A DNA stretch of 61,529 nt, counting the filler, from Sphacelaria rigidula (Eukaryota): NCBI GenBank assembly GCA_964200075.2. It is 10 parts of 10 records of this genome, joined end to end, with 100 filler letters (N's around TTAATTAATTAA, not from the genome) between each part and the next. Parts side by side here need not be neighbours in the genome. Positions count along the whole stretch, not along the records: positions 18,492 to 24,554 come from CAXNAA020022481.1; 9 more parts are not named here. One strand, 5' to 3'. Numbering within the stretch: the first letter of the stretch is position 1; every line of letters begins with the position of its first letter. The notes below the pieces were generated by a model. That model was given only the letters and a program-made list of their open reading frames with translations, had not been told where the DNA came from and searched no databases. Position numbers and translations under genes: made by a program. Shown here one piece after another: positions 1 to 61,529 of this stretch.

Positions 1-936
1 AGCCCAGACACGTGGAATGGCGCAAAAGCTGCGTGTGTACCCCTTGGACCCGCGATCAACTTTGTTCTCCCTTTTGAACAATCAGGCCGAAGAAATCGTG
101 GATTTGGTGATTTTGAGTCGTGCTGATTCGTCCTAATCGCGAAAGATTGCGGCTCATCTCCTACGACCGCACTAGAGTATTCAGGGTAGATGGAAAGAAA
201 ACACACAAAAACTCACATCGTCCGCTTTCGACGACGAAAAAACAGATTTTGCTGTTGAGAATATTGATGCCACGGCGTAGAGCAACAACTACAGTACTCG
301 CTGATGGGTGTATAGAATGCTGTCCGCAGGGCGCCGTGTCTTTCCTATTCATGGGCGTACTATTATGATATTTGTTACTTGTCTTCCGTCTCTTGTGTTG
401 TCATGATTCTGTGACTACAGGCGATAGATTTCTAGAAAATCGCTAGTAACCCTTTTGGAACCTTTGATGGTAAAATGACGATTTACTATTGACGTTTTTT
501 GGGGAAAGATATAGTTGTTTTTCTGCAAGTGTTGATCATGCAGCCCGCCAAAACGGTGCACCACTCTAACTTCAACTATACTAATGTGACAGATTCGTGC
601 ACAGAACTCTGAGTAGCTTCTTGTCCCGGTGACGAAAACTCGCACATGGGAGTTTGTACTGTTTTTCGCGAGCTCTGCCGATGCATACGGGTGGACAAAC
701 TTCACCCATTGCGTGGTATTATTAGACATACTCAACGCGACCGCTCGGGGGCTTCATTGTTAGCGCATTCGTGACTTGTGCTTCTGGGTTCTTGAGTCTT
801 TCACAGTAATTATGGTTACCGTCGGTCTTTTTTGTTTCCATCGTTTCTTCTTTGTCGGGGCTCAAATGATGAGGCATCTGGCGCGGGGACGGAATGGGGG
901 GGTCTCAAAAGGGTTAATATCAACAACTGGAGTGTG

Positions 937-940
<4 letters not shown>

Positions 941-968
<28 letters not shown>
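941..968. repeat. (GT)n microsatellite
   Basis: Pure TG dinucleotide run. Confidence 0.9.
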
Positions 969-1020
969 ACGAGAACATCGGTTCAATATCGGTTCAACAT
1001 CGGTTCATTAACGGCCTCAC

Positions 1021-1197
1021 CTCGGTATATTTGGGCACGACCTGCGGCTGGTACTTGTTGAGTCTGATCCTCGCTTTCTCCGAGTGGATGCGGGTCACCC
1101 GCGTAGGCGCATCCACATCGAGCCACATCTTCGACTCGCTACCGTTGGCGCTTACGTAGTCCTCACGACACGCAGAACCCACGTTGCACGAGAGAGT
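1021..1197 (-). CDS. Internal coding exon of an unidentified host gene (59 aa, phase 0/0)
   Basis: Minus strand: pyrimidine-rich tract, AACAG acceptor, open frame TLSCNVGSACREDYVSANGSESKMWLDVDAPTRVTRIHSEKARIRLNKYQPQVVPKYTE, GAG|GTGAGG donor; GC3-rich codons. Confidence 0.6.
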
Positions 1198-1329
1198 CTG
1201 TTCTCCCCGCCCCAAAAAGACAACACGCGGGGAAACAGCAATGGGAAATGACAGACGAGTCGGGAAAATAATGAGACATGAAGGAACAACAGTGATGAGA
1301 CAGAACGAAATATGCCAGTGCTCAACACG

Positions 1330-1900
1330 GGAGGGAGGGGATATACTCATGGTCTTGTATGCCATAGTCATAAGACCGTTGACCTCGCATCCCTACAAAG
1401 CTGGAACGGAGCACGCCGGGTTTTCGCCGGACCAGGCTCGCACTCAATCACCAAGCGCGAGGCATCGTGGTGTGTTCGGCAAGTGAAGGAGGGGGAGGGG
1501 GGTATACAGTACTCATGATCTTTCATGCCGTAGTCATAGGGCCGTTGTCCTTGCATCCCAGTAAAGCCGGGACGGAGCGCGCCGGTTTTTCGCCGGACAA
1601 GGCTCGCAATCAATCACCAATCGCGAAGCGCCGTGATTTGGGCGGCGAGTCGCATGATGGGGTGGGATGCATTCTGCTAGTATTTCCTGGCCTTAATCGT
1701 ACTGGTTATCATCTTGCATACGGATGACAGACCATAATGAGTTGCTTCATATTCTGGTATCTCCAATTCCGGAGGTCACGGGTTACACAGTCTCATGGGT
1801 GTCCCACCATTCAAACACTGCGTAGTATGATCATCTCCTTTGCGCGAAGTTGAGGTTCCCCTCCCCGCACAATATGATCTAGCTCGACCACCATCATGGC
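1330..1900 (-). mobile_element. Two tandem copies of poly(C)-tailed non-coding retroposon family F2 (short copy ~1330-1484, longer copy ~1490-1900)
   Basis: Both end in ...GACTA(T/C)GGCAT..A.A.CATGAGTA followed by a C-rich run (G-runs on + strand); homologous to 32085-32352, 36070-36376 and 61470-61529. Confidence 0.75.
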
Positions 1901-2155
1901 TACCGCAAAACAAACGCAAGCGCAAATAAAACGGCAACCTGGTCGCCTAGCGTACGCAGTGAGTGGCACGCTTTACAGCATTGTTGCCAACCGACGCGAA
2001 CCCCATGGGGAGAAAAGGGAGGCGGGGCGCACTCATCTATTGCTCGCCTAATGGAGGGGGGGAGGGGGGGGGGGACGCCGGCACAACAAGGTGAATCGCC
2101 ACCGTGGAGAAATATGCCGACACGAGGAAAAAAGGCCTAAATTTCATCCCACTAA

Positions 2156-2334
2156 GGCCAACTCTTATGGGAGCGTTTGAAATTTCATTTTGCAACAATT
2201 TCAGAGGAGTTTTGTTTTTCTTTCTTTGTCATCATGGTGAACGGGCACAAAATACACAACTACGGCAAAGAAAACAAAAAGTCGTTTTAAATTATTGCAA
2301 AATAAAATTCTAAACGCTCCCACAAGAGTTGGCC
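2156..2334. mobile_element. PIF/Harbinger-type (Tourist-like) MITE
   Basis: TIR GGCCAACTCTT(A/G)TGGGAGCGTTT at both ends, nearly palindromic body, TAA duplicated at 2153-2155 and 2335-2337. Confidence 0.85.
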
Positions 2335-3097
2335 TAAGATCCAAGGTGTAGTAGGAATCTCAAATGCCACGTCAAAACAAACTGGGCGTCCCCTGGAATA
2401 TAAAGGGATGTCCCGTGAAACACGGCGGGGCGCAGTACTTACTTGCTGTCCCGTGAGACTCGGGACGAGATGGGAAACCTCTTACATTTGTACAGACGTG
2501 GCGTGACGGAGTCACCAATCCTACTTGAGCGGATAGGATGGGACCGAATATCCCGTCCCGTACCGCCCTTCGTCCCGTGGCAAACCCTAGCTGGCTCGGC
2601 GTCCTTTCCACCGAGACGCCGATACTAAAAGCTCTGGTCAACTTCCGCTGTAGCTTGACTGGTTCCCAGAAACGACAGCAACTTCATAAAAAAACGTCGT
2701 AAGGTGTTGATACTCACGGCCGTGACCCTGGTCTCAAAGCAGTACGATATCGTCGGTTGACAATCCAGGAGTATCCAGTGTTTTCCACGGGGGGTGGGGG
2801 GTTATAGAACGCCGGGAAAACCTCCCCAGCTTAGCCATGCGTGTTTCGACGAAATATGTAGGTGGGGCAACAGGGCCGAGTCGTGTGCTTACGCCTTGGT
2901 CTTTAAAATAGTTGACAAGAGTATTCTCGGAAATTTATGATTCTTCTCACAAAGGGTCAGCAACAGCATGGTTTCGGTTGCAATATGACACGCACGCGGC
3001 CACCCCTCCTCCAACACTGAACATATTTCCGTCAAGCAAAACTGCTGGGTAGATGAGTAGGGGCTAGCGCTGGAGCTATTACACATGAGTGGTATAG

Positions 3098-3439
3098 TGT
3101 GTTGTTGTGTTGTCTTCTCATCTATTCCGGACGTCGGTCTACATCCTTCAGTATATGTGGGCGCACCAACCGGGGTCACACAGGAGTTTTTCTTTTCTCT
3201 TTTTTTCATTAGTTCTCCACCCTCCTTCTGCCGTGCTTGCCTTTGTTCTTTAACGCGTGAAGGGTTCAGCAGTCCCTTTCCCTCGTCGACCGTCACGTCG
3301 AATTTCATGTACCCACGACATAGGCGCTCTCCACTGTTGGGCATTGTGTGAGAAAAATTCCCAGATCGCTTCGAGATTCGAACCCACAACCCAACCGTCA
3401 GAAGGTTTCGAGGTTACCAACTGAGCCACCGGGGCGACC
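3098..3439 (-). mobile_element. tRNA-derived SINE, family A (CA/CAA-repeat tail)
   Basis: Head GGTCGCCCCGGTGGCTCAGTTGG (A box) ... GGGTTCGAATC (B box); body and tail homologous to 52071-52450. Confidence 0.85.
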
Positions 3440-5404
3440 GGTTCAGCGCGTGTTTTTTCAGAGCTCGGTAGGTGTTGCGTTGCTTCGTTGCGTCTTTTAT
3501 GTGGCAGTATAGAGATGTTGGAACAACGACCACTTCCAGAACCGCCGCATTTTTAAACCTCTGGGCTCTGGGCAGATCTGGGCTTCGATATGCACAAAAC
3601 ATGTCGTTGTGAAGCCAATCTCATAAAAAGGCTTTTGCTTTTTATGCGCGCATATAATCGGGCATAACACGGGGTTTTGCGCATTACCTCATGCGTTTTT
3701 TTTCATTGTATGTTTTTGGAGATTCGGCGTAACAAAGGCATAAAAAGCTACGTTTTACGCATAACTTGGCGCATTTAGTACTCCAACGAGATCATGCCTC
3801 CCCTGCCCAGCAGCTAGCAGCAGCTGCCCACGGGTGCTCCATGAGGCGTGGCTCGTGGAGTCGTGGCGTTTGTGTCCGTAGTTTATTTTTTTGGAGTCTG
3901 TTGCGGGTTATTGTGCTGTGTGTAAACTACTTCAAGTTTATGTGAAGCTGATGAAAAAATAAACGTATGTGTCATATTTCACATCAGACGGCGGCTTCCG
4001 CCTCAACGTCACACACCAAACAGTCCTGTCTACGATTGTCTGTATAAGCTTTTGCTTTTCATACGCGCATATAGAGGGCACTAAGTAATGGGATAGAGTC
4101 AGCTCTACTGCCGAAATACAACCGGGACCGCAAGGAGAAGAATGCCACCGTCGGCTGTGGATGATGCGGGGGTAGTTTGCTGGGCCGGAGGCTAGAGTGG
4201 AATGCGGTATCATATTAAGCATGGTGGCGTGCCACCCAGCACGTACGTGTATGATAGATGCCTGAAATACGATGTCTGGTTGACGTATACAAGAGCTAAA
4301 ATGTGATTTGCAAGGGTAAAGTCGCGGAGAGAAAGGCCCATTATTATCCGCAATGTTTTTTGGGAGATCTCCGAGATTGTCGGGACTGGCGAGGCACGTG
4401 ATGATTCTCAAATGCTTGCGAGCGCCACGGCGTTTTTTTCAGGACAGCTCTCCGAGTGCTGCGTTGCGATCCGAATTTTGGGACTTCTCCAAAAATGAAG
4501 CTTGGGAGAAAACATCAAGCCGCTTCTTCTCGGAGAAGGCTAAATGCAGAGTCCGAAAACTCTGAAAAAACCTGAAATTTCTGAAGAAGAAGTGTCGATA
4601 ACAATGGGCCGAACAAGTAGCACTCTAAAGAAGCCTGCAGTAGTGTTAACCACTTGGTAGAATATCAAGTAATAAAATTCCAGGAAGGTTCTAATCGACC
4701 AACTGGTGAACAGTTCGATTTCGATGAAAACGCGTCCTGCGCACGCGAGGGGCAGTTGGGGCTGTCAGCCGCACCAAAGGTCCGAATATCGGTGTTTACA
4801 CTTAAATTAAGTAATAAATCTCCGAGAAGGTTCTAATCGATCAAGTGCTAAACACGACTGATGAAACAAGCGAGCCTTTCTTCCAAGCAATCGGGAAATC
4901 TCAACATGTTCCCTGTGTCGTCTTGCTTTCATGCTGGCAGGTACGTTCCATGGGGACTGCCGCCAGGAACCGGCACAACAAGGGCGCGAAAAAGGCACAT
5001 AAGTCACACATAATCCACCAAAATATGCATGAATCGGCGCATGATTTTCCCCTCTGAGCATGAAAAAAAATTAAATGCGACGCATGAAAAAACAAAATCC
5101 TACTGATGAGGCAATTTTCACCTTGAAAGATTTTCAGAAAAACGGCTACGAGTAATCGTCTCCTATAAGAACCCGCCTCAGTAGAGGTACAGTACCTCAA
5201 GCTCAGATTGGTGAAATACCTCGGAATGAAAACCTCAGGTGATCCCAGCGATATGGTCAGACTACCCCCCGACGAAACACTAGGACAGATGATTTGACCA
5301 TCGTTGATCAGGCCTTCAGGATACTTATTTGGCGTATATTATCCTCCACCTGAGTTTGCCTCATTAGCGTCCAACTTGGACCGAGCTTTCAAGGAGTTAA
5401 CCTT

Positions 5405-5634
5405 TCAAGGGTAGATCGAGTGGAGTATGTACTTTTGAGTACTCGAGTAAAATACTCAAGTATTTACTCCACTCGGCGTTTGAGTAGGCCGAGTACGGCC
5501 TCAAATACTCTACTCAAATATTGAGTCAACACTCTCAAGAATACTTGAGTACAGAGTATCAATTGAGTATGACCTCAACATTCTACTCAAATTTTGAGTA
5601 GGTCGAGTACGGCCTCAAATACTATACTCAAATA
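5405..5634. repeat. GAGTA/TACTC motif-rich tract, probably a DNA-transposon subterminal region, cut at TTAA 5635 by a piggyBac-like end (TTAA-CCCTTTTGGG)
   Basis: Dense GAGTA/TACTC motifs in both orientations; internal duplication TTTGAGTAGG.CGAGTACGGCCTCAAATACT.TACTCAAATATT. Confidence 0.5.
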
Positions 5635-6064
5635 TTAACCCTTTTGGGACTGGGCTTCCAGAACAACCAACGAGGCTGGTTAGGAATGACGTGTCCTGCA
5701 TATGCATGAAACAGTAACTTCATGTTGCTATCAACGTATGTATGTAACGGCAGGGTTAGATGAAGACCGAAAGTTTCATGCAATCTATTTTCAGGTACAA
5801 ACTGTCTGTACTATAATTCGGTAGGATTTTGCTTCTTATGCGTTTTTTCCCAGAAAATATATGCGCCTTGTTCAAAAGGAGGTCATTTCGAAGTGGAAAC
5901 CACGCCGAGGCGTTACAATTACTTGATTATAGTGTGCAAGACCGAAAACAAAAACGCATAATTTACGCGAATTGTGAGAAAGCGTAAGAAGCAAAAGCCT
6001 ACATTTCGGGTGTCGTGCGCATCAGGCAATGTACAGATGTATCAAGCAGTATCAGTCGCGGGGG

Positions 6065-6164
6065 NNNNNNNNNNNNNNNNNNNNNNNNNNNNNNNNNNNN
6101 NNNNNNNNTTAATTAATTAANNNNNNNNNNNNNNNNNNNNNNNNNNNNNNNNNNNNNNNNNNNN
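6065..6164. other. Artificial contig spacer (44N-TTAATTAATTAA-44N); identical spacers at 12229-12328, 18392-18491, 24555-24654, 30718-30817, 36881-36980, 43044-43143, 49206-49305, 55368-55467
   Basis: Identical 100-bp spacers with a six-frame stop linker; intervening contigs measure 6064,6064,6063,6063,6063,6063,6063,6062,6062,6062 bp. Confidence 0.97.
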
Positions 6165-7827
6165 ATGGGACGACAACACACACAACACACTGTATGCATT
6201 ACGCTTCCAACATCGTGTTCGTACTGACTGTAGAAATCTTTTGTCCACGGCTGGAAACATTCCCATATATAATGCAGGGTCTGGTACCATCTCGACTTCC
6301 AATGTGACGGAGAGTCTGGTATATTTCCACCTGTACAGGTACATGTGTGTAATAATATTACTCGGTGATATCGAGAAAAAATCCACAACATCTGGGCGAA
6401 CTGTAGGTGAGGCGCAATCGCCGAAATATTCACCTGCAAACTCTGCTCCAGTGCACTGTAAGTTGACATCGCTAGAGGGACACTACCATAACCACCTTGC
6501 CGGCTGCCAGACTGTCACAGGCTCTCAGGACGTAGGATCCGCTAGCATTGCTACTGTCTGTACGGGGGTGTTGCCGCCTTTTCAGGTACCTTTTGGAGCA
6601 TGATACTAGATGAAGATCATCCTTCCTTGTACATGGCCACCGAACGCTGGGCTTCTCACTCAAGACTTCGATTTGGAGGATGATACCAGGTAGGCAGCGG
6701 TAACTGCTGTGTGTCCAGGTGCCCCTTGGAGCAGGATGCGTTTGGTGCCCGTATGACGAAGTTATCCCCAGAAAAACGAAACCGATAAGGGCTTAAGACT
6801 GGAAAAATCTAGCAAAAAACACCCATCGCAAGGATCGGATCGCAAGAATCAGGACGCAAGAATCCCGACGCAAAAACGTAGTCGCAAAAACCTCTTAATC
6901 GATTTTTTATCCGCAGCAGAAACCAACTTCACTTTGTGAAATTGGAATATCTATGTCAGGGTTGTGTCATGGTCGGTTAAAAAGGATGGTAAGCGTCGTA
7001 ATTTCTAGCTATGTCCGGGCCGTTTTCTGTTGGCGAAGAAAATAAGTACGAGCAGAAACAGAAAAAAAATAATGGAGAGAAGAGGGACAAGGGAAAGGAT
7101 GAGAAAAAAACAAGAAAGGAAAAAACAAGAAAGGAAAAAACAGAATGAGGAAAAGGAAGGAATACAATTTCGAAATACTTGAAAAAATGTCTGAAAAACT
7201 AGAGAAAAAGAGCTCAGCTTCGCTATTCAACGTCGATATCCAGTTTACGTTTTACTTTGGCAAAAAAAACGTTCTTTGGGTTGCTGCATGTTTAGTGTGT
7301 CTGCTGGTCTCGGAGAATTCGTTGGTCCAGTGGCAGTCTCTGGTGTGCGCATGGTGACAGTCTGTACATTCATAGATCGCTCTGCTTCGCATCGCGCTTC
7401 CAATTTTCCTATCCTTTTTAACATTGGAATAATGGAACAGTCATGCTACGATAGGCGGGGGGGGTGTTTGATTCCACGGAATAATGAACTCATTGATGCT
7501 TCAGACAACCCGACACACTCGCGATGCGCAAGTACTTTTGTAAAAGCGGTGTCAAGCGGTATGAATGAGCGTTATATACCGGAAGCAAGCGCGTTTGAAC
7601 AACCGCTGCTGCTATACCATACACTGCTGCACTACCATTTAGAGTAGAATTCTGTGGAAGAAAACTGGCCAAAATACCTTCCCCCCCTATCGTAGCATGA
7701 CTCAGAAAAGGGACAGATGAGATAGACGCCTTCAGTGAAGAGCGATTGGACTCGCCTTCTTTGGCGGCATCTGAGCCGCCGGTGTGAAAGAGAGAGAGAG
7801 TGCTAGAGCTGTCAGGACCCTTTTTAA

Positions 7828-7929
7828 CCCTTGGACCGCGAAGCGGATAGTTCATCTGGATCACGCATTCTTTTTTCAAGTGAACATTGATGCCGATTCA
7901 GCAGGTCACCCCCTGTCGCGGTCTAGGGG
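7828..7929. mobile_element. piggyBac-type MITE (~100 bp); related copies at 12129-12228, 50731-50818, 54056-54156
   Basis: TTAA|CCCTTGGACCGCG ... CGCGGTCTAGGGG|TTAA; shared core GGTCACCTGCTGAATCGGCATCAA in the other copies. Confidence 0.8.
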
Positions 7930-8051
7930 TTAACGAAGGGAATTCTCCTTTTTTACAATCCACTTTGACAGGGGATTGACCCCATAACGACCAGTCCCCA
8001 GTCCTATCGACAAGTAGTTTTGTACAGATTCGAACCCAGATCTGCACGCAG

Positions 8052-11000
8052 CAGTGTTGAAAATCGGGTATCGATACTCGATACGATTTCGACGATATCG
8101 GTCAATACGGCGTATCGGTATCGCCGCTTCCCAAGCTGATATTTGTCGATTTTGATATGGTCGATATATTTATTTGTTTATTTTACCGGGGGGTTGTGGA
8201 CAGCACATCGTGCCACCGCTCATCACCCCACTGCCCACCACCCCGCCACACACCACACACCACACAGCCACTCTCTGCGAACCACACCGCTCTGCAACAT
8301 GAGCCGCCTTCAAACGTTCGGCTTTGTGAAAGGCAGTAGCACAGAGTTTTGCAGTCGACGTTTCTGTCGAACCGTCTGTATCCGTGTCTGCTACGGTCGA
8401 CGTTTCTGTCGAACCATTTGTATCTGTGTCTGCTGCGGCTACTGCTGCTGCACCAGTGGCCGCCCCAGTACCCTCAACCAAGAGTGGCGAGAGCGGGCAA
8501 GCAGAGCTACCCACGAAGGTAGCGGATCCTTCAGACTTCCCATACAACCCATCCCTGCGAGCATTCTTGTCGGCGGGAGTGTTTCGCGTGTGAGGGTAGA
8601 CGATCATCTCATCTCATCATAATATCCAGTTTTTCCTACAAGCTTTAAAATGTCATTGATTGGCGTTTAGGTGTCTGGAGAGTATACTTCGTTGTGTAGC
8701 CGACAGTGAAAAAGTTGGACCTCTGCTGCCGACTTATCCCTTGTTTGGTATGGAGAACAGGAAAAGCGAGCGCGTATTTGCGTTCATCATGTTTGGCCCA
8801 GTTTCGACGTTTGGCGCGTTTGTTATTGAATAATGAGTGCGTTCGCAGTGCGCAGTGCGCAGTGCGCAGAGCCGAGGTAAATGCTCAAATTGATAGAAAC
8901 ATGACGGAATAGTCGGCGCGGAATATACTTCGGTATATCACCGGCTTGAACAACACACCATCTATGATGCATCACACCTCGAGTTGTGATCAACCACTTC
9001 TTTCGCGACTTGCCCCTCGCACGATGCATCATTTTTTTCAAACCGAAGCATCACGCCGCGTGTTGTGCCGCCACTTGTATGATGCCAGATAACAAATAAT
9101 GACAAATGACACACTGGTGCTGCTGTACCTTCATACAATCAGGCGTGCACCCACTCCGGGTTAGGTTGCTATTATACTGTCAGTGCAGTACCGAGAGGTC
9201 TTGCAAGCTGTGTCTCTACCAAAATAGCCGTATCAGATCATATAGAGTGCAAGGTTCCCCTTCGGGAGCTTGATACTGGCCTCCCGGGGGTGACGCAAGT
9301 CGAAAATATACCAGTGTTATTCCTTTTTCATATTATGGAGCCAATTGTGTCGGAGAATATGTACCTCCCAGTAGATACTCGTACTGTCACATTTCGTAGT
9401 TTCGAATGTCTCGGACCAAGAGTGGCGGGAAGAGCGGTGGACACTTTCAGCATGAAGAGCTCGCTTCACGGGCGGTGTGCGGAGGTGGAAAAGACACCAT
9501 CACCCACGAGACCCGTCACAGCACACATCGCAAGAGATTGCTACTGAAATAAGGTCGCGTCCCGGTGGTACGCGGCGAACTCGTGCAGGGTTCTCAAAAT
9601 GCCGGCCCGACCCCGCGCGCACGGATTTTAGATCACACTTGTATACAGTATACAGTATATGTATGATATTGCTTTCTGTCTGTGTGTACGTGGTGTATCA
9701 CCCCTCGCTCTGCCACATCTAGTACACCGGTCGGTGTTGCAGCAAGAGTAACAGGCCGCCTCTGCCGCTATCATTCCTGCCTGTATCTTGAGCGGATGGT
9801 AACACAGCCGCTATGACGCGCAAGCCGGTTGTAACAATTCAAACCGCGTGGAGATTTCTTCAGTCTTGAAGTAATACTGCGCGCAGTTGCCACTTTTGTA
9901 CGAGTATTGTGCACAGTACATGTTTTTAAGGTGTATACTGACTGTAGAAAGCTCTTGTCTAGGGTGTAATACATTTCCATACATATCAGGCGGTGAGATC
10001 GTGAAATAATTAAATATTCCACAGCACATGGCCGAAGTGGAAGTGAGGTAATCACCGCAATATTCGCGTGCAAAACCTGTGCGACCGTATTCTAAGTTGT
10101 TAACGCTAGAAGAACACCAGTGCAACGGCCATCCTGGCTGCCAGCCTGTGCACGGCCGTCCCGGTAGTGTTGGGACTGTCTGTGCCGGGATGTCGCCCCC
10201 AGTGCCAGGTACGCCGGCCAAGGTTCGCAGCACTACCCACTGGTCGCGCGACATGAGCTCAATCTTCGCCTGTCGAGATTTTTGAAGCGGAAATGTTCAG
10301 CTCCCAACCCTCACATATATAGCGGACCATAAACGATGCTTATTTGCTGGGTTTCTTCGAGCGTGCGTCCATAACTGGGCGAATATTGATGATGAGGCCG
10401 GCAGGATCCGTCGCAGCCTGCGTGATCACCTATCATTGCACCCACTCTATTCAGCCGTCATCAGACAGCAGGGTGTTGAATAAACAAAATGACACGCACC
10501 GTGGGTATCCACCGTATCAATGCACACCGGGCCATCAGCGACTTCCCCTGCTGCAGCTGTGACTGTGACCCCTTTCTCTAATACCAATCTACATATTCTT
10601 CAGTGTTCTTCACGATGCTTTTTTTGTGGACTGTTACGTTCGCATAATTGGGGCACATATTACGCAGATATGACCATGTTAGAGGCTTCACGTCAAAACT
10701 AAATGATAAGGGATCTCAGATCACTCGACTCGTGTTTGCTGCTGAATAAGTAAAGGCAATGTCCAGCTGTTTTAACTGCTCTGCTCTCATGTTCTCGTGA
10801 CATTCGCTGCATAACCACTGTCTTCGTGTTCCCAAATAATCGAGAATACAAACAAAATCACGGTGGAAAAAACCCCGCCATGAGCGGGGTTTTGTGGCCC
10901 TTGTTTGAAGTTCTCCACGATCTTGGAAAGGCTTTTAACACGGAATCTTACAAGTTGGAGATGAATCTTTTATTGGGGATGAGAAACCCGGAGAATTAAA

Positions 11001-11729
11001 ATCTTCGTATCCACACCAAATCTTCGAAATATGGTGCCATTTCATCACCTACCGATAGCTATTGACAACTGCTATACGCCATAGAAATGTGGATTTCGAT
11101 CACCAAATTGTTGGGGTCCCAGATGAAAAACCAATTTCGGAACGATTTTGACGTCCGTTCGGACACCCGGAATTCCCCAAAATTAGTTCTTCACCTAGGA
11201 CCCCAACATTTCGGCATTGAGATCCAAATTTGTATGGCGTGTAGCAGTTGTCAATAGCTATCAACAAGTAAAGAAATGGAACCATATTGCAAAGATTTGG
11301 TGTGGATACGAATATTTTAATTCTCCGGGTTTCTTATCCCCAATAAAAGATCCATTCCCAATTTGTAAGATCCCGTGTTTTTTGTGGTTCGGGATCGACA
11401 CCCCGCGGAAAAGAGCCAGTGTGGGCGACTTCCGATGGCAAGAACACGTGCAACACGTATCAGATGACACCCAAACCTGAACTGTAATGTACCGCTGACC
11501 CTCCCTCGTGCACTGCAAAAGAAAGCACGGGCTAAGATGCCTTGCAACCAGAGAACACGTGGCGAAAGTGGTGAAAAATACGAAGTGACACATATACACA
11601 TCAGCATCGAGTATCGATACGTATTGGGTCCTCTTCCGCGTTTAAAAAAATATATCGGTATCGACGTCTTGAGGTCGATACGTTGAGAATATCGTATCGA
11701 ACTTATTTTCCGTTCGAAATTCAACACTG
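8052..11729 (+). mobile_element. Non-autonomous hAT element (3.7 kb)
   Basis: TIR CAGTGTTGAA / TTCAACACTG; perfect 8-bp TSD GCACGCAG (8044-8051, 11730-11737); ATCGATAC-rich subterminal repeats at both ends; decayed Ala/Ser/Pro-rich N-terminal frame from ATG 8299 and weak BED-finger-like remnants (GVWRVYFVV*PTVKKLDLCC). Confidence 0.9.
10939..11377. mobile_element. Foldback/hairpin MITE nested in the hAT element
   Basis: ~200-bp imperfect inverted arms, termini CACGGAATCTTACAA / TTGTAAGATCCCGTG; no clear TSD. Confidence 0.8.
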
Positions 11730-12328
11730 GCACGCAGGTTGAGAAATGCGGCGGGTTTGAAAGTGGTCGTTGGTCCAGGCAGGTTCAAGATCTGTACACT
11801 GCTGCAGACAAGACACAACCAGGCAACACAACACCTACACACACAGCCCCCAAAACACGCTCAGACACCCACCACTCACGCGCATTAGTTTCAGTGCTAG
11901 CCCCTGCTGATCTACACACGGCAGTCTTTGACAGAAATCCGTTGTGTATTGGACGAATGCCGGCTGCAGGCGTTTCAAGAACAACCGAAAACGTAACAGC
12001 CGATTTTAAATTTTGGGGTTCAACACTAAAATGGAGCTGAAGTCGCATTTCTCTATTGCAGGGAAGATACGAAAGAGTAACACAGAGCGAAAGTATCTTC
12101 CTCCCCAAACCTCCGGAGAAGAAGTTAACCGTTAGACCGCGAGAGTAGGTCACCTGCTGAATCGGCATCAATATTCACTTGGAAAAAGTACACGTGGTCT
12201 AGATGGACTACCAACACCGCGGTCCAAGNNNNNNNNNNNNNNNNNNNNNNNNNNNNNNNNNNNNNNNNNNNNTTAATTAATTAANNNNNNNNNNNNNNNN
12301 NNNNNNNNNNNNNNNNNNNNNNNNNNNN

Positions 12329-12550
12329 CAATTCGTTTCCGGTGATGAGATAGTGCTCTACCAGGTAAAATCCGTTTCTGGGCTGGCCCAGCTCGTACAT
12401 AAAAGGCAAGCACCGCAGAAGGAAGGTGGAGTATTAAAAAATAAAAAATAAATGACTCAATGTTGGCCTTCCTCCGCTTTGACCCCGGCTGATGCGCCCG
12501 CATATACCAAAATACTTAAACCGGCTCCCAGAATAGGTAGGACACCACAT
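12329..12550 (+). mobile_element. End of a mariner-type MITE (TGGCCCAGCTCG|TA) abutting a partial SINE family A body
   Basis: Same TIR as 32355-33568; 12399-12550 aligns with 52262-52430. Confidence 0.65.
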
Positions 12551-13549
12551 GACGACAGTACACCACGGCTGTGAGTCCACGTGCACGGCACCAATTCGAA
12601 AAGTGTCGTACATTTGTGTAATGCTCTAGTACTGATAAACTTTTTCACGACCTCTGATTCTTGCGTACGACTACTCTTGCACTGAAGATCCAAAACTCTT
12701 CGTATTTTCTTCAACGTCTTGTTCTCGAGACCTTGTTCCGAAGATGCGGAGGAACCCCGACAGAGACCCTAAAGCTGTTGTGTGACTAAGCACCCTCGCG
12801 TACTTCGCTCCCAACCAAAGCACGCTGTTGAATACCTTGTAGTCCAAATCACCCTCACTAATCATGCCAAGTTGTCGGTATCTCCCACCCGTGAAGAGAT
12901 TTGCTCTTCTTGACGAATATTGAATATTCCCAACAGTGGACCTCCGGTCGATCTGTGTAACATACTCTCGGCGGTCCAATGCATCAGTCAGTGGTGTATC
13001 GTGAATTTGTGGCGCAATATCATCTACTTGTAAACACGAAATACATAATATAAGGCTGTGCCTCATACGGAACCGAAAAACGAAGCGAGAAAAGGCACTC
13101 CAAAGCAGCATGTTGATGAGTCGCCGCAACCATAGACCCGCCCGGCGATCAATCAACATGCTGCTTCTGGGCGCTTGTTCCCTTCTTCCTCTCCCTTCTT
13201 TGATCTGGACAAGACGCATCTCAACACCCTACTCGTGAAGAGAGCAGGTAGGCAATAATAATACTCCACAGACTTCACCGTGAAAAACGTGAGGTAGGTT
13301 GACGCGTGCGTTGGTGAAATCAATGTAGCCCACTACCTACGGCGCCGACATGAGCAAAAAACGTGAGATGAGGATGAGGTACGTACGTTCAAAGGAGTTG
13401 GCGTCACCGACTCGCGAAACTCTTGGCAAGCACCCCTGACGGACGAGCTGCGTACCACTTCCCCACTTCGTACTATCTGACCCCGTAAACATTCGAATCT
13501 TCCATGACACAGACTATAAATCCCATTTATGGTGAAATTTAATATGAAG

Positions 13550-13550
<1 letters not shown>

Positions 13551-13621
<71 letters not shown>
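13551..13621. repeat. (CAA)n microsatellite, ~23 units
   Basis: Pure CAA run. Confidence 0.95.
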
Positions 13622-16600
13622 GTGAAACACCCAAGGACTACTCTTGACAAACGCGAGGGAACTCTACAAACTGCGCCGTTTTTACAAGTACGCACAGGCC
13701 ACCCCCAAAGCCGTCATGCCTCGCTTGAGCAGTATGTCTAAAATAGGCCAGCTGTAATTTGATGTCCTGTACTAAAACCATTTGAACACAAAACATGGGT
13801 GGCCCTGCAAACCCAAGCTGTCATTATGTTTGAATGCACGCGGAACACCTCCTGAAAAATAATAACTTGCCGAAAGCGAGGAGGACCTTTATATAATTTG
13901 TTGAGGCTACGCACTCAGGTTGGCAATAGAGGACGGTACAGCATGCTTATGCGCAGCCTCTCGACAGAAAATCCGCGGGCTTCAATACGTACTGAAAAGG
14001 CAGCCAACAGAAAAGCCCATACTGTAGTACCACACCGGTACAGACAGTACAGCACAGACAGAACGTACTTCACTGGTGTCTACTGACAAGTGGGAGGAAA
14101 AAATGGTGCACAACCCGAACCGTTACTGACTGGTTTCAGCGGCGTCAAGGAGATCCGTATGTGATACTTGTTCAGTACCTGACAAAACCTCCTACTCTTA
14201 CACGGTCAGGTAGGCTACAGAAGCAGCACAGTTCATACAGTTGTACCATGGTGTACACAATTATACGGCGTTGACGGGCCTCTCGTGTGCTGTAATGGTT
14301 ACTGCTGCGTGTTCGACTACTGACTGTTTGTTGTCTTCGTCTAGATCACATCCGCAGGGTTGGAAGCGGAGGGAGTTCTGCCTGAAGGACCGCTGGCCAG
14401 TGACCGGCGTCATCCCGCTCCTTTTCAGTGAAAAGCAACACAACAGTCGTCACAGACAGCACCGTAGTGCATGCAGCAGGCGGAATATAGCACGTTGTAT
14501 GGATACGAACTGCACGTCGACTACTGTAGTGTAGCAACAGGCCCAACGGCACGGCAGGGTGGGGGCTGTGGATGGTGTGGGCTGAAAGTAAGGGGTGCAC
14601 ATCCGTTTGAAAAAGACCCACGTTCAATATAAAAAACGGTGTCCCACGACCTGGCCGTTGTTGGCATGCATCATTTTATGGGCCACGTCACGCCAGTGCG
14701 GAGAACGAACGTGTTTTAAACACTGGACTATTCGTAATAGAGTATGTACGTGTACTCGTCCGTGCTGTTATATAGTAAGAGTCAATAATACCGCCAGTGG
14801 GTGTCTGTTTTCTCGTGGGCTATTCCACGATTTAATATATTGCTCGCTGGGAGATGAGGCGAACGGAATATCAAATCCGGGCTCCATACGGTCTACAGTA
14901 TTTGGCATGGCATAGCCTTTCGGGGATGATTTTTGGATTGTAGAGACAACCATCCCATACGGGTTGTTCACTTCCACATTCGTGACTATCGTGTGGCAGT
15001 GTTTCACAATCTCGAGGTATGGACCTGGTATGGTGTCGGTTCACCAGGAGCGGCCTGCCGCCAGGGTCGTTAGTCGGAAATCATTCTGGAAAGAGAGCGG
15101 ATTCATGGTTGGTGTCATACGTGCTTGTGTATCATCACATCCTCTCCCTGACCCCCTCCAGACTGTCGGCACATGTTAACCGACATCTGCGACGTGTGAA
15201 AGCGGGTACGGCGTACAAAGCCAACCTATCGGGTGCTTTAGATTCCCACCGTCACATGCTTACGCCAGTGTAACGCGGCGCGATGAATTGGAATCTTGGT
15301 CGTGGGTTGCTCCGAGACAACATCGGAAAGAAGAGAGTGATGCTTGACTAGTACATGGACGGGGCGAATGCCTTGAACCACTGAACTGGGGGCAGAAATT
15401 TCGTGCGTGCATCTCGGTTAGGGCAGACGGGCGGCTTATCTTACGTGAGGGGGCTGGCTTTACATTTACATTGTACCGAATTTACGACACACACAAATAC
15501 CAAATACAGCAATGTTTACTGTCTGGATACTGGATATCTGCAGTATCGGGACGCACGTTCATCATAAGGTAGGGGGTGGTGGGTGGGTGGCCTCGAAGTC
15601 AACACCAACTTGCAAACTCGCTCCCGAACAGGCAACTACGTTCAGTGCGCTCATGACCGAGAACAGATGGTCCTGTAGATGTACTGTGAGGTGTAATCAA
15701 CACGCCACATGTGCGTCGATGGCGGCGTTCCGTAGTGCTGTGTGCATGGTACATGGCGCGCACACACGTGCCACTAGGGTTAAAAAAGTGAACCCATGTA
15801 TATGCAATATGCGATCGTCTACAGTCGATCATATGTTTTTCGGTTCTTGCATACTAGAACAGTACAGTACGCTCACTAGCATGGCTCTCTGTAGATAGTG
15901 GGTTCCGTACCTGCTAACACGAAGTCCACGTACAAAGTGACGACGACAACACCGACAACACCGACAACAACAGCAACGACAACAACAGCACCCACAACGC
16001 CATGAAAGACCCAATAGTTGATAATATACCACAGCGAACATCAAATCTCAACGCAAAAGGAAACTAAACTCTGAATAACCCTACACATAAATGTCTAGTA
16101 ACAGCCCCCCCCTGCCCAAAAACAAAATTGGTACCGGCCACCCCGCTTCATGGGGTTTACTACACAGTACTGTCTATCTGTACTGACCACATTCAATATT
16201 CTATACTGTAACTGTACTGCTGTCTGAACGGTGCTCTAGTCTACTGTTGACCTAATTATTGTTTGACTCACCTTGCGTCTTTCAAAAGTAAACCAAGAAG
16301 CTTCCTTGCTCGCTAATTACTCGCCGCTCCGCACTCCAACTCCTGGATGACCTTTCCCTCCCCGTCTAGATATCACTTTTCCTTGTATTCCCAACGCTAC
16401 CGGGGTTTTGTAAAGAAACTTTGGCCAGGCGGCATCTTGCCATCAAGCTGAAAGACTCGCCAAAAAAAGGTTGAGATATGACCATACTGTACCACGAAGT
16501 ATGTGCAATAAACTATTCCGAGTCGTCAGGTAGTCGGAGGCGCATTCACTGTACACTGTACTGTACTGTTGTGTTGACGCCGTTCATTATGCTATGCACA

Positions 16601-16989
16601 GACTACTAGTTTATATTAGAACATGATCATAGATTATGATGAAAATGGAAGATAATTAACTATGTTCAGCGTTTCAGGTGCGGAAGATGGTGCTGGGGGC
16701 AAGGTGACAATATCCAAGCGATGATGGCTCGACTGGAGCAAGGGCCGACGCGCCTGTCATCGAGTGTGGCCACCGAGGGAAACATGACATATTATTACTC
16801 ATACAGATCAGGCCCACTGTGGACAGTGTAGAGGCATGGTCATATAGCAAAGATCGGTAGCACGCGCGATCTATAGCTGTACTCAGTACTACAGAATGGG
16901 TAGCAGCACGAGTCGGCCAGCAAGGCGCCGCCCCCCGGCCCGGCCGTGTACCCCAGGAAGAGGCAGCACGTCATCGTGCGGTACTTTAT

Positions 16990-17310
16990 TAGTAGCCTGA
17001 TACGGTACTTGTATCACCAGGCTGTATGTCGCATACGTAAAGTACATGGCTCAACGCACACGATGTGCGTTGAACAAAACGCCGATGTATAACTGCAGAA
17101 TGGCAATCGCACGGCTTGGGCCGCAACGCGCCGGCGCCCCACCCGGCTGTGCATCCAGAGAACAGGCAGGACGTCACCGTGCTGTAGGAGTAGCCTGATC
17201 CGGGACTTGTACCACCATTCTGTATGTCGCATACACAAGGAGTATACCTCGACGCACAACGGGTGCGTTGAACAGAATGCCGGTCGCAACAATAGATAGG
17301 ATTGCCACAC
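16990..17310. repeat. Diverged direct duplication, ~200-bp period
   Basis: AGTAGCCTGAT.CGG.ACTTGTA....CTGTATGTCGCATAC...TGCGTTGAACA.AA.GCCG at ~16990 and ~17190. Confidence 0.65.
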
Positions 17311-17820
17311 CTACATATCCCAAGGCCCCACAAACTAAACCCCACGAGCCGTAGCCCCCCAAGCACCTGGATTTCAGTCTTGTAGTCGGAAGAACGAAAA
17401 GCCTTATTTTTTCTATGGCAATTCTTCTCGTGAGATGCGAGGGGCGGAGGGCTGTGATTCCTGTTTTGATGGGGCCCCTTGTATACCCCGATACCTCCCT
17501 AGGGTTCCACTCTGTCTGCTGTTGACACTTTCTGCGATACCCCCCCTCGAAACCAGCCTAGAACTGTCTCGAAGAAAAGGGTCATACAGCGCCTGATGTT
17601 TGGTTTTAGGCTGCATGAAGCCCCTGATGTGGGGAGCTGCATGTGGGCGACATTGGTGGAAACGAATCCAAGCGTGGGAATTCCTAGCTGCTCGTTGTGG
17701 TCGACTTCTTTCATTTCGATTTACGTGTAGATTTTGCCTCCTCAAACCAGCCACTTTTTTTGGAGGGGGGGCTATCGCAGAAAGTGTATGTTGTGCATTG
17801 TACAATCTTTTCAGATATAT

Positions 17821-18217
17821 TAGAGCTCGGAAATGGTTTGTCCAACCATTAACCAGTTGAACGGTTACGCATAGCGCACTCATTAACAAGTTAACTGGTA
17901 CATAATGGTTTGGTCATCGAGCGGCGCAGTCGCGAGCCAAAAAGCCCCCCTCGGCAGAGGGGGCCCCGCCGGAGGCGCCCCCGGAGGGCCCCGATGGAGG
18001 CGCTATGCGGGAGGCACGTTATTACGTTATTTGACTTCACTAGAGCTAAGAAAAATGTTGAATTTGGGCCAATTTTCAGGGGCTGCATGTAGCATACGTA
18101 GCCGGTAACGGTAAATAATGGTTTGAAACCTTTATAAAAAATTGCCATATAACCATTGCCATTATTACCATTATAATGATAAAGGCCAGTTATAACTGGT
18201 ACCATTTCCGAGCTCTA
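17821..18217. mobile_element. hAT-type MITE
   Basis: 17-bp perfect TIR TAGAGCTCGGAAATGGT; perfect 8-bp TSD AGATATAT (17813-17820, 18218-18225). Confidence 0.92.
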
Positions 18218-18239
18218 AGATATATACATACGTAATACT

Positions 18240-18391
18240 GTGTGTTGTGTGTGTTGTGTGTTGTCCCATTTATTCTGGACGCCAGTCTACCCCTTTCGGG
18301 ATATATATGTGGGCGCATCAGCCGGGGTCACATAGGAGGAAGGTCAACACAGGAGCTTTTTCTTTTTTATTTGTTTTTGGTACCCCACCTT
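18240..18391 (-). mobile_element. SINE family A, 3' part, truncated by the contig end
   Basis: (TGTGT)n tail plus TGTCCCATTTATTCTGG...; homologous to 52290-52450. Confidence 0.8.
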
Positions 18392-18948
18392 NNNNNNNNN
18401 NNNNNNNNNNNNNNNNNNNNNNNNNNNNNNNNNNNTTAATTAATTAANNNNNNNNNNNNNNNNNNNNNNNNNNNNNNNNNNNNNNNNNNNNGTCTTATCG
18501 GGGGGGGGGGGGGGGGGGGGGGGGGGGTGGGGGGGGGGGGGGAGGGAGGGGTTCATCGTCCTGTCGCGTCGAGCATGGTTTCACGGGGTCCCGGTTGATG
18601 AGAATAGACGGCGTCGACGCTTGTTGTTCGCAACCGATGTTATCACCGTGCGTGGAACACCTACCTGCTCGTGCTCTCGAATTCGATGTAAGACAAAGCA
18701 CCATTCTGTGCACCAGAGGGAAGGGTTCGAAGGGGAGTATCCTAGTCGTTTTCGTGCCGGAATCTTGTGGCCTATCCATGTTGCGTTGAAACCGACTTTT
18801 TGATTAAGGGGGGGAAACACAAACCCGCAGCTGATCGATTCCAAGACACGAACATTGCTCGTCTTGGTCGTGCCTGACGGACCCCCCGCCACCCTGTCGG
18901 GCATGATCGAGGGTTTGTTCCTCGTGCTGGCGCAGCCCGAGGGGGGGG

Positions 18949-19014
18949 CGTACTCATTTGTTGCTTGCCTTAGTCATTTGACCATTGACCACGCATCCCT
19001 TTCGAGACGGAGCA
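18949..19014 (-). mobile_element. 66-nt poly(C)-tailed mini-retroelement (3' end of LINE family F1)
   Basis: Sense TGCTCCGTCTCGAAAGGGATGCGTGGTCAATGGTCAAATGACTAAGGCAAGCAACAAATGAGTACG+C-run; flanked by ~20-bp TSD GGCGCAGCCCG(A/G)GGGGGGGG (18929-18948, 19015-19034). Confidence 0.85.
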
Positions 19015-21489
19015 GGCGCAGCCCGGGGGGGGGGGGGGGTTATCGCATGACACGGGATCCGCGCGCTCCCACTTTTTATCCTATTGCGTAGAGTAACAAG
19101 AGTGCTCACCCCACTTACTTCTCTCCATTCCTCGACGTACTGAATATGACGCGTCACGGGTTCACCTCCACAGGTAACTTCTTCCGAATAAGAGCTTGTC
19201 CTCGGTACTTCTACTACAAAAAGTTCACAAGTCGGGTTGAACCTCATCTCGAAATTAAACCTCAATTCGCACAATTTGCTGTTATTTGGAGAAGGCACTC
19301 CTTGCCAGACACAACGCGATCGCAGCATGCAGCGGAGGTAGCGTGAACATATACCCAAACCCGACCCTTTGCTCTCATTCCCAACAAAGTATCTGGCAAT
19401 CGCCAAGCCTATCGTGTCATCACTGCGCACATACATGCCAGACAGCAAATCCTACCTTAAGTTGTCACAACACAGTAGCAGCCTTTTCCAACCAACCCGC
19501 CTTAATACCGGGTCAGCAGGGTGTACCGTTCTCTGGGAAACCCCAACTATTCAATATCGCCTCGCACGCAAGTACATACCAGGGAGGTTCCCCACCAACT
19601 ACAACCCATGGCCAAGTGGGTACTACTACGATCAGCAGCCCCCCTTCACCAGAGTCTCCACGAACGGAGATCATCGATTTTCTGCGCAACGCACAAACTT
19701 GCTTTCGACACGCCTTTGGGATAGAATGCAGACGCCCGCGGTGCCCCTGCATACACGAGGTGAATATCTTACCGAGGGGCTTTTACTCTCAGACATACTG
19801 ATCACAACCAGGAGGCGAGAAGCGCACACACCAAAGTGACGAATCAGAACAACCCAACAAAAAACCTCGCCGCATCACGCTGACCCCTGAGCAGCTCGAA
19901 ATGACTTCAGCTATTACCGGACTCGAATTTGAGAGCGACCATGAAGACGGAGCAGAGAACACCACTTGAAGGTGCGCCCCGGGTAGTACCTCACTCCCGG
20001 GGAACCTCAACGATGTGCCGTCACCGAAACCCTCCAGTAGTACGAGTCGAGCAGGAAGCGAGTCTAGCCACGTACCAACGGTCGAAGAAAGAGAAGAAGT
20101 TGCTGCGGCCGCCGAACGTATTGCCACAAACAAGAGTCGAAAAGCACAAGTTTGGGTACAGGCAAAGATCTGGCATCCCCATAAGTTGAGCATGCGACTT
20201 CCTGTCTCCGTCGTGTTGCACACGGGTGCTGGTGAGGGAACCTACGTGTCCGGTACTTCCTAGCAGTCGATTTGTAAGTGGGGAGAAATACCTAATCACA
20301 AACTAGATAAGAGAGGTGCAGGCGCGTTGAGGGCAGCAAACCCGGAGGAAAACAAGGTACCGCCGATGGAAATTCTAGGCTCCTCTACAATACCAGTCAT
20401 CTTTCCCCCAGAAGATAAAGTACGCAATATCGCAGTACGTTTGGTCCAGGGCTTTCCATACGCACCGGTACTGGGCGCTGCATTCTTCCGCAAACACTCA
20501 AGCGTCCTATCATTTGACAAATATCAAGGCTTCCGCCCCACGCCCGACGCACCATCGATACCGCTCCACACCCGTAGCTCGATACTCTCGCCAAATACTG
20601 AACCATCAAGTGCGACCCCGTTGGCTACGAAGACATTCGAGCATCAAATAATTCGGATAATATGTCTGATGTAGCCGAGGGGGCCACAACAGAAGCCAAA
20701 AGTGCCACAACAAATGGTACACCATCGGAATTGACCCCGTTATCAGCAGAAGGTAAACAAGCGTCGAATGATTCGAAGGTTACACCTGACGTAGCCGAGG
20801 TATTATGGGACACGTTCTGTTCTATCATACCCGGGGAAGAAGTTGAAGAACCAGAGCTGTACCGCCCGTCTAGACTAGAGGCCTTCAACCCCTCCATCGC
20901 AACGATCACAGACAGGATAGTGAGTAACAAATTCACGGGTAAGGCAGTTTGGGAAGACGACGGTACTCTGCAGCGGGCATTCTCCCTACTGTCGCCGCTA
21001 CGACTACCAGGCTTTGTCAGCACAGCAATAGGGGAACGCACCAAGGGTCCCCTCTCTCAAGTACGGCAACTGGTACTGATACTACCTACCGAGGATAACG
21101 ATTTAGAGAAAGGCGCGGTGCTAGGCGTAGCGAGAGGTATTCAGTGGTGGGAGCCAGGTACACCCGCAGTGTGCAAGGTAGTGAACAGGAGCCCCAACCA
21201 GAGCTTCACTGAGGCAAAAAAGCAGATAGCACAGACAGTGGCGGTCAATATCGATGACGAGGAACGCTTCCACGCGCTTTTCCTCCCATCTGACCCCGAA
21301 AGCAGCGAGGACAACACATCACACTATACACAAGCACAGACGCCACATGAAGACAACGAGGAAGGAAAAGATACGTACGAGAACACAATCATGTCCAGTC
21401 TCGATGACGCCAACCTCGGACAGCTCAGCACCCCTGAAAAATAAAAGCTTTTATCACTGTTATTTTCGCATTCCGTTGAGAGATGAACG

Positions 21490-22680
21490 ATGTAAACCTG
21501 TGGCAACAAAGCAGCGACGTTTTTCTCCTGCCGAAACTGAAGCAATACAAGCCGAAGTAGAAACACTTACCAACGAGGTATCATTCGGCGGTCAGAGTCG
21601 GAATGGGCAGCAAAATCACTCGCGGTACCGAAAAAAGACGGCACGCTACGCCTTTGTCATAACTACAGGGAGCTGAATGATCTCACGGAAACAGACAGCG
21701 GGGGTCTGGGGGACATCGAGAGCATGCACGACAAGCTAAGTGGAAATAGATATGTTTTCACATTGGATCTCGCCTCAGGGTACTTTCAACTCGAAATCGA
21801 GGAGAAGGACGAACACAAAACAGCCTTCAGAGACGCCCTCGGCCAACTGAGCCAGATCCGAGCTTCTCTACTCAGCGAGTCGGAAAAGGCATCAGAAACT
21901 ACATCAGATAGCTACATCGTAGACGACCAGGACCAGTTGTGGTTCACCGGAAATAAGCATAGACCAACGTTAGCCATACCACGACAGCTAGTTCCTGACC
22001 TAATAGCACTCGTACACGCACACTACGGACACACTGGAATAGCGCACACCACGATCCTGCTACGAAACCATTTTCACTGGAACAATATGAACAAAGACTG
22101 CCGTGACTACGTTCTCTCATGCGGATGCAGACGCAGGAAAAGAGCACGAACACAACAGGTGGCAATGCTACCGAGCCGATTCCTGCTTCCCTGGGATGTA
22201 CGAGAGATCGACTTTCAGCATATGCCTTGTACATCTGCATTAGGCAATTGATACATAGTACTGACTGTCGACCGAGCTTCGAAGTTCCTCTTCGCATATC
22301 CCACACCTACGAAGGAATCAGCACCGGTAGCCCGCATCCTGTTGAACCTGTGTCTAACATTCGGCATGCCCAGATCTATCCGCAGCGACCAAGGGGGAGA
22401 GTTCGCAGCAAGTGTAGTAAGAGCTCTATGCAGATGGCTCAGGGTATCTCTGGACTACGGACCCGCCGACCATCCGAGAGGTCAGGGTGCAGTTGAAAGA
22501 GCAGGGGCTTGGATGCATGACACACTATCCGAACTATGCATAGCATGGCCTGACAGGTGGGACGAGTATGTGGATCCGGCATGCTGGATCAAACGTACAC
22601 TCCCAGACCCATCCGTCCCTTCCAACATGTCCCCGTTTCAAATCCTTTTCGGTCGTGATCCTAGAACCACTCTAGACATC
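21490..22680 (+). pseudogene. Gypsy pol remnant: RT N-terminal part fused in frame to integrase
   Basis: ORFs 21724-22251 and 22342-22944; after KTAFRDALGQL the frame passes directly into the pre-integrase region with no YxDD or RNase H motifs. Confidence 0.85.
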
Positions 22681-23939
22681 ATAGTACCACAGATGGACGG
22701 TAATGACTCCACGACAGACCTGGACAACTTCGTTGAACAGAGGGAACGAAAACCAGACCAGGTTAAGCAGGTCCTGGAAACAAGACAGCAGAACAAACAA
22801 AAGGAAAGACAGAGACATAACGCAAACATCACAAGGCACTCCCCAGGAACGTCGGCTAAGATAGGAGATCTGATGTTAGTTCGAGGACTCGAAAGTACGT
22901 TGCATAGGGATGGACAGCACCAAACACTGACACACGAAAAATAGACGGGACCGTGGGAGGTAGCAGCCACCCCTATTCCGGGGATCAGAGTAGAAGTATC
23001 GATGAAAGGAAGGAAACTACGCCACAGGACCGTCTCCATCACGGCTCTTAAACCGTTCCATCAGCGTCGACCTGAACTGAGACACGCAATGGAGGATGAG
23101 TTCGCCCAGCTAGTATGGGGACCGGACCTAGAAGTCGCTGACATCTCTACAGTAGCCTCACCTCTGTACACACTAACGAATAGGAGAAGTACAACTACGG
23201 CACCTATCCCAACGGTGTGGGAGTATAAAGGCAGGTACCAGGATGGACAAGAATCCGACTGGCTGACGGAAGCGGAAGTGTCGGACAGCTTTCCCCCCCT
23301 CCAACTAGATGTGTTTCATGCCATGTGGGACATGTAACACTCGTCGGTGAGACCCTACCCTCAATCTAACAGGGACGAGTCCACACCGACAAGAGACAGG
23401 GAAGAGGCTATGATCATGCACCCAATAGGACACAGGTAGGACGGTCAGCGGACGACGGAGTAGGTAGAGGAGTAGGGACAGGCGAGGTATATGATTACCT
23501 TGATCCATACTGGCGCGTGAGATACCCGAACGGTGAGAGGTTGGAGTTCAGCAGGAGTGAAACGCGTAAATCAGCATTTTCGAAGTGAGTGATACCCAGC
23601 ACACCCCGTCACTGAATCTACGCCACCAGACGCGTATCCTCCCGAGTGAGTGCCCCACAGGTGAAGAATCCAACCTAGAGTTGAATAAGAGGGAGCAAGC
23701 ACTCAAGCTCGGATACGCTGTCGAAGATGAGAAAGTTTTCGGGCCCCATGGGTGCAGCCGAAAACTGGGAGCAGCCGAACCTGGGTGCAACCGAAACGGG
23801 CCTCTATCCCGTATTCCCAACCATAAAGGTGTGAGTGAAGTTTCCCTCTTCCATTTCACACGGCCTTCGATCGATGGCGCTGGTCTCTACTCAATAAGTG
23901 ATGCCTGATAAAACACTTGGCAAATCTATTGAGGGGGGA

Positions 23940-24386
23940 TGTTACAGGGTGGATAATGACCCTGTATAGTAGACGATAGAGCAATTGGATCATGGCTACA
24001 CCTTCTTCAGTCTAATGATGATTTGGGAAACAAACCGTGTGACCTCGCCCCCTACCGAGTCAGATATTCAAACACGCGAAAGCAAATACCAATTCTGGAG
24101 GCGAACTAATATTCGTCTCCCGACTATTCTATTGCACTTCACATTTGCTGACCGCTGATAACAACCCATCGTCCGCCAAGGATCGACCCACATGCTGAGC
24201 AAGGTGCTTGCGTACATCTTCACTTCTTCTGCGTCCGAACTAAGACAGGCAAGATTTAACCGGTGTTCTGTAATTTCTGCCGTAGGCTTGACCGCATCGG
24301 AGTGAAAGAGTCACGGTAATTAGGTGGCCAGCGAAGTCTGGTGTGAAACGTGCCCCCGACTGGTAGAGATCCCTGCACATCTAACA
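23940..24386 (+). repeat. Gypsy 3' LTR (~447 bp)
   Basis: PPT GAGGGGGGA at 23931-23939 directly followed by TGTTA; ends TAACA at 24382-24386. Confidence 0.7.
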
Positions 24387-25299
24387 CTGGTACATATTTG
24401 CGTCTGCGACAGTGCAACAACCAACTAAACAGTTGGAACTCGTACTCCCCCCCCCCCAGAGGGTTCGGCAACCACATCAACGAAAGAAGTGCCTGAAAAT
24501 ATATATGTAGGGCCTGTAAGAACAGTCAAGGGACTGCTGCCGAGATAGCCCCCCNNNNNNNNNNNNNNNNNNNNNNNNNNNNNNNNNNNNNNNNNNNNTT
24601 AATTAATTAANNNNNNNNNNNNNNNNNNNNNNNNNNNNNNNNNNNNNNNNNNNNTGCGTGCTTGCGTGCGGTAGGTGGAGATTGTCTCGGGTGGGGGGGG
24701 GTACTGTGAAGTCAATGTTTATTTTACACAATACGTAGGGATAAAAATTGGACACACGTACCGCGATCATGGACATTTGTGCATGACATGTCTTTGTCCT
24801 TGCACTTGTCTATGACCAACTGGCTGAGTGACTGACTGACTCTTTTCCCTCTCTCTATCTGCAGTGTATGACGTAGCTCTCGTACCCGTAAGCAGGATGT
24901 CCCGAGGCACCCGCAGTGTTTCGCGGTATCCATGTGCGTACGACGTACGAATATGCGAATTTTTGCACCGGAAAAACGGGTATACATCGGTTTTTCTACA
25001 GTATGGCGGTCGGTCTGCTTTCATCTAAGATTCACGGTCAAGTTTTCCAAGCCGCTCCCCACCACTAGTCAACGGCTGTCGTTTTTTTTTTTTTTCGTTT
25101 ACCGACGACCCGTCCCTTCGTCTGGAGGAGACAGGATATCGGCGTGCTACCTCTGGTCTAGTGCTCCTCGAAAATATAGTGTAGCATGCATTCGACAGGT
25201 CCAATTGTGAATCGTCGAGTTTCAGGCATTTTTGAAATCTACGCCACACAGACCAATTCCATTTTCATTGCGTAGAATTCTCGCGGCGAACACGAACAG

Positions 25300-26693
25300 T
25301 AGAGCTCGGTATTGGGTATTGGGTCTAAAATACATTGCCCCCAATACGCATAGGATATTTATCGTTCCTAAGCGTGTTTTTTGGCCCCTAACATGAAGAT
25401 TTTTGGCATATCTTATGCGAGAAAATATCCCCTAAAATTACCCAACATATCCGCATATTCTCGCATAGATATTCCAGATATGATATATCTTGCCCAAATA
25501 TATCCAATATACCCAATATATGTGGGATATAGACGTGGATATCACACGATATGTCTTCTTGAATACCAGAATCAGCCTCATTACGTTGTCTCCAGACCCC
25601 AGATCCCTGGTGCGCAAGTAACAGTGGTGTCACCGCACCCGTGCACACATAAGCAACCACTACACACTACACACCATACACCACACACCACACATGTGCG
25701 ATGAGCAACTCCCGGTCGACACCCCCAGCCAACAGCACTGCATCTGGACAACCAAGGGATGTCACCACCATCAGCGCCTCCGCTACTGCACCGCCGGCTA
25801 CTGTCACTGCTACCGTCACTGCCACCGCCACCGTCACTCCCAATGCGGCATCATCAGCCGCTTCACCGAGCACAGAGGGTCCTGCAGGCGGGACATTTGA
25901 GTTGGTCGATGAACGCAGTATAGTGGCAAAAATAAATAAATAACAACAACACCACCTGCCGTCCCTGGAAGGCGTGTCTTGTTTCTGCTTGTTTGCTCTG
26001 CTTGTTGGCGTTTGAGCGTTTGGGCGCGTCGTACCTCTAGGGCTGTCGTGTGTGCCTCTATGCAGTATGCCTGGCACGTGCATTACTGTATGCAGCTCAC
26101 TGATGAGGCACGTACCTCGTGAGTCGTTACACACACATCAATAACATAAGTATACCAGTGCCGCTGCGATCCGGTGGTGTAATGGTCCGATTGTCGCCAT
26201 TGGGGTGGGGAGAACGAGGGTTCGATTCCCGATGCGTTGGGTTTTTTCTTCGTAACGTCCGACTTCCACCGTGGAAAGCATGAGAACGTGAGTAAACAAA
26301 ATAGTCGACTGGGTTTGGGTGGCGTGAGTTGACGCGGTGCGGGGGAGTGCTGACCCAATCCGCGAGACCAAAATGGAAGGCACGTACCGGGGGAGAGATG
26401 GATTGATCCCTTGAGATCACAGACTCATCACGAAGAAGGGGGAGGGTTTAAAGTGCGAGGAAGAAAGAAAGAAAAAAAAACACCCTTAGAGTGAATCTGT
26501 ATAATCTGCACAAATCGTCCCTATATCCACAGATATCTGGAGGGATATCGGGTGCGATCTCAGATACGCATAGGAAAGTCCAAATATCCGAATATGATAT
26601 TTCTTATGCGATATTGCAGATATATGCGATATTTTTTCACCCAATATATCTATATCCTATTGGGGACAATTTCAGACCCAATACCGAGCTCTA
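25300..26693 (+). mobile_element. Non-autonomous hAT element (1.4 kb) containing a SINE B insertion
   Basis: TIR TAGAGCTCGGTATTGGGT / ACCCAATACCGAGCTCTA; perfect 8-bp TSD ACGAACAG (25292-25299, 26694-26701); ATATC-rich subterminal repeats; Ser/Thr/Ala-rich ORF 25701-25943. Confidence 0.92.
26160..26480 (+). mobile_element. tRNA-derived SINE, family B (A-rich tail)
   Basis: A box TGGTGTAATGG, B box GGGTTCGATTCCC, GAAA/poly-A tail; homologous to 27690-28003 and 40286-40673. Confidence 0.85.
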
Positions 26694-27689
26694 ACGAACA
26701 GCTTCCTACGTAGAACCGAACAGACCGACCGGTCGGAAAGATACTTCATGCCCGGGAAAAAAAAAAAATGGCACAGACGGGTCTAGAACGACGCATAACG
26801 CTGGCGGATTAGCTGTTCTACGCTTGCTCAACCGCAAGTGTATACTTTGGTGTATCGTCATCCTGACCTTATAATTACACTCTCCGTGGTGAATGCCCTT
26901 CTGTTTGTAAAGAATGTCATCCTCTACTCTAGGTCAGAGGACGTTTGATATCTCACTTTTCACGCCGGTCCGTTACTACTGTTTCGCTTTTGGTATTTCT
27001 CTGCGTGACATTGTTTGTTTTTGTGCGGCTTTATTCGATCCAGGGTCACGTACGGCCAGCAAGTGCAGTCGAGGTTTAAGACTGCACCGACACCTTGCTT
27101 CGGCAGCTCACAGCGGCCACCCATAAATGGAACCGGGACAGTGGTAAGTTATTTAATTTCGCGTACCCTGGACAACGACAGAAACGATTACGCTGTGAAA
27201 AAGTATACTGCGTACAGTATCGACTATTGCGTCTATAGAAAATAGGTTCCGTACCGTACGCAGTGCATTCTTTGACAATGCCGATTATTTTTCATCATCC
27301 AGGGTGTGAGGTTTAGCGATTCGAAGTTCCACGCACACCCGAACCAGGAGGTCTTTACAGAGGCCATAGCTCGATGACCGCAGCGATACGTAGGAGTGGA
27401 TGGACTTTTCCATGAAAAGCTCTCTGACGGAGCGGAGAATTTCAGTCTCGTAGCAGCGTGCTCCGGCTTGCTGATGCTCGGTGTCGAAGGCGAAATGTGC
27501 TCACGCGCTCATTCACTGCGCGTGCTGGGTGTAGATGTTGCGAGGGGCGAGATGTCTGGGATTGTACCTAGGTGCTGACGAATAAACAGGACCATGGCCT
27601 TGGTTAGCACGAGGTGTTGATGCACGTGTCAATTGCAAATATCAAAGGAATCCGTGAGCGACACGCTGACAGAAGCGCCCAGGTATGTA

Positions 27690-28003
27690 TTTTTTATTTT
27701 TTTCGCACTTTGAACCCCCTCCCTTCCTCGGGATGAAGCCGTGGACTCAAGGGGTTGACCCATCTCTCCCCGGTACACGCCTTGCATTTTGGTCTCGCGG
27801 ATTGGATCATGACTATCAGCATTTCCACACCGCATCAACTCACGTCAAACAAACTCGGTCAACTACTTTGCTTACTCATGTTCTCCCGCTTTCCACGGTG
27901 GTAACAATATATTACGAGGGAAAAAGCCAACGCATCGGGAATCGAACCCTCGTTCTCTCCACCGTAATGGCGTCGGCCGGGCCATTACACCACCAAGGCG
28001 CGG
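27690..28003 (-). mobile_element. SINE family B copy
   Basis: Reverse complement aligns with 26160-26480 over its length. Confidence 0.82.
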
Positions 28004-28053
28004 TACATACACATGTGTATAGACATAAACACTATTATACTACAAAACATGCC

Positions 28054-28177
28054 CACAAAACGTTGACGCCTGCCTGGCTTCGTGTAGCATTACAAAGCTG
28101 ACTTAATTCTCGTAGTCGACATACTCACAAAACGTTGACGCTTGCTTGGCTTCGTGCAGCATTACAAGGCTGACTTC
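28054..28177. repeat. Short tandem duplication (~72-bp period)
   Basis: CACAAAACGTTGACGC.TGC.TGGCTTCGTG.AGCATTACAA.GCTGACTT occurs twice. Confidence 0.75.
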
Positions 28178-28422
28178 ATCATGATAGTTGCTCCATCGAC
28201 CGGTCGTTCACATATTTAGATCTTTGTCGCTTGTGCAGCTCTGAGCTAGCAGCCGGCGGGGAAGGGTTTCTGTCCACAGTAGATTTTGATATGCGAATGC
28301 AGTCATTCGTGTATCGGAAATGCACGGATTCTACGCTCTAATGCAATCAGCACGTGTGGCAGATACCGGCAAAGTGTGTGGACATGTGCACGTACTTCAA
28401 TACCCCATGGCGTGTACAGGCC

Positions 28423-28497
28423 GGGGGGGGGGGGACTCATTTGTTGCTTGCCTTAGTCGTTTGATCGTTGACCATGCATCCCTCTCGAGGCGGAGCA
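28423..28497 (-). mobile_element. Poly(C)-tailed mini-retroelement copy (F1)
   Basis: G-run followed by ACTCATTTGTTGCTTGCCTTAGTCGTTTGATCGTTGACCATGCATCCCTCTCGAGGCGGAGCA; same 5' end as 18949-19014. Confidence 0.8.
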
Positions 28498-29559
28498 GAG
28501 TGGTCAACAGTGTACTGGGGGGGAAGGGTTGTTGGGCGTCAGGAGAGATAAGCGAGGTGCCGCTCTGGACTCTTTGCCTAAACTCACACACGCGGCGAAT
28601 CAGCTTCTTGAAATCGCTCCATCGCGTTTTTATACCCTCCAGACGGCCGTTTCGCCTTCTGGAGGATAACACCCCCCTTGTGGATCATAATGCCTCTGGA
28701 GTGGACAGTACACGAGTCCTCTAGAGGACACATGAAGCTCTGGAGCACGTGATTTTACTGAGGGCGCCTCTGGAGAAAATTGGAAACATAGTCTTCTTGA
28801 GGATCCACCGATGATGGCCTGTATTATAGGGCACTTTTGCGACCCCAGAGGAAACAGCGGTGCAATATCCCCCAGCGTGTAAGTTTACCTCCGGAGTTCG
28901 CACGACATCAAGCCTCTGGAGGACTGTTGTGTACTCTACAGGCCAACCATACAATATTCCTCTGGAGGAGTAACCGCTAGTGGCCTCTATGGCACTTTTG
29001 CGAGTTCAGGGGGAACAGCGTTGCAATGTCCTCCAGCGTGTATATTGACCGCTGGAATACGTACTATGCATCAAGCCTGTGCAGGGCAGTTGTGTCCTCT
29101 GTGCGCCAACAATGGGTGTATCCCACTGAGAACCGATGTGGCAGTCCTCGAGGGCTTCATAATCACATGTGCATGTGGCCATACCACAAAACAAAGCACA
29201 AGCCGGAAATACTTTTGTCCCTGCATGCATGCTCCAGGCTTATAGATACCCTTTCATGAATAAACCCGGAGTATAGCCCAGAGATGGCACAGCATTTTAA
29301 ATATCCACTGTACTGTACTGTATATTATTGACGCCTGTGATCCTTTTGGCCCGGGATCGCTTCACTCTATATACTGTATTGCAAACTGTGGTCCCCCACC
29401 ATTTTTACGGCCCCTTTTCCGACTTGACTTCAAGTCGCAGTTTTGGTAGACTCTGTACTGCAGACTTTCTCTCGGAGTGTGTATAAGGTTGGAGCGCGGA
29501 TGTGACAAATACGCATATCCGGCTGTTGCTATTCAGTATTGGCATATTTATACACTGGC

Positions 29560-29890
29560 AGCCAGCATGTGGGATTCGTACAGCAGAGGGTGTTCGAAAT
29601 ATATCCTCGTCGTGAAATTGGGCAAGACGAGGATATATTTCGAACAGCCTCTGCAGTACAAATCCCGTATACTGTACTATACTGCCAGCACATGAGATTT
29701 GTAGAGCAGAGGCTGTTCGAAATAGATATTCGTGCCCAATTTATTTAATTGAGCAAAATGAGGATTAATTTCGAACAGCCTCTGCTGTACAAAATAATGT
29801 ATTGTACTGCCGTATGTATGGGATTTGTACAGCAGCCTGGGCTGTACAAATCCCATACATACTGCAGCCAGTATGGGATTTCCACAGCAC
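29560..29890. repeat. Array of three related palindromes
   Basis: GGGATT.GTACAGCAGAGG.TGTTCGAAAT...ATTTCGAACAGCCTCTGC.GTACAAATCCC unit repeated with progressively shorter arms. Confidence 0.75.
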
Positions 29891-30371
29891 GAATGCTTTT
29901 AGAAACAATGCAGAGGATTTCGATATTGACAAAAAACCTCGAGGGAGACCCCAATGTCGAAAAACCTCTACAGGGAGACTCCGATCTTGAAAACCCTCTG
30001 GGGAATTGCGAATGTCTCAGATCCTCTAGTGAGGAGTTTCAGAACGGACGGTATGCTTGGAGACGTTTGGAGAATCTACTGGAGGGTTTTCGAAGCTAGC
30101 CGAATGACCGCGTGTGCAACGACTACGACGAGCAAATGGATGCGAAGGAGCGTTAAGAATTGTCGCGTGATGTAGGCGGTCGTGTCGAAGGTTGGACACT
30201 CTCGTACCGCCACTTGGCACCGAATTCATAACGACAAACGGGAAAAGAGCAAGCCGAAGAAATTTCGAAGTTGCGAAGACATTTTGTGAGAATAGGATGA
30301 TCCCTTAACAGCACACACCACGGGCTCGGGACACACCGCGGGCTCGTCCCGAGGGGCAGGGAGGGGTGTGT

Positions 30372-30717
30372 GTGGGGGTACTCATTTGTTGCTTGCCTTG
30401 GTCGTTTGATCATTGACCACGCATCCCTTTCAAGACGGATCACCGTTCCTACTCCTAATAGAGATACCTCCGACGCCTCCAACATTCTGGCGCTCATTAC
30501 GTTTCTTCCATACATTGCACAAAACCTTTTAATATATCTTATCCCCGTCCTGTTTCGCCGTCTCTGGCCATCATCTCTCTTTTAGTATAACCATCGTTTT
30601 CTCGCTACTGTCTAATGCATCAAACGATTTCATGCCCCCTTCGTTCACGTCCCGCATTTCCCTCTCTAGCACGTCCTGTTCCTCCTTGTATAGTTCACAT
30701 CTTGCAACTTTATGAAT
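30372..30717 (-). mobile_element. LINE family F1, 3' ~340 bp, cut by the contig end
   Basis: Minus frame RCELYKEEQDVLEREMRDVNEGGMKSFDALDS...LCNVWKKRNERQNVGGVGGISIRSRNGDPS*KGCVVNDQTTKASNK* then GTACCCCC. Confidence 0.85.
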
Positions 30718-30837
30718 NNNNNNNNNNNNNNNNNNNNNNNNNNNNNNNNNNNNNNNNNNNNTTAATTAATTAANNNNNNNNNNNNNNNNNNNNNNNNNNN
30801 NNNNNNNNNNNNNNNNNCCCTTCCCCTCCGCACCGCC

Positions 30838-31030
30838 CTTCGGGCCAAGCGCCGTGTTGTGTTCGGCGAGTGGCATGAAGGGTGAGCTGCATCCTGGTAA
30901 GATTGTTCGGCCCGAAGCCTACTTATTATCTTGCATTTGGATGACAGCCTGCAATGGGTTGCTTTATTCTGTGGTATCGCCACTCCCAGAGACAGCCATG
31001 GTTTTTACACTGCCTCATGGGTGTCTAGGG
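30838..31030 (-). mobile_element. Family F2 internal fragment
   Basis: Homologous to 32085-32240, 36070-36250 and 1640-1810. Confidence 0.65.
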
Positions 31031-32354
31031 GGAGGGGGGGGGGGGTGGTGGTGTGGAAACCAGCATAAAAAGGTGAAAGAAATCCCACAGGTGTCCGTCG
31101 AGCATTCACCACTTTTTCACATTTATCAAAACATCACCGTGACATACCTACCGCAAAAAAATTAACGCCTGGATCGTACAGTGTTTCGCGAGTTTGATCT
31201 CTAGGTATATTCACTACATAATTCTATGTCTGCCGTTGTGCTTATTTACCACAGGTCTTGATTGATGTTTTTTTCTCTCCTTTTTTTTAAAATCAAGACA
31301 AGTCTACGTCCTGTGTATTGTAGTACGTCTTCTGTCAGCGACTTGTGTGTTGTGAGAAGGTTCATGTGCGGCGCACTAGCATTAGTTTTCTCGTGAGCTA
31401 TCCCGCCGTTTCGATATGTAATTACATTTTGGGTAAACGGTGTACAGTACTGATTCGCCTTTTTTTGTTTTGCGGTGAACAACTTGCGGTGAACAGCTTG
31501 CGGTGAACAACAGAACGCATACAACGTGGTTGTTCTACATCAACCAGCAGGTATTGTGATTGCTCCGCTGACAGGACGGGACAAGGGTGGAGTACGAAAG
31601 AGAGAGAGGGTAGTGGAACGAAGTAGCGTTCAAAGGACAGTCTCCAGAGGGAAGGGCTGGTGAAGTCACGGTACTACGGAGTATAACTCATGCGAGAAAA
31701 CAACACGTTGCACGTGTCTGCGGAAATGTCCAAGGTTGTGTTCTGCATGGTACGGTTTTTTGCATACCCAGGGTATGCACCCGGGTATTTTCCCGTACCC
31801 GAGAGCTCTGTGAGTTCTGTAAGCCTCCCACACCGGTGGTACCCGACAGTTCTACGCAATCTGTACGCCATGTTAACCCTTGCCCGGGGTACGGGTATAC
31901 TCGTGTAGAATCCCCCGGTTGCAGGTGAGGGTTTCTATACAATCGTCACGAGTATACCGTAACCGACATGTGCTGTACGTTCTGTAAGAAGTTTTATACC
32001 CTACCGAACACACCCGTACCCCACAAAACACAGCCTATGATGAGTCAACGCGTTGGTACTGGATGGATTGCTCCCGCCCCCCACTGTCACCCATGAGACA
32101 ATGTCCAAGCCGTGGCTGTCTCTGGAACTGGCGATACCAGACAATAAAGCAACTCATTGGATGCTGTCCTCCGAATGCAAGATAATCAGTACGCTTTGGG
32201 CCGGTCAATCTTAGCAGGATGCAGCTCATCCTTCATGCTTCGCGCAGGGTGATTGATTGCGAGCCTGGTCCGGCGAAGACCCGGCGTGCTCCGTCCCGGC
32301 TTTGTAGGNNNNNNNNNNCTTTGTAGGGATGTGAGGTCAATGGTCATATGACTA

Positions 32355-33568
32355 CGAGCCGGGCCAGCTTAAAAGCAGCCAAATGTTGTCCACACTACAG
32401 CTTTCCCAGTTTCCCGAATGAACCCGATGTAAGCATATCACTGTGAAGTACAGACCAACCTGGTATCACACGGCACCGCCGCTGAGTGAAGGAAAAAAAT
32501 GAAGAAAAAGAAATGTACGACGAGCTAGGCCAGCCAGGAGTAGGTGTGAATCTCGCTCAGGCGACGCACGGTGCGATATTAGGATTTGGACGCCGAAGTT
32601 TTGACAGCAGCTTTTTATGATCGAAATGCAGAAGATCACGTGAGCAGCGAAGAAAAAATAAAAAATAAAAAAAGAAGTTATGGGCATTTGAAATTTCAGC
32701 GAAAAAAGATAATGTCGTAAGTCCAGGAAAAAAAGGAGAATCTGCAACTGGACACGGGAAGTATCAGTTCCTTGGGTGTAGAAGGTCTACCCGGAATTTC
32801 AGCTCAAGAGTCGTCGAATTGGGGCGTGCGTTCAACATTTTCCGTGACGCTGCTGCATCCCTATAAATCAAGTGATGGGGGACTCCAATCATGGAGGTCA
32901 TGAGTTCGAATCCCGACAGATTCTTTTTTTTTTCGTCCGTCGTTAATGTCATACATTATGCCGTACATTTTTTTTTCACTTTTTTCTTCATTCAGCGGCA
33001 GTGCCGTGTGTTGCCAGGTTGGTCTACGCTTCACAGTGATTCGTTTACATCGCGTTCATTCGGGAAACTGGGAAAGCTGTGGTTTGAACAAGTTGTAGCC
33101 GCTTTTAATCTGGCCCAGCTCGTACCATCATAGTTGACCTTGACGACGGCCGAAAAAAGAAGAGAATATGTCGGGATTCGAACTTATGACCTTCATAATT
33201 GGAGTATCTTACCACTTGAACTACAGGGGTGCAGCAGCGTCACGCAAACCGTTGTACGCACGGCCCAATCCAACGACTCTTGAGATGAAATTTCACGAAG
33301 AGCCTCTGCACCCGAGGAAATTATACATCACGGGAGCAGCTGCAGATTCTCGTTTGTTCCCTGGACTTGATACATTATCTGGTTTTTGCTGAAATTTCAA
33401 ATCCCCATAAATTCCTCTTCTTTTTTTTTCTGTTCTTCTTCGCTGCTCTCATTGTATTCTTCATGTCGATCGTAACAAGCTGCTGTCAAAGTTTCAGCGT
33501 CCACTCCTAATTTTACACTGTGCGTCGCCTGAGCGAGAAAACTACCCACTGTTGGTTGGCCCAGCTCG
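32355..33568. mobile_element. Tc1/mariner-type MITE (outer copy)
   Basis: TIR CGAGC(C/T)GGGCCA; TA duplicated at 32353-32354 and 33569-33570. Confidence 0.85.
32521..33122. mobile_element. Same MITE family, ~600-bp inner copy in opposite orientation
   Basis: CGAGCTAGGCCA ... TGGCCCAGCTCG|TA; 32549-32950 is an inverted homologue of 33135-33540, and 32960-33122 of 32355-32520. Confidence 0.85.
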
Positions 33569-33609
33569 TATGGCATGCAAGATCATGAGAACCCCCCCGC
33601 ACCCCATAT

Positions 33610-33686
33610 CGACCACGCGTCTCTTTCGAGACGCGTGGTCGATGATCAAAAGACCAAGGCAAGCAAGAAGTGAGTACGCTCCCCCG
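33610..33686 (+). mobile_element. F1 mini-copy with a foldback at its 5' junction
   Basis: TCGACCACGCGTCTC TTTC GAGACGCGTGGTCGA then TGATCAAAAGACCAAGGCAAGCAAGAAGTGAGTACGCTCCCCC. Confidence 0.65.
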
Positions 33687-34044
33687 CTTTTAGAAAAATA
33701 TATATATTTCACTGCGGGAAGAGTCCACCCGGAAGTTATCAGAGTCGGCGTTGAGTACCTCAGGCGTGGGTCGCTGGTGAAGCCACCCTGACCTTTTATT
33801 CTACCGTGCTGAAGGTACAATTATCCAATTTTACTGTGCTGGAAGCTGACGCCACTTTGTTTTTTTCTGCTGTGTCGCACAACAGTATTGGTTATAGCAG
33901 TGTGCTTGCTGCTTATATTATGAAGATCTCGCACACTTCACCCATTCTCAAACCGTTGCGTGTGACCAATCGTGCGTGTGTACCTTGCTTACTCACCGCT
34001 TCTTCTCCTCGATCGTTCTATTATGTGTTGATGTATATATAAAG

Positions 34045-34278
34045 TACGCTGGACGAAGTGGCGAGGCTGCGCGGCGAATCGGAATACCTGCCGCAGGGTC
34101 CTCTCTTCATGATGCCCCCGTCGGCTCTGAGGGTCATGTCGTTCTCCGATAAGGGGCCGAACGAGGCGGTGACCATCGGGCTAACGGTGGATCCAGCATC
34201 AGGGGAGATGTCGTCTTTGAGGGTGATGCTGTCGACGCTGCCGCCTGTCGCGCCTATGACGTTCGAACAAGCCGACAG
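34045..34278 (+). CDS. Internal exon encoding part of an RNB domain (RNase II/RNase R-family exoribonuclease)
   Basis: AAAG acceptor, AG|GTAGGT donor, 234 bp, phase 2/2; TLDEVARLRGESEYLPQGPLFMMPP...EAVTIGLTVDPASGEMSSLRVMLSTLPPVAPMTFEQAD matches the RNB pattern LDxEAxxRGxSxYLP...MLP...xLTYE. Confidence 0.8.
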
Positions 34279-35024
34279 GTAGGTCATTTTTTTTCTGTGG
34301 TTGGTAAAAAGAAGGAAAAATATCAAGATTCTAAAATGAAAATAAAAAACAAGGAAAAGAGACATATAAGAACAAGAAAACACAAAAAAACAAGGACAAA
34401 AACAAGAGGTTCGACATTTTTTCTTACTTCTACTTTATTTGTTGTTCTGTTGGTTTATTTTCTTTCGCTTTTTTTTTTTCATCATCATCAGGGTGGTAGG
34501 CAAGGGAAATGGAACAAATTTAGAGAAGAAACAATAATCATGATAACTGGATAGCAGACGTAAACCCTCGATGCCCTTGGCATCTTGTGTAGAAATTATT
34601 TGACGAATAAGAAAATGTGGGGTAATGTGGCTTCTGGGGACATTTTTTTTTTCTAGTATATTCTGTTCGCCTGTTGTGCTTTTCTGGGTTTTCTCCCTCC
34701 TTTTCTTCAGCGAGTGTTTTAGTTTTGTTTTTTGGTCTCGGGTGTTAGACTGTGACAACCAGGTGGATATTGCCGAAGAAGAGTGTCCCACCTGTCACAG
34801 CGGGTGTGGCTCTACCGTCCAAGAGGACTCGTTCGGCACATCATTTTCATCCGGCGACTTGTGCACGCACTTTCTGACTACAGGTCGGAAAAAAATAAAG
34901 GGCGTGCGCATTTTTTCGACAGACCTGTAGAATGAAACGTCAACGTTTGAGCTAATTGTTCATTGCCTTATCGATGTCAAATATATCGTATATAGTAGTC
35001 ATCCCCCGCCCCCCCCTTCTCCAC

Positions 35025-35101
35025 GGTGCTCCGTCTCGAAGGGATGCGTGGTCAATGGTCAAACGACTAGGGCAAGCAAAAAATTAGTACGCACCCCCCC
35101 C
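35025..35101 (+). mobile_element. F1 mini-copy inserted in a C-run
   Basis: GGTGCTCCGTCTCGAAGGGATGCGTGG...AGTACGCACCCCCCC; imperfect TSD (C)n..TCCAC on both sides. Confidence 0.75.
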
Positions 35102-35109
35102 ATCCACAA

Positions 35110-35850
35110 TTGTTAGCCGTAGTTGATAGGGCCGTACGGAAAAAAGTGACGAAAGGGCAGGCTGGAGTAAGCTGGGATGGCGTAGTCGAGAAAGTGTGGA
35201 AAGAGATGAGGGGAAACCAAGACGAGATAAGGTCCATAGGTGAACGTGGTGGGTATCAGACAACATAAGGAGACATTATAAAAATAAGGGAAAAATAAGC
35301 ACGAAAACGGATAGTAGAGGAGGAAGAGCACCTGAAGATATACGGCGGGTTGAGAGGTGGGATAGGAATGAAGACATATCTGCATGGTCCAATGGACTCC
35401 GCAAAAAAAATGAAACTGCGGTTTCGGGTGGGAGACCGGGACCTGCCTGAAAGAAGGAATAGGTATACCAGTAGTCGACTGGAGGAGGAAGTAGATTTCC
35501 GGAATCGCCCCTGTGGCATAGGAATAGAGAGTAGAGCTCATACAATATATGAACTATACAAGGAGGAGCAGGACGTGTTGGAAGGAGAAATGTGGGAAGT
35601 AAACGAAGGTGGCATGAAGACGTTCGATGCATTAGACAGTAGGGAGAAAACGATGGTCATACAAGGAGATAGATGATGGCCACAGACGGCGAATCAGGAA
35701 GAGGATAAGATGTCCCCATGAGGAGCAGGAATGGTGCTCCGTCTCGAAAGGGATGCGTAATCAACGGTCAAACGACTAAGGCAAGCAACACACGAGTACC
35801 CCCGCACCCCCCCCCCCCCCCCCCCCCCCCCCCCACCCCCCCCCACCCCG
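35110..35850 (+). mobile_element. LINE family F1 (RTE/RTEX-like) 3' ~700 bp with poly(C) tail; degenerate ORF2 C-terminus
   Basis: AVVDRAVRKKVTKGQAGVSWDGVVEKVWKE...YLHGPMDSAKKMKLRFRVGDRDLPERRNRY...RPCGIGIESRAH (decayed Cys/His motif)...RSRNGAPSRKGCVINGQTTKASN then a long C-run. Confidence 0.8.
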
Positions 35851-35975
35851 GCCCCCCGGCCCCGGCNNNNNNNNNNGGGGCCCCCGTCCAGAAGGGGGGG
35901 AAAAAACAACGCCAAAACCACAAAGGAAAACACCCCCCGCCCCCCCCCCCCCCCCCCCCCCCGCCCTCCGCGCGC

Positions 35976-36045
35976 ACCGTCTCGAAAGGGATGCGTGGTC
36001 AATGGTTAAACGACTGAGGCAAGCAACAAATGAGAGCGCCCCCCT
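35976..36045 (+). mobile_element. F1 mini-copy downstream of a C-run
   Basis: CCGTCTCGAAAGGGATGCGTGGTCAATGGTTAAACGACTGAGGCAAGCAACAAATGAGAGCGCCCCCC. Confidence 0.8.
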
Positions 36046-36069
36046 ATGCGCGCACAGTTCAAATTGTGA

Positions 36070-36376
36070 GGCACCCATGAGGCGGTTCAACCCGTGGTCA
36101 TTGCTGGAAGTACAGAGATACCAGAAAAAAGCTAAGCAACTCTTTAGAGGCTGTCATCTATATGCAGGATAGTTGGTGCGCTTCCCGCCGAACAATCTCA
36201 GCAGGATGCAGCTTGCCCTTGCGTGCGACTAGTCGGACACATCACGGCGCTTCGCGCTCGATGAGCGCGACGAGCCTGGTCCAGCGAAAACCCGGCGTGC
36301 TCCGTCCCAACTTTGTAGGTATGCGAGGTCAATGGTCTTGTGACTACGGCATACAGAATCATGAGTACGCCCCCAC
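36070..36376 (+). mobile_element. Family F2 copy
   Basis: Ends ATGCGAGGTCAATGGTCTTGTGACTACGGCATACAGAATCATGAGTACGCCCCC. Confidence 0.8.
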
Positions 36377-39300
36377 AGCGTGCGCGCGCGCCTCCACTTT
36401 CTCCGCCTCCCCCAACCCCTCAGCCCGATTTCCGTTCTCGGCCCTCTGCCTCAGATCAAATCCTCTCCAAGCCCCACTCCACTCCATTACACGAAACGTG
36501 TACAGTACTTTAAATCACACCGTGTACGTCTGGCCAACATCAGCAGAGTCGCTGGCCATCATAATAAATGTACTTGTTGCATCTACTGTCCGCCCAGAGT
36601 CGTGGGGCAAGATAGATGGCGACGTATCATCGAACACAGTGTGTGCGTATTTATATATATATATTACCCATACGTCAAATATCACCCCCTCTTCCTGCCA
36701 AGTAACCCACGCTCCCCTCTACCCCCTCCGCCCAGATGGTAAGTTTTTGGCAGTTTTTGGCACCATACCAGCACGAGTACCACCAGAACTGTATTGAGGT
36801 ACGCAGTACATCACCCCCCCCCCCCCCCCCCCCGCCCCCGCGCGAACCGCCGGGCGTGTTGCCCGCCCTGGCGTATTTGCNNNNNNNNNNNNNNNNNNNN
36901 NNNNNNNNNNNNNNNNNNNNNNNNTTAATTAATTAANNNNNNNNNNNNNNNNNNNNNNNNNNNNNNNNNNNNNNNNNNNNATGTGGACATCGACTTGGGC
37001 GTCACACCTTGCCTACGAACACGGGCATACAAGACGAAATATCCAACTGCAAACTTGGGTAACACAGCCTGGCCCTGAGCAAGCTTGCGTTTGGTTTCGC
37101 GAGACACCGCGACAGCAGCTTGCACTTCATTACAAACCACACTTGCTCGACAACCACGCCTCGAACCTTGTCGCGCAACGAATCACCATCCATGACATCG
37201 ATGTTCCACTCGCCGCCAGTGACAGAAACCAGCGTGGAAGACGCTGTACGCGGCGAGCGTCCAAACATCACACAATACGGAGTGTAACGGTAGCGTTCAC
37301 GAAAATAAGTATCCAACGCCCACTGAGCGGCTGGCAAATCAACCCAACGACACCGGCTGTCTTTGTTCTAACAAAATGGACCGAAACACACGATCAACAT
37401 CTTGCACCATGCGTTCACAAGCACCTTTCAACCAAGGGTATACGCAACAGCAAATTGGTGTTGTATCTTGAGCGCGTCGCTCAGCTGCGCGATTGCTCGA
37501 TTCTTGAAATGCGTGGCGGTATCACTAACCCAAACACGCGGCACCCCCAGAGTCTTGCACCAATGGAGCAAGTGCTTAGCCGTAACCCCGACGGTGCAAG
37601 CCTCGGTCAGCTCTAACTAAACGACATTGGACAAATCATCCATGATGACCAAAACGTACCGAAAATCATCCTCATCAGGCAAACCATTAACACCTTCAGG
37701 TCCGCTACTTCCAACGTACAGAAAATCAAAGTGAACATCTTCACCTGGCGCAGTACCATGCACAGTATCGCCATACGAACGAGGGACAATCGCACCAGCA
37801 CGAGTGTCTACACAATGCAAATACTGGCGAACGAACTCGCGAGCGTGGGAATCCATGCGAGGCCACACACAGTGTTTNNNNNNNNNNATCAAGCGAGTTT
37901 GTAGAGCCTTGTCACCCGACGAAATCCACAAAACATCATTACTGCCAACACTCACGCGAAACAAACCATCGTCAGCCGAGGCAGCTTGACCGAAAGTCGT
38001 TGGAAAAGAATGAACACCGTCGCAGACTGTTTTTCGCTGCGCGGTACGAATGGCATCCAACGAGGGCAGCGAATCATCGGCATCACACGGACTGTAGACG
38101 GCAAAAGAACAAACAGGCACGATAGGAAGCTTCACCCAGCGAGACAAGAAATTTCCCCAACAATTGCGCTCTCCAGGAATGTGTTCAATGGCATACCGAT
38201 ATTGGCCAAGTACTCCTCTCCAATTTTCAAGCCGTTGTGCCATGTCCTTCGTCACCGATGTGGCACACTCTTCGGGGTTGAAAATGTATTTCAGATTTCG
38301 ATGATCGCTGAAAATGCGAACATCACCCCAACGCAAGTACTCTAGCCTTCGAAATGTATTGACTATCGCGAAACCTTCTTTGTCCATTGTCGCCCACCGC
38401 AACTGTGGACCCTTGAAGCTACCACTGAGAAACGTCAACTGTTCGTGTGACATGTTTTCGAGCGCAATGCCACTACTAAACTCTGCGACAGGCGTTTGCG
38501 TAAAAAAACTAGCCTAGTGGGAATCCGAAGCATCTGGAAACATCAGAACAACGCACCCTGAACGAGGATAATACAGCGGCACCGCTTGCGCCACCAAATC
38601 TTGCGCAGCATGCCATGCCCGCACACGATGTTTCGTCCAAGCGTCCTCCAGGATGATACGATTACGCGCCACCCGCTTGGTCCGATGCGAAGCCTCTACC
38701 ATAAGTTGTTCCAAAAACGCATGAAGCGACGCAACTACTTCGGCCATGCGCGGGAGCGAAGTCCGCAACCAATTCACCGCCTTCAGAAACTGCATCAGCT
38801 CACTAGCGGTTTGAGGGCGTCGCATATTGCTCAAACCTTGGATGCGGACGGGATCATGTGAAACAATACCCTTGGAGTGCACCTAACCGCACCAAACAAC
38901 TTCGCGGGCAAGAAAAAGGCACTTATGCGCAGCGACGAACATACCAACACTCTTCAGGCGACCAAGAATTTCGTCAAGCAAAGCTAACAATGCTTCTTCG
39001 GTTTCAGCAAAATAGGAGACGTCATCCACCCACACTTTACGCTTTAGGCCTCGCGAATTGTCAGTCAGCACACCTCGGAAATACGCCGTGGCTTTCAACA
39101 CGCCCTGTGGGACACGAGTAAGCGTAGACGAACCGTCAGGCGTGACGATCGTGAAGAACTCTCAAGCCTCCGGCGCCAGAAGCATCTGCCAATACCCCTG
39201 TAGCAGGTCCAACTTGCCGAAGCATTGGGCTCCCATCAACTCCCGCGTTGTCTTCTTAGCTTGGCATCACCCCCGGAGACTGTTCCATCTGCGCATTCAC

Positions 39301-40285
39301 CGCCTCGTAGTCGATGACCAAACAAATTTGTCCCACTTCGGCACCGCCATCGCCGGACGCGCCCACACAGCCTAAATTTTCTTAACCAACGAACCAAACG
39401 CCACCAAAGCTGCGATGCATGAGGCAAGCCAAACGGTCTTCAACGGATCGTAGCGACGAGGTATGGCCTTCTCAGCCTCTCTCATTGGCTCTACGCGTGC
39501 TGGCGGATCACCACGCAGCATACGACGAAATGTTTCCACACGACGAGCCAAAATATCACGCAGACGATATGCGCCATCGGCGCTCAGGTCCTTCTGCTCG
39601 GCCTGCTGCACGCTATCCTGTAGCGCACGTTCTGTGGCACCTCTTTCCTCCGCGTCCATAAGCATGTCGCCCCCCCGATCGATCAAGCGCTTCATCGCTG
39701 CATCCGCAGGAACCTCCTCCCCATTGGCTCTTTGGAATGACCGTATGGATACGATCACACGCCTCGTAGCAAGGTAGCTGGGGTTTTCCACGCCGGTTTG
39801 CACCGGCACAGCCCGCGGACGTAACTTATCCAACGCCAGCGGATACGAATCAATCCCAAGCTCCTTCATCGTCGCCATCCCAAACAGAACCACGTGGTCC
39901 CTGGCGGGCATGATAGCGAAAGTGATGGGCTGCAACTCCACAGCCCTCCATGGCGTACGCACGCTAACAGCAATCGGTATCGTTTCATGTATAACCGTCA
40001 CGGGAGTACCCGTGGCGGTCTGTGCCGTTTGCGGTCCATTTTCGAACGGAATCTGCAGCTGAGCGCCGCGGAACTGCGAAGACATTATTCCAGCAACCCC
40101 GCACCGATCGACGTGAGCGCGGACCCAGAATCCATAATAAGGCGGGCCATGAACGAACCTCCGGAACGAGGCAAGGAAAGATCTGCGCGTAAGCATTCTG
40201 CGTTGCGATCGACAGTCACCACACCTGCCGAAGAACCCTGATCAGTACCAAGAGTAACCTGACGCCAGGGCTGCGCTCCAGTACT

Positions 40286-40673
40286 TCTTTTTTTTCCTCA
40301 CACTTTGAACCCCTCCCCATCCTCAGCATGAGTCCGTGGTCTCAAGGGATCAACCCATCTCTCCCCCGGTACGTGCCTGCTCCGTCTCGAAAGGGATGCA
40401 TGGTCAATGTCAAATGACTAAGGCAAGCAACAAATGAGTACGCCCCCCCGGTACGTGCCTTTCATTTTCGTCTCGAGGATTGGGTCAGCACTTCCGCTCC
40501 GCGTCAACTCACGTCACGCAACCCCAGTCGACTACTTTGTTTACTCAAGTTCTCACGCTTTCCACGGTGGAAATCATGCATTACGAAGAAAACCCCGACG
40601 CATCGAGAATCGAACCCCCGTTCTCTCCACCGTAATGGCGACAGTCAGACCATTACGCCACCGGGGCGCGGCG
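40286..40673 (-). mobile_element. SINE family B inserted in the Gypsy gag-protease linker
   Basis: tRNA-like head at the 40673 end, T-run (A tail) at the 40286 end, TSD AGTACT (40280-40285, 40674-40679). Confidence 0.88.
40379..40444 (+). mobile_element. F1 mini-retroelement nested inside SINE B
   Basis: Flanked by 16-bp TSD CCCCCGGTACGTGCCT (40363-40378, 40445-40460); other SINE B copies carry the site once. Confidence 0.9.
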
Positions 40674-43600
40674 AGTACTGGGCATCGATAATTGAGAATC
40701 GGCGGTCCACCCGGATCACGTCGCCGAGTATGCAGACGGCGTTGTTACAGCCGTCGCAGCAGTAGGAGATGCACCAGACACGGATCCTGCCTGGCCGAGG
40801 AGTTGCAAACTATTCGCTCCAGCACTCCCCATCGAAGTATTTGCACCTCCCACGTACACTGTCCGCCCCGACACGGACGAACCTGAAGATCCAAAGTCAT
40901 CACCTGATGACGTGGTGGAAGAAACAGCAGCGGAGGAATCACCATCCGCCGCCGATTGCTTACTACCGCGGCCGCCGCGCCCGCGTCCATGGTTGGCACG
41001 GCCCCGTCTACCGTGACGACCGCCTCGAGATCTTTTATGAATCTCGCGCATTGCCCTGAGCAGCGCCTTGAGCGCGAGGCTTGGGGCAGTCCTTGATCGG
41101 GTATCTGTTGTCGCCGCAGTTGTAACGCGCGAGTGGACGACGCTCGCGAAAACGGCTGCACTTTCTGTTCGTGTTGTTGTTTGCGGCGTGCACCACCTGC
41201 ACTTGCCGCAGAATCGCGCCGGACATGCGCCTCAATGACCTTCACTGGTTGGCGGCATCAAATATTTTGTTGAACAGCACTGTTAGATCATTTTTCCAGC
41301 CGTCTACATACGTTAGTACGCTTCTAACATACGCCTTGCATCCCGGAGGCGAAGTCCCGCCTACCAAAGCTGCGGAAACCGACTCGGCCAGGCCTGGCAA
41401 CCAGCTCCTGTCTTCCGCACGGTACATGGCTCGATCTTTGACGGATGTTCCACCGCTGTGCTGCATAGTAAGAACTTTACGCAGGTCTGCTACGGCCCGC
41501 GCAGTGTCATGCTTGCCGCCGGTTGTGATGTACCCTGCATGCTGCTTCACAGCATCTAGCAATTCGTCGGGAGTCATAGCCCGACGGTCCTTGTACATGC
41601 CTTCAAAGCACCGGTGTATGTACGTAGAGATGGGATGACCTATGCTTACCCTAGCATGCCTAACAACTCCTTGAGCATTTGCAAGGTACAACCTTTCTAT
41701 GGAGTCGAGATATGCTACGTAGAAAACTCTTGATGCTTTCTCGGTCCATACCTCGCCGTACTTCGGCAGGTCTAGCGGCTTACGTACCACCAGCGGCGCT
41801 GCCGCCGCTTGAGCCATGTCGTGTACGATTCAGACACTTCACGGAGAGACTCTTGTCTAACTTGTGCGTCCTCCAGCGCACGGAGCGTGTGCTTCAAGTT
41901 GTCTCCTCCCGTCTCGGGGCCAAACTGCTTCCAGCTGCGGCCCCTTCGCCTCAGCCCAACTCCTCCAACAGTGCCGGGAAGACTATCTAGATATTGTAGC
42001 CTCTGCCAGACGATCTGGACGAGAGGACTTTCAACGAGGGATTCCTCCAGTATCACTGGCCTCGTGCTCGACATGTCCTTCCTTCTAACTTGTTATTATC
42101 ACAGAGTGATCCTCAACAGATCACAAGCCAGACAGAAAAGGGCCATCAATTCAGTATCCCCTGTCCCCTGCCACTGCTTCAATCATACATGCGATTATAC
42201 TGAAACCCTACGGCTTGGTATCATTTGGCTACAGCACGAAAGAGCCAGGGAGCCTTGTGACGGTTTCCCTTATATCTGTTGTAGAAACGCTCAGAGATCA
42301 CCCTCAAACTTAGCAGTTTCGTAGGGATTGATGCTCCAAATGGAAAAGTTGTATTTTTGGCAAGATATCGAAGTTTCTCCGTTCTCTCCCGGCATCTCGG
42401 GGTCCCACTATAGAGACCCGGAAGGCGGTACAGAATGCCTCAAAAGAAGAAAGAATAATATGATGCGTCGTGGGGTAGCCCAAGGGACACATGTACAAAG
42501 TGTAGAAGAGAAACTCGAAAATCTCATACAGTTTTTCATGCCTTGACGTATAATTCACCCAAAAATGGCGTCTGATACTCGAACGAAGTAGTCAGGAATT
42601 CGCACGTTTCAAGCTCACCTCCTCGCACAAAAGCGCCAACCTTCGCGCAGTTTTCAGTAGTGAGATTCTGAAACTTCGCACATATGTTCTAAGGGCTATT
42701 ACGCAAGTTTCTGTGGACGAGTTGTTTCTACTTCCTGATTTTTTACCGTTTTTCGGGGTTCGACGGGAGTCGAGTCGTTTCTTCGAAGTAATCTCCATTC
42801 TGGAACCCCGGAAAACCGGCATTACGATACTTTTTTTCAATCTCTTTGCAAAGACCTGTCGCCGCATATCCCAAAGATGGACCCTACAAAGTTTCGTGGC
42901 CGAACTCGGTTAGCGGATGCTTGAAATTTCATGTTCACGTCAAAGAAGGCCCAAAACGCCATTTTCATACTAAAATCTATAGGGTTGGGTCCTGGACCAG
43001 TATCTACTGCCAGTATTCCTGTACTGGCAGTACTACTTGTACTNNNNNNNNNNNNNNNNNNNNNNNNNNNNNNNNNNNNNNNNNNNNTTAATTAATTAAN
43101 NNNNNNNNNNNNNNNNNNNNNNNNNNNNNNNNNNNNNNNNNNNCCAGAATAAATGGGACGACAACACACAACACATATACACCCAATTTCGTGAAGCTTT
43201 GTTCAGATGACATCATCAAATGGATGAAAATAAATGAACGTTTTCCCCGTTATCAAGGACTCTTGGTCTCGAACTTGGGTTCACATCACACTTCGCACAC
43301 TTTGAACGATTCTTCGGTCGTCATTTACGACGACTCCTATGACTGAATTCGAAAAATGACGACTCAGAGTCGGACCCTAAGAATAAGTTCGAAATATGAC
43401 GACGACTGAATCTTCGCTACGACTTCCACCACGCAAAGTCGTGGTTGCTGTTGATGTGAATTTTTGACTGACGCACTCGATCTTGAGTTTCAACAACAAC
43501 AACAGGTGACCATGCTCATCACAGCACGAACTTGGATTCTTCGTGTTGAAACCCCCAAGCAGGAAGCAGAACCCCGACGAATGTCGGACGTAGTAGCGGA

Positions 43601-44279
43601 AGCACCAGCTCCGGCCATCCTGCAAAAGCGAGCGCGTCAATGGCCCTGGTTGCGGTTGGTGTACCGGAATCTGCGGCCGACGCGGCCGTTGTGCTCATCC
43701 ACAGGTATGGGGCAAACCGTGCAAACCGTACGTCATTGGAAAAAAATTGTCTAGTATGCGCTATCATCGTCTGAGATAACATAACAAAAAACACACGTAC
43801 AACATGGGAAACGTGAGAGTATCTTATTATTATGCTGGCTTTACTGACGAGCTGTCTCACCTCGTATGCACCCGGTGCTGGTGTTGCTGGTGCTGGTGTT
43901 AGTGATGATGGTAATGGTGGTGGTGCTTACCTTCATTTGTCGTGTGTGTACACGTTGATATTCCCGTCATACAGCAAGAACATTTTATGACCATGTGATT
44001 CGCCCTTTGTATTTCCTTACTTTCGTTCCTTTGTCACAGCTTTTCGAAAAAGCGATTTGTGGGGTGAAACAACACTGTTCGTGATTGATGGATTAATCGA
44101 CGTCGATCGCCGCGGAGGTCTTGTTTTTTTCTGTGCAACATTCTGGGCCAAAATTTTCCTGAAAATACCCCGAAATGTGTTATTTTACCCCCGATTGGGA
44201 AACATTTGTCCCGACTATTCGCGAGACAAATCAATAGCCCCCCGTTGACAAACGCCCTTGTTCGTATGCCATGATATTA

Positions 44280-45329
44280 TTATATATTCACCACATAATT
44301 CGCACGTTGCACTATTCTGTTTTTATACGGATGGGATATAACGGTCCAGAACTGAGTGAGATGATCCCAATGGTTTTGGGGGGGTATACGCAATGACCAG
44401 AGTTCAAAAAGGAGATCACTACGGGTAATCAATGATGGCGGGGGTCTAGGTCCGTTTGTCGTCGTCGGGTTGTTATGCATGGCTTTAATCCCAATTACCT
44501 TGCACGGTGAGGACAAAACATCATGATCTAGAATGGTCCCTATAATCGTATCAGTCAAGAAGACGTGTAGCGTTCGTCCTGCAGCATATGCCGTGTAGCC
44601 GTGTATCATGTACCGCACATATCGATCCACGTGCTCTTGAATTTTCTCGACACTTCCTCGCATCCCAACAGGGGCGTAAAGTACACGAGAAGAAAACTCA
44701 CGAAGCTGAAGCGGGGAGTAAGCAGGAGGCTCACTCAACTGGTCTACGGAACGGAAGAGGTACCCCATCGAGACCTGACTCTCGTCATCAATGGAGCGAG
44801 TGGCTGCGGTCAGTTCAGCGCATTCCTCAAGATCCAAGACGACCCTTCCTACCACGAAATCAGCGCCTATCAACTGCGGGGCATTTCCAAGCTCGTTTCG
44901 GGAAACCTTGGCTTTCGAGTGAGGGACATGGGGGGGTTCACGGACGGAGCGAGGACTCCTCTCTATCTCAACCTGAGCCTCGACTACGTCTTCGCCATCC
45001 TTGTGCAGTATTGGGAATATGAGCGTTTCTCCGAGTACAACAGGGCCGGTTCAAGCGTTACGATCGTCAAGGTATGCGTGCATGATGTACTCAAGAGTCA
45101 CGGCATTTAGAAAATCGTTGGTGGAAATGTTTGTCGTTCGAGTGGGGGTATTAACCTGTTCGTGCACATCAGAGCGGCCGGCCACCTCAATGTTTTCGCA
45201 GATGAATGAGGTCGATTTTTTCCTCGGACAGGAGTCTGTGGTGTCAAACTGAAGACTGGAACGTCCGGCCGATTCAGTCTGGAGCAGGCAGTGAAGCCCG
45301 TTATTGTGGGGACAAAATCTTGTGTCCAC
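44280..45329. pseudogene. Intronless coding-like region of unknown origin; coding strand unresolved
   Basis: Minus frame open for ~350 codons with one stop (45051-45053); overlapping plus frame 44601-45110 has C-ending codon bias and LVINGASGCGQ; no TE motif recognised. Confidence 0.35.
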
Positions 45330-47075
45330 CTTTCCAACCGAACGAATCCATCGTCGAAGTTACAAAAAGCCGCCTATTCCCGAAATCATATTTCCAGGAT
45401 CAATGCAAGTACTGATGGATTCCTGGAAGTTCGCTGGGCTGGTCTGGTTGGAAAGCTAAACACGTGATTTTGTCCCGACGGGTAAGAATTGAACAATATT
45501 ATAGTCCGGATACATTGAACGATGTGTCTTACATGTAAAATGCGGGGGGGAAGATGGCACGGCTTTTCGATCTGAAAATAACAGCAGATCCTAGACCCAC
45601 GAAAAGTTCTGTCGTGCCCAATACACCCAGAGCTGATGATCCTCCCATCATGATGGGATCTACATACACATCTCGCCACGTACGGTCGTGATGTTGGATG
45701 GTTATTCGTAAATTTTTGCATTTGCAAGAGCTGGCACGAAACAGTGCAGGTTAACGTCGTCGAATAAATCCAGAATTGACTAGCCTGCGACTATCAGCTG
45801 TATCCACAAGCATTCCGTCATTTACTGTGGAACGGAAAAATCAACCTCAGTGTAGCGACCAAATTTCGCTTCGATCTAATGTGTACCGAACGAGCACATG
45901 CCACCTCTATTCGGTTCCCACATTTTCCCCTCTGACACGTCCCGTTCCTCCTCGTATAGTTCGTGGCAGGGGGTGGGGGGGGGAAGACGAAGAGGTACTC
46001 CGCCATCTATTGTATTGCTGCTAGTGCTACAGACAGCATCCTTTTATTTTCTGAATATTGGACACTACCTACTCACATCAAAGCTTCTCCCTCCTTCTTC
46101 GACTGCCGTAAGGGTCCACGAACTCGATCCGCTCACATACACTTCCCTGATTATTTCACCGCGTTCTTGCATATGTACACAGGTTCGCTCCAGATTCAAC
46201 CGCAGCACAGTGCTCCGCCTTACTTGGGACAACGAAGGGAATATGGACGCCAGCCGAGCGGAGGTAAGGCTCGTTCGTGGCAATCAAATGCGCACACGCA
46301 GTATTGGGGTGGCAGGGCAAGATCCTCATGAATCAGAAAGAAGTACTCAATCACATGGTCGCCCAAAAAAGTAGGGGAGGTGACGTACGACAAGGAGCCG
46401 GTGGTCCAGGGTCTGAAAATTCCAGCCCCATCAAAGAAACACGCTGGAGGAGTAGTATGGATGGCGGTACTTTCTGCCACGTACCTCGAGCATTTTCCCG
46501 CATCATCAGGGTATCGTTTTGTATAGCATTCGTGTGTGACTCTTAACAGAGGCGGTCCATCTCTCCCTCCGTTAAAATCCCAATAAGTTCTTTCAGACAT
46601 TGCCGCGTCCGTTGGCTGGCCCGAGTGGCTGATCAGTTGATTTGATGACTGTCACTGATCCGCTACGAATCCCGGCGTGTAAATTCACAAGACGCACGTA
46701 CCGCAGGGCAGTAGGTCGCAAAAACAATCCTGCTGAAGGAGAAGTCGCGAGCAGGGACAAGAGTTGAAAATATGAACAAACGGAGGGACCAAAGCGAGGA
46801 AAACTGACACCCACCAGGCTAAGAGCCATGATACCGATTCGAAGAACAGTCCTGACAGCCGCATGCCGGGAGAGCAGACCGGAAGAAGTTATTGGAACCC
46901 AGCTACCTGAAGACCGCACTGCTGGGCAGGTATTCGCAGCCGCTAACTCTACAGAACGAAGATGTACACCGATAATGCTACCGTACGCTCCGAGCAACAA
47001 GGAAATGGGACAAATGGGGCTCAAAAATGATCACAGGCCAATTACCGCGCGCAGATATCGGAACATTTGTTTAAG

Positions 47076-47185
47076 CACGAGTGGCCACTGGGGTGTCTGC
47101 AACCTCAAATGTAGACGTTGCAGACGTTGCACAAGGTCTGTAACTTCCAAATTTGAGGTTGCAGACACCCCAGTGGCCACCCGTG
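47076..47185. mobile_element. Short hairpin MITE with CAC..GTG ends
   Basis: 30-bp perfect inverted repeat GTGGCCACTGGGGTGTCTGCAACCTCAAAT; possible 2-bp TSD AG. Confidence 0.7.
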
Positions 47186-50100
47186 AGGTGAATGCAACAA
47201 CAACAATAACAACAACAAGCTAATTACTATATAACCACAGGAGTGAAGACAGCATATTATATATCATTCTCCCTCCCCCGTGCACTTGTTGACCCTTCTT
47301 TCTCTTTGCGTTGAATACTTCGTGAATTTGTTCAGGTGTTCACCGAGAGGGAGTGGAAGAGCTGTCCGTACCGCAAAGGACGGAAGGACGACCTGGACGG
47401 CTTTTCCGATATTGATATCCTGCAACTCCACCCGGGGCGAAGTCTTCTTTTCCTCTAAACAGTGACGACAAAAGTGACATATACGAACACGAGCCTATTT
47501 CCAACGATACGAGTCGATAAATTTATTTCGCGTATCTATGACAAACAGGGGACATATTGTGTTCGCGGATGTACGACGAAGTAGTCGGGATGTATTTTTC
47601 ACGCTGTATCCTGATGCAGTATCTTCTACTACTCTTTTGGTTATGCAGACGCCACAAAAGCCACTCAAGCACGAAGTCAGCGCTTACCGAGAGACTCAGT
47701 GACTATTGTGACACCCTGGTAAAAGTTAATTCCCCTGGTGTCTGCCGAAGCTGCCAAGTCAATAGTTCAAACTCCCGTTTCACGCCAGGGATCTTATTAT
47801 CATCCCCGCGTGGTGGTCATACTGGGGGTCAATTCTCTGACAAGTTATGCGTGCGTGCGGGGGAGAGGTCTGCTTTTCTACTCTGCAGGCAAAATCGAAC
47901 CGTCAGGGAACTTTAGGCGTGAGTGTTTTGGTCGGGAGAATGCTTGACGCGGTGTCCAGCATCCTTTAAGTGATATTGGCCATTTGTAGCCGCCCCGCGG
48001 AATGTCCCGGGGATCGCCATAATAAGCATGGCGATGCGAACATTGTGTCGCCTAGCTGGTGTGACGTTATGAATGGAGTTACAGAAATCAGAGCGTGTGT
48101 TTCTGTCCGTGGGGTAGATAATATGCATGGATGTGGTCTGACGTGATGAGCAATGGCCAGCAAATGAGCCTCCATAGATGCAGTGGCTTCAGCACACGCG
48201 AATACGCGCTCGACTCATTGCACTGTGCTGCCTGTCTACAGTAGTGCTAGAAAAAGCGACCGTCCCTCCGCTTTCCTTCGCGTCTGTCTGTCGATCAGTC
48301 CAGCGACTTCATGCTGCTCTCGTGTTGTTAGCGCCAGCAGTGATGGTGGAGGTGTATGTCTGCCTAGCAGGTCCTTGTTTTCACTTTTTCTAGGCGTTTG
48401 GCGTGTGGTCGCATGCCTGTGGGCGTGGATTGCAGGGTTGAGGAGTACTTGCCCTGCGATATTGACGCTCGTGGTACTTTCGCGGGACGACCAGAGAGCC
48501 CTGGCGATCAAACATGACATTTTGGGGCGTGACGCGTCGGGGGGTAGCCATCACACACCTTTCTTCTCTTCGCATTGGAAAATATATATAGAATACCGTC
48601 GTTATTCTTTCTCCTATATTATTGTGGATATTGCGGTTGTAACTCACCCCCCGCCCCATGGAGGGTATTTTTGCATACTCTGAGGACTATATGTTGGGCG
48701 GAACGCAACACTCGAATGATGTGCCAGCCGCCGAGCAAACGGTGGACCCGGAGGTATGGCTCAGGAAGGATTCATCTGTGATAGACGGCAAAACCTTTCA
48801 TGTTTTTTTACCGCGGCCTTGAGCAGGCTTCTCCATGCTCAGAGTTGGTCCCGGGTTTTGCGTTGGGAGGAAGGCAAGGGAAGGGATATTGTTGTCTATA
48901 GTTTGGGTATTAAGGCCACGATCGTGGTCGTGCGTGCTATTTCGTCCATTAATGTATTGTTGTGTTTATATATTTTCTCGACTCATGTTCTGCATGCGGT
49001 GGTATTCTTTGTTTTTTTTGGGGTGCGCATCATTTATTTTTCTCTGGTGCTCTATTTCCACCCCTGGCTTTGAAAACACTCACGTTCATTACTCGGATTG
49101 GTTGATTAGTGACGCGGACTGTTTCGCATAAGAATCGACCACAAAGAAACCAGTTCTTCCGTTTGAAAGCTTGGGTCTGCCCCGGGATCTACACTCTGAA
49201 TCTCANNNNNNNNNNNNNNNNNNNNNNNNNNNNNNNNNNNNNNNNNNNNTTAATTAATTAANNNNNNNNNNNNNNNNNNNNNNNNNNNNNNNNNNNNNNN
49301 NNNNNGCTTTTTTTTTGGCACTCCTGGTTCTCACAAGGTTCTGTCGAAAAACGATTTATGGACGTACGGGCCCCAAGATGGGAAAAAAAACAAAAAACCA
49401 TTGGGGGGGGCGGGGGCACGCAGCCTGCTGTCTCCTAATATACCGCGGAGGCAATGGCGGATGCGGTCAGCTGCCATGTACAGAGTACAGAGATCCTTGG
49501 CATCGGGACCGCTGAGATGGCGGACATGTCGCCCCCCTCAAGCTTATCTTCAGCAGCTCTCTCTACTAGCGAAGACCCCGGTGTATCTTCTGGAGCGGCT
49601 GCTGCCCCGCTCGTCGGCAAGGCGTGAGATAATGTTGCTACTTTCGCTACAGGCTGTCGCTACCATGCGCTCGTGTGTATGCATACATATGTGTGAGCGT
49701 GGACGCCATCTGAGGCCATCGGGACAGAGCGGTCAAGGAGCAGAAGCAAATGTACAAACCTCGCAAAGCCCAACATACTTTTCGGTGTTTGTCGGTCCTT
49801 CTTGATCAATTTCTTCAACAATATGGAGCAAAACTTGAAAAAAAACATGACAATTCATGTCAGAGTAATTCTGCGATAGCCCCCTCCAAACCATTCCCAA
49901 AATCACCATAGAGCGCATGGCAGCCGGTTTTGGGTAAAGAGCCGGATGTGGATGAAAATGACACCGAGTGTGGGAGTTCAACTGCTCGGTGTGCTCGCAT
50001 TTCACTTGTATACTCCGTCCCAAGAAAAAGCAGATGAGGTATCGAACATCTTTGTCACACCGAAAAGCTTCATTTTCACCGATTAGTCACACGCCCACCG

Positions 50101-50367
50101 TACACAGCTGTGTTAAAAACATGGTAACAAAAAGAAAGCCACATGGCAGTACACCACATCGATCGGGGGAAGGGTTGCAAGGGATAACTACCGCATGTGT
50201 GTCGTGATTTTACTGTCATTAATTTCTCTTACTGTGCAGTTTTGTACCACTGTGGCCCCGGCTAGTGCGCCCACACACACCAGAAGGTGTGCAGGAGGCG
50301 TCTAGAATAATAGGTGGGACGAAAACACACACACAGGCACGCACGCACAGTTGCTAGGATCACTATA

Positions 50368-50728
50368 CAGTACCGGCCCGCTAGTAAGAAACGTGTCAGT
50401 AAGAAAATCAGCCTCAAATTTTAGACAAACTTAANNNNNNNNNNCGGCCCAGCCTCGGCATCTGCCGCAACTTAAGAAAGAGCAACCCTTCCCCGGGCGG
50501 CCCACCGTGCCCCTAGATATGTGGGGTACAGTGCAGTATATTCTCTCATTTTTCTGTTGTACTACTGTACAACACTGGCTGTTTCGCTTTATTTAAGAAA
50601 ATCATGCTCATTTTCCCAGGAAAATAAGAAAGGAGCATTCAAGAAAATGATGCTCATGCTCCCAGGAAAATAAGAAACCCAGCCTCAGGCCGATTTTTCA
50701 GTTTCTTACTACTAGCGGGCCGGTACTG
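50368..50728. mobile_element. Tc1/mariner-type MITE
   Basis: TIR CAGTACCGGCCCGCTAGTA; TA duplicated at 50366-50367 and 50729-50730. Confidence 0.88.
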
Positions 50729-51825
50729 TAGGTCATCTGTTGAATCGGCATTAACTTCACTTGATTAAGGTATGTATGCGTGGTCCAGACAGATTGAGTA
50801 CCCTCGCGGTCCGAAGGCCAACATCTGTCGCGCTCTGTGATAATGATTACTCTCTTGTGTTGTAGAGGCGGGTTTACCCCCAGTTCGGCGCAAAAGGGTA
50901 TATTGCATACTTAGTTTTTGCCAAACCCTGACGCTAGCGCTAGCGCAAACACCAATCCGAGGTAGACCGAAAACCCTCGAGCAAGGAGGTGGGCCCATTT
51001 GCTATGAATCTGGCTGTTACCGTGAAACGTGTGCTCCACGACCTGCGCGCATCGCACGCTTCGGGAGCTCGTCTCGCGACCGAACCGTCCCTGTAAATAT
51101 GCGAAAATTATGCCGTGCTAAATCCAACTGCATAGTGCATGCATATTCGTATTCATTTGCGCCGAACTGCATGCCGTACACTTCACCGGCAGCGTCCTGC
51201 CGAACTATTCGCATTGTGCCATAACCTGAACAACATCGTATCACTAGGACAGCCCTGTCAGTCCACTGGTGGTGCCCTTGGGCTGGTCATTTCAGTATGA
51301 TATACGTACCAGAACCCGAAGAAATGGGTACTGTGGTTCCATGGAATTTTGATGCGACTGAAACATCCCGCCGGTTATTATATAGCCAATCCACCTCGTA
51401 AAAAGGCACAAAAATATGTTCATTATTCAGACCTGCGGCCCTGTCCGTGGCAAGACAGCAACATGCGTGCCTCAGGAGTAGGCTGGAAGTAGAATGCCGC
51501 CTCAGAATGCTCGAGAATCGGGTCGATGAGAGGAAAATCATCACATAAATCGTTCGCGGTCGGGGCTCGCGAAAACTCAAACTTTGGGATTATTCAGGAA
51601 ATCCGAGTTTCTCAGAGTCGAAAGCCAATTCCATATCTCAACTGTTAAGCTCTCTCCACAAGAACGGGAAAAAAACAAGTGATCGTGTACACACCTCACC
51701 TACCGTACACCATCCATCACCCGACCCCGTCCCCTCACAAAACCTCATCCCCTAAGTGCAGCTACACCCAAGCTATAGCAAACCATCAAGAAACACCGCA
51801 CGCGGCAGCCTCAAGACTCACTTCA

Positions 51826-54800
51826 ATGTCGACTGCAATCGAGAACGGGGCGAAGCGCATCTCCATGGGGAGCGAGGAAAAAGTAAGTTGAGGAAAGAAA
51901 CCACAGATACCCGCGATGATGTCTGAACTGGTTCGAAATTTGGGATACTCCGCACACGTTGCTGCTGCAGACTCAACCAAAGATTGCTCAAATCGGCGGC
52001 GCCAACTGGTGACCCCTTTTGAGCTCTGCCAAGATGGCCGCGGGAGGGTACCAATGTAGGCACTCATGTCGGTCGCCCCGGTGGCTCAGTTGTTAACCTC
52101 GCAACCTTCTGATGGTTGAGTAGTGCGGTTCGATTCCCGGAGCGATCTGGGATTTTTTCTTACACCATGCCCAACAGTGAGTGGAGAGCGACCATGTCGT
52201 GGGTACACAAAATTCGACTTGACGGTCGACGAGGGAACGGGACGGCTGATCCGCTCTCGCGATAAAAAATAAAAAGGCGAGCACCGCAAAAGGAAGGTGG
52301 GGTACTAAAAACAAATAAAAAGTAAAAAGCTCCTGTGTTGACCTTCCTCCTGTTTGACCCCGGCTGATGCGCCCACATATTATCCCGAAAGGGGTAGACT
52401 GGCGCCAAGAATAAATGGGACGACAACACACACACACACACACACACACACATGTCCTCTTTGCTCCGTTCGCGGTGGCATACAAATTTTACTAGTGATA
52501 TCCTGTTGACCTAGGTAATGCGATCAAACGGTTCCTGTGACATGTTGACGTGTTCGGCCGGTGATGGTGAAGATCCCTGAATGTATGTGACTCGTGTTAC
52601 GTGTTGAATTCTCGCGTAGTGACTGCACCTCCCCACGCCCTGTCATCCCTGCCCTCCTCCGCCACTGTCTGTCAACTGCAGGTGATCTACGAGAGGAAGA
52701 TGGAACTGGGTGTGATGTTCGAGAGCGAAGCTTCGGGATCTGGGCGTTCGGGCCCAGGCTACATCCATGCCGATCTCATCCGGGCTGCGGTTGCAGAATT
52801 CATCGGGATGTTGCTCTTCCTCTTTTGCGGTGAGCGTGGTTCTCACATTTGCTGTACTCAGTCTTACACAGTGCAGCACAGTCAGTCAGCCCAGTCTCGG
52901 TACTGTATGAATAAGTGCATCGATACTGTACAGATCGTCGTACCGCAACACACTGCGTACCGCGATACTGCTGCTAGTATTTTGTGGATGGTTGTGCCTA
53001 GGCTGTTCACAGCTGGAGTTTTACCCTGTTACTCGTACACTTGGGATACGAACGCTTTGAACAGCGAATATCATGCATGCGTGACTACGATGAGGTGAGG
53101 CACAAACTCTGTTGTTGGAAGCTCTCGAGTGGTGACATTTTTCCTCACGGGCATGCTTCAACTGTAGTACAGGTATGTACAGGAATGCGGTACAGCACTC
53201 GTACAGCGGTATGCCACTACGGTACATGATATTGATTCATTGATTCATTAAGTACACCGTGCATGGAATTATCGTGCATTAACTACACCATGGATCCAGC
53301 CGTGGTCCCATGCATGATAGACGTACCCCGAGATGAAACTAACGGAAACACTCACTGAAGGAAAGTGGAGGGAAACAGAAGGGGGCAACAGACACAAAGA
53401 AGGATACACTGAAAAGCAAGCATGCGAAGACAAGCACAGAAAAAAAACAGCACTCTGCAACAGGGCTAGCTTCAGGTGGAGAAGGGTCTCTTGGGCAACA
53501 GTACACGCACACCCATACCCATACAGCTCTACAGTCTAGCAGTACAGTCAGTATACTGTAGATTTCGCATGGTGAAATTGGGTAACCTGCTCTCGAAAAT
53601 CCCACTATAATAGAACTGACTGTTGCAACTTGATCCATGTACAGACAGGATTGTTCCTGTAGTCGACAGCGAACGAGATCTTGATATCAAGATCTCTCGG
53701 GGCCTGAGGTCGCATACCTGTTGCCTGGATTAAAAAATATCGTCGGCTGTCGGCGGTGCGCTGTTGCACACTACATTGTATGACTGTACCGTTGTCATGC
53801 GTGAGAGGACCGCGTGCTTAGAGGACCGCATCGGAGATGAAACATGCCTATGGTCTAAGCACGCGGTCCTCTCACGCATTACACCGTACCGTACCGTACC
53901 GTGCCGAACCGATCATAAAATACGCTCGTGAAACCTGCAACATGCCGCTCCGCAACTCCGTACGTGTATCATCGATGATTTTGCACATGCATCTGTGCAT
54001 ATACTACTGCAGTTTCAAATAAGTGAATATTATTGTTTTGTAGGGCATCCCTTAACCCTTTCTTTGACGGCGAGGGTAGGTCACCTGCTGAATCGGCATC
54101 AATGTTTAAAGAAGTATGCGACCTCCAGATGGAGTACCCCCAACGCGGTCTAAGGGTCAACTCGATTGCAATCACTTGTTTTGACTGCGTGCGCCCACTC
54201 CTACTCCGCAGTGATCACGATTGCCCGCTTCTTGCCCGGAGAGGAGGTGGCGAAGTTTGCCACCAGTGCGACTACCATGATTTCCTTCGGTTTCGGCCTG
54301 TCCATCTTCGTGCTCGTGTAAGTTACACCTGCCCGCTCTTGACTCACCGTTAAACGTACGATAGGCCTCGTGGAATAGTTGACAATATCATGACCTAGGG
54401 GTATCCCAACCACGGGTAGGTAGGTATTGACATCGCTTTGAAATGGGTATATAATGAGATAACGTGTCCGTCCGACTGCGAGCGCTCGGGTTCACACACG
54501 ATGGTTGCGATACACATTCTCGGAATGACACTCCTCCCTTTCATTTTAATATTCCGTAGCGAATGACTGTGCATGAAATGGAGGGAAAAGTGGTGTCTGC
54601 GGTTGTGTCCCTGAAGTACGATCCACTCGCCGCATGCAAAGCACATCTCATCGTTCGTCACGCCGTCGTGGACGGGCGCTTGGTACTGTGTTCCGTCACT
54701 GTATTATGCAGCAAGGCCATTTGCGAGTCAGGTAAGAGTGTGATGAGATGTTCCTTTCTCGGTTTTCTCGAGAGCTGCGGTGACCACACCGTTAAAAGCT

Positions 54801-55165
54801 GATCTGCAAGCCCTCGCCGGGAGCTGTTTACTCAGGAGTTAGTTCCTCGTGATGGCCGATGGATACAGCTGCCCGCGTGCATACTACCGACGCTCGGCAG
54901 GCTCCAGCATCGGCCTGATGTGATATTTGATTTTGTGGATACAGATATCGATATCTGGTGCATACGACAAAACTCCTGATGACAACGAAATTCCACTCTC
55001 GTCGTGCCCTGATTGTTGCTGTTGTATCGCACGTTCGTTCGGGGATGTTGCAGATACGTCCTGGCTGAAGTGTCTGGCGCCAACCTCAACCCGGCTGTAT
55101 CCCTCGGCCTTCTGATCGGCAGACGCATCAGCATCGAGCGTTTTGTCCTCTACTTTATCGCGCAG
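51826..55165 (+). CDS. Aquaporin / major intrinsic protein, 5' half (exons 51826-51882, 52682-52829, 54212-54317, 55054-55165; 141 aa; remainder beyond the contig end)
   Basis: Four GT-AG exons join in frame (phases 0,1,2): MSTAIENG...LIRAAVAEFIGMLLFLFCVITIA...MISFGFGLSIFVLVYVLAEVSGANLNPAVSLGLLIGRRISIERFVLYFIAQ; AEF, first NPA and YxxAQ motifs. Confidence 0.93.
52071..52450 (+). mobile_element. Full-length SINE family A in aquaporin intron 1
   Basis: A box TGGCTCAGTTG, B box GGTTCGATTCCC, (CA)n tail, TSD CA(C/T)-CATGTC type (CACTCATGTC / CACACATGTC). Confidence 0.88.
52682..52829 (+). CDS. Aquaporin exon 2 (TM1, AEF motif)
   Basis: CTGCAG acceptor, G|GTGAGC donor; RAAVAEFIGMLLFLF. Confidence 0.9.
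53797..53879. repeat. Short hairpin (MITE-like) in aquaporin intron 2
   Basis: 26-bp perfect inverted repeat ATGCGTGAGAGGACCGCGTGCTTAGA. Confidence 0.75.
54212..54317 (+). CDS. Aquaporin exon 3 (loop A, TM2)
   Basis: CCGCAG acceptor, GT|GTAAGT donor; ISFGFGLSIFVLV. Confidence 0.88.
55054..55165 (+). CDS. Aquaporin exon 4 (first NPA, TM3)
   Basis: TTGCAG acceptor, CAG|GTATTT donor; SGANLNPAVS...YFIAQ. Confidence 0.92.
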
Positions 55166-55601
55166 GTATTTCAGTCGCTCGCGCATCATGCACGATGAGT
55201 ACCGTGTAAGTACATGGCAGGACGTACTTGGTTGGACGATAATGAAGTGGTGTCCATGCCAGGAAATGGATGACAGAGCTCGCCGCCTGCTTCACCCGTA
55301 CAGGGGGGGGGGGGGGGGGGCCCACCCCCCCCCCTCACCCAGGCACACCGCCGCCGCACGTTCGCACNNNNNNNNNNNNNNNNNNNNNNNNNNNNNNNNN
55401 NNNNNNNNNNNTTAATTAATTAANNNNNNNNNNNNNNNNNNNNNNNNNNNNNNNNNNNNNNNNNNNNGCCACTTCAGCCCCATATTTTGTATGAACCCCA
55501 AAATATAAAATCGGCTGTTAATTTGTAAAATCACGTGGTTAAGTACGTATTCATTACCGAGTAATGCTACGGTAGGGGTTGTACTTTTTGGTTTTGGGGA
55601 T

Positions 55602-56975
55602 TGAAGTGGTTCGAGGTTACGAATTTCTGAGATATCCACGCCTATACATCCACAGAGTTAGAACCGGTGAAGCAGGAAGACACGGTGGTAAATCGACCGT
55701 ACAGAAGTGTAGTAGGAGGACTTGATGTGGTTGGCAGGTGTGACTAGGCCCGACATAACCGATGTAGCACAGGCTCTGGCTCGCCAGTCACATGGTTCGT
55801 GTGAAAGGCAATGGCAAGAAGTTCCAAACGTCTTAGCAAACCTGAATTGGACTTGGAACTACGTTCCATCGTTTAGTTTAGGAGATAGTGTGTTTTCGGT
55901 GTACTGTGCGATGCCGACTACGCAAAGAATGAGACGGGCCGGCGATCGGTTTCCGCAATGACGGAAACGTGCGGAGGAGTGGCAGTGTCCAGTACCAATC
56001 GCACGCAACACTGCGCTACCCGGTCCATCACCGAGGCCGAGTATGTGGCAATGGCTCAGGGAGCGAAGGAATGTGTGTTTATCAGGTCGGTCCTGCCTTT
56101 CTTACGATCAAGGTTGGTGCTGGGACGAGCGGCAGAATATGATATTGTGGGGCCCAGGCTCTGACGGCAGAATATGGTACATTGTTCTTTACGAGGACAA
56201 CGAGGGAGCTCAGGCTCTGACCGAAAACCCACTCAGTTCAGGTCGCATTAAACACATAGACGTATGATGCCGTTTTATTCGGGACTTGGGGAAGACAAAT
56301 CCATGAAGATAGTGCGTATAGATTCAGAGTGGCAGCACGCTGATATTCTGACGAATTCGCTCCCAGCCACATTGTGCAAGAGGGACCCACGCGCCTTGAT
56401 GAATGTGAGGAACAATGAGTCGGCATCTTATTTCTTTTTCATGTGTCTACCGATTCGTGAGCTCTAGATGTTTCAGGTCATGGTTTCTGTGATGCATTTG
56501 TGCGTATAGCTTGTGAAGCCGCTCATGCTACTTGACGGGGTATGGGTTCGTAGGGCGTTTCCCGATGTACCGTGCATGTGACCTGGCCTTGGCGTCTACA
56601 AAAAAAGAGTCATTGGATTTTGAGCACAAGCGTTGAGATTCGTGTGAACGGGGTTTTGCTCAAACGACCGGGTTTCTTCCCTATAATTATTTTCTATAAA
56701 AAGACAGCTTTAAGCACTGAAGTATCAGACCAAGGGGGGTGTTCGAATGATTCCTTTACATCCAGCAGGATCGGATCTTTGTGAACAGGGGATCGGGGTG
56801 ACGTACGAGTCCTGACGATCAAGGATGTGCAAATGTGGTGTAGTGCAGTAGATGCGAGACCCTCACAGCCCCGCCTGGACCACCCATCAGCTTCTCCCTC
56901 TCTTCTACACTCTCCTGACTTATAGCGTTACTTGGATGCTCTCTAATGAACAATGAAGCGTCTACGCTGTGCCTG
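55602..56975 (+). mobile_element. Ty1/Copia 3' half: RT C-terminus, RNase H, PPT, partial 3' LTR
   Basis: PYRSVVGGLMWLAGVTRPDI; DADY; SITEAEYVAM; YEDNEGA...KHIDV; QHADILT; PPT AAGGGGGG then TGTTCGAATG at 56740. Confidence 0.92.
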
Positions 56976-57051
56976 AGGCAGAGTGATGCTACGGCAGGCG
57001 TTGCGCTTTTTTTAGCTAAAAGGGTTCTCGGGGCTGCTCGGGGTGTTGGAA

Positions 57052-57121
57052 GGGCCATTTTGTAAATCGGCATCATTTTTACTTGAAAAAGACTAGAATG
57101 ATGCCGATTCACAAAAGGCCC
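57052..57121. repeat. 70-bp hairpin mini-element
   Basis: GGGCCATTTTGTAAATCGGCATCATT ... AATGATGCCGATTCACAAAAGGCCC. Confidence 0.65.
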
Positions 57122-57214
57122 CTGCGTGCAAACACTGTCTTTCCGGGAGTCCGGTCCCCCAAGGGATAGGGTTGCACAGTAAGCCCCATATATAGTTGTG
57201 CTCCCACAGGTAGG

Positions 57215-60200
57215 AGAGGGTGTCAATGAAAGTTGAACGGTTTATGTACGTCGTAGCCTTTTTTCGGTCCCTCCCCATCGCACACCTCATGTACCACTGA
57301 ACTTTGCCAAGATTGTAGGATCACTATTGTTTAGAATCTTGCACGCACTCGCCTCTCTTTTCGTTTCTCCTCCGATCAAAATGTCTTCTACATGCACAGC
57401 TAATGTGATATGCACACGCCCCCCTTCTTCTTGAAAACACAAGCGCCAGCTTGGCTTTGTGTTTTTCCCACATCCTCTATTAAACTTTAGAAGGAGAGAA
57501 GGGACCATTGCCTCCCTGCCTGCTTGATGCCACAAATCGATCTATTGAGTTTTACTGCGGGTCTCGTGAGGGGGCCACACCCTTCTGAGAGCTTTATGTA
57601 CACATTCGTGTACATATTTGCTCGTACAAAAACCTGGGTGACATCACAGGGGTTCAGTGGCCATCCCTCCTGCACTGACACGGCCATGACCAACATTATC
57701 GATGTCATGACTGTAGTGGCTGCAAAAGGCTCAAGGTAGTCTACAGCAAATCTCTATGCAAAACCACTTGCAACAAGTCTCACCTTTGCTTTGGTGATTA
57801 ATCCATCGACGTCGGTCTTCCAACTGAACACCCACTTTGGTGTTGTGATGTTTATTGCTCCTGGAATTGCGTCACTCGAGAAGGTACCAGCGTGTTTATG
57901 CCCATTTGACTCTGCGCGCATGGCCCTCAATCATACTTCCCCTGTACTCCGGTTTTGCTACGTCATATACCGTCAAGGGGGGAGTCTTGACATCCCTCAC
58001 ATGCAAGCCGATGGGGGAACGCAAACCAAAGCTGGACTCTTTTTCTACGTGGTTTGCCGCCAAACAAAAATGTTCGTGCTCCGTGAAAGTCTCCTCAATC
58101 ACCAGGGTTGCGCTGCCCCCCGCCTCCTGTCCAGCTGCTGCAGTGATCAGGTCCGTTGTCTCGAACCTATCCCTCGCCATTCCAGACAGTTCTATTCCCG
58201 CTTCCGCTCTCGTCAGCAGGCAGGAGAGGTATTCCTCCGTCTGCGCCTGCAAGAGCTCCTCCACCTCTTCGGTCGCCGTTTCTAACCCTTCCCGATCAGC
58301 TGCCGCTCTTGTCGCACCGCACGTACGACCTGTCATTTGGGGAGACAGAGGTCGTTGAGTGCAACACAGCGGATTCCGCCCTTTTGAGTTCAAGAGCACA
58401 ACCGCCCCCCCCCCGTCGTAGTGCTCGGGGGTGTCGACGGTTATCGGCGGCGAAGATGACGGGATGGTTGATGATGAGACCGCCGGTGAGTGCGGTGCCG
58501 GCGATGCGGGTGGCTGCCCTGTCAGCGTTGTTGGTGTTGCCACCACTGCTGCTGTCGGCGTCGATATTCAGCGTTGACTGCTTGGTCTAGTCGAGAAATC
58601 CCCCTAACGAATCGCAGGGTCTCATCTCGCCGCTCAGCTTCGCTACGAGCTGCTTTGTGGCCTTGCGCAGGACGCCCTCGTGTGCGTGAGCGTGGAGACA
58701 ATGAAAATCGTTGATATCAACGAGCCGAGGGTTGGATAGCGCTCCCGGTGCAATTACAGCGCATGCCGACGCATTTTTGTCACGACTTACTGGGCGTAGT
58801 CGGTGGGCGTACAGTTTCAGGAGATGATGCGGACCGGGTATGTTCAGGGTGTTGCCTGACTTCAACTCAACCAGAGGGCCGTCACGTGTTCCAGTGTAGG
58901 TGTGGTCTGCCGCAGAGATCCCAGTCAGTGACTATATATTGCGACGAACGCCTGGCGCACGGTCTACATTTGTTTTATATAGCATTACCCTACATCCATC
59001 AGATCTGCAGGTGAGAGTCAGTTTCCTCTGCCAACGATCGGGTACGTGCCGCCGCCCGCACACCGCAGTACCCAATTCTTGGATTCTCGATACTCCGTCA
59101 TCGTACTAGAAGCTGGCAAAACATGCTGAGTTGCCCCCGTGTCAAGCACCGATGATTCGCACCCATATTGCTGCTCTACATCCCCGTCTCAACAGCAAAT
59201 GCGAACTCGCCTGTGGTTTCTTCGGTGGCTTTCGTCATGTCTACGCTGGTGAAAGTCTCGGCCTCAGCATTCGAGCATATGGAGTCGTCGTCGACCTAAC
59301 GACGATTTCCCTCATGAGTGGGCCCTCCCTGTCCTCCAGCGCTCGTTTCTGGATATTGTACTCGGTGGGAAGGGCATTTACAAATTGAAGGAGAGTTGAC
59401 GCTCCCGTCAGGTTGATGTTGTCGTCATGTGATCTCAACTGCCTGGTCACTTCTTCCGTTTCGATCAGTTCCTGAATCGGGTTACCCGAATGCCAATTTT
59501 CACATGATCATACGTTTCCAACAGTGCTAGTCTATCCCGATCGGTCTGGGGACAGTGGAGCTCGTTCAGGTCACGCCACACAGCTGCAAAATACGGAATT
59601 CGAAACAGGATATCTTGGTTCCTTTGGTGATCCAGACTCGCCGCTAACATCTGTCTTGCTCCCATGTTTACCGCTACGATGTCTGCCGTGCCTTGACTCT
59701 CGGAAACGCATGAACAACTCCGTGTCACGCCTTCCACACCGTACGAAATATCGTCAAACATGGTGAAAACCTCTCCTCGCTACTAGCAAAATTGATGAGT
59801 TCGTGTTTATAGTTGGAAGACCCGAGCTTTTCCAGACAAGTTTGGAGCAGTAGCCTTGATAACTGGAAAACTGACAAGGTTTGTACACGTGGTCGATCAT
59901 GACCGTACACAGCGACTGACTCACTTGCGGGGTCCATACTTCTTGCTCCGTCGCTTCCACCCCTGTGGTCGTACCCCGTTGGAGCTGCCTGCTCGCTTTC
60001 GCGACAGTGTCGACGGACTTCTGCTACGCTGTGGTGGGCTGAGCTATCACCCGGGCGTGGGTTTTATTCTTGTATCGCTCGAGTGTCTCCTCCAGGAGAC
60101 CCTTCGCTTTCGATGATGTCACTCTAATTCACACCACCGGATTCGCGATCATCTCCAAAGCCATCTACTCTACTTTGTAATGCAGTCTGCCTTGACTGCA

Positions 60201-60604
60201 CGCCCCCAACACGATCAGCGAGTGCACTGAACTGACTGTTGAACCGGCTCATCATCTTTGCAAGTTGAGCACTTACTTCATCCGCCCTCTATACAATAGA
60301 GGTAGCAGCTCCATCGTTCCCAGCATACTCGCCCAAGCGATTAAACACTAGTGTATTCGTCGGTTCAAGCACAGCGTAGACGGTTTATGTTGTTTATTAT
60401 AGAGCACCCAGGTGATGCCATAACTCGGGAGAGTGTAAATGAAAGGGAGAAGCTGATGAATGACCCAGGCGGAGTCATGAGGGCCTCGCGTCTACCGCAC
60501 TGTACCACATTTGCACATGATTGACTGCCAGGACTCGTACGTCACCCCTGTCCCTTGTTCTACGTAGATCCGATCCAACTGAGTGTATCGGAATCATTCG
60601 AGCA
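57215..60604 (-). mobile_element. Ty1/Copia 5' half: 5' LTR (60237-60604), gag, pre-integrase Zn motif, integrase core missing, RT N-part
   Basis: FVNALPTEYNIQKRAL (gag); DINDFHCLHAHAHEGVLRK...RPC; KWVFSWKTDVDGLITKAKVRLVASGF; DVTQVFV; GIKQAGRQW; AVHVEDIL; LTR homologous to 56740-56975. Confidence 0.9.
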
Positions 60605-61469
60605 ATACTCTGAGTATTTGGACAACTCGGCGCCTTTCGGTGAGACCAGAGGTTGAGGGCAAAAGGAGCCCAGCAGATTGTTGGATGCTGGAGCAACGCC
60701 TGACAGTGTAGACATAAATGTATGCGAGTTTGACGTGTGGTTCATTAGAACGCTCCTGAAACATGAATCTCATCAACGGACGAGGATGCAGAGTCACGGT
60801 CCGCCCTATATGCATCGTGTGGTGTGTGCTCCCCTCACCTCAATTCCGACATCCACCACAGTTGCTGTGTACAGGCCCGAAACGAACCGGGGCACAGGCG
60901 CTGTCGTAACGTCATTCATCGTCAGTGGTATGTCCACTTCCTCGACGAGGCCGAGACCCACATGGTTCGGATTTGAAGGGGAAACGTTTCTGACCGAAAC
61001 GTTCATATCCAATTGATGTAAAACAGTAGTTCGAGGCTCTGACGGAGAGTACGTTGGCTTTCCTTCGTCCTCGTTGCTATGACTGCAGTCACCGTTGCCA
61101 CTTGGCACACGCTTAACTCTAGTTCTAAAGTGTAGCTTTGCTGGTTCCTTCGCTCGCTTCTTGCACCATTTGGCCATTATCCATCTCCCTGAATAGTTTT
61201 TGATGTCACTATCTCCACCACTCGCGGCCGCCACTCTCCTTCTGCTTCCTCGTCTCTTGCTTCGTTTGCGCAGAAACTTGTTGAGTTCCCGACAGTGAGT
61301 GTAATGCTGATGACGTACTACGTTCGCGTGTTCCGCTCGTGGAGAATGCTCATTAGGCACGAAAGGACAATGTGGCGTGCAGAGTGAGCAACGGCTCTGC
61401 TAGGGTCTACGGTTTCGGTAGTGTCTTTGAGTCCCGATAAGCAACGGTGCGGCGAGCTGTCGTTGTGTG

Positions 61470-61529
61470 TGGGGGGGTGTACTTATGATCATGCATGCCA
61501 TAGTCATCAGACCATTGACCTCGCATCCC
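61470..61529 (-). mobile_element. Family F2 3' end with C-tail, cut by the window end
   Basis: Reverse complement GGGATGCGAGGTCAATGGTCTGATGACTATGGCATGCATGATCATAAGTACACCCCCCC. Confidence 0.8.

Follow-up and report, generated by a model that had tools for sequence, protein, structure and literature searches.

A decayed Ty3/gypsy pol gene occupies the plus strand at ~20.1–23.6 kb of the window, by which is meant the whole stretch of Sphacelaria rigidula DNA that was analysed (61,529 nt). Behind the integrase core its remains continue into a tail which a preliminary description had read as a chromodomain-like module followed, across a stop and a frameshift, by a Tudor-like one. The locus raises the question of whether the two modules are parts of a single protein of the element, which folds they adopt and what they could do at the end of an integrase.

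Organization and state of the element

A protease-like region together with the N-terminal part of the reverse transcriptase (RT) was located at 20147..21849 (+) by tblastn, residues 45–570 of the 1978-aa pol protein P0004 being matched colinearly. RVT_1 is covered at profile positions 1–95 of 205 only, with 27.1 bits, which is under the cut-off of 29.6 (Pfam). At 21844..21850 (+) residue 570 of P0004 is followed in the match by residue 1388, which marks an internal deletion junction. From this gap, at ~21846, it follows that ~818 residues have been deleted from the copy; judged by tblastn against P0004, the deleted part begins with the remainder of RT and includes RNase H and a long insert region as well as the first part of integrase. 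Within the ORF at 21541–22251, RVT_1 is followed directly by Integrase_H2C2 (Pfam).

The zinc-binding domain (H2C2) and catalytic core (rve) of integrase occupy 21851..22941 (+), with Pfam E-values of 2.3e-12 and 7.1e-09, respectively. The integrase C-terminal domain is interrupted by an in-frame TAG at 22942..22944 (+), which was read directly and has no counterpart in homologues. The part beyond it, TGPWEV ... ALKP at 22945..23055 (+), was also read directly; it aligns with TGPWKV/TGPWEV ... KPF of homologues and holds a motif which we take to be of the GPY/F type. Partial RVT_1, Integrase_H2C2 and rve occur in the succession expected of Ty3/gypsy elements, with RNase H falling within the deleted part, and the best PDB match of full-length pol P0004 is Ty3 Gag-Pol (4.6e-66, searched with the cluster member P0055).

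No direct repeat pair representing LTRs was detected around 19–24 kb by repeat search and blastn (word size 7), this search being bounded by N runs at 18392–18491 and 24555–24654 which obscure part of the flanks. As the copy is old, the missing LTRs were not counted against membership of the Ty3/gypsy family. No second copy of the element was found within the window.

In the Tudor module of the copy an R replaces a tryptophan that is kept in 30 of 33 members. On account of this substitution, two in-frame stops, a frame change and the ~818-residue deletion, the copy is a dead relic, a deletion derivative of value only for marking its family.

Reading frames of the tail

In frame 1, the phase of position 22945, the translation runs from TGPWEV through KPFHQRRPELRHAMEDEF and PLYTLTNRR to VWEYKGRYQDGQESDWLTEAEVSDSFPPLQLDVFHAMWDM and is closed by a TAA at 23335..23337 (+), where homologues have no stop. 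The segment at 23056..23334 (+) constitutes module 1, in which a conserved N-terminal EDEF..W segment precedes the chromodomain-like unit (PLYTL...WEYKGRYQDG..SDW...LQLDVFHAMW) with its strand-strand-strand-helix topology. Past the TAA, frame 1 reads HSSVRPYP...EEAMIMHPIGHR (...IMHPIGHR) up to a TAG at 23437–23439. A linker of 31 residues ending in ...MHPIG can be recognized there at 23338..23429 (+), matching the variable linker of ~35 residues which ends in FPIG in homologues.

The reading frame shifts from 1 to 3 at 23428..23432 (+), where the G codon of frame 1 (23428–23430) shares one base with the T codon of frame 3 (23430–23432). Frame 3 reads TQVGRSADDGVGRGVGTGEVYDYLDPYWRVRYPNGERLEFSRSETRKSAFSK and is closed by a TGA at 23586–23588; module 2, a Tudor-like beta-barrel (TQVGR...GEVYDYLDPYWRVRYPNGERLEF...), extends over 23430..23588 (+), this TGA included. 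Given the one-base overlap of the two codons, the 'one stop and one frameshift near 23430' of the preliminary description is exact. The break which that transcript had between 'SRSE' and 'RKSAFSK' is to be corrected, a T (ACG) standing there instead. When the two frames are stitched together, the resulting HPIGTQVGR corresponds to FPIGTEVGR or FPIGTRVEK of intact homologues.

Conservation of the two-module tail

A search with P0001, which consists of the integrase core and module 1 with the TAG entered as X, was evaluated over 2349 candidates, of which 21 proteins reached E ≤ 0.001, the best at 1.3e-141; P0003–P0016 (n = 14) share 44–58% identity with P0001 over 96–100% of the query. The 72-residue frame-3 ORF was searched alone (P0002) with phmmer and, out of 1.84 billion representatives, matched 12 proteins at E ≤ 0.001, led by P0024 (3.5e-17, 76% identity). 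Ten of these 12 matches were inspected, P0028 and P0029 being left out, and nine of them have the same tail. P0031, also a match of P0002, was rejected as a family member, being an unrelated repeat protein. A further 19 proteins were obtained with the tail of P0007 as query.

Both modules were found in one continuous protein in 31 of the 49 proteins examined, and in all 31 the distance from LQLD-F of module 1 to YWRV of module 2 is 66–73 residues. The tblastn alignments of three pol proteins are colinear through the frame-3 module. The integrase of intact members continues in the same frame into a chromo-like module of ~90 residues, a variable linker of ~35 residues and an SH3-like Tudor-type barrel of ~60 residues, with which the protein ends. 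The tail is conserved as protein over sequences that are 40–60% identical, and the two-module arrangement is not a product of chance. Intact members with a continuous frame conserved at the protein level, the check which the preliminary description had named, do exist. Its brown-alga setting also fits, with homologues from Ectocarpus sp. CCAP 1310/34 (P0018, P0048, and P0051, NCBI names) and Nemacystus decipiens (P0009, EukProt).

On this basis the copy is most probably a member or close kin of the Tudor-after-integrase lineage represented by Gypsy-10_Ec32 (see below), having a tail composed of a chromo-like module, a linker and a Tudor domain which would serve as a putative tether.

A shortened form of the protein was also encountered. 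P0006 (912 aa, 291 member sequences, on a contig of 264,535 bases) ends soon beyond the strand WEYRGK... in module 1, without a Tudor domain, and this abundant variant may be a truncated and amplified derivative.

Module 1: a predicted chromo-type fold

Sequence comparison did not connect module 1 with known chromodomains. Pfam Chromo (PF00385) was matched by none of 34 members at E ≤ 0.01 and by none of eight at E ≤ 0.1, a module 1 profile built from ten sequences found no chromodomain among PDB sequences (best E 0.41, unrelated), and hhalign of module 1 against the Pfam-verified chromodomain of a distant Gypsy pol, P0021, gave a probability of 0.35%. Two independent AF2 models, one of P0033 and one of the copy's own 93 residues, agree on the predicted unit, in which two long strands and a third, short one are followed by a C-terminal helix. 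Foldseek with module 1 alone found nothing in the PDB at E ≤ 0.001; the top rows, which are non-significant, belong to the chromoshadow domain of Swi6 (E 0.41, TM 0.57–0.63, target-normalised) and to CHD6 chromodomain 2 (E 0.47), and the other three structural rows are eEF3, New1, and GEN1, proteins which contain chromo-like inserts. The best VIA row is chromodomain 2 of Chd1.

Among the conserved columns of module 1 are W54, W68, and LQLD-F. Aromatic residues are found at W54 in 27/27 members, at Y/F56 in 27/27, at Y/F60 in 27/28 and at W68 in 28/28, with Y37 present in 24/27 and lost in one branch. The branch formed by P0010, P0013, and P0014 lacks the PLYTL tyrosine, a candidate cage residue. 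Going by the predicted models, we consider the chromo-type fold of module 1 to be real, although no membership can be shown at the sequence level. An origin of the two modules by internal duplication was considered but not supported; in hhalign they have no detectable similarity to one another (probability 0.5%), although RGRYQDG..SDW was paired with RVRYPNG..LE.

It is possible that the Tudor of module 2 is the only true reader and that module 1 is a structural or dimerising extension of integrase, chromo- or chromoshadow-like in form and no reader of methyl-lysine, which would position the Tudor domain or mediate integrase multimerisation. This would agree with chromoshadow domains (Swi6) being the best Foldseek rows, with the absence of a sequence link to chromodomains by Pfam, PDB profile and hhalign, with the loss of the PLYTL tyrosine in one branch and with the best VIA row, as Chd1 chromodomain 2 is not known to have a methyl-lysine cage of its own. 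However, W54, Y/F56, Y/F60, and W68 are near-invariantly aromatic, which is compatible with a cage, and a purely structural module 1 is considered somewhat unlikely.

Module 2: a predicted Tudor-type barrel

PF21743, the PTM/DIR17-like Tudor family of Pfam, was matched by module 2 in 25 of the 34 members of the alignment at E ≤ 0.01, with a best value of 3.3e-06. The gathering score of 27.2 bits is reached by P0007 as the sole member, at 27.2 exactly, and P0010 scores 26.0; for P0003 and P0005 there was no match to PF21743, and the copy's own two tail ORFs were without any Pfam match at E ≤ 1. P0033, a natural fragment of 181 residues, was modelled with AF2 from a 34-row alignment (mean pLDDT 85.8). 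In this model module 2 forms barrel strands at residues 126–133, 136–148, 151–155, and 161–164 with short flanking helices, at pLDDT 94–97, and the inter-module linker is of low confidence. The Tudor/SH3-barrel fold that had been proposed for the second module is upheld in so far as a small beta-barrel is predicted at pLDDT > 90 (AF2). A module 2 profile found no Tudor protein among PDB sequences (best E 0.45, unrelated), and Foldseek with the two-module model found nothing in the PDB at E ≤ 0.001.

Among the conserved columns of module 2 are D146, W152, R153, V154, and Y/F156. Residues are kept as Y/F147 in 30/33 members, as an aromatic at Y151 in 32/33, as W152 in 32/33, as Y/F156 in 33/33, as W161 in 30/33 and as D146 in 31/33; the aromatic columns are candidates for cage or core positions. 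As regards the chromo and Tudor anatomy put forward in the preliminary description, the conserved modules, the predicted folds and the PF21743 matches largely support it, a sequence match to Chromo not having been obtained. The two readers suited to a non-standard heterochromatin code which it further proposed are a candidate function, and as a whole the description is supported in part.

By structure, KOW, PWWP-ssDNA, SMN and generic SH3-like barrels are among the neighbours of module 2, with Z-scores equal to those of histone-reading Tudors. SMN is a methyl-arginine reader, and the PTM/DIR17 Tudor family, which the literature used here only classifies, is not known to have a ligand. Such neighbours would suit a tail which recognises something other than histone marks, with nucleic acid, a chromatin protein of the host or a protein carrying methyl-arginine as candidates, and which would act in particle assembly, nuclear import or evasion of silencing and not in the choice of sites. 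This is rather improbable, however, in that the integrase C-terminus is where targeting domains sit in other Gypsy lineages, and the authors of the Ectocarpus study, in the part of the text used here, also interpret such domains as chromatin readers (PMC12477816).

One might regard the frame-3 ORF, which lies in a frame other than that of integrase and has no Pfam match, as fortuitous or as a piece of some host Tudor gene adjoining the retrotransposon; this can be dismissed, as 31 of 49 homologues join both modules in one chain at constant spacing, many of them together with integrase, three pol proteins are colinear through it in tblastn, and phmmer gave an E-value as low as 3.5e-17.

Relation to Gypsy-10_Ec32 and other known systems

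The Gypsy families of Ectocarpus have been described as forming four lineages, with putative C-terminal chromodomains in three Gypsy lineages and a C-terminal Tudor domain in Gypsy-10_Ec32 (Repbase Gypsy-10_ES), the one Tudor lineage reported in the sections of the paper drawn on here (Genome Biol 2025;26:320, PMC12477816). According to the same sections, Gypsy-10_Ec32 is 11,528 bp in full length and has 'many deletion derivatives', the Tudor-bearing lineage has a homologue in Tribonema minus, the chromodomain and Tudor tails are taken as chromatin readers and the Ectocarpus lineages are unrelated to chromoviruses or Chronos (PMC12477816). It follows from this 2025 publication that a Tudor-carrying tail as such was already known. 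A chromo-like module before the Tudor is not mentioned in the sections drawn on here (PMC12477816). A literature search for Tudor-bearing Gypsy elements of brown algae gave nothing relevant beyond that paper. What is new, to a modest extent, is that a conserved chromo-type module stands before the Tudor domain and that full-length members hold an unexplained domain.

The present family was taken as the Gypsy-10_Ec32 lineage because it includes Ectocarpus and Nemacystus proteins. Shared features are a Ty3/gypsy pol, a Tudor domain after integrase and the occurrence in brown algae, and the family copy studied here is also a deletion derivative, as far as the published sections describe the lineage (PMC12477816). 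Moreover, P0018, P0048, and P0051 of Ectocarpus sit within the studied protein family. However, the identity of the copy to Ectocarpus P0018 is 46%, over 53% of P0001, and to its closest matches, P0003–P0015, it is 49–58%. These identities indicate a related family, or another species' version, and not the same consensus. The likeness to Gypsy-10_Ec32 is one to its published description.

A reader-type domain on the integrase C-terminus, with presumed chromatin-guided integration, is shared with chromoviruses, with Chronos of oomycetes and with the three chromodomain lineages of Ectocarpus. Chromodomains at the integrase C-terminus of Gypsy elements reportedly guide integration, as Gao and colleagues are said to have found in 2008. 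With chromoviruses and other chromodomain Gypsy lineages the family further shares a chromo-type fold, represented by module 1 as predicted. Unlike those lineages, it has no match to Pfam Chromo in any of 34 members and no profile similarity to a chromodomain-bearing pol, and it adds a second reader-type module, the Tudor, downstream.

With the plant PTM/DIR17 proteins of PF21743 the family has in common an SH3-like barrel and the matches of 25/34 members, which cover up to profile positions 1–46 of 48. In contrast to PTM/DIR17, in which the domain is part of a host transcription factor, it is here placed on a retrotransposon integrase, and a single family member attains the gathering score while the copy in the window has no match. 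The arrangement of two small reader-type barrels in tandem also recalls the SAWADEE domain of SHH1, the triple Tudor of SETDB1 and the double chromodomain of CHD1. The top Foldseek rows for the whole tail, both non-significant, are SHH1 (E 0.021) and SETDB1 (E 0.032). However, the TM values for these tandem readers are only 0.2–0.3, and the modules of the family are set on a low-confidence linker of ~35 residues.

Proposed function of the tail

If the tail is a tether, as preferred here, the two modules of active copies would attach the integration complex to nucleosomes, or to a chromatin protein, with a particular mark. By analogy with chromovirus chromodomains, such tethering would bias the landing sites of new copies. 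The copy in the window is no longer able to tether because of its two stops, its frame change, its deletion and its Trp substitution.

The chromatin of Ectocarpus is reported to have negligible 5mC and to be without H3K27me3 and H3K9me1/2/3, and its repeats are linked to H3K79me2 and H4K20me3 (PMC12477816). The statements on 5mC, H3K27me3 and H3K79me2/H4K20me3 quoted in the preliminary description thus agree with the part of this paper used here. As brown algae are reported to be without the usual repressive marks (PMC12477816), the target of the modules would point to the marks of 'safe' chromatin in this lineage. Readers fused to integrase decide where retrotransposons land and hence genome architecture. 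What is added by the present analysis is that the fusion is conserved over many copies and at least two brown-alga genera, and that a chromo-type module precedes the Tudor.

The insert between RNase H and integrase

Full-length members possess ~430–550 extra residues between RNase H and integrase, which in the copy were lost with the deletion at ~21846. This insert covers residues ~900–1330 of P0004/P0055 and is also present in P0008 and P0018. By eye it presumably shows methyltransferase-like motifs. Its nearest look-alikes in the ESM Atlas are clusters of cytosine-5 DNA methyltransferases (PF00145; 0.89, 178–192 of 256 features), which serve as a lead only. The identification as a DNA methyltransferase was rejected, these look-alikes being the only indication of it and Pfam and phmmer against the PDB being negative. 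In profile searches of the PDB with the insert, one was swamped by RT and integrase rows and the other gave 0 hits. By tblastn against phages only the integrase core was matched, and a search for homologues of the insert found only fragments of the same element. No domain of this type is mentioned for Gypsy-10 in the sections of the Ectocarpus paper drawn on here (PMC12477816).

A bolder and rather unlikely proposal is that full-length members combine a bipartite chromo-type/Tudor reader with a methyltransferase-like domain of ~430 residues, and that the pair of modules would read a brown-alga-specific repeat mark, such as H4K20me3 or H3K79me2, and steer integration to it. Were this the case, full-length members would carry a composite epigenetic toolkit in hosts which, in the part of the study used, are reported to be without 5mC, H3K9me and H3K27me3 (PMC12477816).

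Other features of the window

Upstream of the protease-like region, an ORF at 19259–19801 (+) contains CFRHAFGIECRRPRCPCIHE, possibly a gag zinc motif of the CCCH type; by eye it resembles CFSHAHGETCQQIIKRGRCPYSHS in P0009 from Nemacystus. This ORF has no Pfam match and no tblastn match at E ≤ 1e-3. The opposite-strand and downstream ORFs are without any Pfam family.

A direct repeat of 104 nt, in two copies which are 77% identical and 198 nt apart, lies before the element along the window at 16981–17282 (+). The region at 36000–42000 is marked by a raised G+C content (up to 0.56), a strong negative GC skew and a positive AT skew, the latter akin in kind to that of the retroelement region (20–24 kb), and may be another coding or transposable element region. 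At the N runs (6065–6164, 12229–12328, 18392–18491, 24555–24654, and onward) paired 44-base runs were observed, with a spacing of ~6.16 kb.

What the first reader, a model, noticed from the sequence alone, without database searches (positions are those of the whole stretch)
35110..35850. LINE that ends in poly(C) and appears to target C/G homopolymer runs
Seen: the ORF2-like frame ends ...KGCVVNGQTTKASNK-TGA, and about 5 nt later (GTACG) every copy runs into C's, never A's. There are eight copies across four unlinked contigs (18949, 28423, 30372, 33610, 35025, 35110, 35976, 40379). Two have clean TSDs (16 and ~20 bp) whose tail-side end is a C-run. Known: non-LTR elements use target-primed reverse transcription and typically end in poly(A) or A-rich tandem repeats; RTE/RTEX-type elements can prime through tail-target pairing. 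Inference: this family primes from a nicked G-run paired to a C-tailed RNA. I am not aware of a described poly(C)-tailed, homopolymer-targeting LINE, but cannot check the literature. The RTEX-like call rests only on the LRFRVG..L....RY and decayed Cys/His motifs.
Basis: partly seen in the sequence, partly recalled or inferred. Interest (0 to 1): 0.8.

Follow-up and report, generated by a model that had tools for sequence, protein, structure and literature searches.

The report
C-tailed seaweed jumping gene, already catalogued
This is a real, very abundant copy-and-paste element that ends in a run of C's and lands in C-runs, but the same behaviour is already noted for its relatives in the model brown seaweed Ectocarpus.

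Summary
35102-35799 is a decayed, 5'-truncated copy of a single-ORF LINE (APE endonuclease plus RT). 2,416 of 3,195 exact 3' ends in the genome run into CCCC; at most 2 loci go straight to an A-run. A run of 5 or more C lies just 5' of 39 of 57 copies (background 2.5%), and TSDs begin with C's. Short target runs gain C's at the 3' end (12 of 14) and long ones do not (0 of 8), which fits a C-rich RNA end pairing with a nicked G-run. The property is not new: the supplement of the Ectocarpus TE paper (PMC12477816) lists RTEX-1/-2 as '(C)n 3'' with 'C-rich' TSDs, and this family groups with Ectocarpus proteins (100/100). Not found in my searches: (i) about 60% of sampled copies are only 57-72 nt; (ii) a 3' hairpin shared with a ~560-bp non-autonomous partner and with AT-tailed sister LINEs, with compensatory changes; (iii) copies stacking in each other's C tails. 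Whether the RNA carries the C's was not tested.

The parts
35102..35799 (+). 5'-truncated, decayed LINE copy (family F1): C-terminal ~260 codons of the EN-RT ORF, with stops and a 57-bp deletion near 35711
   Evidence: tblastn to the full-length relative P0003, aa 1102-1314 at 58% and aa 1334-1359 at 85%; blastn to an intact copy L162
35734..35799 (+). Conserved ~66-nt 3' domain: overlaps the last ~20 codons, holds the bulged hairpin (about 35755-35787), and starts where most short copies start
35800..35866 (+). C-rich tail plus downstream TSD copy (35803-35814); runs into an N gap, length unreliable
35090..35101 (+). Upstream copy of the 12-bp C-rich duplication, which is also the tail of the preceding mini copy (the inferred target)
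35023..35091 (+). 69-nt mini copy of F1, inserted after a C-rich run
35974..36043 (+). Mini copy of F1 with C6 tail and a degenerate TSD, after a C23 run
36057..36368 (+). 5'-truncated copy of the non-autonomous partner F2, C-tailed, fourth member of the cluster
18929..19034 (-). 66-nt mini copy (18949-19014) between 20-bp C-led TSDs with one mismatch
28423..28497 (-). Mini copy with C12 tail, no clean TSD
30372..30715 (-). ~340-nt F1 copy cut by the contig end, C/CA-rich tail
33608..33685 (+). Mini copy whose 5' end is a perfect fold-back (16-bp arms), lying just after an F2 3' end (33569-33592)
40363..40459 (+). 65-nt mini copy (40378-40442) between 15-16-bp TSDs; target C5, tail side C7
1344..2010 (-). 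Two head-to-tail F2 copies (1509-2010 near full length; 1344-1480 truncated)
30844..31026 (-). Internal F2 fragment after a C12 run
32090..32354 (+). F2 fragment spanning an N gap
61478..61529 (-). F2 3' end with C tail, at the window edge
45881..45962 (-). Internal F1 fragment beside a G9 run

Best explanation
A brown-algal RTE-X-type LINE of about 5.5-6 kb with one EN-RT ORF that ends 5 nt before the element's 3' end. It inserts by target-primed reverse transcription. The protein binds a structured ~65-nt RNA domain at the 3' end ('stringent' recognition; inferred from sharing with a non-coding partner). The G-rich strand is nicked in or at a G-run. The freed G's pair with C's at the end of the template, which are most simply the donor copy's own genomic C-run transcribed by read-through. 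Second-strand nicking about 10-20 nt away gives a TSD that starts with C's. Each insertion doubles the C-run and so creates new targets. SHOWN: anatomy, C tail, C-rich empty sites, TSDs, extra 3' C's at short targets, the shared 3' end, clustering. INFERRED: nick position, RNA-DNA pairing, source of the C's, protein binding to the hairpin.
For: Near-full-length decayed copies spanning EN, RT and the C-terminus exist in the genome; of 8 long loci where the ORF end is present, 7 are followed by C-rich tails. Relatives P0003/P0004 have PF03372 + PF00078 in one ORF and the same last residues. Tail: 2,416 of 3,195; the 10 nt after 142 F1 ends are 78% C. Target: C5+ within 25 nt upstream of the 5' junction in 39 of 57 usable copies (14 of 71 dropped for contig end or gap), against 2.5% background; G5+ in 2 of 57. 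TSD in 24 of 57 against 18 of 453 in shuffled flanks. In those 24 the 3' run has more C's than the target in 13 (3 doubtful), equal in 3, fewer in 8; gains in 12 of 14 targets with 7 or fewer C, 0 of 8 with 11 or more. Four of four clade members from other assemblies (L161, L162, L164, L165) end in C-runs. Hairpin: 94% of cells paired, 2 pairs with two-sided changes, 0 of 500 shuffles reach the covariation score. Same-strand family pieces start within 70 nt downstream in 11 of 69 copies, against 2 on the opposite strand. Precedent for tail-target concordance in RTE LINEs: PMC6007223 (passages).
Against: No RNA 3' end was seen. 33 of 57 copies gave no strict TSD, and 3 of the 24 (L064, L084, L094) are probably chance. 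C-runs mutate in length after insertion, which blurs the tail-versus-target comparison. Single copies of the 3' domain do not fold better than shuffles (z from +0.9 to -1.1 for 7 F1 copies, -2.0 and -0.6 for 2 F2 copies). The two-sided changes come from only two related sister sequences, the region is also protein-coding, and the shuffle control ignores relatedness. The 71 copies are the first-listed matches on the longest contigs, selected by an exact 24-mer, and I skipped matches near contig starts when fetching 40 of them.
Confidence: 0.78

Rival explanations
1. No C's in the template. The element ends at its last unique base, the endonuclease alone picks G-runs, and the 'tail' is only the TSD.
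For: In 11 of 24 TSD copies the 3' run is equal to or shorter than the target run. Empty sites are strongly C-rich.
Against: 12 of 14 short targets gained C's, some by 10 or more (3 to 13, 3 to 14, 7 to 22). The window copy at 40378 has target C5 and tail side C7.
Confidence: 0.1
2. A true post-transcriptional poly(C) tail, or C's added without template or by slippage of the RT, as the counterpart of L1's poly(A).
For: A few pure long tails exist (over 70 C in L007). Gains at short targets need a source of C's.
Against: Most tails are 5-15 nt and often interrupted, as expected from copied genomic C-rich tracts or later decay. The long runs may be assembly artefacts. I know of no nuclear poly(C) tailing of such RNAs (recalled, not searched).
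Confidence: 0.08
3. The C-runs are sequencing or gap-filling artefacts of a fragmented short-read assembly.
For: The tract at 35807-35866 and several other long C/G runs touch N gaps or contig ends.
Against: The C's follow the element's sense strand in both orientations, sit inside TSD-bounded internal copies, recur in four other assemblies and in contigs of runs from three coded organisms, and are annotated in a near-gapless Ectocarpus assembly.
Confidence: 0.02
4. The 57-72-nt copies are a separate, self-propagating mini-family rather than repeated truncations of LINE RNA.
For: Only 466 of 2,721 exact core matches keep the upstream 5-mer 5-9 nt away. Head-to-tail units of 70-83 nt occur.
Against: Their 5' starts scatter over about 10 nt and abut different TSDs. 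No head or promoter sequence was seen. Their sequence is the LINE's own end.
Confidence: 0.25

Closest known systems
RTEX-1_Ec32 and RTEX-2_Ec32 (RTE-X LINEs of Ectocarpus sp. 7; Dinatale et al. 2025, PMC12477816)
   Same: Single EN-RT ORF, (C)n 3' end, C-rich TSD, 5.5-5.9 kb (supplement rows). Ectocarpus-labelled proteins are up to 59% identical over the query and form one 100/100 clade with this family. The same C-terminal VVNG motif is present.
   Different: A different host genome (244 Mb) and a separate subclade from the Ectocarpus-labelled proteins. Copies here are old (long copies 78-80% identical pairwise), whereas the paper says most Ectocarpus TE families are recent. The consensus FASTA was unreadable, so there is no direct DNA comparison.
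RTEX-N1_Ec32 (~600-bp non-autonomous partner)
   Same: F2 is about 560 bp, shares the last ~60-70 nt and a 40-nt 5' motif with the LINE, has C-rich ends and occurs in tandem. The supplement says the same of N1: 60-bp 3' end 83% alike, weak 5' homology to RTEX-2, can be tandem.
   Different: Orthology not tested. F2 starts with a ~46-nt repeat of a stretch near its own 3' end, which those rows do not mention.
RTE-clade LINEs and their SINEs (PMC6007223) and green-algal RTEX (PMC3747384, Table 3)
   Same: The 3' simple repeat matches the first bases of the TSD; tail-target pairing is proposed; LINE and SINE share a structured 3' end ('stringent' type).
   Different: The tails listed there are A/T-containing repeats such as (GTT)n, (CAA)n, (CA)n and (CCAT)n; none in the passages seen is a C homopolymer. 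The upstream T-stretch signature was not tested here.
Mammalian L1 (poly(A) tail, T-run primer; recalled, and PMC3747384 passages)
   Same: Homopolymer tail paired to a complementary homopolymer primer; APE endonuclease plus RT (E about 1e-20 to L1 ORF2p).
   Different: C/G rather than A/T; apparently stringent 3' recognition; no 3' UTR to speak of; one ORF; the tail is probably genome-encoded.

Membership tests
APE-type non-LTR retrotransposon (LINE) | RT domain preceded by an APE-type endonuclease | tested here: met
   PF00078 in own-genome L025; PF03372 + PF00078 in P0003/P0004; own-genome copies span P0003 aa 1-1360 with many stops
APE-type non-LTR retrotransposon (LINE) | 5' truncation, fixed 3' end, simple-sequence tail, variable-length TSD, no LTR | tested here: met
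RTE-X (RTEX) clade | Placement of the RT with reference RTEX elements | tested here: inconclusive
   The tree groups it 100/100 with Ectocarpus proteins, but no labelled RTEX reference was available. The link is indirect: the curated Ectocarpus LINEs are RTEX ((C)n), RTE ((CAA)n) and CRE ((CA)n). The paper's own notes cite best blastp hits.
RTE-X (RTEX) clade | ORF1 with esterase, seen in some RTEX (PMC3905857) | not tested
   About 1.9 kb upstream of the ORF holds a 63-bp array; it was not scanned for a decayed ORF1. Ectocarpus RTEX is described as single-ORF.
Ectocarpus-type C-tailed RTEX (RTEX-1/-2_Ec32) | (C)n 3' end | tested here: met
   2,416 of 3,195
Ectocarpus-type C-tailed RTEX (RTEX-1/-2_Ec32) | C-rich TSD | tested here: met
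   24 of 57 strict TSDs against a 4% null; C5+ upstream in 39 of 57
Ectocarpus-type C-tailed RTEX (RTEX-1/-2_Ec32) | Single EN-RT ORF, 5.5-5.9 kb, with a ~600-bp non-autonomous partner sharing the 3' end | tested here: met
   ORF 4.1 kb plus about 1.7-1.9 kb of 5' region, array length varying; F2 about 560 bp
Ectocarpus-type C-tailed RTEX (RTEX-1/-2_Ec32) | DNA identity to the published consensus | not testable with these tools
   The supplementary .fa files cannot be read
Stringent-type LINE/SINE pair | Shared 3' sequence forming a conserved stem-loop | tested here: met
   Same stems with variable loops in F1, F2, L164, L163 and L166; covariation rests on few lineages
Stringent-type LINE/SINE pair | 3' region required for retrotransposition | not testable with these tools
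   Needs an assay
Ribozyme-processed LINE (HDV-like, hammerhead, twister) | Match to a known self-cleaving ribozyme at the element's 5' end or at the short-copy start | tested here: not met
   No Rfam match near a gathering score in 16 loci; by eye no HDV P3/L3/P4 order

The most novel reading that the evidence does not exclude
The brown-algal lineage swapped the AT-rich tail of its sister LINEs for C and retargeted to G-runs while keeping the same 3' RNA hairpin. Its main product is a ~65-nt minimal insert whose 5' edge is set by that protein-bound RNA domain (the remnant left after 5' decay or cleavage). Tail-primer pairing alone would then set the target, and thousands of these micro-inserts would be a main source of the C/G runs in these genomes.
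Probability: 0.3. Interest if true: 0.6.

Novelty: new member of a known kind. Interest (0 to 1): 0.33.

Why it matters
As a catalogue entry it is ordinary: C-tailed RTE-X elements are the largest LINE group in Ectocarpus (3.4% of that genome). It still has use. It is a clean natural test of whether tail-target pairing or the endonuclease chooses LINE sites, because sister elements with the same 3' hairpin end in AT-rich repeats. A ~65-nt cis element that suffices for insertion would be a very small handle for RNA-templated DNA writing. Inserts this short may slip under repeat-annotation thresholds, and many matches lie at contig ends in this assembly.

Tried and rejected
A DNA search of the genome with the 66-nt end found nothing because common words are skipped; exact patterns were used instead. 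Expression: no RNA holder listed on record; the runs laid are contigs, with RNA only guessed, so they cannot show an RNA 3' end. Ribozyme at the short-copy start or the 5' end: no Rfam support. A 5' H-type pseudoknot shared by F1 and F2: 92% paired but no covariation (216 of 500 shuffles as high), so unsupported. A terminal helix closing the whole 3' domain appears in some folds only, and an upstream hairpin competes for the same bases. The whole-domain alignment A3 misaligned the F2 stems and was not counted. The idea that the domain edge always sets the 5' end is weakened by F2, which shows no step at the equivalent base and has other start clusters. Earlier scan findings: none. Literature: searches showed no paper on a poly(C)-tailed or homopolymer-targeting LINE other than the Ectocarpus supplement; one search showed none on such a truncation hotspot; only listings were read for these. 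Repbase, Dfam and subscription journals were not searchable. No family consensus was used; natural copies served as references.

Full report
1. Observation. The window is a string of ~6-kb contigs from a 244-Mb, 27,214-contig eukaryotic assembly. The copy at the finding spans about 35102-35799, matches aa 1102-1359 of a full-length relative with a 57-bp deletion, and has lost its own stop codon. It sits in the C8 tail of a mini copy and carries a 12-bp C-rich duplication. With a further mini copy and a partner element it forms a four-member cluster at 35023-36368.

2. Tail. An exact 24-mer of the 3' end has 3,195 matches, and 2,416 have CCCC at +4..+7, evenly on both strands. A6 within 12 nt gives 33 rows at about 20 loci, nearly all after a C-run; 2 loci lack one. 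Flanks diverge after the C's. Both sequence-based refutations (common downstream sequence, poly(A)) fail.

3. Target. I examined 71 matches in 70 loci: the first 30 listed, then 40 of the next listed, skipping those near contig starts. 14 were dropped for contig end or gap. Of 57, 39 have C5 or more within 25 nt upstream of the 5' junction (background 2.5%); G5 occurs in 2, A5 in 1, T5 in 1. A strict TSD was found in 24, against 18 of 453 in shuffled flanks; 3 of the 24 look like chance. The 3' run has more C's than the target in 13, equal in 3, fewer in 8. Gains occur at 12 of 14 targets with up to 7 C and at 0 of 8 with 11 or more. So the run pre-exists, the nick can fall inside it, and extra C's arrive with the insert.

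4. The element. Near-full-length decayed copies cover EN, RT and the C-terminus. The 5' region has a conserved start after a C-rich tract and a 63-bp tandem array of 4-11 units, giving about 5.5-6 kb. Relatives P0003 and P0004 carry APE and RT domains in one ORF and end in the same residues. The ORF stops 5 nt before the C's. Long copies are 78-80% identical to each other, so they are old; no intact ORF was among the 34 candidates scored. The brown-algal host is inferred from Ectocarpus-labelled homologues, not shown.

5. Relatives. In an RT tree of 72 rows, own-genome copies, L161, L162, L164 and the Ectocarpus-labelled proteins form a 100/100 clade. Its sister group, joined at 100/99, includes L163 and L166 (midpoint root, no labelled clade references, L165 too short to include). 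L161, L162, L164 and L165 end in C-runs; L163 and L166 end in AT-rich repeats. The C tail is therefore a trait of this clade; direction of change is not tested.

6. Partner and 3' RNA domain. A second family, F2 (about 560 bp; 1,707 exact 25-mer matches), shares the last ~65 nt and a 40-nt 5' motif, has C tails (75% C over 64 ends) and forms tandems. A bulged hairpin is kept in F1, F2, L164 and the AT-tailed sisters. The most variable positions within both families lie in its loop. Over 14 sequences 94% of cells pair, 2 pairs change on both sides, and 0 of 500 shuffles reach the covariation score. Against this: the two-sided changes come from two related sequences, the region is also coding, and single copies fold no better than shuffles.

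7. Short copies. 34 of 57 sampled copies are 57-72 nt. Genome-wide, only 466 of 2,721 exact core matches keep the 5-mer that lies 5-9 nt upstream in long copies; mutation and contig ends explain part of the loss, and exact matching favours young copies. Contigs from runs of three coded organisms show loose ends at the same 6-nt window with C-rich sequence before it, C-rich and otherwise mixed sequence after the tail, and head-to-tail units of 70-83 nt (X19 may be this genome's own sample; RNA status is a guess). The cause is unexplained. No known ribozyme matches, and F2 has different start clusters.

8. Mechanism. The best model is TPRT in which a nicked G-run pairs with C's at the template's end, most simply the donor's transcribed genomic run, with the 3' hairpin as the binding site (0.78). 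Rivals: target-only C's (0.10), a true added poly(C) (0.08), artefact (0.02). Insertion doubles the run, and same-strand neighbours follow 11 of 69 copies against 2 on the opposite strand (3 of the 11 come from one cluster).

9. What is known. PMC12477816 (seen: passages, section 5 part 1, supplement file 1 part 1 of 3, a search of 5 supplement files) lists RTEX-1a_Ec32 as 'single EN-RT ORF; (C)n 3'', RTEX-2_Ec32 as '(C)n termini/TSD', and TSD 'C-rich' for all six RTE-X rows, including the ~600-bp RTEX-N1. Its two FASTA supplements were unreadable and bear on exact family identity. PMC6007223 (passages) reports tail-TSD concordance in RTE elements and proposes pairing. PMC3747384 (passages) describes stringent 3' recognition and lists green-algal RTEX tails. 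PMC3905857 and PMC11203168 (passages) place RTEX beside RTE. Searches (listings only) showed no analysis of C-run targeting or of such short inserts.

10. Verdict. Real and well supported; works like RTE-type tail-primed TPRT with C/G in place of A/T; a new member of a kind already catalogued in Ectocarpus; formal RTE-X membership is likely but was tested only indirectly. Interest 0.33. The short-insert hotspot and the tail swap between sister lineages are the parts worth following.

Noticed in passing
window 33610-33645: The 5' end of a mini copy is a perfect palindrome (16-bp arms, 4-nt loop) made from the element's own first hairpin, which suggests cDNA fold-back during insertion.
   Followed up: no
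L151:961-1013 and 1434-1479; L146; L071: Full-length F2 begins with a ~46-nt direct repeat of the stretch 50-100 nt from its own 3' end; many truncated F2 copies also start there. In all three loci F2 directly follows an F1 mini copy.
   Followed up: partly
L228:529-1046 (minus strand numbering), L216:5238-5619, L225, L229-L231, L236, L237: The LINE's 5' region holds a 63-bp tandem array of 4-11 units, a possible internal promoter or enhancer.
   Followed up: partly
L105:19-58, L217:6-45, L225:3961-4000, window 1959-1998: A 40-nt motif near the 5' end is shared by F1 and F2 and could form a pseudoknot, but shows no covariation. Several LINE 5' ends directly follow another copy's C tail.
   Followed up: yes
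L036 and L038, 5' junctions: Extra bases resembling a TTAGGG telomere repeat lie between the TSD and the element start.
   Followed up: no
L163:3100-3170, L166:2085-2150; P0016, P0017, P0024: Sister LINEs at about 40% protein identity keep the same 3' hairpin and C-terminal VNG motif but end in TTA/TTTA-type repeats; hosts unknown.
   Followed up: partly
window 32702-33385, 10937-11379, 26173-27994: Long inverted-repeat elements (170-232-nt arms), probably MITE-like; other dispersed repeats at 27690-28003 and 40285-40671.
   Followed up: no
G000, first 100 matches: Many matches lie within ~100 nt of a contig start, so these elements and their C/G runs probably break the assembly.
   Followed up: no
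P0007, P0013, P0026, P0029: Some Ectocarpus gene models fuse this LINE's RT with unrelated domains (ABC transporter, ankyrin), probably annotation artefacts from intronic copies.
   Followed up: no
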